Shown here piece after piece: positions 1 to 64,000 of a DNA stretch of 64,000 nucleotides; positions within the stretch are counted from its first letter, which is position 1, and each line of letters opens with the position of its first letter. This stretch comes from Octopus sinensis (Eukaryota): positions 28,458,001 to 28,522,000 of the forward strand of contig NC_043018.1 in the NCBI RefSeq assembly GCF_006345805.1. Reading direction: 5' to 3'. The position numbers were made by a program, and so were the translations under genes. The notes below the pieces were generated by a model, which saw only the letters and a program-made list of their open reading frames with translations, did no database searches and was not told the origin of the DNA.

Positions 1-291
1 TGTTGTGTTGAACTTTTCTTAAAGTTTCTATGTTGATTTCTGTTGCACGTCTGATCCCAACCTCTATGAGTTGAGCTGGGTAATGTCTGTCAATTAGGGT
101 GTTTTTGAGTTCTTGCAGTCTAAAGTTCCTGGTATTTTGTTCTGACACTATTGTACATATCCTTCTTGCAAGGTTGAAGGGGATGTTTGTTTTAGTGTGT
201 CTTGGGTGACATGAATTAAAAAGAAGGTATTGTTTGGCGTCTGTGGCTTTGTAGAAAATGTCTGTTTCTATTTTAAGGTTAATTTTTTTAA
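1..291 (-). mobile_element. Inverted segment of the adjacent Penelope-like element
   Basis: 1-291 is the reverse complement of 574-864 (no mismatch seen by eye). It joins the forward RT sequence at 291/292 and probably continues left of the window. Confidence 0.92.
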
Positions 292-1511
292 CCGGAATTG
301 CTATGGGTACAAGGGCAGCACCAGTCATTGCGAACTTAACAATGGGATACATGGAAATAATCATTTACCAGGAATCTCTATCAATCTTTGGAAACTCCCT
401 CTCTCAATACATAAAAGAGAATTGGAAACGATTCCTAGACGATTGTTTCACTCTCTGGAATGAAAACATAGATAAACTCCTAAAATTTAAAAACCTATTG
501 AACAGCATAAACCCAAATATACAGTTCACAATGGAATACAACCAAAAGGAGCTCCCGTTCTTGGATATACTAATTAAAAAAATTAACCTTAAAATAGAAA
601 CAGACATTTTCTACAAAGCCACAGACGCCAAACAATACCTTCTTTTTAATTCATGTCACCCAAGACACACTAAAACAAACATCCCCTTCAACCTTGCAAG
701 AAGGATATGTACAATAGTGTCAGAACAAAATACCAGGAACTTTAGACTGCAAGAACTCAAAAACACCCTAATTGACAGACATTACCCAGCTCAACTCATA
801 GAGGTTGGGATCAGACGTGCAACAGAAATCAACATAGAAACTTTAAGAAAAGTTCAACACAACAACACACCGTCCCCGAAAATACTACCTTACATATCTA
901 CATACAACCCCAGAAACAAAGAAGCCTTCACCATCATCACCGAGAATTTACCAATACTTCATAAAAACCCCAAATTAAAGGAAATTCTAAACATACACCA
1001 AATCATTAAAAGCTACAAACAGCCTAAATCACTTAAAAAGATTCTCACAAAGGCAAAATTGTCTTCTGAAATTACGGATGCAAAAGTAAAAAAATGTGGT
1101 AGATCGAACTGTGCAACATGTCCTAACCTATTGGAAGGATCAGAATTCTTCTTTAAAGAGGGACAGAAATTCAAGATCAAATCTAACTTTACTTGTGCCT
1201 CTGAAAACATAATTTATGTCATTAAATGCTCGGGCTGCCACCAAGACTACGTGGGTTCCACGGGACTATCACTCAGGCGTAGATGCACACTGCATCGACA
1301 ACAGATTGCATTCCCAGAATATAGAATGATACCTTTTAGTGAGCACATTGAGAAATGCGCAAAGCAACTACTGCCACAATTTTTAATCTTCCCATTTTAC
1401 CAATGTGCTTTCGGATCATCAACACAAATGAGACTGAACAAGGAAACATTCTTCATTGAAAAGTACAAACCCAGACTCAACCATCCGAACATACTGACAC
1501 AGAGAAATTAA
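258..1511 (+). CDS. 5'-truncated Penelope-like (Neptune-type) ORF: C-terminal half of RT plus GIY-YIG endonuclease
   Basis: Motifs GIAMGTRAAPVIANLTM, WKRFLDD (catalytic), FLDI, HPRHTKTNIP, CGRSNCATC, NIIYVIKCSGCHQDYVGST and H..QQI..SEH. The first 11 codons come from the inverted segment, so real homology starts at about 292. No stop codon before 1511. Confidence 0.92.
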   Translation: MSVSILRLIFLTGIAMGTRAAPVIANLTMGYMEIIIYQESLSIFGNSLSQYIKENWKRFLDDCFTLWNENIDKLLKFKNLLNSINPNIQFTMEYNQKELPFLDILIKKINLKIETDIFYKATDAKQYLLFNSCHPRHTKTNIPFNLARRICTIVSEQNTRNFRLQELKNTLIDRHYPAQLIEVGIRRATEINIETLRKVQHNNTPSPKILPYISTYNPRNKEAFTIITENLPILHKNPKLKEILNIHQIIKSYKQPKSLKKILTKAKLSSEITDAKVKKCGRSNCATCPNLLEGSEFFFKEGQKFKIKSNFTCASENIIYVIKCSGCHQDYVGSTGLSLRRRCTLHRQQIAFPEYRMIPFSEHIEKCAKQLLPQFLIFPFYQCAFGSSTQMRLNKETFFIEKYKPRLNHPNILTQRN

Positions 1512-1821
1512 CAAGGGAAAGGGGAAAAAAATTTTTAAGCGATTATCTCCCTTACACCGGAAGAAATCACTCACTACCTCCCCTTATTTAGAAATCTCCT
1601 GAAAATAAACACAACGATAACTCCATGCAATATAAACATAACGTCACAAGAAATTTGAAAAGCTACACGCGAAACCGGTAATTTCTTTAAAAATTTTAAA
1701 ATTATGTCATTTTAAGGAAAGGAAAAAAATTTTTCTAATATTCTCCAGACATTTTGACACAAATATATATATATTTTTTAACATTTAAGCCTTCTGTCGT
1801 TTTTTCACACTTTACTATTTT

Positions 1822-1823
<2 letters not shown>

Positions 1824-1871
<48 letters not shown>

Positions 1872-1878
1872 TATATAT

Positions 1879-1926
<48 letters not shown>

Positions 1927-1940
1927 TATAATATATATAT

Positions 1941-1986
<46 letters not shown>

Positions 1987-1992
1987 ATATAT
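1824..1992. repeat. (TA)n microsatellite downstream of the PLE
   Basis: Direct reading. Confidence 0.95.
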
Positions 1993-2477
1993 AATTATAT
2001 GGAATAATGAAAATTTTTCCACTTTAATAATTAGATGTTTATATTTAGAATATCTGAATGCTTTTAGAGAACCATGAAATATATAATTTATTATACAAAA
2101 ATTAAATTTTTTCTTTGAAACATTTGATACTTTATATGGTGTGAAATTCTGCATAAGTGGTACTGAATGTACAGTCTTATCAGATAACGTTTCCGAAAGA
2201 TTTTTGCATAGACTAGTCTCCTTTTCTGCCTTGAGATTTGTCATCTGATATCTGTTTACGTCAAGTTGGAAATTTTCTTAAGTATAGAACAACATCTAAT
2301 ACGGATACTGTTTATAATATTATTCTGCTACTCCAATAATTATATCCGTATTTGAATATCATTGCAAAAGTTCATATAGCTACACTTGACACCCCCCCCC
2401 CCCCGACAGTCCTAATGACTAAATTACTGAGCGGTGGAGTTTCAAAATGCAACGGTAATATAGTACAGGCATAGATG

Positions 2478-2730
2478 TGGAGGTGCGTGGCCTTAGCAGT
2501 TGAGAAGTTGAACTCGTGATCATAAAATTGTGATTTCGGTTCCTGGACCATGCGATGCGTTGTGTTCTTGAGCCAAGTCCTTCATTTCACGTTGCACAAG
2601 TCAACCCAGCAGGCAAAATTGAGTTAATTTACAATGGACCGGCGTCCCATCCAGATGGAGAATACATATACCATGAAAACTAGTAAACTGGCCCTTATTA
2701 GTTGGCATGACTCGAGAACGAAACTTTACG
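2478..2730 (+). mobile_element. tRNA-headed SINE, family C
   Basis: A/B-box-like head, then GTGTTCTTGAGC-type and GACCGGCGTCCCATCCAG segments. Homologous to 18250-18495, 31500-31770 and 41635-41940. Confidence 0.7.
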
Positions 2731-2924
2731 TTTCTTCTACAGGTATAGGTATTTAGGTAGCTTAAATAGTTCTCTTCAAAACCTTACGGATTCTGGTTTG
2801 GTCCCACAACATTGTTCCTTAATAAAGAGGTTTTCACTTTGGTCACGAATTGCTTAACGCCTTGAGCGAAATCTCATTAACCAAATAGGATGGAGACCCC
2901 GATCATATCTTTTAATTCTGTAAG

Positions 2925-3365
2925 TCATTAGACTGCGGCCATCCTGGGGTATCACCTAGCATAATATTTCGTCGCATGAATCGATCCCGATTCTTATTGT
3001 ATTTGTTTCTTTCGCGAACAGCACCGGTTGTGAAGTGGCAATGAGAGGCAAACATACACAAAGACACACATTCAAACATAGACACATGCATGCATACGTA
3101 TATCTATCTATCTATCTATCTATCACTCAATCAATCTCTCTCTCTCTCTCTTTCGAGATATATATGTGTGTTTGTCCCCCTACCATTGCTTGACAACCGA
3201 TGCTGGTGTGTTTACGTCCCCGTCACTTAGCGGTTCGGCAAAAGAGCCGGTGGAATAAGTACTGGGCTTAGAAAGAATAAGTCCCGGGGTCGATTTGCTC
3301 GACTAAAGGCGGTGCTCCAGCATGGCCGCAGTCAAATGACTGAAACAAGTAACAGAGTAAAAGAG
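2925..3365. mobile_element. Two 3' fragments of SINE family B (minus at about 2925-3060, plus at about 3160-3365)
   Basis: GACAACCGATGCTGGTG...GGCGGTGCTCCAGCATGGCCGCAGTCAAATGACTG tail shared with the full-length copies. Confidence 0.8.
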
Positions 3366-3374
3366 AGTAAAGAG

Positions 3375-3411
<37 letters not shown>

Positions 3412-3413
3412 GT

Positions 3414-3468
<55 letters not shown>

Positions 3469-3711
3469 TACCACGCGCTTGCCCAAGGTGCTTTACAGTG
3501 TGGTGGCAAACCATGCTGTACCTTTTCACCACAACTTTCTCTCACTCTTTCTTCCTATTTCTGTTTACACTTGTATTCTTAAGAGCCAGGCTTAACACAC
3601 TCTGTGTCACGCTGAATATCCCCGAGAACTGCCACAATATATATATATATACACATATACATACATACATATATATATATATATGCATATATATATATAT
3701 ATATATATATA

Positions 3712-3753
<42 letters not shown>

Positions 3754-3779
3754 TATATATATATATGCATATATATATA

Positions 3780-3821
<42 letters not shown>

Positions 3822-3840
3822 TATATATACACACACACAT
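3375..3840. repeat. (TA)n, (TAGA)n and (TA)n/GCAT microsatellite blocks
   Basis: Direct reading. Confidence 0.9.
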
Positions 3841-4024
3841 AAAATCTAAGCAAGCATTCTATAAAGTTGCTGCTTATTGCTTTCTCTACCGCCCACCCTT
3901 GCCTATGGAATGATAATTTCGTAAGTAAAATTTTGTTCTCGTATTTAGTGAGTGTTCGAAATTCGGTTGTGAATCCTCTTAAATGTAATCCATTTAGAAA
4001 TGTCTTAATACAATTACAAATTAA

Positions 4025-4250
4025 GCCGGCGAGCTGATAGAATCTTTAGTACACTGGGCAAAAAAGTTTAGTGCCTTTTTATTTTTCTTTACTTTCTGCG
4101 TTCAAGTTCCGTCGATGTCGATTTTTGCCTGTCATTCTTTTGTGGTCGATAAATAAGTACTAGCTGAATGTTAGCGTCGACGTTCTCAACTTATCTCCTT
4201 CCCTGAATTTATTGACCTTGTATCAAGATTTGAAATCAATAAAGTTAGCG
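4025..4250 (+). mobile_element. Degenerate SINE family A
   Basis: GGCGAGCTG head and GTCGA...CATTCTTTTGTGGTCGATAAATAAGTAC body. Confidence 0.65.
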
Positions 4251-4540
4251 ATTATATTTTTGTTTTGTTACACAGTGTAACACGATTTTTGTCCTTGGGT
4301 ACCAACTGTTTACTCCTAGGAAGTATGAAAGATGGCTAATACTTCTTTCAGACTTTACTTTTGTTACATTTATTCAAACCCTCCAAAACATCCAACTCAA
4401 CACATGGAGATGGTGCTCCTCCACCACGCACACACAATTTCTGCTCATAATCAGAGATGCTCAAGTGGTTATGGTTGAGCAAGTGACAAGCAAATCTGTG
4501 ATATTGAGCAGAATATTTGCTATAACAATATTTTCAGTAA

Positions 4541-5525
4541 GGCGGTAAGCTGGCAGAAACGTTAGCACGCCGGGCGAAATGCTTAGCGGTATTTCGTCTG
4601 CGTTACGTTGTGAGTTCAAATTCCGCCGAGGTCGACTTTGCCTGTCATCCTTTCGGGGTCGATAAATTAAGTACCAGTTACGCACTGGGGTCGATGTAAT
4701 CGACTTAATCTGTTTGTCTGTCCTTGTTTGTCCCCTCTGTGTTTAGCCCCTTGTGGGTAATAAAGAAATAGGTATTTCATCTGCCTTTGCGTTCTGGGTT
4801 CAAATTCCGCTGTGGTCGACTTTGCCTTGCATCCTTTTGGGGTCGATAAATTAAGTACCAGTTACGCACTCGGGGCGATATAATCGACTTAATCCGTTTG
4901 TCTGTCCTTGTTTATCCTCTCTGTGTGTAGCCCCTTGTGGGTAGTAATGAAATAGGTTATTTTGTCTGCAGCTACGTTCTGAGTTCAAATTCCGGCGAGG
5001 ACGACTTTGCCTTTCATCCTTTCGGGGTCGATTAAATAAGTACCAGTTACGCACTCGGGCCGATATAATCGACTTAATCTATTTGTCTGTCTGTGTTTGT
5101 CCCCTCTGTTTGTAGCCCCTTGTGTTTAGTAAAGAAATAAAAAACTTCAGTACGCCGGGAGAAATGCTTAGCGGTATTTCGTCTGTGGTTACGGTATGTG
5201 TTCAAATGCCACCGATATCGACTTTGCTTTTCATCCTTTCGGGGTCGATTAAATAGTTACCAGTTACGCACTGGGGTCGATACAATCCACTTAATCCGTT
5301 TGTCTGTCCTTGTTTGTCCTCTCTGTGTTTGGCCCCTTGTGGGTAGTAAAGAAATAGGTATTTCGTCTGCCGTTACGTTCTTAGTTCAAATTCCGCCGAG
5401 GTCGACTTTCTTTTTCATCCTTTCAGGGTCGATTAAATAAGTACCGGTCGCGCACTGGGGTCGATCTAATCGACTGACCCCTTCCTCAAACGTTTCGGTA
5501 CTTGTACCTAGAAGAGAAAAGAATA
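4541..5525 (+). repeat. Head-to-tail array of five ~185-bp SINE family A modules
   Basis: Modules restart at GGT(A)TTT near 4588, 4771, 4956, 5172 and 5358. Each has a B-box (G[A/G/T]GTTCAAAT) and CATCCTTTCGGGGTCGA..AAGTACCAG. Confidence 0.92.
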
Positions 5526-5794
5526 TTTCTGTTTCAGTAAGTCAGTGCTAAATCTGCCTGAAATGTAATGGGAAATAGGTCAGTTTCAAAACATTGGTGC
5601 CTTGGTCACAGAAGCGAAGTTTGAAGGGAATAACAGTAATTTCCTTTGATTTCTGGATAGAAACAATAGGAAATAATTAATAACTCAGCCGCTTGGACTA
5701 CTGCTCCCAACTATGGTCACCACACAATATAAAACTAACAGCAGAACTCGTAGCAATTCAAAGAAGCTACACAAAGATCGTCTCAATGCAACGT

Positions 5795-6300
5795 ATCAGC
5801 TACTGGGAAAGACTGAAAGTATTAAACTCTTCTCCCTAGAGCGAAGGCGGGAGAGATATGCGGTGATATACATCTGGAAAATCCTGGAGGGTCTTGTCCC
5901 AAACTTTGGCATTCAAAGTTACCCCAACCGCAGAACGGGGCGCCACTGCATGGTACCAAAGATCCCAGCATCACCATAAAAATACAGGACCAGATACTGC
6001 AACAGCTTGGGTTTCAGAGGACCACAGCTCTTTAACATCCTCCCTAAATGCCTGAGAGACTTGCATGGTGTGGATGTGGGTTTCTTTAAAACTAAACTGG
6101 ATCTCTTTTTGTCGGGGGTCCCAGATGAACCCACCTCACGACAGGAGACACAGATGCGGGCAGCGGCATCGAACTCCCTTGTTGACCAAGTGCCACGTAT
6201 CAGAGGTGGATTCACATATTAGTGTAGATCATTCAGCGGTGGTGCCCCAGCATGGCCGCGGCCTTCGGGCTAAAACATTTTTAAGGATTTAAGGATTTAT
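5795..6300 (+). mobile_element. CR1-clade LINE 3' fragment
   Basis: YWERLK..KLFSLERRRERYAVIYIWKILEGLVPN, GPQLFNILP and FFKTKLDLFLSGVPDEP, then a stem-loop tail and (TTAAGGAT)-like repeats. Confidence 0.88.
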
Positions 6301-7224
6301 CTAAATTTTATTACACAGCTTTACAAATATACAGTTTGAATCTTCAAATAACTGCGTATCTTAGTGAAAAGAAGTATAAAGATAATATCTCTGCAATAAC
6401 TACAGACCAACTGATAGAGCTTTCTGTGAATCTCTCCCACTTATATAATTAACGTGGTAGCCAGTGTTTCATTGGCAACTGTTTAAAATTCTTCCATTTA
6501 CACCGTATACACTTTGTAAGACACGGTTGTATAAAAGCGTCGATGTTTTTATTTACGAATGACGTTGCTCTTTTTCTTGTCTTATTTACCACAAACCACC
6601 CGCTTACAGATAAATATAATAGTAAATAATTATGACCCATAACACTAGTTTTTGCTATGCCTGACAGAGCAGCAATTAATTGAATGCTACTACGAGAAAT
6701 AAGAGATGTTTTGTAAAGATATTACATGCAGATGTTATTGACAGAATATATTCGGTTACTCAACTGTATTAATAATATTAACTCTGTCCAAAGTAAAGAC
6801 AAGTCCACAAGTATATGCTTAGGCAGAGGAAGGGTCACCTGCATTACTTCAGCGCTACTAATTGAATGGTAATTGATTATTAAATTTTATTTTCCAGTTT
6901 AATTCTCAAAGATCACAATTTTAGTTTTTTCTGCTCCAGTTAATGCTGTCAGAGCGGGCAGCTGTCTTTTGCCAAGCATTCAATAGCTCAAGCGTGTAAA
7001 TGATATTGTTTCCAATATAAACATAAGTCCTCAAGCACAATTACTTTGGTGCCAGTCATTGTTTGGTCATTTCTTTTTTCTTTTTTTTTCTTTGCCGTTT
7101 CAATTCACAGAGTTCTCGAGGTTACTTGTTCCGGTTAATTCTGCGAGAGCGAACAGCAACCAGGCGTCAAAGATCAAACAGAGTCTGTTTCCACGATACT
7201 TAACAGCCAAGTACCAAGCACCCT

Positions 7225-7366
7225 CATATCAACAACAACAACAACAATAATAATAATAATAGTAGTAGTAGGAGTAGTAGTTGAAGTAATAATAATAGAT
7301 ATAATAATAATAATAATAATAATGATGATAATAATAATGATAATAATAATAATAATAATAATAATA

Positions 7367-7404
<38 letters not shown>

Positions 7405-7405
7405 T
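7225..7405. repeat. (CAA)/(TAA)/(TAG) trinucleotide block
   Basis: Direct reading. Confidence 0.95.
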
Positions 7406-8479
7406 CCACTAGATATTTTGAGCTCTCATAAGGAGGCGAGTATAAGTTCCATCCAACCGCCTCTCAAGCTTCTTTCAAAACGTCCAGGTTTGAATTCTAC
7501 TGAACCATACAGTAGAATTGGTTCGAATAATGATGATGATGATAATGATGAGGAGGGGAAGAGGAGGACAATGGTTTCAAAGTTTGGCACAGGGCCAACA
7601 GTTTTCGAGTGTATCGTTACTTCGATTACATCGACTCTATTACTTTACTGGTACTATGTCATCGATTCTGAAAAGATGAATGGCAAAGTTGACCTCGGCG
7701 TGTTTAGCATGGAATCGGAAGAAATACTGCTTAGCACTTCCTTCAGCATTGCGTTCGATATGCTAAATTGAGATAGATGTTTTTTTTAAATCTGGAAAGA
7801 TTGAAGGCAAAGTTGACCTTGTTGCAATGCGAACTCAGCATGTGAAGAGACTAATAATACAGTACAAGATTTCTATACCACGCTCTTACCTCCCTGTTGA
7901 ATCACCACCACCGAAAAGAAAATACTGTTGTATTTGATAAATCCTTATACTTTAAAAGTCATAAGTGATTGTTATTTTAAATATGAATCAGTAATGGCCA
8001 TAGGTATAAATTTCAATTAGCGTTGTGTAGAAGAAAATGACGTTAACATGTACTTTATAAATGGCGGAAATAGGTGATATATCATTGCTTTTACTTCTCG
8101 GGCAGATGAACTTTGTGTCATTAATCATTATATATAATTTAACACCTGAAAGCTGGATCTTTTTGATCTTTGGGAATTAGTACGCAGGCAGAATTTTTGT
8201 GGATATGCAATATTTCATTGCTGGAGTTTAACCGATAAAACCGTTCGTTAAATTCATGCGGCTGTAGCAGGATCTAACGAAAGACAAAGGCTGGTATAAT
8301 GATCCAAATTTGTACGTTGACAAGGGGTTGATGGAGCAATGATCAAATGTATATTTATCGTCGATCCAACGGTTAGATATGGAAGACAAAATTTATCTCC
8401 AGTCACACATACACAAAAAAATAAACGGCTGAATATCATCATTAGTTTGCATTGCGTAGTCTGCCACATCCTGTTGTAA

Positions 8480-9360
8480 AATTAAACAGCGAAACATTCG
8501 CTACATATCCAGGAGAGAAGATATTCATTTAACATCTGTGTTAAGAAAAGACACAAGTGATAATATTATGCTTGACATGTTATCTATTGCTAAAAAATAG
8601 TTGGAGTAATCAAACATCTTCTTTGACCATAATTTTGATTAAGGAGAGCAAGAACTACAGAGAGTACACAATTTAAGCGTCAATAGCTTCACTGTGATCT
8701 GTAGCTTCCAAAGCGCTAGGGTAAAACCTGTACCTTAAAGAAACATGTGAGGGCTTGTGCCTCCATACATTGAAAACTATGATGTCGAAGTTAGAATATA
8801 TTTCTTGTGAAGAGCATAGAATTACCCTATTTCTCATCTGAGATCAGGGAATAAAGGCAAAAACAATAATATAGTTTGGAGTAGAAGCTATACTGAGACT
8901 GAATTTTCCTATTTTCTATCTTCACTTTCAGGCGAAGGACAAAGCATAAAACCTAATACCACTCCTTAATGCAAATGATATTTATCTTCATCTATAAAAC
9001 TATCAATGACAAATCTCGTCTTTGAGGTATTACATCAATAACCCATATTTAGCAGATCTATGTTCAAATCCACAATCAACCCATAATTATATCTAGAGCC
9101 ATATTCTAAATGCCAAAGGATTTTAACAATTTTCGCAGTATTGTTCGTGAGACTCTAAATTCTCACTGTTATTTTGTAAGCATTCATTTCGCATAAATTT
9201 CAACACAGTGAATTTTTTTATGTTTAATGATATAAAATTTCCCTGCATCGATACCACATGTGATAAATCTGCCTGCCGGTAAAACATTCTTCAAATCACA
9301 CTTCAATAATGTTGTTACATGGGAAAATACTTTCAAACTAAAGTTATGCGTAGACTAACT
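8480..9360 (-). pseudogene. Heavily decayed Penelope-like RT remnant
   Basis: Minus-strand peptide traces FITCGIDAGKFY (like LVT.D..SLY), SFIDED (catalytic-like) and HVKHNII (like HTK.NIP), with many stops and frameshifts. Confidence 0.5.
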
Positions 9361-9439
9361 GAAGGAAAAAAAAGATATATTCATTACTAGAAATTAGGAT
9401 AGAAATGGGGGATAAGCAAAAAAATTGAAAGACAAGCAA

Positions 9440-9600
9440 TTCTTTCTACTATAGGCACAAGGCTTGAGATGCTGGGAGTGGAGGTGTAAGTCAATTACAT
9501 CGACCCCAATGCGCAACTGGTACTTATTTTATCGATCCCGAAAGGAGAAAATGCAAAGGTGTCCTGGGCGTCGTTTCAACTCATAAAGTAAATGCAAACG
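9440..9600 (-). mobile_element. SINE family A fragment
   Basis: Reverse complement of the CCTTTCGGGATCGATAAAATAAGTACCAG body. Confidence 0.75.
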
Positions 9601-10195
9601 AAGTTTGCATTTACTTTATGTTTGCATTTATGTTTGCATTTCACAATTCTACCAAATTCCTTGACCACAATGTGTTGATTATTTTTCAGATCCTGATTCT
9701 ACACTGTTATTATGGTAAGCATTTAACTTACACAAATTCCAGCATAGATTCTTTCTTTCCATATTGTTATCAGCATAAACTTTAAAACAAAATTTCTCAA
9801 AAACTAAATCGTACTACAGAAAATCACGCACAAAACTTAATTGCAATTTACAATAGAAAGTTAACAGCGTTCCTTTCTTTTTATCTGTCTTTATATCTTT
9901 CTATGACTTTTACTGAATTTTTACTACTGTTTTTTTTGTAATATTTATCTGTTATTGTTTTCGTTTCTTACATTATCTTTATTTATTATTTACTAAGCGT
10001 TAATGTCATTCTTATTCATTCTTTCTATCACCACGCCGCCGCATTGTTCTACTAGGACATGAATTACAACGATGAATGCTGAAACAAACAGTAGTCACAC
10101 AATTGGTGAGATATACTGATAGTTACTTACGTCATACATACGTAGTATTAGTCTCACGAGTATGTGTGCTCTTAAGAATACACTTATACACACAT

Positions 10196-10240
<45 letters not shown>

Positions 10241-10375
10241 CATATATATGTATATATATAAATATATATATATATATGTATGTATATACAGATATTCATA
10301 CAGACACACGTATATATCTTTTTTTATGTACAGAGAGAGAGAAATAGAGAGAGAGTGTGTGTATGTATATATGTG

Positions 10376-10417
<42 letters not shown>

Positions 10418-12599
10418 ACTGGTGCATAAATATTCCAATAGATTTTCGTTACATCTAGAACAAGAAAATGTTTTCTATGTTTCGTTAACATAATTATCTA
10501 AACTCCATACGGATATGGCGTTTGTCGTATAATTTACAGTTTGGCAAGCAAGAAACATAGTCTCAAAATGAAATCAATTCATTTACTTTTTTTTTACTGC
10601 TGAAGTTCTTTATCGCTAAACTTACGTAAGCTGTGACGTCAGGCAAATCATTTCCGTACGAAATACTAAGAATTTTCTTTATAGAAGAACGAAAAAAAAA
10701 GATGAAAGGACATTTTGGATAGTGACACAAAAGACTAGACCACCACTCCCACTGACTACAAGCACTACAACAAAACAAAGAAAGATGACTGTATGTTGTA
10801 CCTTGGAAAAAACTAGAAATGACATTAAAATCTTTAATAAATCAAATCCAGGATAAGAAAGTTTACGAAACGGCCGTTTCTTTGCCGCTTAAATTGTACC
10901 ACTACTTCGACGATGACTTATTTGACATCAGACATTCTAACGTTACTCTCGTTCTCTTTCTCCTCTTCTCTTTCTCGCACTCCCTGTCTCATTTTCCTTA
11001 CCCTCGTCTCATTTTTGTGTGTGAGCATATTTCTTTGTGTATAAAGTAAAGAATATGTGTGTCTCTGTTCTTCTCTCCTCCTTCTCTGTCTTTCTCTCAC
11101 CCCTCTCTCTCTATCTTTCTATTTGTCTCTCTCTCTAACCATCTGCATGAGTATATTGCTATCCGCATGCCCGTGTGTGTTTGTGTGTGTGTCTGTGTGT
11201 GCGTGGATGTATGTGGTGTGTTTGTGTGTGTGTATGTGGTGTGTTTGTGTGTGTGTATGTCTGATGTGAGTGTTGGATACTCCAGCCTCAAAACATACAG
11301 ACACATAAAATACAGGCTAAATGACAAGTCAGCATTCAATTAGCCGCGCCTGAACATATCATGTCCTCATAACATACTGACAGTCCGCCATTTTATAAAC
11401 GAGATTGCTTCACGGCCTTTGAAACGTTTTCGTTACAGGTCGGCTTGATCAATGCTGAAAAGGAGATAAATAACGAAAGTAATTATTTTACATTCTGACA
11501 TGAGATAATCAAATTTGGAAGAGGTATGTCGATTACCCAATAGAGAGAGAGATGCACACACAAAAGTTGCATGACCGAAGAAATGAGCCATTATCATTTT
11601 TACGAAGCTATAACGATTTTGAGAGCTCACCTGCTTAATAATCTCTCTCTCTCTCTATCTCTCACACACACACACACTCTCTCTCTCACACACACACACG
11701 CACACACACACACACACACACACTCTCTCTCTCTCTCTCTGTATGTATGTATATGTATATATATATAGAGAGAGATAGAAAGATAGATTTTTATATATAT
11801 GTGTGTATATGCGTAAGTCTGTATGTATGTATAAACAAAATAAGAAAATGGAAAGTTTTGCTTTTATTTATTCTCCTTTACACGTGTTCAATTCTCTAAT
11901 AGGAATCACAAAAATGTACAGTTATATAGCCGTGTGCAGAATTTCCTATTAGAAAAATCGTCGGACAGAAAATTTCATGTGTCTATATAATAACAGCTAA
12001 TCCTTTGGGATTCCTTTTAAAATATGAAGCATGTGTAGTGTAAAGTTAGCGATATCAACAAATTTCCATGTTCCTATATTTGTTTGTTCAACAAGTCTGA
12101 AAGTAATATTTCCATAATCTACAATTTTCATGTGCATTTTAATTTACATAGATCAGTAATAAACGTTACGTGACTGCAATAATAGAATAAACAGATGTGC
12201 TTCAAGAAGAAACAGCTGGGATTTACCCTAAACAGCCAGCTAGCTAGATAGATAGATAGATAAAAAAATTAGATTCAGATGAATATGGTACTTACGTTGA
12301 GGCAGAAGAAATTAGTATTTCTTATTTTGTATATACATACAGACAGACTTACACAGATACACACACACATATGTAAGGTTTGCATTGCTCAAATAAATGG
12401 AGTCGCATGAAACAATCGTACTGCATTACCTCTGGATATCCTTGTTGCTTATTTTGATAGATAGATTGATAGGAAGAAAGAAAAATAGATAGATAGGTAG
12501 ATAGATAGTAAGACAGAAAAGAACAAAGAAATGAAAAGAGAGAAGCATAAATATTATATATGCATACATATATACATATGCATAAATAAAGATACTATT

Positions 12600-12628
12600 A
12601 TTAATAAATAATAATAATAATAATAATG

Positions 12629-12692
<64 letters not shown>
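12600..12692. repeat. (TAA)n microsatellite
   Basis: Direct reading. Confidence 0.95.
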
Positions 12693-12694
<2 letters not shown>

Positions 12695-13313
12695 CAAACG
12701 TCTAACAATCATAAAAACTTAAAAGGTAAATTTATAAATTTAAAATTAAGGGTACAGGTTAGTACCAACTTTGCTAGAAATAAAATTGGAAAAATTCTCA
12801 AGCTACGATATCACTAAAAATTTAACAGGGTGACGAAATCGAGATGCGTGTAAAGGATAGCCAACATGCCATTGCGAACAAAAAGCGCAAATGAATTTGC
12901 AGAAATACCCATCTCATGTGATTCCAAAAACTGAGGTACACACTAACTTCTCATCAGTGGCTCTTCCTGCCTGGGACTAAACTGATACCGCTCGGCATGC
13001 TTGTTAAAATCGTTGAAATTCTAGCGTTAAATTCAAAAGATAGAAGTGTATAATTATACATAAATAAAGATATTTCGACTCTTATTTCTAGCAATGCTGG
13101 TACTATCCTGTACCCTTAATTATAAACACGCACACACACATATATATACACATGTATATACATACATTCACACACATATATATATATTATATTATATTAT
13201 ATATATACACACACACATTCTCTCTCACTCTTACTCACACACATGTATGTATGTATTAGTATATGACTATGTATATATACTTGAACACAAACTTAGAGAA
13301 GATGAGGGAGGTG

Positions 13314-13351
<38 letters not shown>

Positions 13352-13590
13352 TAGGGAGGTGTGTACATAAAAAAACCAGAAATAATTTGTAGACGCTTTG
13401 TTTTATCGTCTGGGAATTGAGTAATATTGGACAACGGGACTGATACGGAAAAATTAATTAAATTAATTCAGTAAGAAATATTTAACTAGTAAAGAAGTTA
13501 TAGTTTGATTTCCCAAGACAAACCAAGCTAAAAAGTTACGTGGTAACTATATCGATCAACAAAACTGGATTAACATACATACATACATAC

Positions 13591-13621
<31 letters not shown>

Positions 13622-14022
13622 CATACATACATACATACATACATACATACATACATACATACATGCATGTATGCATACATTCACACATGCAAACATACAT
13701 ACATACACCATATACAGATATTATAAATGTATGTGTGTGTTTGCATGCGGGGGATGCGTATGTGCCTTTATTGATATTTCTGTTTTTGTATTGTGAGGCG
13801 ACAAAAAACAATATGGAGTCTCATGGTTTCGATGATTACAGTTTTTACTTTTAATTAATGACGAAGCAACAGGCATGCTAACGACTATTCTGGGCTACTG
13901 TATGTATATATGTATGTATGTATTATGTATGTAAGTATGTATGTATGAATATATATAAACATGCATATATACAAACGTACAGACATACATACAGTATCAC
14001 TGAATAGTCGTTAGCATACTTG

Positions 14023-14088
<66 letters not shown>

Positions 14089-15463
14089 TATATATGTATA
14101 TATATGTATATATATATGTATATATATATAGACAGAGAGAGAACGAGAGAGAGAAGGATAAAGGGAGATAAATGAATTGAGGGAGAGAGGATTACATAGA
14201 TATACAGATAGTTAGATAGGTAGATAGATAGATAGATGGATAGATATGGTGTACGTAAGAATGTATTGGTAAATGTTTCTATTTCCAATCGAAGCAAAAG
14301 TTAATCATTACCGCTTCAATATTTAACTGTATTGTAAACGGAATTTTTCGCAATACTACGTCAATAGATTCTCTGATATAATCTTCTCTTGCAAATATAA
14401 GTTTCATTGCACATTTGCGTATAATGTAAAATATTAATATCTCCTCCTCCTTTAGGGTTACTCATTATATAAGAATTAAAATATCAGTTTATTTTCTTCT
14501 CGCAGCAAGTATTTTCCCCTCTGCTACCACACCCCTCTTCCTTATCTCGATGATTATCTCTACTTGCCGCTTCATCTGAACAATTGACATTTTCACTGAT
14601 TTATTTTATACGTAAGATTTATTTCGTTACCACGTGACGTTCACATCCAGTAGATTGGTTCTAATGTTATCTACATCTCTTCTCTTCCTGATACATCTCT
14701 TCTCTCCTCCTTCTTTCCATCTTATGCTGTGAATATTGCTCTTCCTCTTATCACGTCTCTTGACAACCTTCATCTTTTATGATTTTGTTCTGCTTCATGT
14801 CTCTTTTCAGCCTTTTTGTATTTGCTAGCTCTACTAAAAGAATTGTTTTTGCCAATATTCTCTTCAAGAGGGAATCTGTACTTACTATACAATCTTCATG
14901 TGGCTGAGAAACAGTTCATACCTATGGCATTTTCATTATATCACCTGAAATTATGATTTTGTCGTAACTCTTGCCTTCCTGAAACGAACGTTGAGTCCAG
15001 ATTTTACATAATTTCTTAATATTTTATTTTCTATTTATTGTGCTGTTTATAAGTATATATCCCAAGCATAACATTGTTTATCTGCATGAAGACTTCCGTA
15101 ACAGATCGATTTTAATTTCCCTCATAGCCATTCTTGACGTTGTGGGTTTTGCCTTAGATGAAGATGTTCATTCAAGCACTACAATGCTTTCTATGTGTGT
15201 ATCTAGCCCCCACCTATTTACTGTATACATATATGTATTTATGCATATGTATATATGTGTCCGCTCGTCTGTCTGTCTCTCTGCGTGTGTGTCTGTGTGC
15301 CTGCGAGTTTGTGTTTCTCAATAAATAAATAAATAACAAAATAAATAAATATATATATATATGTGTGTACAAGTGAGTTTGGAGGGATATATTATCTGGG
15401 CCGATACCGTATTAGATCTCAGTTCAGTTCCAGATATTCTTTGTTATATATATATACAGAGAG

Positions 15464-15499
<36 letters not shown>

Positions 15500-15559
15500 T
15501 ATACACACACACACACAACACACACACATATATATTTATATATATATATATATATATAG

Positions 15560-15597
<38 letters not shown>

Positions 15598-16770
15598 TAT
15601 ATATGCTGACTTGTACATCCACAAAATATATTTCATAGATGGATACAGATATCGTTGTGGTTAGCCCTCAACACTCTCGTACCACGTGATCACTGTCAGA
15701 TTAAGGCATTGTGGTTTTTTTACACCAGCCACCGTTCAGGCTTGTCCCGTTCGTCTATCCTTCCGCCCGGTCTGTTAAGATTTTCAATTTTTCCTTTGCC
15801 CAGATTACTACGTTCGTCTGATAGTCAAAAGTATCCCTTTTGTTATTTATTTACGTTGTAATTGTACACTTATTTTACTTTTGTTGTATAGCCGAAAGGC
15901 GTTTGTCCATTGTATATGTATAATTCTTTTTCTGTTGCACTTGCATTATTATCTCATAACGTTACATTCGTCCGATATTCGAAAGACCATTTCTGTTATT
16001 TGTATAAGTAGAATACTTATTTTCCGTTCTATTTTATAGCCGAAAGGCGCTCTGTTGTACGTGTATAATTCTAGCTTTCTCGATACCAATTTCAGTATCC
16101 TCTATAAATGCTTTGTGTCTAGGGAAGGCGACGACAATACTTTGAGCGTTTTGACATGATTACAGACAGAACGACTTTTACAATCCCTTGCAGTCTCCGC
16201 TTTCGCTTCTGGATATCTCTTCCCTCTGACAGTCTGTCTACATCTTTCCACCGTATCTCCTCTCGTATAATTCTTCCTGTTTTCTTTCTCGTGTATCTTT
16301 TCTTTTCTTTTTTCTACTGCTCATCTTCAGCTTCTTACCTCTCTCTTCGCTCCCTTGCCCATGAGTCTATCATTCTATTCATCTTATACAGCTTTGTTTC
16401 CGGCTAATTTTCTAGGTTGGCTCTGACGAAGAGAGCATTAGTTTATCAAGTGCACTCAATTGTTCTCAGCCGATCAATTGATCGACGGAATAAACAGAAC
16501 TATGAACGCACCAATAATGCTTTTCAGAAACAACTGTAAGACGAATTTCACGAATATATACATACATATATTTATGCCATATATGTATGTATGTATGCAT
16601 GTATGTATGTATGTATGTATGTATGTAGGTATGTATGTAGGTATGTATGTAGGTACGTATGTATATATATATTGTTGTGTCTGGGGAGGGTCATTTACAT
16701 TTTGTGCCTTATAATACTTCAACAAACGACCTCACATAAAGAAACTTGCAAACCAAATAAAAAAACGAAA

Positions 16771-16805
<35 letters not shown>

Positions 16806-16806
<1 letters not shown>

Positions 16807-17100
16807 GACCCCCCTTCGGTCATGAATGGCCATGAGATTGCACCTTGACGGTTACCCTCCGAGGGACAAGTCCGTGCAGGGTTGTTTATGGAAGACCAGC
16901 AGCCGCCCATGCATACCAGCCTCCCCTTTCCACGCCACTGATGTGGAAAAGGCAAAGGGGCCGATGCAGCTTGGCATCTGTGACGTCGCAACTCATTTCT
17001 ACACCTGAGTGAACTGAAGCTACGGGAAATAAAGTGTCTTGATCAAGAACACAACACACAGCTCGGTCCGGGAATCGAACTCACAACCTCGTGATCTTTT
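16806..17100 (-). mobile_element. SINE family D (tRNA head plus GC-rich tail)
   Basis: B-box GAGTTCGATTCCC on the minus strand. Colinear second copy at 48675-48995. Confidence 0.8.
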
Positions 17101-17279
17101 ATTTGATTCAATCATTAGACTGACGGCAATGCTGGAGCAATGCCTTGAAAAATTCTTTTTAATCCAATGAATCGACATATTTATGTATAATTACACATGC
17201 AGCGATATGCATGTATGCATGTATGTATGTATGTATGTATATATGTATGTAAGCATGTATGCATGTATATATGTATAGA

Positions 17280-17347
17280 CAGATAGATTCATTGATAGAT
17301 AGATAGATAAACCGATAGATAGTTGGATAGATAGATAGATAGATAGG

Positions 17348-17422
<75 letters not shown>
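17280..17422. repeat. (TAGA)n microsatellite
   Basis: Direct reading. Confidence 0.95.
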
Positions 17423-17689
17423 TTATTATTTACATAAACTGGTTATAAAGTAATGGAATCGAATCCAGAAAAACACTATCAGAAATAGGCCAACTACTTA
17501 ACCGCCACTAGATATAGAATAAAACTTTAAAACAACAAAACGACACACGTTAGTCGCAAGCGATTACTGCAAGTGTTAGAAAGTTGGAGTGAAGAAAACT
17601 TGTGAGTTAGAAACTGTGAACGAGAAAACAAAATGATATTTGAAATCAACCAATGAAAACACTGTAATAGACCAAAGGCCCACACTTAC

Positions 17690-17787
17690 GTATGTATAAA
17701 ACGATTATGACGACCATTAGAAAAACAGAATTCTTCTTTACTGAATATGGCAAGGTCGCGATTGGTGAGTTAAATAAACAATATGTT
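17690..17787 (-). CDS. Speculative 98-bp coding exon (TYCLFNSPIATLPYSVKKNSVFLMVVIIVLYI)
   Basis: TTCTATTTTGTCAACAG acceptor, GTAAGT donor, one open frame with a hydrophobic C-terminal part. No homologue recognised. Confidence 0.28.
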
Positions 17788-17911
17788 CTGTTGACAAAAT
17801 AGAATCTTTTTAACAAGTGTATTAATGCTTACGTATGAGCGTGTGCGTGCGCGTTAGTGTTTGAGTAAGTGAGACAGTGAGTGAGTGAGATTGTGAGTGA
17901 GTGAGATAGAT

Positions 17912-17956
<45 letters not shown>

Positions 17957-18249
17957 GTCAGTGTTTATGCATATGTGAACAAATATATTTCTACACATTC
18001 ATATATGTGCAAAATGTGCCCTTGCTCACGCAATCTTACGTTCACAGACACACACAGACACACACACACACACACACAGACACACACACACACACACACA
18101 TATATATGTGTATATATATATATATATATATACATATGCATATATGTATACATATATATTGCTTAAGATTTCTTCTCATGCAAAATAACCCTCTCCTGCT
18201 TATAGACGATAGCATTCAACGTGCAACAGGGATAGATAAAAATAAATGC

Positions 18250-18495
18250 GTCCTTTTAAATCCTAGCCAGGCTCATGGGCCCGGTTTCCCGGTTTCTATG
18301 GTGTATGTGTTCCCAGCTGGACGGGACGCCAGTCTATCGTGGCGTTAGTCATTTTTGCCAGCTGAGTGGACTGGAGCAATGTAAAATGAAGTGTTTTGCT
18401 CAAGACCACAACGCGTCGCCCGGTCCACGAATCGAAACCAACGTCTTACGATTATGATGCTCACACCCTAACCACTAAGCCACGCGCCTCCACGC
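18250..18495 (-). mobile_element. SINE family C
   Basis: GGAGGCGCGTGGCTTAGTGGTTAGG head, B-box GGTTTCGATTCG, GAAACCGGGAAACCGGGCCC tail. Confidence 0.85.
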
Positions 18496-18519
18496 GAAAG
18501 AGATACCTATAGAATAATT

Positions 18520-19140
18520 TAGGGCTACACGAGAAAGACGGACCAATCAACGGAACAGAATACCACTTTCATTAACACGCAATCCGCATCATCAAAACAA
18601 ATTTGCCAATCATGAAACAAAGTGAAAAACTGAAAAAAACATATTAACTAATCAAACACTTATCTTAAGCAAAATGCAATCACATGACCTAAAGAAACTA
18701 TTAACAATGGCACAATTCAACTTGAACAAACAGGATATATAACATTCACAGTTTTCAAGTGTATTGGTAACACATGTGGAATTTACCAATACATGCATAC
18801 GGGTTGATCCATTAAAACAAAAAATGGAACAGATTTTCGCAAATGCAGATATGAACTGCAAAAGCAGAAGTTTTATCTATCGCATTAAATGCCTGAATTG
18901 CGAGGAACTATATATTGGTGAGATAGGGAATGCATTATAAGACTGCCCAGGAGTTCACGGACAACAAATCCGGAATACTAAATTTCGCCAGATTCCATTG
19001 AGTGAACATATAGATACATGTGGTCAGAAAATGTTTCTAAGTTGTCCTTTCCATAAACTACGTGACACAAGAGAAGTTGGAAGAAAGATAAAAAGGAAAA
19101 CGGTTTATTAAAATGTTCAAACCTGCTCTGAACAGAAATA
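18520..19140 (+). pseudogene. Decayed Penelope-like GIY-YIG region, related to the 258-1511 element
   Basis: MNCKSRSFIYRIKCLNCEELYIGE...HGQQIRN..FRQIPLSEHIDTCG parallels FTCASENIIYVIKC..C..DYVG...HRQQI..YRMIPFSEHIEKC. Confidence 0.8.
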
Positions 19141-19624
19141 ACAAAATTAATATAACTACTAATGATGTGGATTAAAGAATATTTTTAACGTATGAATATA
19201 ACCAAATTACAGAAGACTCGCACCAATTAAAATAAAAACGATCGAATTTGGAAAATATACAAAAACCTAGTTAGCCGTCCACAGTTTCACTATATCAGCT
19301 ACGGTGATCACAATTTTGTGACCTGTAGGCTGGACTTAGATAAGTTCCATAGACAGGGATCCAGCTGCTGGTAACTTAACACGTCACTTTTGGCTCATAT
19401 GGAGTACAGGAGTCGGATTAGACAGTTCGTGATGAGGGCATTGTGTGGTGCCATCATTAACAACAAATGGTGGTATGCCCCCAAAAGATACATAAAATAT
19501 GAGTCTATTAGGTGTAGCGAAGAGTTAGTGGCTAAGAAAAATAGAGTTGAAATGGCTTTAGTTAGGGCCTTAGATGAAGCACTGGAATCTGACTCCACAC
19601 TCCGAGTTTTCACCTAGATAGATT

Positions 19625-19666
<42 letters not shown>

Positions 19667-19902
19667 TAGTTTTAAAATACTGAGAAAAAGACAAGTAAAA
19701 ACAACTCGAGGACTTGGTACATGCAAAATATTAATAAGACGCTCAGAGAAGGGAAGAAAGAGTGGTTGTCTTACGCTTCGAAGAAAGCTCTTCTTTGGAA
19801 ACAGGAGCCATAGGGAAGTCCAAATGAAAAGAGTGAGGAGGAAAAAAATCGCCAACAGTCAACATGAAGTTACATTTTGGAATATATATACACGGTGTGT
19901 GC

Positions 19903-19974
<72 letters not shown>

Positions 19975-20121
19975 TGTATGGTAAGAAGCTTGCCTCCCAA
20001 CCATATGGTTCGGATTCAATCCTACTGCATGGCAAATAGGGCAAGTGCTTACTTCTATAGTCTCGGCTAAGCCGAAGCCTCGTGAATGGATATAATAGAC
20101 GGAAACTGAAAGAAGCGTGTC

Positions 20122-20188
<67 letters not shown>

Positions 20189-20420
20189 AGAGAGAGACAG
20201 CTCTATACATATTCATATTTGCGTCTTTGTTCCTCAACCATCGCTTGACAACCGCTGCTGGTGTCAGTATGTCTCGATAACCTAGCAGTCTGGCAATAGA
20301 GACCCATAAAACAAGTCCTAGGCTTACAAAAAATAAGTCCTGGGGTCGATTTCTTCGACTAAAATCCTTAAAGTCGGTGCTCCAGTATGACCGCAGTCAA
20401 ATGACTGAAACGTGTAAACG
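19975..20420 (+). mobile_element. Full-length SINE family B with expanded internal microsatellite
   Basis: GGTAAGAAGCTTGC head, GGGCAAGTG..CTATAG, GACGGAAACTGAAAGAAGC, (TA)n(GA)n, CR1-like tail. Confidence 0.88.
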
Positions 20421-20486
20421 AATACGTAATAAAAGAAATACAAAAATTTATCTGTGTGTGTTTGCATGTATGCTTGTGTGTATGTA

Positions 20487-20534
<48 letters not shown>

Positions 20535-20607
20535 CATCTACCTATCTATCCATCTACCTATCTATCCATCTACCTACCTACCTATCTATCTATCGATCTA
20601 TCTATCT

Positions 20608-20682
<75 letters not shown>

Positions 20683-21931
20683 GATAGTGGGTCAGGGCAT
20701 TACTTATTGAACGTCCCTCGTATGTATGTATGTATGTATGTATGTATGTATGTATGTATGTATGTATGTATGTATGTATATATCCATGTATGTATGTATT
20801 CCCGTATGAGATCCATTCCTGAATATGTCAAACTCTTTCAAGCGAGATATTTATTAATTTCAAAGGAATATGGCTGCTATTCAATGTCTCGCACAAATAA
20901 AGACAAGAGATTAAAGACAACAAATGTTTTAAGCCTTGTTAAATTTATATAGTTATGTCGACTTATAATCGTATTGGTGAAATCCTTAAGAAATCTTTTA
21001 ACACAGCCTATCGACATACTGAGCGCCAATGCTATCTTTAAACAATCACATCGTTAAACATTTGAAAAGTTTGTTTGTCACTCGATTTGTGGAAGGGAAG
21101 AGTACGTAGAATGCTTGCATTTTACACACGTATCTGAGTAGAGGTATACTTTAAATAATAATGAAGATTTGTGAATTACACACGGAATAGAGAGAAAGGT
21201 AACAGGAAAATTATTACGAATCGACAGAGCTTAGAACAGGGTGGATAGGAGCAAAAGTAAACGAACAGAAGAAGAAATGCGCTCGCGTGTGTGTGTGAGA
21301 GAGAGAGAGACATAGAACAATACATAAGATAGATAGAGAGAGAGAAGAGGGATAGCGCCAAAGGAACTACGAATTAGTCGTTGTTTGGGTATTTGGTATG
21401 TGCTAAAATTGCTTAAAATGCTATCTACTTAGAATGTCCGTCACAGAGGTGAATATTTCATAGCTATCGTGACAGATTCTAATCCGAGAATTATGATGTG
21501 AATTTATCGCACCAAATATTTGTGATTTTCTTTTTGTTGTTCAGATAACAAATGTCAATTTAAAGTGAGAAAAGAAGTGCGTCACAATATTTTGAAATTA
21601 TTTCCAATTATTTCTTCCTGGTTCCAATATTTCTAAATTTCTAAGTCAGGTTTATTTCCATAAATACGTTATTCATAGTATGTCTGCATGCAATAAATAT
21701 ATCGTTCTAAGTCTGAATATACGCGCAAAAACACAGATATAAATACATAATTACACACACCACACACACACACATACATATACACACACAGACACATTCA
21801 CACATATATACATAGATAGATAAATAGATGGACCGATAGATAGATTTTAAATATAAGTATATGCATATATATGTGTGTGTGTATATGTATACATATATGT
21901 GTATACAGATATATATGTATATATATATATA

Positions 21932-21974
<43 letters not shown>

Positions 21975-22037
21975 TATATATATATTCAGGAATGGATTTC
22001 ATATGTAAATGCATACATGCACACATACATACATACA

Positions 22038-22069
<32 letters not shown>

Positions 22070-22127
22070 CTATATGTATATACATGTATATATATATATA
22101 CATATATTATATGTATATATTTATACA

Positions 22128-22158
<31 letters not shown>

Positions 22159-22245
22159 CACCCCACACACACATATATATATATATGTATATATTTATAC
22201 ACACACCACACACCACACACACACACACACCACACACAACCACAC

Positions 22246-22297
<52 letters not shown>

Positions 22298-23229
22298 GTG
22301 TATACAGGGTTTTCGAGATTAAATTGACGATTTTTACGTCTTGCTTTCCAGGAAGATTTTGATGATATGTAAAAAGCTGAGGAGATTAAAATGATTAATT
22401 TGTAGGTGAGAAAAAAGCTAGTTGACATGGAGTACCTGTAGCCATCTAATCATGTTACATGTGTCAATGATTAGCATCAGGTATTAAAATCCTGAGATTA
22501 TGACTGCTGCTCAAAGCTTTGTGAACACGCTCAAAGGTGTAGAACTTGAACGATATGGACAGCGTTAAAAACAATTTCTCTCAAACTTTGATGGTCTTCA
22601 GGTGTGTCCCGAATTACAGTAACGGTGTTTATGCCGAACCGCTAAGTTACGGGGACATATTACACCATTACTGACTGTCAGGCGGTGTTGATAGGTAAAT
22701 ACAGGCCGTTACGCCTCTATTAACGGATTGTTCTCATTTATATTTATGTACGTTTTTAGAAATATACCAGATGATATTATACAAGCCTTAATTGTTTGCT
22801 TTTCACGGAGCCTATTTTATGGAGAGCAGCGTTCCAGTGACTATGAAGACTGTAACTTCACACTCCTCATATCTGTGTTCTATACATTTCCTGAAATTCG
22901 AATAATTCGGTGTGAACCACAGTGATATGCGGCTCTATAAAAACACATCACTCTTGGGAATCACCTGTGACAATATTTGTATATTAAGAATAATGCGTTG
23001 CGTGTCATCAGTGATCCCCCGGATCAGTAACGTGCTAAACTGTGCGTCCCCAAAGTCCATCCCCTCCTCACCGTGGTGGAGACGCTGGCAACGGGTAGTG
23101 TCAGAGCTATGCCGTCGGGAACTTCGGTTCCTGGTAGAGCCACCCAAGGGGGATTGTTCTGACACCGAGTGGTATTAGAGCCACAACCCTGGTGAAAATC
23201 CTCGGAGTGCCTGTTTCGGCAACCGGCGG

Positions 23230-23545
23230 CTCCTCGGTCGTTCTGTCCCTGCGTCTGCGGACAATCTGCGGCAAACAGGATGTCTCTACATGCGGGATTG
23301 TTGGGGACCGCTTGTGAAATCCACATATTCCCACGAAACTTCTTCCATGAATTCTCAATGGCGAATACAATGGAAACATCGGCCTGCGCCGATGGAACCG
23401 TGATTGGCTCGCTATCTCCAGTGAACTAGCGCAGGACCGTCGTGCGTGGGCTGCCATGGTTCGAGATGCCTCGAGGGTGGTAGAAGAAGCCGACTCAACA
23501 CGCCCAGGGTGAATATCTCAACAAGTACAAGTACAAGTAAGTAAA
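23230..23545 (+). mobile_element. RTE-clade LINE 3' end
   Basis: LRTICG and ELAQDRRAWAAMVRDA...STRPG*, followed by a (CAAGTA)n tail. Confidence 0.75.
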
Positions 23546-23574
23546 CTAGAACGGATGAGGATTTCGGATGTGAG

Positions 23575-23838
23575 TCAATATCTTTTATCTTTTATCTCTT
23601 ACTTGTTTCAATCGTTTGAGAGCGGTCATGCTGGGGTGTCACCTTGAAGGTTTTTTTTTAGTCAAACAAATGAACGTGTTTTTGAAACCTAGTATTCATT
23701 CTATCCTTCTCTTAAGCCGAACCGCTAGGTAATGGTAACGTAAACCCACCAGCACCAGTTGTCAAGCGGTGGTGGGGAACAAACATCAACACAAAGATAC
23801 ACACTCATGCACAGACACATGCGTGCACACACATATAC

Positions 23839-23925
<87 letters not shown>

Positions 23926-24075
23926 CGATGGGATTTTTCCAGTTTTCCTCTACCAAATTCGCCCACAAGGCTTTTGACTGTCAGTAGAAGACATATGCAT
24001 AAGATTCAACGCAGTGGGACTGAACCCGGAATTATATGGTTAGGAGCAATCTTTTAAACAGACAGCCACGCCTAC
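23575..24075 (-). mobile_element. Full-length SINE family B with internal (TAGA)n
   Basis: Colinear with 57400-57750. Confidence 0.8.
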
Positions 24076-24759
24076 TTATAAACTTACAAAACAAAGCAAA
24101 CTTCACGCAGTTTTTCCTCTGATACCCTTAAAAAACAAAAAACAAAAAAAACGCATCATTGATATATAAGAGAACTTTCGTATAATTCTTGCATTTTACA
24201 CAGATAGCTGCGACATAATTCTCGTCACCGTATCTCAATATAATGGCTTCGAGATATACCTACAACTGGCTTCAATATCCGCATTAGTTTTTGAAATTCT
24301 TTTCTTTATTTATAAGTTCTGTTCTTTGGCGCATAGATTTCGAACATAAGAATTTGTATTATCGTCGTATAGAAATATTCGCTATATTCTTTATGACATA
24401 AAGAGATATATGGCTTGAGATATATCTTGATCTGTGTCATGAAAATATTAAGATATATGCTATAATCGCACACATGGTACACATATATTTATGTATACGA
24501 GTGTCTGCGTGTTTGTACGTGTGTGCATGGCAACCAAAATATTCATAAAAAATTATATATCTGTGTCAATGTAAATATATATATATATCTTGGAAGTGAG
24601 TATACGTTAATATGTATATAGGCACATTTATGGTATTATGGACATACAGACCTATATATGCAATTGGTGATGAGTGCGTGTGTACATATATAAGTATAAA
24701 TACGTATACATACATACATATATATAGCATAATATACATACATATATATATAATATGTA

Positions 24760-24806
<47 letters not shown>

Positions 24807-25149
24807 TGTGTGTATACACATATTTATATATATCCACATATACATATAGATATCCGTATATATGCATGTATGAGTTTAGACATACACGCACACTAACACC
24901 ACACACACACACATACACACACATACATACACACACAACACACTACACACACCACACACACACACACACCACACACACACACACACCACATAGATATATA
25001 TTATATATTATATATAAATATATTTATATATATATAAATGAGTCAACTAGAAAAGCTCAAGCTTTATACTCTCCAACGCTGCTGTGAGCGCTAACTCATG
25101 TGCATGATGTGGAAAATATTTCATCAGCATTGCTCAGATGATGTTGGCC

Positions 25150-25420
25150 TTGCCTTTAAGATACACCCAAGACTTCGGCCCCGTGCTATTCCCAATACAC
25201 CGTAAATCATACTCGTATTACAGAACAAGAATACGGCACAATTGTTTCACCTCAATTGGCCCCGTTGTCTTTAACATTACGCCAAAACTCATTAAAGCAG
25301 AAACAGACGCGATAAAGTTCAAGAACACTTAGGACAAATTCTTTCAAAAAATCCCGGATGACCCTCCTATACCCGGATATGTCACCATAAACAATAACTC
25401 TCTCCTCGAATTGGCCATGT
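25150..25420 (+). mobile_element. CR1-clade LINE 3' fragment (second subfamily)
   Basis: RTRIRHNCFTSIGPVVFNITPKLIK..FKNT*DKFFQKIPDDPPIPGY....NSL. Confidence 0.8.
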
Positions 25421-25932
25421 TGTCCGATTCCTGATTTGAATGTCTTTGCCGGGTTGTGCTATTAAGTTAGATATGGCGTGGGCCAATACTGACCGAAAAC
25501 CATCAAGGTATCAAAGTATCAAAATAAACACACACACACACACACGGACACAGACACACACATACACACACATATATATATATATCACGCGTGTGATATA
25601 TATATATATCACGCAAACGTATAACTCCTTGTATGTCTAGCAGGTAAAATTCGATGAAAATGGGGATCGCTCTATAGGCAGCACAAACAGCAACTTTACA
25701 CCTGAATTGAGAATCACCCACACACACGTGATTCCTCAGTGTAGCGGTATGGGACACCTTCACAGACTTATATGGCCACAGCTAATATTACCAACCACAG
25801 TGTACAAGGAAACCTAATGAAGTTGGCGCACAAGCTAATTCAATCTATGCTCTATGTATGTATGTATGTATGTATGTATTTATGTATGTATGTATGTATG
25901 TATGTATGTATGTATGTATGTATGTATGTATG

Positions 25933-26432
25933 CAAGGTCGGGTCGTTGGTGACTAAACCGGCAATACCACCAGGCTTGCTTGGTGAGCAGGGTGTTTATT
26001 GGACACCCTGCGGGATAAAAAGCAAAACCCGTCAAAGGGCGGAGGAACTCTTGAGAGTCAACAGCCATCCAATAAATGTCTTAAGGCTGTATCATGCGTG
26101 GGGACATAGAAATAATCGGACTGAATAACCGATAGCGCGGTTAAACCATTGGGAGTGAAGGACTACTAGACTTTGTTAGGGCATCCTTCAAGGAGAAGGT
26201 CACTCAGGTAACTGGGATAACTCCCACATAAAAGCTGCGGCTCAGTGGTTACCGATGATGTTGACTTGTTCTTCTTTTCGGTTTATGGCTGCTGTTGCTT
26301 AGTGAGTGGGATTGGCTCAGTGCACAGCCTTTCCTCACTTTAAAAAAAATGTTCTTGCACAGGCATTGCACGATAACAACATTGATCAAGCTTCGTGTAA
26401 TGGCTATACTCAATAACGAGGGGGCAGCCACT
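25933..26432 (+). mobile_element. ~500-bp repeat family E embedded in (TATG)n
   Basis: Three colinear copies in the window (also 40581-41090 and 45245-45703, both minus). Contains the hairpin CAGGGTGT-ttattgg-ACACCCTG. Confidence 0.85.
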
Positions 26433-27204
26433 ATGTATGTATGTATGTATGTATGTATGTATGTATGTATGTATGTATGTATGTATGTATGTATGCATGT
26501 ATGAATGTATGTATGTATGTATGCATGCATGCATGCATGTATGTATGTATGTATGTATGTATGTATGTATTTAAGTATGACTGATAGATCGATTGAATGA
26601 TTGACTGGTTGATTGATAGATAGTTATCAATCTACAAGTGATAGATATGTATCCATCGACTATAGAGAGTGATAGCAGAGTTAATATTTTACTACCTTAA
26701 TCTGTTCAATACAGCCATTTTGAAACCAAAAATGTTACCTTTGTTATCTCATAAACTTTCGTTCTGCCAACCGCAACCACCCCATAATCGCTTGCTACTA
26801 TGTCGCTCTTCTTAGCCCTAGTCTCATCAAACATCAATTACTCTTATCAGTATAAAGCCAGTAATTTGTTAATTAAATATAGCGAGTTGTAGCCAAACTT
26901 CTATCTTCAAATAGGCGCTAATGATGTAAGTTCCACAAGATTTGTATCATTATCTGAATTCCTTCTTTTTTTCCCCTTTTCGTTATCGTTAAATTAAATT
27001 TTGTGGTGTGAAATATCTAACGTATAGAATTAATCAAATAATTCTTTTGTTTGGTTTCAAACGTGGGATTACACTTTAAATGTATTATACTTTCATTTAA
27101 AAATCTATGATACAGATTAACATAAAAAGAATGCGGTAAAACCTGTAGAGTGTGCTCTTAAATGAACGAAATTGATACAATTATATCCTTGAATTTGTCG
27201 CTAG

Positions 27205-27297
27205 GTGTTGTAACACCAGATGCATTTTGGGTGGATTTATTAGAGTTCATGTTACGGCATGGGTTTGGGCCGTTTGTAGTTGATACCATAGATTCGG
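27205..27297 (+). CDS. Speculative 93-bp phase 1-1 coding exon ([30 protein letters not shown])
   Basis: CTAG acceptor, open frame with protein-like composition, weak GTACTG donor. Confidence 0.25.
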
Positions 27298-27633
27298 GTA
27301 CTGTGCTTGTCTTTAAATTTATCGACAGACGTAGATGAAATGCATAACTTGGCAGGATTTAGAAGGAAACTGTGTGGAATCCCCTCGCATTTTATATATA
27401 CACACATATATACATATATATATATATATGTATGCATGTATATGTATATATATTTTATATATATGCATATATATACATGTATATATATACATAGATATAT
27501 ATATGTATGTATATACATATACATATACATACATGCAAACTCACACACACTTACATATGTATATATACTCTTTTACTTGTTTCAGTCATTTGACTGCTGG
27601 AGCACCGCCTTTAATCGAGCAACTCGATCCCGG

Positions 27634-27671
<38 letters not shown>

Positions 27672-27755
27672 GGAAATAATATTATTCTAAAACGCATGAT
27701 AATGCTAATAATATAACATGAACAGGATAAAATCTGTCGGCGGCCAGCCATGGAA

Positions 27756-28205
27756 CTTTTTTACGTAGGCAAAGAGAGAAACAATGGATCAACATGACTC
27801 AGATTTTTACCTATGAAGGTTATTTCAACGGACCGATCTACTTGGTAAAATTATTAATTAATTGACTGATTAATTAATTTGATTAAATAATTTTACCCTT
27901 GTATTATTAATTTGAAATTATAATTTACTCCATGATAGAATACTGTAGTTTTCTGCGGTACTGCTCGCAACATACACGTGGGTACAGGGGATGCGCACAT
28001 TCGGCTGTGTATACTTTGTAAGTCTTTGTTGCACGATGTCGCTCGATCGTGTGCATATTTAACCGTAGCACTTTCAAATTTTATTATTGGAAATGCTACA
28101 CTGAAGAGAGAAGTAAGTAATTAAGCACTTTAATCTCGAAATGCGTCTGTAGCTCATCAGAGTCGAGTTGATTCGTTGTTTTTCTCTTTGCCTACGTAAA
28201 AAAAG
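27756..28205. mobile_element. MITE-like element with ~47-bp imperfect inverted termini
   Basis: 27756-27803 versus the reverse complement of 28157-28205, about 6 mismatches. No clear TSD. Confidence 0.6.
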
Positions 28206-28397
28206 GTGTCTTACTGTCGTACGGATTCTTACAGTAGTAGAAAAGGAATATTTAACTCTTATTTCTAAATTCGGTATGTGGTGAAGCAATTAGCTGACCC
28301 CTAATTATAATTATGTTTATAATATAATATCTATATATATATATATATATATATAAATATATATACATATACACACACCACACACTAACATATGTAT

Positions 28398-28448
<51 letters not shown>

Positions 28449-28739
28449 AAGAGAACAAAGTGTATGTTCACCGCTATATATATAAAAAATACAAAATCGG
28501 ACAAGAACGCTTTCCTTGGGGCTGGCCAGATTGGAGCAATCTCAAAATCAATCAGCCAAAATTGCGAAGTTGATCCGGTTCTTGACCGAGGATAAAAGGT
28601 GTCGAACGACCCGTCCTTGGTTTTTTTGTATCGTCTATCTGGATATTTTGTTGTCCCTTTTTGTATCATCTAGTTGTCCGGATGTTTTGCGTTCTTGTCC
28701 CATTTTGTATTTTATTATATATATAAATATATATATATG

Positions 28740-28930
28740 CTGGAGAATATGCTTCGCAGCATTTTATTCTTTTTCACCTTCTGATGTTCAAATTCCTGCT
28801 GAGGTCGATTTTGCCTTTAATTCTTTCGTGAGACGATCAAATAAGTGCCAGTCAAGCGTTGGAGTCGATGTAATTTCATTTATTCCATCTTTTTGGCGAA
28901 ATTTGATTTCAATATGTTATTTTGGGACCA
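28740..28930 (+). mobile_element. SINE family A, degenerate
   Basis: GATGTTCAAATTCC B-box and GAGGTCGATTTTGCCTTT body. Confidence 0.7.
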
Positions 28931-29007
28931 GTAAAGTCTGAGTTCTCTTTATGAAATACCCACATCACATTTAATAGTGAGGCGTTTCTAACATCCACCC
29001 ACCTGCT

Positions 29008-29069
<62 letters not shown>

Positions 29070-29366
29070 ACAGCAACAACAATATCAGCATTATCACTTT
29101 AGGCATTATCATCATCGTCTCATAGCCGTTATCGTCGTCATTGATTTCTGTCGAGTTGTTGCGTCTGTTGTATGTTATTGTAGTTCGGGAAATGCTAATC
29201 AAGTCTCGAAGCACTACAGTGTTATCATACTGTAGTGCCTCGAGAGTCGGCTAGCATTCCTTGATTTCTTGCTGTGAGTGCTAATACCTGCCCCTGGCCA
29301 CGGCAAGTTGTGATGTATTCATTCTGGATTTCTGTAGACACACACACACACACACACACACATATG

Positions 29367-29430
<64 letters not shown>

Positions 29431-29510
29431 AGACAAAGAGAGAGAAAAAGAAATAGTCAGACATACATACGGACAGACAAACAGGCAGAAGGATAGACAG
29501 ACAGACAAAC

Positions 29511-29551
<41 letters not shown>

Positions 29552-29747
29552 TAGATATTAGATAGATAGATAGAAGATAAATAGATACAACATACATTAC
29601 ATACATACTACATACATACATACATACATACATACATACATACATAGAAGCATGTTTGTACAGAAACAATTTTTTTCTTTTCTGAAGAGTATGTCAGAAT
29701 TTGTAAGGTTATTCTCAATATTTACCTTTACTTTTATTTGAATTCAG

Positions 29748-29892
29748 CGAGTAATTGTGGCTGTACTGGTGCATCGCCTTTAATCCGATTGATTTTTATA
29801 CCAAACCCAATTCTCAACCCACTCTTAGGAACTGTTTCTAATGAATTAGCGAATTGGTTGGGACTGCACTTCTTTGTGTTTCCTGCCGCCAT
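29748..29892 (+). CDS. Candidate 145-bp coding exon (SNCGCTGASPLIRLIFIPNPILNPLLGTVSNELANWLGLHFFVFPAA)
   Basis: Polypyrimidine tract with TTCAG acceptor, consensus GTGAGT donor, and only one of three frames open. Product not recognised. Confidence 0.4.
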
Positions 29893-30106
29893 GTGAGTGC
29901 TACTGGTGCCCCTCATAAACTTTTTTTCAATTTGTTTCGACAGAATGCTGTAAAGTTATGAATCCTTCAAAAACACATATTTTCCTCTTTGTCATGTTAT
30001 TCCTCAGACGTTCATGTGGCACCGGTTGTGAAACGGTGATAAGGAACAAATACAGACCCAAAGATACACACACATACACACACACGCGCACACACTCACA
30101 CCCCCC

Positions 30107-30146
<40 letters not shown>

Positions 30147-30206
30147 GCATGTATGTATGCATATATATATATATATATATATATAAATATGAATAAATAA
30201 ATAAAT

Positions 30207-30800
30207 GGAGTTGAACGAAGATGTTAATAAAATTATTTTACTTTCGACATATGCTTCGAAGACAACATGGTTTTATTTTAAAGGAATAAACGGTGTAAAA
30301 TGCAATCTTCTCATCAACAACAAGACATTATAACAGTTACGATGACTGCCTACATGATAAACAGAAAGTCATTAAGTATTTTAAAAAACCGTTAGTAAAT
30401 TTGACGTCAAAGGCAGATAGGAGGACGAGAAGGGTTAAAGGAATAATAAGTACAGAACAAATAGAGAGGGATACGTTGATTTAAAAAACGTTCAAAGGCT
30501 TAGAAATAGACTTCTCTATTGAAGTAAAGTGCAAGTTAAACTAACTGTTCAAACTATAAAGACTGGCGAAATCACTTATATGAGTAAAATGTATGTTTCT
30601 GCCAGTGTTAACATTTGTACGATTTCTCTGTAAGTGAATATAAAAGAGTTCAGAGTTGCAAATGTTACAAAATCTCTTGCCCTTATCGAAAGGAAAGGAT
30701 ACGGGCAGTATGAAGCAATCTAACTTAAAATCTTTATTGTTGTCTTTAAGATGCCAAACCAATTTACTTAGCTCTGTACTATGGCGTGTTTTGCTAGCCC
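30207..30800 (-). mobile_element. 3' fragment of the PLE family seen at 60165-62049
   Basis: VWHLKDNNKDFKLDCFILPVSFPFDKGKRFCNICNSELFYI matches VWRLKDNNITFKLD*SILSVSFPFNKGRKFCGISNSELFYI. The terminal ~130 nt align with 61915-62042. Confidence 0.88.
30236..30330 (-). ncRNA. Degenerate type I hammerhead ribozyme (probably inactive)
   Basis: uUGAUGA-GAAGAU...GUCUUC-GAAgC-AUAU-GUC-GAAAG. Two core substitutions (C3U, A15.1G) and a mutated stem I. Confidence 0.7.
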
Positions 30801-30932
30801 TAACTGATGAATAATGATCTGAAATTCTCTTGGATAACTGGGAAGTGGACGCGCCTATGTAGACTCAGAGTACCAGTGTTTGAATAAAGCTGCTTTGATC
30901 CATATTTATACACACACACGCACACATACACA

Positions 30933-30982
<50 letters not shown>

Positions 30983-31499
30983 ACAGGTTTATTTCATTTT
31001 AAGTGTACCATATCTATCCATTCACAAAACTATAGTCAGCGTGAGGATATAGAAGAAGGGACTAGCCCAAGGTGCCTGGCCAGGGGCAGATATTAGCACT
31101 CACAGCAAGAAATCATGTGCCTGGGACTGCACACAGATCCATGTGCCAGGGAAGCAAACTTCCTGCCACACAGCCAGGCCTGCGCCATGAATATTCTATG
31201 GACATTGTATCTAAATAGACCTGATTATTTCCAATGAAAATTGAGAGTGCGGAAGTTATACCAAATGTGGAGACAAAGAGAGGATTCCAGCAATTTCGTG
31301 GGAGATGTAAATTGATTGCATCGACCAACTACTCAACTCGATCACGAGAGAATGAAAGATGAAGTAGACTTCAGCGGAATTTGAATTCCGAATTTGAAGA
31401 CGGACGAAGTACCACCAAGTATTTTCCCAGACGTGTTAAAAATTCTGCCAGGTCACCACCTTTCAATTAGACATGATTTTATCTATTTATTTATGTGTC

Positions 31500-31770
31500 T
31501 TTTTCAAACCTAGCCAGGCTCGTGGGCCCAGATTCCCGGTGTCTGTGACGTATGTGTCCCGCCCACAGGTGGACGGGACACCAGTCCATCGTAGCGTTTC
31601 TCAAGAAACAGGAAGAAAGAGTGAGAGAAATTTGGGGCGAAAGAGTACAACAGGAGCATTAGATGTTTTCGCGCAATAAACCACACAACGCCCGGTCTGG
31701 GAATCGAAACTGCGATCCTCCGACCGCGAGTCCGCTGCCCTAACCACTGGGCCATTGCGCCTCCACAATT
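31500..31770 (-). mobile_element. SINE family C
   Basis: GGAGGCGCAATGGCCCAGTGGTTAGGG head and GTTTCGATTCCC B-box. Confidence 0.85.
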
Positions 31771-31779
31771 AGACATAAT

Positions 31780-32100
31780 ATTGGATTCAAATTTTGGCAC
31801 GGTCCAGCAATTTCGGGAAGGAGATACGTCGATTGCATCGACCTCAAAGCTCAGTTTTATTTATTTTATCGATCGCGAAAGGATGAAATTCAAACCCGAC
31901 AACCGCAGAATTGAAACTCAGAACTGAAGACAGACAAAATACTGCTAAGCATTTTCCCCGTCATGCTAAATATTCAGCCACCTCATCGCCTCACACTCAG
32001 ACATAATCCTTTCTACTATAAGAACAAGGCCTGAATTTTGTGGGAGAGGTGTTAGTCAATTACATCGACCTTAGTGATCAACTGGTACCTATTTTATCGA
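31780..32100 (-). mobile_element. SINE family A copies
   Basis: Reverse-complement body segments (CCTTTCGCGATCGATAAAA and GGGTCGATAAAATAGGTACCAG). Confidence 0.7.
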
Positions 32101-32236
32101 CCCTTCACAATCAGACCTAGTATTTATAGTTTTGACGATAGACGAAATCTTTCGTTAAAACTCTACGGTCATTGCTTGCACAAAAATATACATAAGACGA
32201 ATGAGTCTTACTGATGAGCTCATCCCGTAAATAATG

Positions 32237-33751
32237 TTGGGTCATTCTATAAGTAACACAGTTTTTCAGTTGCATGAACTAAAAGTCGGAGGGTGACGGG
32301 ATAAAATACACGCATCAACTTGTAATAAAAACAGGGAGTAATTTTACCTTGAACTTATTCTGAGTGCAAGTTTTGAAGAGTGCAGTTCGATTTTAACAGT
32401 TATTTTTTCAAAGCTATAATGCAAGTGACAAAGGAGCCTTCTCGGTATATTTTGCATTTTGATTTCAATAAAGGCAACAATGCAACGGAAAGTGCGAGGA
32501 ATATTAATGCAGCATATGCGGGTTGGACATAAGCGTAAACCGGTACCAACGGTGGTTCCAGAAATTCCGAAACGGAAACTATAGCCTAGAAGATAAGCAA
32601 CGCCCTGGAAGATGTGTAGAGCTCTACGAGGACGTCTTGCAAACCCTGCTGGAACAAAATTACATCTTGACTGTTGTGAAACTAGAAGAGAAGCTTGGAT
32701 TTGGTCATTCAACCATTCATCGACAGCTGCGTGCCATCTGAGAAATTAGCAAATTGGATCAATAGGTTCCTCACGAACTTTCCAAGTCTAATCATACGTA
32801 GAGAGTGAATGTGTGCTTTTCTTTGCTGCTACGTCTCACAAATGAATCTGTTTTGGGACCGAATACTGACTGATGACGAGAAGTGGGTTCTCTATAAAAA
32901 ATGTCAAGCACTGAAGAGAGAGGATAGCGAAAGGAGAAACACCAGCATCCCAAGCTAAAGAAGGTCTTCACCCACGTAAGGTATTGTTATCGTATTGGTG
33001 GTATATGAAAGGTTTACAGGGCAGCGAGGTGGCAGAATCGTTAGCACGCCGGGCGAAATGCTGAGCGGTATTTCGTCTGCCGCTACGTTCTGAGTTCAAA
33101 TTCCGCCGAGGTCGACTTTGCTTTCATAATTTCGGGGTCGATTAAATAAGTACCAGTTACGCACTTAATCCGTTTGGTTGTCCTTGTTTGTCCCTTTTGT
33201 GTTTAGCCCCTTGTGGATAGTAAAGAAATAGGTATAGGAAATGTTTAGTCCACTTTAAACTTTTAAACCCAAACCTAACAATAACAAAGGAGATCTACTG
33301 CGAGTAGCTTCAGCGGTTTAAGTCAGCGCTAGAAGAAAAATGACCATTTTTGGATTCAAGGCGAATGGTGTTCATCCATCAGGATAATGCTCAGCCACAT
33401 ACAGCGAGGATGACATTCAAACGCTGGAGCAGTTTGAAAGGGAAACGACAACCCACCCACCATATATGCCAGACATTGTCCCATCTGATTATCATTTATT
33501 CCGCAGTCTTCAAAATCATTTGAACGGGAAAATATGAATTCCATAGATGAGGTTAGAACAATACAGGAGTAGTATTTTTCGTGACGGACAAGTGAATTTT
33601 GTAAGAGGGGCCTTAAAAGCCTACCAGATAGATGGAAGAGCATTGTAAAAAATGAGAGAGTATATTTTAAATTAAAAAAGAACTTTGTTTATCTTGATTT
33701 TGACAAATAAAAGAAATATTTAAAAAACGTATTATTTATGGGATGACCCAA
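32237..33751 (+). mobile_element. Mariner (DD34D) DNA transposon, disrupted, with both TIRs
   Basis: ~29-bp TIRs TTGGGTCAT(T/C)C(T/C)ATAA(G/A)TAA, with TA after the right end. Transposase MQVTKEPSRYILHFDFNKGNNATES.., QRWFQKFRNGNYSLED, .DEKW, HQDNAQPH, PDIVPSDYHLF. Several stops and frameshifts. Confidence 0.93.
33017..33231 (+). mobile_element. SINE family A monomer inserted in the mariner ORF
   Basis: 16-bp TSD GTATATGAAAGGTTTA (33001-33016) / GTATAGGAAATGTTTA (33232-33247). Removing it restores WW.MKGLVHF.LL. Confidence 0.92.
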
Positions 33752-34004
33752 TAGAATGAGAAATATCATGTCAATAGATGCAAATTTATAATTCAATTTC
33801 TTATGGATGGTACGGTTCGATGGATTCTATATGTATCTAATCATTTACGTTCACAATATCAGATAGGACATTTTGCTTCAGTCATTTTTTTTCTACGATA
33901 TGATTACTGTACGGGTCTGTACGTCGAATATTTCTTTTATAAAATGGTTACTTTTTAGGAATAAATGGGCTTTTGCGACAAATAAGTTGAAATCATAGTA
34001 GTAG

Positions 34005-34031
34005 TAGTAGTAATAGTAGTAGTAGTAGTAA

Positions 34032-34073
<42 letters not shown>

Positions 34074-34128
34074 AAGTTATTGTCGTTATTATTTTTCTTC
34101 TTCTTCCTTTTCTTCCTCTTCTCCTTCA

Positions 34129-34194
<66 letters not shown>

Positions 34195-34200
34195 CATCAT
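34005..34200. repeat. (TAG)n and (TTA)n trinucleotide blocks
   Basis: Direct reading. Confidence 0.95.
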
Positions 34201-34594
34201 TCTTATTACTATACGCTGCTATTATCATATCGTACATATTGTATCACCCAGATGAATAATGGAATTATAAAGTAGATGAGATCAATTTATCAATCTGAAA
34301 TAAAATATTAAAAAAAAACTGACGGTCTACATATTCACATATCCATTAGTCTATATACTTACATGTCCGACCTACTGCATGTGTGCGTATGTGTGTGTAT
34401 ATATGTATGTTTGTATATATTATATATATTATGTGCATATATACTTAAATATATATATATTTGGTGTGTATATATATATATATATATTATATATATTATA
34501 TATATATATATATACATACATATCTATATATCGACCCACGCACACAACGTAATTATGTCACGTTGTAAGCAAATATATATATATATAGACAGAC

Positions 34595-34627
<33 letters not shown>

Positions 34628-34882
34628 TTCATTCTATTACGTATGTTGAAATATCTACACATTCTCCTTTGTGTAAATTAGGCGTATGTGTAGGTTTGTC
34701 ATCTGGAAAATAATTGCAAAATAGAATAACAAAATATATTCATAGAGTGAAATATGGGTGTTTATTCACACATGCACACACACACGCACACACACTTGTG
34801 TGTGTGTTTGCTTGAATTTATAAATATATATATGTACATACATGCTGCGTGCCATACACGCAAACACATACAAACACACACA

Positions 34883-34943
<61 letters not shown>

Positions 34944-35149
34944 GTATGTACGTATGTATGTATGTGTTTATGTATGTATATCTGGAGCACAATCTGCATT
35001 CTCTTAATATCAGTGAATCAAAAGCAAAAAGAACATAACAAGAACAACAACAGCAATTACAACTGGAAAACCATACTATGTTCCCCGTAACAATAAAGAA
35101 ACCATCAAGAATTATAAAGCTTTCAATAACCAGCAACGCATATAGAAAT

Positions 35150-35154
35150 GACAG

Positions 35155-35187
<33 letters not shown>

Positions 35188-35226
35188 TAATAATAATAGT
35201 AATAATAATAAAAATAATAATAATAA

Positions 35227-35282
<56 letters not shown>

Positions 35283-35405
35283 ATTATGAGAAGAACAAGA
35301 AGAAGAAGAGTAAGAAAAAGAACAATAGTAAAAATAAAAATAATAATAATAATAATGTTAATAATAATAACAGTAATAATAATAGTAATCACTATAATAA
35401 AAATG

Positions 35406-35447
<42 letters not shown>

Positions 35448-35450
35448 TCT
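35150..35450. repeat. Compound (AAC)/(AAT)/(AGT)/(AAG) microsatellite
   Basis: Direct reading. Confidence 0.95.
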
Positions 35451-35685
35451 TTAAAGTGACTATGTCAAAAATATTTTTAAAAACGAAAAACACTTTTCGT
35501 TTTGAAAATTATTAGTAATACGAATAATTTTAAATATTTATCAATAGAAAGAGAGTGAGAAGAATTGATAGGTTTAGTTCAGTTTGGAAAGTTTTCCATA
35601 TTTAAATTAACGCCATGTTTTGTTATTTGGCTTCTGTTTATGTTAACGAATTCATATACATATATATGGACACATGTATAGAAAG

Positions 35686-35720
<35 letters not shown>

Positions 35721-35723
35721 ATA

Positions 35724-35781
<58 letters not shown>

Positions 35782-36433
35782 ATATACCTTTATATATATG
35801 GAGAGATACATACATATATATATTTGCATTTCTATTTATAGATATATATATATATATATACATAAATATATATTATATATATGTTTATATGCATATATAT
35901 ATATATACATATATATATATACATATATATACATACACGTATACACACACACACATATATATATGTACAGAAATATATATGTGTGTGTGTATATATATAT
36001 ATATATATACATATATATATAGAGAGAGAGAGAAGCGTACATACACACATATATATATGATACATGTACATGTATATATATATGTGTGTCTGTCTGTCTG
36101 TCGGTCAGCGCACGCGTATGTATATGTATATATATATCTAGTTAACCGCATGTGTATGTGTTTGTACATATATGTAGGCATGTATGTATTATATATGTAT
36201 GTGTGTGCGGGGTGCAACATTCCTGCAGCGATTTAGCTAATGTGATTTAACATGCGATATATTTGTACACAATAAACAACATCAATAATTAGAATCTCTG
36301 TCATTTTTATAGATTTACCTATCCACACACTGTCATATATCTGTATATATATATATAATATATATGTATATATGTATATATATGTATATATAATGTATAT
36401 ATATGTATATATATATATGTATACATATATATG

Positions 36434-36488
<55 letters not shown>

Positions 36489-36952
36489 ATATATATATAT
36501 GTATACATATATATGTATATACATGTATATATATATATATATGTATATACATGTATATATAATATATATATATATATATATTGTTATGTATCTATGCATG
36601 CATTTATACCTCTGTTTGTACGCATGCGTATAATACGTATACCATGTGTGTGCATGTATGATTTGCGACTTCTTTACTTTTCATATTTCTTACCAATAGG
36701 AGCCAGTTTCTATCACAGGTCGAAAACTCTTCTATTACAATAGAAGCTACATGTTTATATAGGTGTATGTAAGTAAATTTCTACGTCCAAGTGCATATAC
36801 CTGTAGGTCCCTACGTGTGCGATCGTACTTACTTTGTGATTATTTAAGATCTTCACCGAGATGAAGTCAATCATACACAATATGACAATGTTCCCCCGTT
36901 TCAGTCACTAGATTCTCATGGACTTCAAGAAATGTTAGTATGTTAGTGTGCG

Positions 36953-37027
<75 letters not shown>

Positions 37028-37280
37028 CTCGTGAATTTCACTCGTGAACTTCATCACATCACACATAACACGGACAAAAGTTCTTCTTAAGAAAAAAATA
37101 CATATTCAAATAAGTTAAACATAATATCATTAATAGCGATAGCGAAACCGGTTGATATATTAAAAATTGTATTAAAACTAGGTAAGTGTGCTTATTTTCC
37201 TTTTTAAATTTTTTATATACATTACAATTCACCACGTGGGGATAATTGAAATTCCTGTTTTCTGTTGCTACTATATTTAT

Positions 37281-37311
<31 letters not shown>

Positions 37312-37416
37312 GCATGTATGTATATATATATATATATATATATAATTATTTGAATGATATGTACCTCTTAAATGGATGTCAATATATAAACCTCTCCATT
37401 TTCAATTTTTTATATG

Positions 37417-37461
<45 letters not shown>

Positions 37462-37479
37462 CATCTATATCATATCTGA

Positions 37480-38245
37480 GTTTAGCCCCTTATGGGTAGT
37501 AAAGAAATAGAAATAGATATTTCTTCTACCGCTACGTTCTGAGTTCAAATTCCGCTGAGGTCAACTTTGCCTTTCACCCTTTCGGGGATACGCACTAGGC
37601 TCGATGTAATCGACTTAATCCCTTAGTCTGTCCGTGTTTGTCGCTGAGCGAAATGCTTAGAGATATTTCGTCTGTCGTTACGTTCTGAGTTCAAATTCTG
37701 CCGAGGTCAACTTTACTTTTCGTCATTTCGGGGTCGATAAATTAAGTTCCATTTACGCACTGGAGTTGATGTAATCGACTTAATCTCTTTGTCTGTCCTT
37801 GTTTGTCCTCTCTATGTTTAGCCCCTTGATGGCAATAGAGAAATAAGAAACATTATCACGCCGGGCGAAATGCTTAGCGGTATTTCGTCTGCCGTTATGT
37901 TCTGAGTTCAAATTCCGCCGAGGTCGACTTTACCTTTCGTCCTTTCGGGGTCGATAAACTAAGTTCCAGTTACTTACTGGGGCCGATCTAATCGACTGGC
38001 CCCCTCCCCCAAAATTTCGGGCCTTGTGCCTAAAGGAGAAAAAGAACCGTTACACGCCGGGCAAAAGTCTTAACGGCATTTTGTTCGTCTTTACGTTCAG
38101 AGTTCAAATGCCGCCAGGGTCGACTTTGCCTTCTATCCTTCGGGATCAATGAAATAAGTACCTGTTGAGCATTGGAGTCGATGTATTCGACTTACACCCT
38201 CCACCGAAATCAATGGCCTTGTGCCAAGATTTGAAACCAATATTT
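37480..38245 (+). repeat. Second head-to-tail array of SINE family A modules (about four)
   Basis: Repeated GAGTTCAAAT..GCC.AGG.TC.ACTTT modules. Confidence 0.88.
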
Positions 38246-39020
38246 CTGAAACAACTACCTTTTTAGCAAAACCTTTACAAAAACTGTGTAACCAGTCCTT
38301 GAGGTGCATCATTGGTACGCTTTTTATTTACAAGTTTAAATGAGGGTCTTCCCCCTTAATATTTATAACTATGCTTATAGATCTTGCTTAGAAATATAAA
38401 GACGTCTTCTACTTGAAAGTTTTGAGTGAATAGCTTCTTTTCTCACATCTCTCTGCCAAGACATAAATGATCACATTTTAGAGGATTAGATGGATATAAT
38501 ATTTGATCTTTTCTTTGTCTCATTGTTCAGTGATTCTAAGACATATCTTGTTCAAGTAAACATTAGCTTCATCCCCGGAGAATATACTAATCTGTATCTG
38601 TCAAGCTTTTGAAAAAAAACATTTTATGTTATCACACTGTTCTACACACACTCGTCTATTTATTAATCTAAGTAGGCCCCCGGGAATATAAAATAATATG
38701 GCAACCCACACATATTAATACTATGCAAAGAGACGTTTTGTTTTTGGTTCTGGTTTTCTTATTTAATTTTTAAGTATCTCGCCTGACGTCTGAAGTAATC
38801 CGGCTTCTTATATTTTGATTCGAAAGTCAATGACCAACAGTTATTTAGTGTATCTTTTAGTAACATCTACATCTTGGATTAGCGACAAAACATGAGATTG
38901 CTACGAAGTTGTTCACCTGTTTACAATAAAACATAACTTGTACAAAATTGTACGTGCAGTTTGTGTGAGATGTAGAATGCAGCGTACATTTTACCATACG
39001 TCTTAGATAAGCAAATAAAA

Positions 39021-39444
39021 GGATCTTTTCGGTTTGAACGGCAGTTTTTCCTAGCGGTGTCATATGAAATTGTCACCCATAATTATGACCCTAGTATCGA
39101 TCTATTGCATTTCAATCTGTTTTAGGGTTATAGTTAGTGTTAAGGGTGGGGGGAAGGGTATCTCTTTTTCTTCAGAAATGTAAATAACCCCAATCTGTTT
39201 CTTAAACGAGGGACATATTCATACGGCACAGAATGTTTTCTACCTCAATAGACGTCAGTGATTGGTTAAAATTGCAGAAATTGAAGAAAAACAACAACAA
39301 ATATCTTACAAACTATAGAATTTTCTCAATAAAGCCAAGAGAAAAAGATGTTTTATAAACACATTCTACCAGTATACGAAGTTTAAAAGTGTTTAATTAC
39401 GTGGAAATTATTTGAAATAACTGCTGTTCAAACCGATAAGATCC
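39021..39444. mobile_element. 424-bp MITE with 28-bp TIRs and 8-bp TSD (Merlin-like ends)
   Basis: TIR GGATCTT(T/A)TCGGTTTGAAC(G/A)GCAGTT. TSD AAATAAAA at 39013-39020 and 39445-39452. GG...CC termini with an 8-bp TSD fit Merlin, but the superfamily is inferred. Confidence 0.85.
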
Positions 39445-39649
39445 AAATAAAATCATGTACCCCAAGGCACATATTAAAATCACGGTATAGGCACGCCTTA
39501 AATGCACTTCTCATATGTGTGCCGAGTCATGACTGACAGGGGAGCATTTCTCGTCATCGCTACCAACAACCATAACAGCAACAAGTATAACAATTGAAAT
39601 AATTGTTTCTAATTTTGGTACAAGGCTAGTATTTATAACCCTATCTATG

Positions 39650-39687
<38 letters not shown>

Positions 39688-39699
39688 TATCTTTCTACC

Positions 39700-39930
39700 T
39701 TATTTCTTGACTGCCCACAAGGGGCTACACACAGAGGGGACAAACAAGGACAGACAAACGGATTAAGTCGATTATATCGACCCCAGTCCGTATCTAGTGC
39801 TTATTTAATTTACCTCGAAAGGATGAAAGGCAAAGTCGACCTCGGCAGAATTTGAACTCCTAACGTAATGGCAGACGAAATACGGCTACGCATTTCGCCC
39901 GGCGTGCTAACATATCTGCCAGCTCGCCGC
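39700..39930 (-). mobile_element. SINE family A monomer
   Basis: Complete head (GGCGAGCTGGCAGA) through AAGAAATA. Confidence 0.9.
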
Positions 39931-39934
39931 CTTC

Positions 39935-40010
<76 letters not shown>

Positions 40011-40580
40011 TATATATTTATCTATCTATCTATCTGTCAGTCTGTCTGTCTGTCCGTCTATCTGTCTGTCTATCTATCTATCTGTCTGTATGTATGTATT
40101 AAAGGTATGCATGTCAGCATATTAATTTCACGAGCAGGTTGTACCGTTGATCGAACTAACTCTAACACTGTCCGTCCTAACCGATGGAAATAAGGGCGGA
40201 TCATGCAGCTCCAAGACTGCGATGATTTGATTGCTAATTTTTAGAATGACATTGTAGAGTAGCTTTGAAATGTTGGATCTTGCCTGGTACAGCATAAAAC
40301 TGGAAGAATATATAGGTTGGATATGGAGGTTTTAAACACTATTTTAATGGCACTTCATCGGTTACAACGACGAATGTTCCAGTTGAACCGATCAACGAAA
40401 CGAACTGCTCACGAAGTTTTCGGGCAAGTAGCAGGAGAACACTCCAGATATGTATACTCTTAATACATGCATACGTTCGTACATACACACACACATACAT
40501 ACATACATACATTAATACATACATACATACATACATACATACATACATACATACCCACATACATACATACATACATACAT

Positions 40581-41090
40581 GGTGGCTGCCTCCTCGTTAT
40601 CGAGTATGGCCATTGCACGAAGCTTAATCAATGTTGTTACCGTGCAATGCCTGTGCAAGAAGATTTTTTCTAAAGTGAGGCAAGGCTGTGCACTGAATCA
40701 ATCCCACTCACTAAGCAACAGCAGCCATAATCCGAAAAGAAGAATAGGCCAACGTCATCGGTAACCACTGAGCCGCAGGTTTTATGTCGGAGTTATCCCA
40801 GTTACCTGAATTACCATCTCCTAGTAGGATTCCCTAACAAAGGCTAGAAGTCCTTCACTCCCAATGGTTTAACCGCGCGGTCGGGTATTCAGTCCGATTA
40901 TCTCTAAGCCCCTGCGCATGATACAGCCTTAAGACATTTATTGGATGGCTGTTGACTCTCAAGAGTTCCTCCGCCCTTTGACGGGTTTTGTTTTTCATCT
41001 CGCAGGGTGTCCAATAAACACCCTCCTCCGACCATGCAACAGGTTGTACTGGGTTATATGTTACCAGTAGCACTCGACAGTGACCTGACA
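40581..41090 (-). mobile_element. Repeat family E, copy 2, in (TACA)n
   Basis: Colinear with 25933-26432, with (TACA)n on both sides. Confidence 0.85.
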
Positions 41091-41147
41091 TAACATACAT
41101 ACATACATACATACATACATACATACATACACACACACATACATACA

Positions 41148-41180
<33 letters not shown>

Positions 41181-41372
41181 GCATACATACATAAGTATAG
41201 GGTGATTGAAAAGTAGCTCCCTGTTGAAAACTAAGACCCTATTTCAAAATAGTTATAAATTATTTATTTATTGTAATTTTTGCAAAATAATGGATAAGAG
41301 ACAAGCTTGTAGTATGAGTTTTATTTCTATTTCAAAAAAACAATCCAAAAAATTTCAGAAGAAATTACAATT

Positions 41373-41540
41373 AATAATCCCTCGCCATATCATTGTTTAT
41401 CATTTAAGCTTACGTCGATTCCTTCGTGGTGTTGTTTTGCATTTAAAATTATACAGTACAGTGCTGTTTCTACTTCGCGGATTTTCACCTATTGCGGTGG
41501 GTTTTGGAACGCAACACCCGCATTAGTCGAGGGATTACTG
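41373..41540. mobile_element. Short pogo/Tigger-like MITE
   Basis: Right end CGAGGGATTACTG-TA. Left end (A)ATAATCCCTCG is degenerate. Confidence 0.55.
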
Positions 41541-41583
41541 TATAAACATAGTAAAATAGTGAGTTACTTTCCAATCACCCTAC

Positions 41584-41634
<51 letters not shown>

Positions 41635-41940
41635 CAGGTGGAGGTACATGGCCTAGTGATTAGAGCAAAGAACTCGTGGTCGAGGGATCGCGGGTTCGAA
41701 TCTCAGACCAGGTGATGTGTGTGTGTTTATGAGCGAAACACCTAAGCTTCATGCGGCTCCGGCAGAATGTAATGGCGAATTTCTGCTGACTCTTTCGCCA
41801 CAACTTTCTCTCATTCTTTCCCCCTGCATCTTGCAGCTCACCTGCGACGGTCCGGCATCCTGTCCAGGTGGAGAACCTATAGGCCAAGGAAACCGGGAAA
41901 CCGGCACTTATGAGCCAGGCATGACTCGAGAAGGAATACA
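41635..41940 (+). mobile_element. SINE family C
   Basis: GGAGGTACATGGCCTAGTGATTAG head, GGGTTCGAATC B-box, GAAACCGGGAAACCGG tail. Confidence 0.85.
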
Positions 41941-43369
41941 CATATATACAGAGAGAGAGAGAGAGACCCATAGATATCGTTATAGATATATCGGGTTGAC
42001 CAAGGAGTTCTCTCGTTTTTTTAAGCGAAATTAAGACGAAAGTTTAAAGCAGAAAGTGACTTATTCAATCTGTGATACAATTGTCATTTCCTTCCGGAAG
42101 AATGACATGTACAACACACTTTTGGCAACGGTGTACACAAGAGCAATGCGAAATAAGGTGTCTTTCTCAAGGGCACAACACACCGCTGGCGATTGAACTC
42201 ACGGCCTTACGATCATAAGCTAGACACCGAAACCACTAAACCACGCACTTAAAGGTTTATTTAAAGAATATTCTGGTTTGTCAATCTCTTCAACCGAGGT
42301 AACATACAACGTCTAAAATAACTATTTTCCTCACACATAACACCAAACAAAGAACACGTGTAAAATTAAATCCTAAAGAGAAATAAACCATATTCAGGTG
42401 TTTATATATGGTTTTCGTTGTTGTTTTTTTACACTTTCCTTTTGTTTGTTTTTCCCTTTTCCTTTTGTTTTCTGTTCACCAACATCCGGCAACCTATCCT
42501 TGTTAACTGGAGTGAATATAGGAAAGCAAACAGCAAGTTTTTATTTGATTCCCTTCAGAACAGTCGCTGAAAATGTTGGCTCTATCACTTCAATAACTCT
42601 TACCATGAGAATGATTTCATGCTTGCAATCCCTTAATGGTTGTTATTCTGTATCGTACGTATAAGTGTTATTCTTTGTCGCACGCATGTGGTGGGTGTAT
42701 AGGCTTATATGCATATGGAGGTGCGGTGGCGAGTTTTTGAACGTGTATTTGTATGTGTGTATCTCTGTGTGTGTCTGTCAGTGCGTGTTTGTGTGGGAGT
42801 GTGTGTACATAAGTGTAGTCCTCTCGGTCGTTTTCCTAGAAATCCAGGGAGCAACATGTTAAAATCAATATGTCGAAGAGTTATTCCTTAAAAGAAATTT
42901 AATATTGTCACGTTCACCGTTTTAGTTTTTGTTGCTATTTTAATAGCACTACTACAACGACCACTACTGTATGTACTACTACCAGCAAAACCACCATAAC
43001 TATCACCAATACAACCACCAGCACTACCGCCACCATCATTACCCACCCCACTTCCGTTTCCATTACCACTTCTACTACTGCCTCCACCACTAATGCTATT
43101 GCTAACACTGCCACCACAACCACTATTACTAATACGGATGCAGCCACCACTAACGCCAACACTACTGCTAATAGCACCATCATCACCACTACTCCTTCTT
43201 TATTATGCAGTTTTTGCTGCTGCTGTATCCACAACTACTACCGCAACTAATGCTATGAATTGTTGTTACTAACTCTGTTATATATCATTTGTATTGAATT
43301 TCTAAGACTCAAATCGATGTCCAAGAGAAGCGAGCAAAATAAAGGATTTTTCTACTGTAGTTTTGAGAT

Positions 43370-43770
43370 TTTGGAGAAGGAGGGAAAGTCGATTAGATCG
43401 ACACGAGCATGCAACTGATATTTTCTTTATCGATTCCTAAGAGATGAAAGGCAAAATCGACCTCGGTGGAATTTGAACTCAGAACATAAAGACAGACGAA
43501 ACACACCCAAGCATTTCGCCCGGCCTGCTAACGTTTCTTATTTCTTTATTGCCCACAAGAGACTAAACATAGAGGGGACACACAAGGGCAGACAAACGGA
43601 TTAAGTCGAATACATCGACCCCAGTGCGTAACTGGTACTTATTTTATCGACCCCGAAAGGATAAAAGCTAAGTCGACATCGGCGGTATTTGAACCCAAGA
43701 ACGTAGCGGCAGACGAAATACCACTAAGCATTTCGGCCGGTGTCCTAACGTCTCTGCCAGCTCGCCGTCT
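43370..43770 (-). mobile_element. SINE family A dimer
   Basis: Junction AAAGAAATA|AGAAACGTTAGC between the two modules. Confidence 0.88.
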
Positions 43771-43904
43771 TGCGAGAAAATAAAGAATTAAGAAATAAAC
43801 GAAGTTGTATGCAAGTCACTTCCAGCGATGGAACGCCTGTAGGATGGAAAGGAATAAAAATGAAATTATTGGTTGTGAAATGAAATTATTTCAAATCTCA
43901 GATA

Positions 43905-44260
43905 GTCAGTGTCTAAATCATAAGCTTATTTGCAACCATACGGTTCCAGGTTCAGTTCCATTGCGTGGCACCGGAAGCAACTGTCTTCTACTATAGCCTC
44001 GAGCCGACCAAAGCCTAGAGTGTGGATTTGGTTGGTGGAAACTGAAAGAAGCCTGTCGTATATATGTGTGTGTGTTTCTACTCAACAACTGCTTCACAAC
44101 TGGTGTTTATTTGTTTATGTCCTCGTGACTTAGCGGTTCGGGAATAAGAGACCGATCGAATAAGTACTAGGCTTACAAAGAATAAGTCCTGGGGTCGACT
44201 TCCTCGACTACAGGCGGTACTCCAGCATGGCAGCAGTCAAATGATTGAAACAAATAAAAT
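43905..44260 (+). mobile_element. Full-length SINE family B
   Basis: GTTCCAGGTTCAGTTCC B-box region, CTACTATAGCCTCG, CR1-like tail. Confidence 0.88.
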
Positions 44261-44274
44261 ATATATATATATAT

Positions 44275-44319
<45 letters not shown>

Positions 44320-44487
44320 AATTTTTTTTAAATGACCACTAAAAGTGGACGGTCAATATGCTAGATATAGACGTCAAAATCGCTGTCCTTTAAATTTTGT
44401 ATGTAAAAATTATTTTAATCTTCGGATTTTTTTAATATGCTAGGCCACTGGTTTTAATTGATTAAAATCAAATTCTACTCTTATTCA

Positions 44488-44527
<40 letters not shown>

Positions 44528-45244
44528 TTTACTGTTCCGTTATTGGCGGGTTAATAAAAGAAGGATCCCATCCATTGAAAGATAATTATCATTTATTTTA
44601 AACTCTATTTAAGTTTGGGCAACTAATAGCTTCTTTCTGTGGAAACACTATAATTTGACAGGCTGGCTTAGCGTGTCATGTGCTTCCTAGCAAACTTTCT
44701 GACTCAAATATACAACGTGTGTGGTATTCTGAGGAAAAACGAGAAAGAACGAGCGTCTTTCAAAAAAAAATATCAAAAATAAGAAAGTACAAGAGGAAGA
44801 TAGCAAAAAAAGTAGAATGAGAATAAAAATTAACAGTTGACTCCCTTTAGTCCGTTCAGTCAGCATTAAGAGGGTTGGTGTAAGTGTATTCACCAAGGAG
44901 AAAGTCAAAGTTAGTGAGACCGCATGCTGAGTCAGGCGACGTTGGTGTCGTAGTGTTCAACTAAAGAAATTTGTCCATGTGTTTATATTTACTAAAGATT
45001 TCAGATACAGCGTTTAGTAGGTCAGTCGATTTCTTATATGTAAAAAGTGTAAGAGATGTCCCGGCTAAACAAAGCCAACATTTCTTTGATGCTTTAACAT
45101 ATGCATGCATATAGCGTAATCATCCATTCCTCAATCCCTCAGTCTTACACATACATACATACATACATACATACATACATACATACATACATACATACAT
45201 ACATACATGCATACATACATACATACATACATACATACATACAT

Positions 45245-45703
45245 GTGGTAGCTGCTCCCTCGTTATCGAGTATGGCCATTGACCGAAAGTTAATCAAGGT
45301 TGTTATCGTGCAATGCCTGTGCAAGAAGATATTTTTTAAAGTGAGGAAAGGCTGTGCACTGAGTCAATCTAACTCACTAAGCAACAGCAGCCATAATCCG
45401 AAAAGAAGAACAAGTCAACATCATCGGTAACCACTGAGCCACAGGTTTTATATCGGTGTTATCCCAGTTACCTGAGTTACCTTCTCCTACAAGGATGCCC
45501 TAACAAAAGCTAGAAGTCCTTCACTCCCAATGGTTTAACCGCGTGATCGCGTAGTCAGTCCGATTATTTCTATGTCCCCGCGCATGATACGGCCTTAAGA
45601 CATTTATTGGATGGCCGTTGACTCTGAAGAGTTCCTCCGCCCTTTGACGGGTTTTGTTTTTCATCCCACAGGGTGTCCAATAAACACCCTCCTCACCAAG
45701 CAA
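45245..45703 (-). mobile_element. Repeat family E, copy 3
   Basis: (TACA)n on its 3' side; the 5' end abuts the RTE fragment. Confidence 0.85.
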
Positions 45704-45704
45704 A

Positions 45705-46560
45705 CTGATGAAAATGGGTGAAGCACCTAGCTAGGACAGTATAACATCCGAAATGCTGCAGCTGTTTTAATCCTTGAACATAAGAGAAGGGCGAATAGCC
45801 TCTCAATGGAGGGAGTCAAACACTCTTAAACAATCACTCAATATGCTTCGATTTATGAAGAGAACTGTGAGCCGATTATCGCAACAGCATCCAAGAGAAC
45901 AGGTGAGCTTTAGGAAGAACTTTTGCACTATGGATGGCATAGTCTCTCTGAAGCCTAACTGGTACCTGGGACGGACTCCTGGTTGCCTCTGTGCGTCGCG
46001 TTCGTCGCTTACAGAATGCCTTCGACGGTTTTGAGATCAATGTGATGCTACAATCCCTCCAGAATCAAGATGTTAATGCACAGTGCACGAACCTCCTTAG
46101 GGAAGCAAATTCGGGATGCACTACGCAATGGTTTTGTTATCAGCACCTGCGCGTATCATGATCGATACGTGAGTTAAATAAGGGAATACCTATTTCTTTA
46201 CTACCCACAAGGGGCTAAACATAGAGAGGACAAACAAAGGCCAAAGGGATTAAATCGATTATATCGACCCCAGTGCGTAACTGATAATTATTTAATCGAC
46301 CCCGAAAGGATGAATGGCAAAGTCGCTAGGCGTGCAAATTAAGGGAATATAATCTGAAGTTCTTCGCGTATGTCTCGAAACGGTCATCGGAGACATCGAC
46401 TAGGACTACAGCGTGTAAATCGTCGGTGAGCTGATCACGCATCACCAGTTTGCTGATGACATTACGCTCACTGCAGGAAGTACTAGACAGCTAAAGACCA
46501 TGCAGAACACCAGAATTTAGGCGACCGGCCTGAGGATGAATCGGGCAAAAACAAAGTACG
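45705..46560 (+). pseudogene. Decayed RTE-clade reverse transcriptase, interrupted by a SINE A fragment (about 46190-46325)
   Basis: MKMGEAPS*DSITSEML, EQ.SFRKNFCTMD, VAFV..AFD, HQFADDITL, GLRMNRAKTK. Confidence 0.82.
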
Positions 46561-47559
46561 CAATTGATTTATTTGTTAAACCAATTACGCCCGGTGATAG
46601 GAATGACTGAGTTGTCGTTGGAAAATAATAAATGGGACTTTATACTAATAGGATAATGCAGTTTATTATAATATAGTTAGGGATTTGTATATTGGTCGAA
46701 AATAGATTTAAAATCCCAAAGATAATCTTAAAGATAGAACACAAAATTCATTTGAAAATTACAATCCTTCTGAAAAATATATAAAAAATATCAAAAAGAA
46801 AAATGACTGCTATAGTTCTGAAGTGGTCATTAAATTTTGAAAATGAATTATAAGAAAAAAATTTGATATCTATTCCACTTCTTAATATCACTTTAAGGAA
46901 TGAATTTTGCGATAAAATTGCTTATATATAAATTTGTCTTTCTTGAAAAACGTTAATGACGATTTTACAGTTATGCTATCAAGCGGGCTTTAAATCTAAT
47001 CCTATTCACGCGATGAATTCTATAGAGATGTGATAAATATAATTTGTTGAATAATGTCGGTTTCAAATTTTGGCACAAGGCTAGCAAGTTCGGGGGTGAG
47101 AATAAGTAGATAGCATCGAGCCCAATGCTCAACTAGTGCTTATTTTAACAACTCCGGTAGGCAAAAACCATCTTCGACGGTATTTAAACTCAGAACATTA
47201 AGACGGACGAAATATCGCTAAACATTTTCCCTGACGTGCTAACTATTTGCCCAGCTCACCGCTTTTATCTGTTGAATGATATTAGAATCCTTTAAAAGAC
47301 ATCGAAGCGGTACATGAAATGTATAAAATTACGTTTTAAGAAACATTGAAATTTCTAAGAATGAAGTAAAGTTTAAGCAAATTCCATTGACTACAATGTG
47401 TAAAGGAAACCTCCAATAGTCTACAGTAGACCATATATAAATATAAGTTATACCACATAGCAAATTTAGAATCAAGCGAAGTTTGTTCGCACTATACATC
47501 TTATTCAGCATCCAGCCACAAGCGTAAGGAGTGAGAAAAAAGTCTATAGTACCATATCT

Positions 47560-48050
47560 TGTGCTGCTTTGATGCAAAAAATGCCCCAGTGCTTAATGAA
47601 ACACAAACCATAAAAAGGAAATGTTTCCATTCCGGTATACCAAATAATCTATGTACTTTGGATTCGGCCAATCCTGGAACTAAGAAATAGATTACATTCA
47701 TCCAGTCGTCCATCCATTCCGGGAAGGGCTGTGGGACTACAGTACTCAGACACCTCCTGCATAAGGTCAAATTAAAAGCAACCCTCATTACACACACTTG
47801 CTGGATACCCAACTACGACCAACAAAGACTATGGATTTTATTTAACTATCTCGTTCTGAGTCTACACTTTACACTATAGCCGGTCGGCTCACCTTGAATA
47901 ATTTTGCGATCCTTCCTTGTGACCTTCTATATACATGTCCATATTTCTGGAGCTTTAACCTCTCAATCCAGAAAATAAGGGACTCGACCAGGAAGGACTC
48001 CCTTATCTCCGAGCTACCTGTAGAGTAATGTTACTCCAGATATCCTTCAG
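47560..48050 (+). pseudogene. Possible decayed LINE C-terminal region
   Basis: Only IYVLWIRPILE (like Y...IRP.LEY) is recognisable. Confidence 0.3.
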
Positions 48051-48674
48051 ATAAATCCCCTTTCGGCTACTTGTATGATTGTTCGTACACTTTTGGTCCT
48101 TGCTTAATATTCATCGTCACAACTATGCAACATTGGATTTTTTTTTATTTAATTGTGACTTGTGATTTTCAAATGTCATTTTCCAAACTGATGAGAACAG
48201 CTGATAACCTGAATAATAACAATTTTTCACTATATAAAATATCAATTAAGAACCATAACTACCATTGCTGAAAGTGCAATGATATCCAAAGAGTTATTGA
48301 AACGTGGAATTTTCTGAGAACAATACATGCAAGAATCAGATATTGCTGACAGATGCAGCATTATTGCCATTTGGTGGCAATCCCCTGTCTGCAGTATTAT
48401 TATTACCAAATGACAGTCTTTAATTCCTACTTCGTGCGGATGCATTATATGAACGCCGTATTAGTATGACAGAGAATTTCTCGGACAAATGTCACAGTAT
48501 CACGGTGCTCTTATAATACATCCCCGTTAAGTAGGATAATAAAACCGGCCATTCAATGAAAGCAATTTATCATATTCCATTTGGCTACAGTAACACCACT
48601 ATTTCTCATACACACATTTAAATATACTGAAGTTTGAGAACAAGAGAAATTTAGATCTTGATCTTCTTGTAACG

Positions 48675-48995
48675 GGCCCCCATCTGTCCCCCGAATGACC
48701 ATGGGATTGCACCCAGAAAGTTACCCTCCGAAGCGCAAGTCCAGGTAAGGTTGTTTATGGAAGACCAGCGGCCGCCTATGTATACCAGCTACCCATGTTA
48801 TTATCCAAAGGAAAGGCAAAGGTCGATACAGCTTGGCAATAGTGACGTCGCAACTCATTTCTACAGCTGAGTGAACTGGAGCAACTTGAAATAAAGTGTC
48901 TTGCTCAAGAACACAACATACAACCCGGTCTAGGTACAGAGCTCACAAACTCACAACTGTAACTCCAACGCTCTAAACGCTAAGGAATGTGCCTT
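48675..48995 (-). mobile_element. SINE family D, copy 2
   Basis: Colinear with 16806-17100. Confidence 0.8.
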
Positions 48996-49174
48996 CTAAT
49001 CCAAGTAACAACGCGTGACCCAGTGGCCAGTGTTGCACACACGATCTCCCGATTGCGATTTGGTACTGTCGTCTTGTTTTGGGAAGATATTACGACCTCG
49101 GTTACTTATATATCTTGAGAACCGAGTATCCGGTTTGCGAGTCGCAGGACTCGAGACAGTAATGCCCAGTCGTT

Positions 49175-50702
49175 GATGATGATGATGATGATGATGATGA
49201 TGACAACGACAACGAGGACAACGACGACGACGACGAAGATGATGATAATGACGATGATGACGACATGGACGACGACGACGGCAATGATGATGATAATGAT
49301 AACGATGATGATGATGGTCTCTGATCCAATAGGACACACAACTTCATGTTTATCAAGCACAGACTTTCTCTCACCATTTACACATTTATTCGCCCATCGC
49401 CCCTCTCATAATCCAGCTCATCCACCCATCCACCCATCCACCCATCCACCCATCCACCCATCCACCCATCCATCCCATTCATTCTAACCATTATTTCATC
49501 ATCCACTCAGTTATATCTCCAACTGTCCACTTGATCATTCATCTACCCATCCATGCCACAGTTACCTTATCCATTCCCCCATCATCCACCCGGATTCCCA
49601 CCTAACTTTCAATCTGACCATCAACCCACCCATTCGTTCCACAAATATTGTATTTTTTCCGTCATCACCCACCCAGATATGTCACCAACTGCCCATCTGG
49701 CCATCCATCCATTAACCCATCCATCCCACATTTATTCTAACCATTTCAACATCATCCACCCAGCCGTCTCACCAAACTCTTCCTCTGACCTTCCATTCAC
49801 CCACCCATGCATCCATTCATCATATATAACCTCGTTAATGCGCAAAAAGCATTTGTCCTAAGCATTACAGGTAACCCGAGGTGTGTACCCGACTTCGTGT
49901 CCTCTCCTGAGGCTGCTTGCTATTTCGACGTGTATTTATTAGATCTTATATTTTCAAAGGGTGCTTCAGGTTTGATTTCGCAGACTCATTTCTGTATATC
50001 CTACCCGCCTTATAATTTACCCTTTTCATGCTCCCACGCATCTCTCCATCATGGATATTACAAAGAATATGTAGTTATTCTCATCTTTATCAAAATTATC
50101 ATGAATTTCATCAATACCATTAATACCATTATCTCCATCACAAACTTCTGTTCTCTTCATCATCATAATCATTAACACCACCACAAATACCACTATCACC
50201 ACCACCACCACCATCATCATCATCACCATCATCATCATCACAATCATTGTCGTCATCATCATCATTATCATTATATCATCATCAACATCATCATCACCAT
50301 CATCATAATCATTAACACCACCACAAATACCATTATCACCACCACCACCACCACCATCACCACCACTCCCACCATTGTCGACATCATTTTTCTTCCACAT
50401 GATCCTCAGCAGCAGCAGTAGCAGTAGCAGCAGCAATATTTTTAAAGCCACCGCCATCACACCCACCGTCACATTCTCCTCATCATTATCACCTCGGTCA
50501 TCGCCACCGGTACCACCATCGTCTCATCGACATTCATAATTAACTACCTATCACGTCCATCATCATTACTATCATCAATGTCACAATCATCATCATCATC
50601 ATCTTCATAATCATCACCATCATCATAATCATCATCATCATCGTCATAATCATAATCATCATCACCATCATCATAATCATCATCATCATCATCATTATCA
50701 TC

Positions 50703-50740
<38 letters not shown>

Positions 50741-50990
50741 CATCTTCGTCATCATCACCACGACGACGACGACGACCACCACCACCATCATCATCATCAC
50801 AACCATTATCATCAGCATAGACCTCATCATCATCAACACAACCATCATCATCATAGCCATCATCATCATCATCATCATCACAATCATTGTCGTCATCATC
50901 ATCATTATCATTATAATCATCATCAACATCATCATCACCATCATCATCATCACCATTGCCATCATACTCATCAATAGCTGTCTTCATTAC
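49175..50990. repeat. Low-complexity region: (GAT/GAC)n, (CCAT)n, (CAT/CAC)n with duplicated ~90-bp blocks
   Basis: Direct reading. The block CACAATCATTGTCGTCATCATCATCATTATCATTAT recurs near 50238 and 50879. Confidence 0.9.
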
Positions 50991-51653
50991 GCTCTCTACT
51001 CAGAATTGCTGATCATTAAATGTGATTAAATGTTCCGCTTTGTTATCTTGTTTTTTTTTTCTTCTTCTTCTTCCCCTCAAGTGACAATACAATAACCATT
51101 CCACTGAACATGCGCATGATCCAGTTACGACTGCTTTCTACCGTCATTAATGAGAGAATGTTAAATAATAATAATAATTACTATAGATCGATAGGTAAGT
51201 TTATACTATGTTAAGCTTTTCCCACAAAAGTGTCATAGCGGTGCTTCCACTGGTCGCACATTAAAACTCATTAGTCTATCTGAAAGCAAATCTCATTGTC
51301 AGATTTTGTTATGTAAGTTAATACATGGCTTCATAATATTAATGATGCAATATGCACAACAGAAAGAACCATCAATACTGTACGTATGTGAGTATGTATG
51401 TATGTATGTATGTATGTATGTATGTATGTATGTATGTATGACTTTACATATGTGTGGTTGGTTGGATAGATTGATGAATGTGAATGTATTTTATGCATGT
51501 GTGTATGTATGTATATATGTATTATTATTACTTTTTTTTTTCTTCTTTCAAATTTTCTTCCATTTCTTGCCGAGTGTCTTCCCGACTCCTAGGGCAAAGA
51601 AACTCATAGTGTATTGGTAGTAGGCCATTAAACCAAACTCAGTAGTTCGTTCA

Positions 51654-54600
51654 TTTTTTTTTTTTTTTTTTTTAAGTTAAATTAAAATACATGAGCAGCA
51701 ACAGTTCTCACATCGACAATGCTCTTCTCAATACGTGTGATGTGCCAGTTAAGACAATCTTTTGCACTTCTTGCAGGGATGGTAAGCCAGGGATCATTCT
51801 CATATAATTTTCGGTTCCCTTCTTGATCATTCCTAGTGCTCCTACGATCACTGGTATTGTTACCGCCTTGAGATGCCACATTTTCTCAATTTCAATGAGT
51901 AGGTCTTTATATTTTCTGAGCTTGTCAAACTCTTTCGCTGAGATATTATGATCACAGGGGATGCTCATGTCGATCAATAAGCAAACTTTATTGTTTTGGT
52001 CTTTCACAACAATATGGTTTATTGGCCTTGATGGTTCGGTCTGTATGTACTGGAAAGTCCCACAGAATGGTTACATTTTCTCCTTCAGTTACAGCCTCAG
52101 GGTGGTGATTATACCACTTGTCGGCAGTTTTGATATTGTAATGCCGACTTATTAGCCAGTGGAGATATTGGCAAACTCTGTCATGTCTTAATTTATACTC
52201 CACTGGTGCTAAAACTTTACATCCAGAGATTAGGTGGTCCACTGTTTCAATCATGTCGTTGCAGAATCGGCATTTTGGGTCTGCTCCATTTTTCATCACA
52301 TTGGCCTGGTAGTTCCGGGTTAATAGGCTTTGATCTTGAGCAGCCAGGATGAAACCTTCGTTCTTGCTTTTAGCCCTGAGCTCCGCATCCACTGATGGGT
52401 TTGCTTCTGGTCAACATCAGCTTGTTTGCTGCGGGTCACATATTTGCCGTGCAGAGGTTTCTCCTCCCACCTATCAGCCAATTGCTCGTGCGCTTTTTTC
52501 ATTGCCATCATTTTAACCTTCTTTGCAACAATAGTTGCCGTACTTCCCTCGGGTTGTTCAGTTTGGGTATCCTACACGAGATCAATAGCAAATTTTTTGC
52601 TTTCTTGATGATAGAATGAAGCTTCTTTCGTCTCTCGTGATTTTCCACGAGCTTTAGCATCCAGTCATTCGATATTTCGAGATATTTGGCCAGTCCAATT
52701 GTGGTTGTTTTGTAAGCTATTCAAATTGGATCAGGCCTCGACCTCCTGGGCTCTGGGAAGGTAAAGGCGATCTACGTCTGCCTTTGGGTGGTGCATCCTA
52801 TTACAACTCAGCAGCTTGCGTATTTTTCTATCTATATTCTTTACTTCACTCATATTCCAGTTCAACACATTGTAGCTATAAGTAACAACTGGAACTGCTA
52901 AGGAATTTATAGCTAACACCTTGTTACGTGCATTTAGTTCAGATTTCAGGACTGCACGAACTCTCCTATAACATTCCTTCCTGATTTTCTCTTTCATGCT
53001 TGCATGCTGAATACCAGAGCCTTCATTTATCCCTAAATATTTGTATGTCTGTTCTTGCTCAAGCTCTCTTATGACTGTGTCAACATCTAACACGACTGAA
53101 TTTGTGGTCTTCACTTTCCCTTTCTGGAAAGTGGCCTTGGCACACTTCTCAAGTCCAAACTCCATCCCGATGTCATCGCTGAATGCTTTCACGGTGCGCA
53201 ATAGGCCTTCAAGTTCATTATTGTCTTTACCATGAAGTTTTAAGTCATCCATATAAATAGATGGCTTATTTTTTTATTGGCAATTTTATACCATACCCTG
53301 TTCTGTTTAATTCACTTGTAACGGGTATTAGGGCTATGCAGAATATTAAAGGTGAAAGTGAGTCACCTTGAAAAATTCCACAGTTGATGTTTATATTTTC
53401 TGAGGCAAGTACTCCATTAGAGTGGTATAATTGGAGATTCGTATTCCACAACGACATATTGTGCTTCAGGAAGTTTGAAATCACAGGGGAAATTTTAAAG
53501 ATGTCCAGCGATCTCAAGATCCATGGATGCGGTATACTGTCGAAGGCCTTTTTATAGTCAATCCATGCGGTGCTGAGATTTCTGCGATGTTCTGTGGACA
53601 GTTCTCAAGGATCATACGATGATTAGCAGTTGATCTTTGCATCCGTAAGAGCCTCGGCGGCACCCTTTTTGTTCAATGGGGAAAATATCGTTCTTCTCCA
53701 TGAATGCATATGTTTTCTCCGCCAGGATAGATGTTAGGATTTTTTATACGTGGTGGATAGACAGGTTATAGGCCGATAGTTTTTTGGAAGGTTGGTTTCG
53801 TTATTCTTTGGGAGTAGGTAAGTAATGCCACTTGCTAACCATTCAGGTGTTTTCTTGGGTCTCTCAAAATTCCAGTGAGCAGCTGAACTAGCTTACCGTG
53901 TGCGCACGGGAGCGATGCGAGCCAGAAATTCGGCACCCTATCTTTACCGGGGGATTCCAATTATGGGCCTTCGTGTGTGCCTTTCTTAGGTCTGCTATTG
54001 TGATGTCTTCCCATGCTTGTTGTTGTAAATTTTGGTAGGATCCTTCAGTTTGTATAATCCAGTCTGCATTTATGTTGTACGTCTTCTTGTCACTCCAAAT
54101 CCTTTCCCAAAGTTTTGAACTTCTTCCATGGGAGGGGGGTCTTTAACGGTTACTTTCTCCTTCCCTATTTCTCGTAGAATTTTTTGGCATTGGATGTGAA
54201 CAGCTTATTTTGCTTGTAAAACTTGTTTCTCTTCTCAAATCTTCGTATTCTTTGGGCTTTTGCTTGGACTTGTTTGTTTCAGCGTTTCTTTTATTGATAT
54301 CAGTTCTTCTCTTGGTGAGGATCAAATTTTCTCTTCATCTTTCTTCCTGTTCTGGATCTTACATTTCCACATATTAGTTCATTTAATATTGATATTTCCC
54401 CTCTCATAAATTCAATCTTTTTCAATTTTACTTCTCCAGGTTTGATTTCTTCCCAGGTTTTGTTTTCTTTGTTTTTTCGGGGGAATACAGCTGGTTTCAA
54501 TTGCCCTAGCAGAAGCGTAAATAATTTCATTTAACTCAGTAAAATCAGGTTTTAATTCTCGTATTATTTCATTTGTTACGTAGTTGCCAATTTGGATTTG

Positions 54601-55405
54601 TTTTTTTATTTTGGTTTGTATTTGAGAGTTTATGAAGCGGTTCTCTATCATTCATACTTGTATGTCTTACAACTTCAAGCGTATTCAGGATTTTCTGCCT
54701 CATTTCTGCCATAGACTCTCTGTGTTCTTCAGCAAATGCGAGATCTTCAGTTACTGTTGTTTTTTTGTTTTCCTGGCTATCTTTAACAGGTACAATAGAA
54801 TTTCTTGTATCTTCAGGCCTTTGCGTACTTTGGTCAGATGGCAGTCTTTCAATTAAGCCTCGTGGCGGGCTATACTGTTCATCTGATTCTTCATTTCCTT
54901 TGTGTCTTATATTTATGTCATTTTCCGTTGCGTGCTTGATCGCACTTATTTCACTGTGTGTGAGTCTGTTATTTCTAAAGATATCCCTCCTCACATTTGC
55001 TAATTCGTTCTCGTCCAAATAGGGCCTACTGTCTTGATTCCGTATTCTCCATATACTGTAAGAGTTTGCGGTGTGTCTCTCTTGAGATGGCCTACCTAAT
55101 GCATAGTAATAAGCGTATATTACTTCTTTATACTCTTCTCGGGTCCATTTGTTCCGCTTACATTTTTCTTTCTGTGGTGGTTGTGGTGGTGAACTTGGAG
55201 GGCTCGAGTTGGGGGATTTCCCGTTCAAGTGACCATCCATGTCCGTATTCGGAGAAGAGTTTGTGCCAGTTGATGACTTTTCGATCCCAGGCTGGCTCTT
55301 CCCTGGGGGACGCGCTTCCAGATTAACCATAGGACAAGCGATTTGGTATACTGATTTAGTTTTCCTTTTAGTTTCCAAAAACATTTTGGTGCTACGATAA
55401 TGTTA
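51654..55405 (-). mobile_element. Near full-length R4/Dong-clade non-LTR retrotransposon (RT plus restriction-like endonuclease), disrupted
   Basis: N-terminus KRNKWTREEYKEVIYAYY. RT motifs HNWKSPGKD, NYRPITCL, QKGCRRGSYGCKDQL, WIDYKKAFDS, GIFQGDSLSPL, YMDDLKL. CCHC knuckle CRFC..ETVDHLISGC. RLE motifs RHD, ANKP, LLIDMSIP..EFDKLRKY. A20 tail at 51654-51673. Possible TSD TCATTTTTT; the 5' boundary is uncertain. Confidence 0.95.
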
Positions 55406-56559
55406 TCATTTTTTAGCTTTGATTGGCTCGTGGGGAGACGGCCATCATTGCCGTTACAATTATAATCGTACCATTATAGCAGCCGTAGTCGGCTTATTAT
55501 TGTTATTATCTTCACCATTACCATCACTATCATCATTATCACCACCATTACCATCATCATCATCATCATCACCATCACCATCACCACCATCATCATCAAT
55601 GATATTGTCTTATGTGTAGTCACAGCAGTATCTTATTATTGTTATTTTTGTTTTTTATCATTATCACCATCACAGTAGTGTCTGTCTGTCTCGTTGGCTG
55701 GCTTGGTGGTTGGCTGGCTGACTGTCTTCAATGCCAGAGTTCTTGCCTGTCAAATAATACTTTCATATTTGGTTAACAATAGAGCCGAGGTGAGGTTTGT
55801 GTGTGTGTGTGTGTGTAGATAGATAGATAGAATATCAGCACTATTACTATCTTTTTTTTTTTTTTTTGGGTGGCGTCAAAAAAAGTTCAGATGTTTACTA
55901 CTATTAGCCTTTTTTTTTTTTTGTATTATTATTACTATTATTATTATTATATTATTATTATTATTATTATTTATTATTATTATTATTGTCATTATTATTA
56001 TTATTATTGAGTGAGAGAGCAGTACATGTTTTCAAAGTGACACTGGGGTAAAATATACGAAGCCCAGTTTACCCATCATGACTACCCGTCTGATAAGGGT
56101 ACACCAGGCACATGCATCACAACCATATGTGCGCGACATGGTGATCTCATATCACCATGGAGCCCAGTTAGAATTTTCTTCCGGTCGAGTGGTCCGTCCA
56201 ACTCAAAAGATAGCTGAATAAGTGTTGTTTATGGCTGTTGAACGAAACACCCATGTTTACAAAGGTGAATTAGCCAAACCCTAAAACTATTCCTCTCAAC
56301 ACATGGCTATGATTGTCCACAACAATGACTGCTGGTGCTCAGAGATGCACATTTCGTCAGGCGCTAATGAGCATGCTCGACTGGCTAGGATCAAAGAACT
56401 GACAAACAAATCTGTGGTATTTAGCAGAATAATTGCTGTAGCCCATCTTTTATACCAAAACAAAAAGTCTTGGTATAGCACTTCCAATCGGGAGCCATGA
56501 GAGCCGTGAGAGCCGCTGCGTGGTACTCTTTATTATTATTATTACTATTATTTTTATTA

Positions 56560-56653
<94 letters not shown>

Positions 56654-56706
56654 AAGTAGTTGTTGTAGTAGTAGTAGTTGTTGTAGTACTATTACTACTA
56701 CTACTA

Positions 56707-56764
<58 letters not shown>

Positions 56765-56765
<1 letters not shown>

Positions 56766-57150
56766 AGTGAACTAAGGTAATACCTCTTATTTTTCGAGCA
56801 CCTTCCGGGGTATTCGAGCGGTTCGAAGCAGTGCTGATTACTGCATGTGCTCCATCCTTATTGCAGCCCCTATTTGTTCCATTCTACGGGGTTGCTCAGG
56901 TAGTAACACTCCATAACCACAGTATTGACTTGTTTATTCCACTTACGCCGAGTCTGCTGGTCTATTGTTGGATGACGACACGCTGGAGTTGGGCCAGTAT
57001 CTCTGAGCCTGCCGAGTGCAAAACTGTCACCATCAAGGACCTCAGTTTCATTACCACAGTTATTCACAATATTTTGTCTTTTCATTGTCACTCATATGAG
57101 GTAGCGATTATCAGATTGCGCAATTACCAGCGTTTTTTATTGTGATACCA
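56765..57150 (-). mobile_element. Internally deleted R4/Dong-type element between (TAG/TAA)n arrays
   Basis: N-terminal RRKWNKQVNTVVMECYYLSNP fused within about 25 nt to C-terminal IRMEHMQ*SALLRTARIPRKVLE, then a (TAG)n tail. Confidence 0.8.
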
Positions 57151-57222
57151 TCACGAAATGTATCATGAATCAGGACATGGGAGATTGTTATTATTATTAT
57201 TATTATTATTATTGTTGTTGTT

Positions 57223-57258
<36 letters not shown>

Positions 57259-57399
57259 GCTGTTGTTGTTGTTAGAGCAGCACCTTCCAACAAAAAGAAA
57301 TTAAATATCCGCTGGGTTCGATTTTTTGTTACTAAAGCGTTCAAAAGATGAAACCTAACCAAAATGTTTAATTATAAGCATTAAAACATTAAAGATATA

Positions 57400-57750
57400 T
57401 ACTCTTTTACTTGTTTCAATTTTGACTGTGGCCATGCTGGAGCACCGCCTTTAGTGGAGCAAATCGACCCCAGGACTTATTCTTTGTAAACCTAGTACTT
57501 ATTCTATCGGTTTATTTTGTCGAATCGCTAAGTTACGGGGACGTAAACACACCAGCATCGGTTGTCAACACAAACACACATATATATACATATACGTATA
57601 TACGAAGGGCTTCTTTCAGTTTCCGTCTGCCAAATCCACTCAGAAGACTTTGGTCGGCCGGAGGCTATAGTGTAAGACACTTGCCCAAAGTGCCACGCAG
57701 CGGGACTGATCCCGGAACCATGTGGTTTGTAAGCAAGCTACTTACCACGG
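57400..57750 (-). mobile_element. Full-length SINE family B
   Basis: GGTAAGTAGCTTGC head through the GGCGGTGCTCCAGCATGGCC tail. Confidence 0.9.
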
Positions 57751-58822
57751 TGACTCAAACAGATGTTGGTTTCAAATTTTGGCACTAGGCCAGCAATTTC
57801 GGGGAAGGAGTTAAGTAAAGTACATTGACCACAATGTTGAAGTGGTATTTGTTTTATCGACCCAGAATGGATGAAATACGAGGTCGACCTCAGCGTAATT
57901 TGGACCCAAGATACCTAAATAGAGCTATACATAAAAAGATATTAAGCTAGATACAGGAATATTCCATGAACAGCGATACAACGACGTGGAAACCTTATTA
58001 AAGCGTTCTCACAATGATCATGATCATGTTTACGTATGTTTTCTAAGATTTACCTATGTCTCTTCCAAGAACACAAATTCCATTTTATTTCTCAAATGAT
58101 AAATAATAACGATAATAATAATAATAAAAACTAATAAATATTAACGATAATGATTCTAATAAATACTGCTGAAAATCCACTTTGAATAATATGTAAATAT
58201 TTTGCATACTGGCATATATTACTTTCCAGCTATCTGATAGCATTCGTTTAGGATTATCCTCGTCGAAGTTGTTCTATGTAGAATAGACTTAATTACTAAG
58301 ATAAATGTTTCAACGCATTGTCGTATATTTCCATAAAGTAAAATAGCTGTATTGTTAGCACATCCTGAGCACATTAGAGACAGTAAAACTAATAGCACTA
58401 ATAACAGCAACAACAATTACAACAACTAGTTGAACGGTAACGGCAACAAGAGAATATGTGCTATTGTATAAATATATATTAGGTTTAATGAAATTTACAT
58501 ATATAATACTAAATAGTAAGGCGATATATTTAAATGCTATGGTAGTTTTGTCCTGTATTATTCTAATGGCAATACTGTAGAGCGATATCAGAACAAATCC
58601 TCGTTATTATTGTCATCTTCCATTAAAATATCATTGATTGTTATATCACTGAGGTATGTTATCTTATATAGATAAGATGATATCTTTCTTATATATATAT
58701 AACACATGGTTTGATATAGGATTCCGGCCTTTTGGCTTGAGTATTTCTGAGTAAATATGCGGGTGCATCTATCCATCATCGTGCCTCGTTAACACACACT
58801 TACAAACACACACACACGCACG

Positions 58823-58867
<45 letters not shown>

Positions 58868-59232
58868 ATACAAATACGTATATTCACAGACGCTAAGACA
58901 TACATCTATTAACACTATATATTTTCTTCATTTCTTAAGAACTCACACATTTGTATTCTGTCCTTAATTCCATGCATCTTAAATAACAGATCACGCAGTC
59001 TATAAATTCGGTTGGGTAGTGTTGATCCAACAACGTACAGTACGTCTCGAATCTGGAACCCTCTGATTACCAAATGTACAGCTCAAGGAAAAAACACCTT
59101 CCAGAAACCATTTCAGGACACAGAGAAGTCGAAGATATTTTTTATGGAGTCAGGAGAATGGTGTGCACTCGAAGCTTTTTGAAAGTAGATTCGAGTGTTA
59201 GTCGAGATATTGCTCAAATACACACACACATA

Positions 59233-59263
<31 letters not shown>

Positions 59264-59527
59264 TTTAATACTTTTTGATAGTTATATATATTTAATTAAT
59301 GAATAATAAAACAAAAATAAAAAAATAAAAATTTATAAATATAAATATAAATTAATAATTTTAATTTTAAATTTAAATAATTAAATTTTTTTAATTTTAT
59401 ATTTTATATATTTTTGTATATTATATTAATTATTTCTATTTTTATGTTTTGGTCTATGTTTTTCACTGTTTGATTTGCCTAATAGTGGTTTTATCTTTAA
59501 TTTAATTTATTTATATATATATATATA

Positions 59528-60160
59528 TAGGGAGCCTAACGTGTTTGAGGACATACCGTTTTGGAGTCATTTTTGCATATTTTGCTAACTCTGCATAATC
59601 TTTGTTTCAGAAACTAATAATGCCAGACGGTCAGCTTACTTAAGAAATGATGAGGCATGTTGCTATTGTGGTCATAATGGCTGACTATAGCGATTTAGAA
59701 ATATCTCGATTTTTAAACGTTGCAAAATCTTTTGCCTACAAAGTTTGTAAGGAACTAGAGACTGAAGATGGAAACGTATCACCAGTATCAAAGCATAAAA
59801 AACATTCTAAATGCTCTGAAATCATCAGAACAACTGGATTTATCCAACAGGTTCAACAGACCTTTGATCACAATCCCAGAAACTCCATGCGGTCAATTGC
59901 AAAAAATCTCCATGTGTCAGAAGTAACAGTTAGAAATGTTGTCCACGAAGACATCAGATATAAGTCTTATATGATGAGGAAAAGTCAATTTATGTTAGAA
60001 AAAGCAAAAGCAAATCACTACATCAGATTTAAAAGTCTTTTAAACAAACTGAAAAATGCAGCAGAAGTATTTATTTGATTTTTATCAAACGAGAAATACT
60101 TCGACCAAGATCGAAATGTTTACAGAAGAAATGACAGATGCTTATGTGCAGACACTAATG
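59528..60160 (+). mobile_element. 5' part of a Tc1/mariner-superfamily transposon (DD37D/maT-like)
   Basis: HTH region NPRNSMRSIAKNLHVSEVTVRNVVHEDIRYKSY, then FLSNEKYFDQD..RRNDR (first catalytic D motif decayed). Starts after (TA)n and is cut off by the PLE. Confidence 0.8.
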
Positions 60161-60164
60161 TTGA

Positions 60165-60890
60165 CATCTTTAACAAAAAAGCTGAATTTTATAACGCCGC
60201 CTTGTCAAAAGCCGGTTATAGAAATAAATATCATACATCGACCCAGCCCATTCTAATGCAATATATATTTCCCAGAATAAGAAAACTAATAACAATAGAA
60301 ATAGTGAGAATAATGGCTTTAGTTCTAACTACGTCGGCACCTCTGTACATAAGAGAAATAATTTACGGACCTGAGGTGGCAATCAAAACCCAACCCCAAA
60401 TTTACACCACAGAAATTTTCCCTTTACTGTGAATAGTAACACTATGAGCAATTTTAAATCTACAAAAAACTCTATCTGGTTTGTTATACTTTTCGGAAAA
60501 CAAATCAAATCGAACCTTCCTTTACATTTCCGTGAAGCCGTGGCTAGGAACTTTCCCAGGAATTCTAGGTATTATTCTATTATAAATTCACATAAGGTGA
60601 GAATTGCATTCTCTAACACTAGAAATATTTCGCAAATCATCGCTTCCCATAATAACAAGCTGCTAAACAAATATTCTTCACCCGGAAGATCCAACACTAT
60701 TCTTATCAATTCCAACCAAACATACAATAATAATAATAGAAATAGTATTGATAGTAGCAACATTCGTAGCAACGTTAGTGTTAGCAATGATAGTATTAAT
60801 AATAGCATTGGTCGGGTTAATAACAATGGTAGTGTTGATGGTATCAACAACAACATTTCTATTGCCAGGAATATTGCCGGTTGTAATACA

Positions 60891-60931
<41 letters not shown>

Positions 60932-62049
60932 TAATAGAAATAGTGTACTGGTTAGTACTAGCAGTAATATAAACAGCAATCATATCAATAATAACTCAGT
61001 CTTGATCTCGGAAGTAAACCCTAACAGATTAAGGTTCTTGTCCAGTAACTCCAAAATTAAAAATTCCATTTACCAATGTAGAATTTCTACCGGTACCGAT
61101 GTCTTCTTCTATATTGGTGCAACAACTTCCATATTATCCCAGAGAATTTCTAATCATTATTCAACGTTCCGAGATAAGAGAAAACAACAAAGTACAGGAC
61201 TAAGTAAATTAGTTTGGCGTCTTAAGGACAACAATATAACTTTCAAGCTAGATTAGTCCATATTGTCTGTATCCTTTCCTTTTAATAAGGGCAGGAAATT
61301 TTGCGGAATTTCTAATTCCGAGCTCTTCTATATCATTTTCGCCAAGTTCCCCTTGGTTAACACATTAATAGAAAAATCCTATAAGTGTAAGCACTGGCAA
61401 AAACACACTTTCCATTCATATAAATGATAAATAATATAGATAGCTTCTCTGTTTTAGTAATTAATTTCACGTCTCTTTTATGCCTACTCCGTTACATAAA
61501 ACAATAATACTAAATGTCACTGGCGTATGTTTATCTCTTCTTCTCTACCTCTCCCTCTCCCTCGCCTCTCTATCTCTGTCATACGCTCAATCAAACACAC
61601 AGACACCAATTTCTCACCTTACTGCTATATTTATTTGACAACTGTCCCCAACACACACATATACATAGACATAAATGCAGTTATATACACACACTCATAC
61701 ACACACATAAGCAATAAAACTCATTAACCAGAGCAAACACCCCCGCATCCACATACATACAGCATGCATACTGTCCCCTTCTTATTTTCATAACTTCCTC
61801 TTCCAAACAATTTTGACGTCATTGCTTATAACGGATTTTTAAAAACACTCATTATCACTGTGAACACCATGTAGGAAGCCATAAAAAAGTTTTTGTCCGT
61901 CGTGAGGCTGATAGAGATTCCTTGTCTTTCCTGATGAGAAGACGGCATAATGCACCCTTTATTCCTTCGGAATTAAGAATATGCAGTCTTCGAAACATGT
62001 GTTGAAAGTAAAGGAATTTTGTTAAAATCTTCGTTCGACTCCATTCTTT
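60165..62049 (+). mobile_element. 5'-truncated Penelope-like element (probably Naiad-type): RT thumb, GIY-YIG, 3' UTR with hammerhead
   Basis: FNKKAEFYNAALSKAGY, IWF...KQIKSN...NFP..YSIIN.HKVRIAFS.TRNISQIIASHNNKLL, SIYQC..FFYIGATT..QRISNH..F..STGLSKLVW.LK, C..SNSE, CKH. Clade assignment is from recall and needs a phylogeny. Confidence 0.88.
61918..62016 (+). ncRNA. Type I hammerhead ribozyme at the PLE 3' end
   Basis: Stem I UUCCUU-gu-CUUUC / GAAAG-ua-AAGGAA. CUGAUGA at 61931-37. Stem II GAAGAC/GUCUUC. GAAA at 61992-95. Stem III AC-augu-GU (palindromic ACAUGU). Triplet GUU, predicted cut after 62003. Confidence 0.88.
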
Positions 62050-62233
62050 CATATGAACACACACGTGTGTATATATATATTATATATGTGTACGTAAATA
62101 TGTGTGTGTGCATGTATGTAAGTATGCGTATATGTATGTATTTAACTTTCTTTTTATGTATATATCCCTCTCTCTCTGTATGTATATCTATGTGTGTGTA
62201 TGTATATATATATATATATATATACATATACAC

Positions 62234-62295
<62 letters not shown>

Positions 62296-62468
62296 GTATA
62301 TATATTATATATACATACACACACATAGATATACATACAGAGAGAGAGAGGGATATATACATAAAAAGAAACTTAAATACATACATATACGCATACTTAC
62401 ATACATGCACACACACATATTTACGTACACATATATAATATATATATACACATGTGTGTGTTCATATG
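62050..62468. repeat. ~419-bp palindrome with ~165-bp arms around a (TA)n-rich centre
   Basis: The arms match through non-repetitive words (GTACGTAAATATG, GTAAGTATGCG, TTTCTTTTTATG, ATATCCCTCTC) with 2 substitutions and a dinucleotide slip. Confidence 0.92.
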
Positions 62469-62980
62469 TTTAAACGGATATAAATTCAGTTTTAACACAC
62501 AGTAACAGATCATGTGAAATGTTAGACAAGTGCAATTCCTAAATATTAATTGATTGCATTTCCCAGAGAAATGTTGATTGAAAAATGAAATCTACTTTTT
62601 ATTGAATCAAGTGTCCGTTTTTTTCTTTTAATTTTAAAACTTTAAAACATTTTTCTAATGGTAATAAAAACTTTTGTTCAATGATTGCTAAAATTGAAGA
62701 TGTTATGACATTAAAAGTGAAAAGAATTAATATGCATTCCTGCTATATACATCATAATTCGTTGTACTCTATGCACAAGGACTTAAATTCTGCAGGAGTT
62801 TCATCGATATTATCGACTCCGTTGCTCAACAGGTTTTTTTTGTGTCGACACTGAAAGGATGAAATGCAAAGTATAACTCGGCGGAATTTGAACTCAAATC
62901 GTAAAGCCCAACAGAGGTAGTCTAGCGGTGGTGGTGGTGGACAAACAAAACAAAGATACAATGACCTACATATGCACACA

Positions 62981-63014
<34 letters not shown>

Positions 63015-63231
63015 ATCAATATAGGGTGGCAAAAAATTTCGTAGAATTTATTTGCCACCAGCGGCCTAGTGGGAAAAAATTAAATAGTCATAGACCATTT
63101 ATAAGTTCAACATCACAATCAAGGAATGGCCATAATAGGCCATTCACCCACTAGAAATAACAGCCAAAGCTTCAACCGCAAAATAACAATAATTCCGCAA
63201 ACCAGGAGAAAATTAAAAAAAAACATTTACC

Positions 63232-63345
63232 CTGTAATTTCTTATACGATGCACCGTTTCATCTATTGTTTAATGGTAAACTAACCTGATTAAATTAAAT
63301 CAAGCCAATCTTCCATAGGCCGATAGATTCGTCAGTAAGTAACAG
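63232..63345 (-). ncRNA. Type I hammerhead ribozyme (inverted copy)
   Basis: Same core as 63517-63630 with one mismatch in stem I (UUACUUA). Predicted cut after minus-strand base 63245. Confidence 0.85.
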
Positions 63346-63516
63346 CCAGATCCGAGCAGATATTATCACGAGGCACCTCTATCCCTGCCTCGGCAATATC
63401 TGACCTAAAATTTTCAAATCATCGCACTCGCGCCAAATTTATCGGCAGCAAATATAAGCCGCCGATTCCCGAGGCAGGGATAGAGGTGCCTCGTGATAAT
63501 ATCTGCTCGGATCTGG

Positions 63517-63630
63517 CTGTTTCTTACTGACGAATCTATCGGCCTATGGAAGATTGGCTTGATTTAATTTAATCAGGTTAGTTTACCATTAAACAATAGA
63601 TGAAACGGTGCATCGTATAAGAAATTACAG
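63517..63630 (+). ncRNA. Type I hammerhead ribozyme
   Basis: Stem I UUUCUUA (63520-26) / UAAGAAA (63618-24), plus CUG/CAG beyond a UUA bulge. CUGACGA at 63527-33. Stem II AUCUAU/AUAGAU. GAAA at 63602-05. Stem III ACG(G)-ugca-(U)CGU. Triplet GUA, predicted cut after 63617. Confidence 0.93.
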
Positions 63631-64000
63631 GGTAAATGTTTTTTTTAATTTTCTCCTGGTTTCCGGAATTAATGATATTTTGCGGTTGAAGCTTTGGCTG
63701 TTATTTCTAGTGGGTGAATGGCCTATTATGGCCATTCCTTGATTGTGATGTTGAACTTATAAATGGTCTATGACTATTTAATTTTTTCCCACTAGGCCGC
63801 TGGTGGCAAATAAATTCTAGGAAATTTTTTGCCACCCTATATTGATTAATTATGAATTTTCTGGTTAATTCCGTAATGGAATCGGCGGCTTATATTTGCT
63901 GCCGATAAATTTGGCGCGAGTGCGATGATTTGAAAATTTTAGGTCAGATATTGCCGAGGCAGGGATAGAGGTGCCTCGTGATAATATCTGCTCGGATCTG

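What the first reader, a model, noticed from the sequence alone, without database searches (positions are those of the whole stretch)
63012..64000. Candidate cephalopod retrozyme: a 485-nt non-coding, highly structured unit with a self-cleaving hammerhead
Seen: the sequence starting CGAGGCAGGGATAGAGG at 63470 recurs exactly at 63955 (period 485). The unit holds a complete type I hammerhead with every core nucleotide and all three stems intact. The rest folds into many local helices: ATCGGCGGC/GCTGCCGAT, CAGATATT/AATATCTG enclosing CGAGGCA/TGCCTCG, GGTGGCAAA/TTTGCCACC, CTAGTGGG/CCCACTAG enclosing GAATGGCC/GGCCATTC and AAATGGTC/GACTATTT. It has no ORF. Known: tandem type I hammerhead repeats (Schistosoma SM-alpha, newt satellite 2, Dolichopoda pDo500, metazoan non-LTR retrozymes) are cut into monomers that can circularise. 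Inference: this is a mobile ribozyme-processed circular RNA family. I do not recall one described from cephalopods, but I could not check novelty.
Basis: partly seen in the sequence, partly recalled or inferred. Interest (0 to 1): 0.92.

Follow-up and report, generated by a model that had tools for sequence, protein, structure and literature searches.

The report
Octopus hammerhead repeat, inserted head-to-head
The last kilobase of this Octopus window holds two outward-facing partial copies of a 485-bp non-coding, strongly folded repeat with a complete but atypical hammerhead ribozyme motif, most likely an ordinary retrozyme-type mobile element put in by Penelope-like retrotransposon machinery.

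Summary
A 485-nt unit (63470-63954) restarts exactly at 63955. It carries a type I hammerhead motif with every core nucleotide, cut site 63617/63618. The named helices exist, and no reading frame exceeds 60 codons. It reads unit positions 409-485 then 1-384 on the minus strand and ends in an (AT)14 microsatellite. The locus is therefore a head-to-head pair, with only 1.09 units visible in plus orientation.

A genuine Penelope-like element (PLE) at 1-1511 in the same window has the same architecture and also ends in (TA)n. The host is Octopus: a LINE ORF is 92-98% identical to O. vulgaris proteins.

Rfam hammerhead models do not detect the motif. It has a 56-nt insert in helix II and A-U at positions 10.1-11.1. 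My descriptor found nothing as good in 200 shuffles of the window.

Best reading: a non-autonomous hammerhead repeat (non-LTR retrozyme type) mobilised PLE-style. Cleavage, circular RNA and copy number are untested, and no other copy could be retrieved. This is a new member of a known kind, of moderate interest.

The parts
62984..63011 (.). (AT)14 microsatellite at the outer (3') end of the inverted arm; presumed integration target
   Evidence: Tandem Repeats Finder. Homology to the unit stops at about 63012.
63008..63392 (-). Inverted arm, part 2: unit positions 1-384 on the minus strand, 98.2% identical to the plus copy (7 differences)
   Evidence: BLASTN; repeats; differences listed.
63393..63469 (-). 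Inverted arm, part 1: unit positions 409-485 on the minus strand, 100% identical. It continues without a break into unit position 1, giving a second sighting of the 485-to-1 join.
63237..63343 (-). Hammerhead copy in the inverted arm (core starts at 63335, A17 at 63245). Helix I is interrupted by an A-A mismatch from the change at 63340.
63469..63470 (.). Head-to-head junction of the two 5'-truncated arms. ATTCC|CGAGG here resembles the normal unit join ATTGC|CGAGG at 63950-63959 (microhomology).
63470..63954 (+). Reference 485-nt unit: 37.3% G+C, no ORF, strongly self-paired
63519..63625 (+). Type I hammerhead motif: helix I 63519-26/63618-25, core CUGACGA 63527-33, helix II 63534-63601 (6-bp base plus branched 56-nt insert), GAA 63602-04, helix III 63605-16
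   Evidence: Descriptor scan and shuffles. Constrained fold is 2.1 kcal/mol above the MFE. No Rfam hit.
63617..63618 (+). Predicted self-cleavage site, GUA|U
   Evidence: Position of H17 in the motif; cleavage itself not tested.
63605..63616 (+). Helix III segment ACGGUGCAUCGU. It is self-complementary over 12 nt, so two units in one transcript could form a double hammerhead.
   Evidence: Self-duplex -17.5 kcal/mol against -0.2 for the hairpin alone.
63955..64000 (+). First 46 nt of the next unit, identical to 63470-63515; the array runs off the window

Best explanation
This is one insertion of a non-autonomous, hammerhead-bearing 485-bp repeat of the metazoan non-LTR retrozyme kind, in an Octopus genome. 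It carries the integration scars of Penelope-like element (PLE) machinery.

Shown:
- There are two arms with their 3' ends pointing outwards and their 5'-truncated ends joined head-to-head at 63469/63470.
- The left arm ends in (AT)14.
- Both arms contain the join of unit position 485 to position 1. The copied template was therefore already longer than one unit, or circular.
- The sense strand of each arm carries a type I hammerhead with a full catalytic core.
- A real RT + GIY-YIG PLE in the same window has the same two-arm architecture and also ends in (TA)n.

Inferred life cycle:
1. The array is transcribed into a multimeric RNA.
2. Hammerheads cut at GUA|U (63617/63618). They probably act as pairs through the 12-nt self-complementary helix III.
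3. [quoted passage not shown] In the predicted fold of that circle, helices I and III of the hammerhead are masked.
4. A PLE reverse transcriptase primes on a nicked (TA)n target at the AU-rich stretch around unit position 380.
5. It copies round the circle or multimer.
6. A second priming event or template switch produces the opposite arm.
7. The two cDNA ends are joined at a short microhomology.
For: - Period 485 and the inverted arm.
- The 485-to-1 join appears in both arms.
- (AT)14 at the arm's 3' end.
- The hammerhead has a complete core. A match as good occurred in 0 of 200 shuffled windows, and the descriptor found nothing in 62 kb of other Octopus DNA.
- The hammerhead fold lies within 2.1 kcal/mol of the MFE, and helices I and II are in the MFE itself.
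- Helix III is palindromic, with a -17.5 kcal/mol self-duplex.
- The unit is 37% G+C, non-coding, and folds with z near -6.8.
- PLE ORF 258-1511 contains RT and GIY-YIG domains.
- That PLE has an inverted arm 1-291 that is 100% complementary to 574-864, with the plus copy starting near 292. Its 3' end runs into (TA)n.
- Literature: PLE insertions are partial tandems, often with an adjacent inverted 5'-truncated copy, and show a microsatellite target bias (PMC8557442).
- Literature: non-LTR retrozymes are low-GC tandem repeats with type I hammerheads, found in molluscs alongside PLEs (PMC7229834).
- Literature: vertebrate retrozymes are related to PLE pLTRs (bioRxiv 10.64898/2026.07.22.740005).
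Against: - Only 1.09 tandem units are visible, and the array length is unknown.
- No other copy turned up anywhere: not in the rest of the window, not in 62 kb of O. vulgaris DNA, not in two metagenome scans or one prokaryote-genome scan, and not through protein look-ups of its frames.
- Rfam hammerhead models do not match.
- Pair 10.1-11.1 is A-U, where natural hammerheads nearly always have G-C (PMC4209133).
- Helix II carries a 56-nt insert, so the usual loop 1 / loop 2 contacts are not recognisable.
- The unit (485 nt) is longer than the 170-400 nt described for the family.
- The two copies differ at 7 sites, none compensatory, so there is no covariation support.
- Outward-facing inverted arms can also arise by LINE twin priming, and a LINE lies in the window.
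Confidence: 0.6

Rival explanations
1. The 485-nt sequence is part of the pseudo-LTR or UTR of an autonomous PLE whose ORF lies to the right of the window. The hammerhead would then be a PLE hammerhead and not a separate non-autonomous element.
For: - The architecture is PLE-type: an inverted 5'-truncated copy and a (TA)n boundary.
- PLEs are present in the window.
- PLE pLTRs carry type I hammerheads.
- The window ends 46 nt into the second unit.
Against: - The sequence restarts after only 485 nt, and the same 485-to-1 join is present in the inverted arm. That leaves no room for a 2-3 kb ORF within a unit.
- There is no DNA similarity to the PLE copies in the window, and no PLE-like translation in 56-62 kb by HMM.
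- Metazoan PLE hammerheads are minimal forms lacking helix III. This one has a 4-bp helix III with a loop.
Confidence: 0.12
2. It is an ordinary local duplication or satellite with an inverted segment. The hammerhead-like motif is inactive or fortuitous, and no RNA processing or mobility is involved.
For: - There is no Rfam hit, even in a 141-nt search.
- Pair 10.1-11.1 is A-U, and helix II has a large insert.
- One of the two copies has a helix I mismatch.
- No other copies were found.
Against: - All core nucleotides and three helices are present. Chance expectation is 0.02 per window for the relaxed descriptor, and 0 of 200 shuffles were as good.
- Helix III is palindromic, as is typical of animal hammerheads.
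- Two further independent hammerhead motifs occur in the same window, where about 0.003 or fewer are expected.
- The arms have element-like ends: a microsatellite boundary and 5' truncations.
Confidence: 0.15
3. It is a retrozyme-type repeat, but mobilised by a LINE through twin priming rather than by a PLE.
For: - Twin priming by LINE-1 is known to give an inverted 5' segment joined to a direct 3' segment at microhomology (established knowledge, not tested here).
- A LINE with ORF1 and an RT fragment lies at about 51.9-55.4 kb.
Against: - Neither visible end has a poly(A) or LINE-type tail.
- The boundary is (TA)n, as for the PLE at 1-2000.
- That PLE shows the same duplicated, outward-facing arms.
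- Hammerheads are a PLE hallmark, not a LINE hallmark.
Confidence: 0.08
4. It is an assembly or sequencing fold-back artefact that created a false inverted repeat.
For: Inverted duplications near repeats are a known assembly error, and PLE-type insertions are noted to trouble assemblies.
Against: - The arms are not a perfect palindrome about the junction.
- They are offset: unit position 409 faces unit position 1.
- They differ at 7 sites including an indel.
Confidence: 0.05

Closest known systems
Metazoan non-LTR retrozymes, e.g. the 350-390-bp repeats of the mussel Mytilus galloprovincialis (Cervera & de la Pena 2020, PMC7229834)
   Same: - Type I hammerhead inside a short, low-GC, non-coding repeat.
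- The unit's end joins its own start.
- A strongly self-paired monomer is predicted.
- The host is a mollusc that also carries autonomous PLEs.
- The mussel hammerheads also lack the archetypal loop 1 / loop 2 nucleotides.
   Different: - The unit is 485 nt, against the 170-400 nt described.
- Helix II carries a 56-nt branched insert.
- Pair 10.1-11.1 is A-U.
- Helix III is 4 bp, not 1-2 bp.
- Only 1.09 units are visible.
- An inverted 5'-truncated arm is attached, which the retrozyme papers I read do not mention.
- Expression as circular RNA is unknown.
Penelope-like element insertions and their pLTR hammerheads (Cervera & de la Pena 2014, PMC4209133; Craig et al. 2021, PMC8557442)
   Same: - Partial tandem plus an adjacent inverted 5'-truncated copy.
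- A microsatellite (TA)n boundary.
- A type I hammerhead with a longer-than-usual helix II base (6 bp) and a palindromic helix III.
- Pairs of hammerheads 100-700 bp apart on opposite strands are reported for Schistosoma.
   Different: - No RT/GIY-YIG ORF, and the repeat period is only 485 nt.
- The hammerhead is not the minimal form without helix III.
- The G10.1-C11.1 pair, conserved in PLE hammerheads, is A-U here.
Classical hammerhead satellites: newt satellite 2, Schistosoma SM-alpha, Dolichopoda pDo500 (cited)
   Same: Tandem genomic repeats with a type I hammerhead whose weak, palindromic helix III favours cleavage as a double hammerhead in multimeric transcripts.
   Different: - I found no sequence similarity and did not test for it against these satellites.
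- Those hammerheads have a 4-bp helix II with a small loop and conserved loop-loop contacts.
- They form long arrays.
LINE-1 twin-priming inversions (from my own knowledge)
   Same: An inverted 5' part joined to a direct part at a short microhomology, with both parts 5'-truncated.
   Different: - Twin priming does not duplicate the same template segment in both arms.
- It leaves a poly(A) tail. Here the visible end is (AT)n.

Membership tests
Hammerhead ribozyme, type I | Conserved core C3 U4 G5 A6 N7 G8 A9 / G12 A13 A14 / A15.1-U16.1 / H17 not G | tested here: met
   CUGACGA 63527-33, GAA 63602-04, A63605-U63616, A63617.
Hammerhead ribozyme, type I | Three helices around the core, with helix I open | tested here: met
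   Helix I is 8 bp, helix II 6 bp plus an extension, and helix III 4 bp. Helices II and III are closed and helix I is open. In 200 shuffled windows, 0 matches were as good.
Hammerhead ribozyme, type I | Match to a curated covariance model (the Rfam hammerhead families) | tested here: not met
   No hammerhead hit at gathering score or at E<=10, even when only 141 nt were searched. The 56-nt helix II insert is a likely reason, but I did not test that.
Hammerhead ribozyme, type I | G10.1-C11.1 pair at the base of helix II | tested here: not met
   A63534-U63601. This pair is described as highly conserved.
Hammerhead ribozyme, type I | Site-specific self-cleavage | not testable with these tools
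   Needs in vitro transcription of a monomer and a dimer.
Metazoan non-LTR retrozyme | Head-to-tail tandem repeat, from dimer to large multimer, with a monomer of about 170-400 bp | tested here: inconclusive
   Period is 485. There are 1.09 units in plus orientation and 0.95 unit in minus orientation, and the 485-to-1 join is seen in both arms. The window ends at 64000.
Metazoan non-LTR retrozyme | Low G+C (<45%) and non-coding | tested here: met
   G+C is 37.3%. The longest stop-free frame is 60 codons, with no convincing homologue.
Metazoan non-LTR retrozyme | Monomer predicted to form a highly self-paired circle | tested here: met
   Circular MFE is -146.9 kcal/mol, 62% of bases are paired, and z = -6.8 against 100 shuffles.
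Metazoan non-LTR retrozyme | Many dispersed genomic copies | tested here: inconclusive
   There is no other copy in the 64-kb window or in 62 kb of O. vulgaris DNA. The Octopus genome itself could not be searched by DNA.
Metazoan non-LTR retrozyme | Expressed as linear and circular monomer RNA | not testable with these tools
   No transcriptome search by nucleotide sequence was available.
Metazoan non-LTR retrozyme | Co-existence with autonomous PLEs | tested here: met
   There is a PLE ORF at 258-1511 and a remnant at 18169-19099. A 99% identical copy occurs in a Logan assembly.
Autonomous Penelope-like element (pLTR) | RT + GIY-YIG ORF between the repeats | tested here: inconclusive
   None lies within the unit or to its left, and the 485-nt period leaves no room for one. 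The right flank lies outside the window.
Autonomous Penelope-like element (pLTR) | Insertion as a partial tandem with an inverted 5'-truncated copy, at a microsatellite | tested here: met
   The PLE at 1-2000 shows the same pattern. The feature is described.

The most novel reading that the evidence does not exclude
Octopus carries a retrozyme family whose hammerhead lies outside current covariance models. It has A10.1-U11.1, a roughly 68-nt branched helix II, and a 12-nt self-complementary helix III. Its genomic scars match those of the co-resident PLE: outward-facing 5'-truncated arms joined at a microhomology, a (TA)n target, and the unit join copied in both arms. That would be direct structural evidence that PLE machinery integrates a circular or multimeric retrozyme RNA. 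So far this step has been inferred only from co-occurrence and pLTR similarity.
Probability: 0.3. Interest if true: 0.6.

Novelty: new member of a known kind. Interest (0 to 1): 0.38.

Why it matters
Hammerhead-bearing tandem repeats that yield abundant circular RNAs are known from cnidarians, mussels, other invertebrates and amphibians. One in a cephalopod would extend the list rather than open a new category.

Two aspects could be useful if they hold up:
- **A detection gap.** The hammerhead escapes Rfam models because of a long helix II insert. Two further motifs in this window share a larger-than-canonical helix II. Surveys based on those models may therefore undercount such ribozymes in cephalopods.
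- **An insertion scar.** This retrozyme-like insertion preserves the same scar as a true PLE 62 kb away. Few loci allow the proposed PLE-mediated integration of retrozyme RNA to be examined directly.

Tried and rejected
- **Rfam.** I searched the whole window at gathering score, and then 62900-64000, 63500-63640 and 61880-62050 at E<=10. No ribozyme family matched. The microRNA-family hits at 63357-63505 are artefacts of the inverted repeat.
- **Looking for other copies.**
  - Two exact-pattern scans of metagenome contigs and one of prokaryote genome contigs returned 0 hits.
  - Exact look-up of six ORF translations of the unit found none on record.
  - A word-based homologue search with the 60-aa frame found no candidate.
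  - A full HMMER search of 1.84 billion representatives gave one weak hit, P0173. It is a 432-aa tandem-repeat product from an unnamed ENA contig, 39% identical over 27 residues repeated six times. I judge it a chance match to another satellite.
- **Extending the window to the right.** I looked up window ORFs in the assemblies, but neither ORF tried is on record. None of 52 Octopus LINE-like proteins maps at 100% to the window.
- **Sampling other Octopus DNA.** Two O. vulgaris loci (61 kb) contained no copy of the unit and no hammerhead descriptor hits.
- **A misreading of mine.** I first read the end of ORF 60429-61256 as a GIY-YIG domain, which would have tied the second hammerhead to a PLE. 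Pfam at E<=10, tblastn with PLE proteins and a PLE profile HMM all fail to support this, so I rejected it.
- **Bacterial-type promoter/terminator and tRNA scans.** Nothing relevant.
- **Run accession SRR9105617.** It is not mentioned in any searchable paper.

Full report
**What is in the sequence**

The 485-nt stretch 63470-63954 (the unit) restarts exactly at 63955 and runs to the window end at 64000. That gives 46 identical bases, or 51 with one mismatch if the 5 upstream bases are counted.

Read on the minus strand from 63469 leftwards, it gives unit positions 409-485 (100% identical). It then continues without a break into unit positions 1-384 (98.2% identical; six substitutions and one extra T). 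Homology stops at about 63012, inside or next to an (AT)14 microsatellite at 62984-63011.

The locus is therefore a head-to-head pair. Its two arms have their 3' ends pointing outwards, and their 5'-truncated inner ends meet at 63469/63470. The junction reads ATTCC|CGAGG. The normal unit-to-unit join reads ATTGC|CGAGG, so the arms meet at a short microhomology.

The arms are offset: unit position 409 faces unit position 1. They also differ at seven sites. A fold-back assembly artefact is therefore unlikely.

The join of unit position 485 to position 1 is present in both arms. Whatever was copied was already longer than one unit, or circular. Only 1.09 units are visible in plus orientation, and Tandem Repeats Finder reports no 485-nt array.

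**The hammerhead**

Its parts are:

| Element | Coordinates | Sequence or size |
|---|---|---|
| Helix I | 63519-63526 / 63618-63625 | GUUUCUUA / UAAGAAAU, 8 bp |
| Core | 63527-63533 | CUGACGA |
| Helix II | 63534-63539 / 63596-63601 | AUCUAU / AUAGAU, closing a 56-nt imperfect hairpin |
| GAA | 63602-63604 | GAA |
| Helix III | 63605-63616 | ACGG-UGCA-UCGU |
| A17 | 63617 | cut predicted at 63617/63618 |

- **Statistics.** I wrote a hammerhead descriptor and ran it on the window and on dinucleotide shuffles of it. A relaxed version gives 0.02 hits per shuffled window, and none of 200 shuffles gave a match as good as this one. The same descriptor found nothing in 62 kb of other Octopus DNA.
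- **Folding.** Folded alone, the 124-nt segment has helices I and II in its minimum-energy structure. The full hammerhead fold lies 2.1 kcal/mol above that structure.
- **Helix III.** The 12-nt helix III segment is self-complementary. Its self-duplex scores -17.5 kcal/mol, against -0.2 for the hairpin alone. This is the arrangement that lets animal hammerheads act as pairs in multimeric transcripts.

There are also points against it:
- No Rfam hammerhead model matches, at gathering score or at E<=10, even when only 141 nt are searched.
- The pair at the base of helix II is A-U, where natural hammerheads almost always have G-C.
- The long helix II insert means the usual loop-loop contacts cannot be recognised.
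- The inverted copy has a T-to-A change that puts an A-A mismatch in helix I.
- None of the seven differences between the copies is compensatory, so there is no covariation evidence.

**The rest of the unit**

- It is 37.3% G+C.
- Its longest stop-free frame is 60 codons, and its longest ORF with a start codon is 44 aa.
- Neither frame has a credible homologue.
- It folds much better than shuffles in either polarity (z = -5.3 and -6.8).
- The monomer that cleavage would release folds, as a circle, to -146.9 kcal/mol with 62% of bases paired and z = -6.8.
- In that fold the cleavage-site strand pairs with 63921-63927, so helices I and III of the hammerhead are masked. This is a prediction only.
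- Rfam finds no ribozyme on the opposite polarity.

**Surroundings**

The window comes from an Octopus. A LINE-type ORF at 54572-55384 (minus strand) is 92-98% identical to many Octopus vulgaris proteins on chromosome-scale records.

The window begins inside a Penelope-like element (PLE). ORF 258-1511 covers the C-terminal part of the reverse transcriptase, a CxxC linker and the GIY-YIG nuclease. This PLE has the same architecture as the hammerhead repeat:
- An inverted arm at 1-291 is 100% complementary to 574-864.
- The plus copy starts near 292.
- Its 3' end runs into a long (TA)n tract near 1790-2000.

Craig et al. describe exactly this for PLEs: partial tandems, often with an inverted 5'-truncated copy next to them, and a bias for microsatellite targets (PMC8557442). 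Cervera and de la Pena also noted pairs of hammerheads 100-700 bp apart on opposite strands in Schistosoma.

**Interpretation**

The best reading is a non-autonomous hammerhead repeat of the metazoan non-LTR retrozyme kind, integrated by PLE-type machinery.

- **Shown:** the two-arm architecture, the microsatellite boundary, the unit join in both arms, the full hammerhead core on the sense strand of each arm, and the parallel with a real PLE in the same window.
- **Inferred:** transcription of the array, cleavage at GUA|U (probably as a double hammerhead), ligation of the 485-nt monomer into a circle by a host ligase, target-primed reverse transcription from a nicked (TA)n at the AU-rich stretch near unit position 380, copying round a circular or multimeric template, and a second priming or template switch that makes the opposite arm.

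Both inner ends lie at the 5' base of strong hairpins (unit positions 1-24 and 412-437). This may mean the polymerase stopped there, but two cases prove nothing.

**Rivals**

| Rival | Main evidence against | Weight |
|---|---|---|
| A pLTR of a coding PLE continuing to the right | Cannot be excluded because the window ends. The 485-nt period, seen in both arms, leaves no room for an ORF, and the hammerhead is not the minimal PLE form. | 0.12 |
| A fortuitous or dead motif in an ordinary duplication | The shuffle statistics and the palindromic helix III. | 0.15 |
| LINE twin priming | There is no poly(A); the boundary is (TA)n. | 0.08 |
| An assembly artefact | The arms are offset and have diverged. 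| 0.05 |

**Comparison with what is known**

Non-LTR retrozymes are defined as low-GC, non-coding tandem repeats of about 170-400 bp with a type I hammerhead. They are expressed as highly paired circular RNAs and co-exist with PLEs. They are documented in a coral, a mussel and the axolotl, and seen by bioinformatics in many invertebrate phyla (PMC7229834). A 2026 preprint argues from vertebrate data that they derive from PLE pLTRs.

Here the features fall out as follows:
- **Met:** hammerhead type, G+C content, lack of coding, predicted structure and PLE co-existence.
- **Inconclusive:** array size and copy number.
- **Untestable here:** expression.

Against the described family, this case differs in four ways:
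- a longer unit
- a large helix II insert
- A-U at positions 10.1-11.1
- the attached inverted arm, which the retrozyme papers I read do not mention

My literature searches found no description of a hammerhead repeat or retrozyme in cephalopods. The library is incomplete, so this is a weak negative.

**Verdict**

This is a real feature, described correctly in part. It is most likely a new member of a known kind. Interest is moderate (0.38). The decisive tests are a nucleotide search of the Octopus genome, the sequence to the right of the window, and cleavage and circular-RNA assays. None of these could be run here.

Noticed in passing
window 1-2000: A 5'-truncated Penelope-like element. ORF 258-1511 holds RT, a CxxC linker and GIY-YIG. 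An inverted arm at 1-291 is 100% complementary to 574-864, and the 3' end runs into (TA)n at about 1790-2000. A 99% identical copy sits on a Logan contig (SRR9105617, L001). The best named relative is from Argonauta hians, at 53% identity.
   Followed up: yes
window 1648-1687: The 3' UTR of that PLE holds a minimal hammerhead-like string: AAGAAAU-UUGAAAA-GCUACACGC-GAAA-CCGG-UA-AUUUCUU. It has a 7-bp helix I, a palindromic ACCGGU in place of helix III, and the U3-A8 core variant reported for Schistosoma PLEs (PMC4209133). Helix II is only 2 bp. I did not test its significance, so it may be chance.
   Followed up: partly
window 61926-62008 and 30204-30316 (minus strand): A second, independent type I hammerhead motif. 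It has core CUGAUGA at 61931-37, helix II GAAGAC/GUCUUC with a 42-nt insert, G10.1-C11.1, a 2-bp helix III, and a predicted cut at 62003/62004. A match at least as good occurred in 0 of 300 shuffles, and Rfam gives no hit. An 80% identical, decayed copy (C3U, A15.1G) lies at 30204-30316. Homology between the two starts at the core, as expected for 5'-truncated element tails.
   Followed up: partly
window 28095-28153, with 27757-27804 / 28156-28203: A third hammerhead motif. It has core CUGAAGA at 28101-07, a 6-bp helix I, a 4-bp helix II with a 22-nt loop, a 1-bp helix III capped by UGCG, and a predicted cut after C28147. Expectation is 0.003 per shuffled window. It sits between 48-nt inverted repeats (87.5% identical), with an (AT)n tract at or before 27671 to the left of the left repeat.
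   Followed up: partly
window 62050-62468: A large imperfect palindrome of microsatellite-like sequence, with 163-nt arms that are 93% complementary and 93 nt apart. It lies between the second hammerhead and the finding.
   Followed up: no
window about 51900-55400 (minus strand): A LINE-type retroelement. Its 271-aa ORF1-like product is 92-98% identical to many Octopus vulgaris 'hypothetical predicted proteins', several of them apparently chimeric gene models. Downstream are a weak RVT_1 fragment at 52731-53252 and a cysteine-rich tail ORF at 51988-52392.
   Followed up: partly
window 18169-19099 (plus strand): A remnant of another Penelope-like element, covering the linker and GIY-YIG part at 32-43% identity to mollusc PLE proteins.
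   Followed up: no
window 62804-62907 and at least 15 other places (e.g. 4600-5473, 37533-38182): A roughly 100-nt dispersed repeat, 70-85% identical between copies and SINE-like in its distribution. One copy lies just left of the finding.
   Followed up: no
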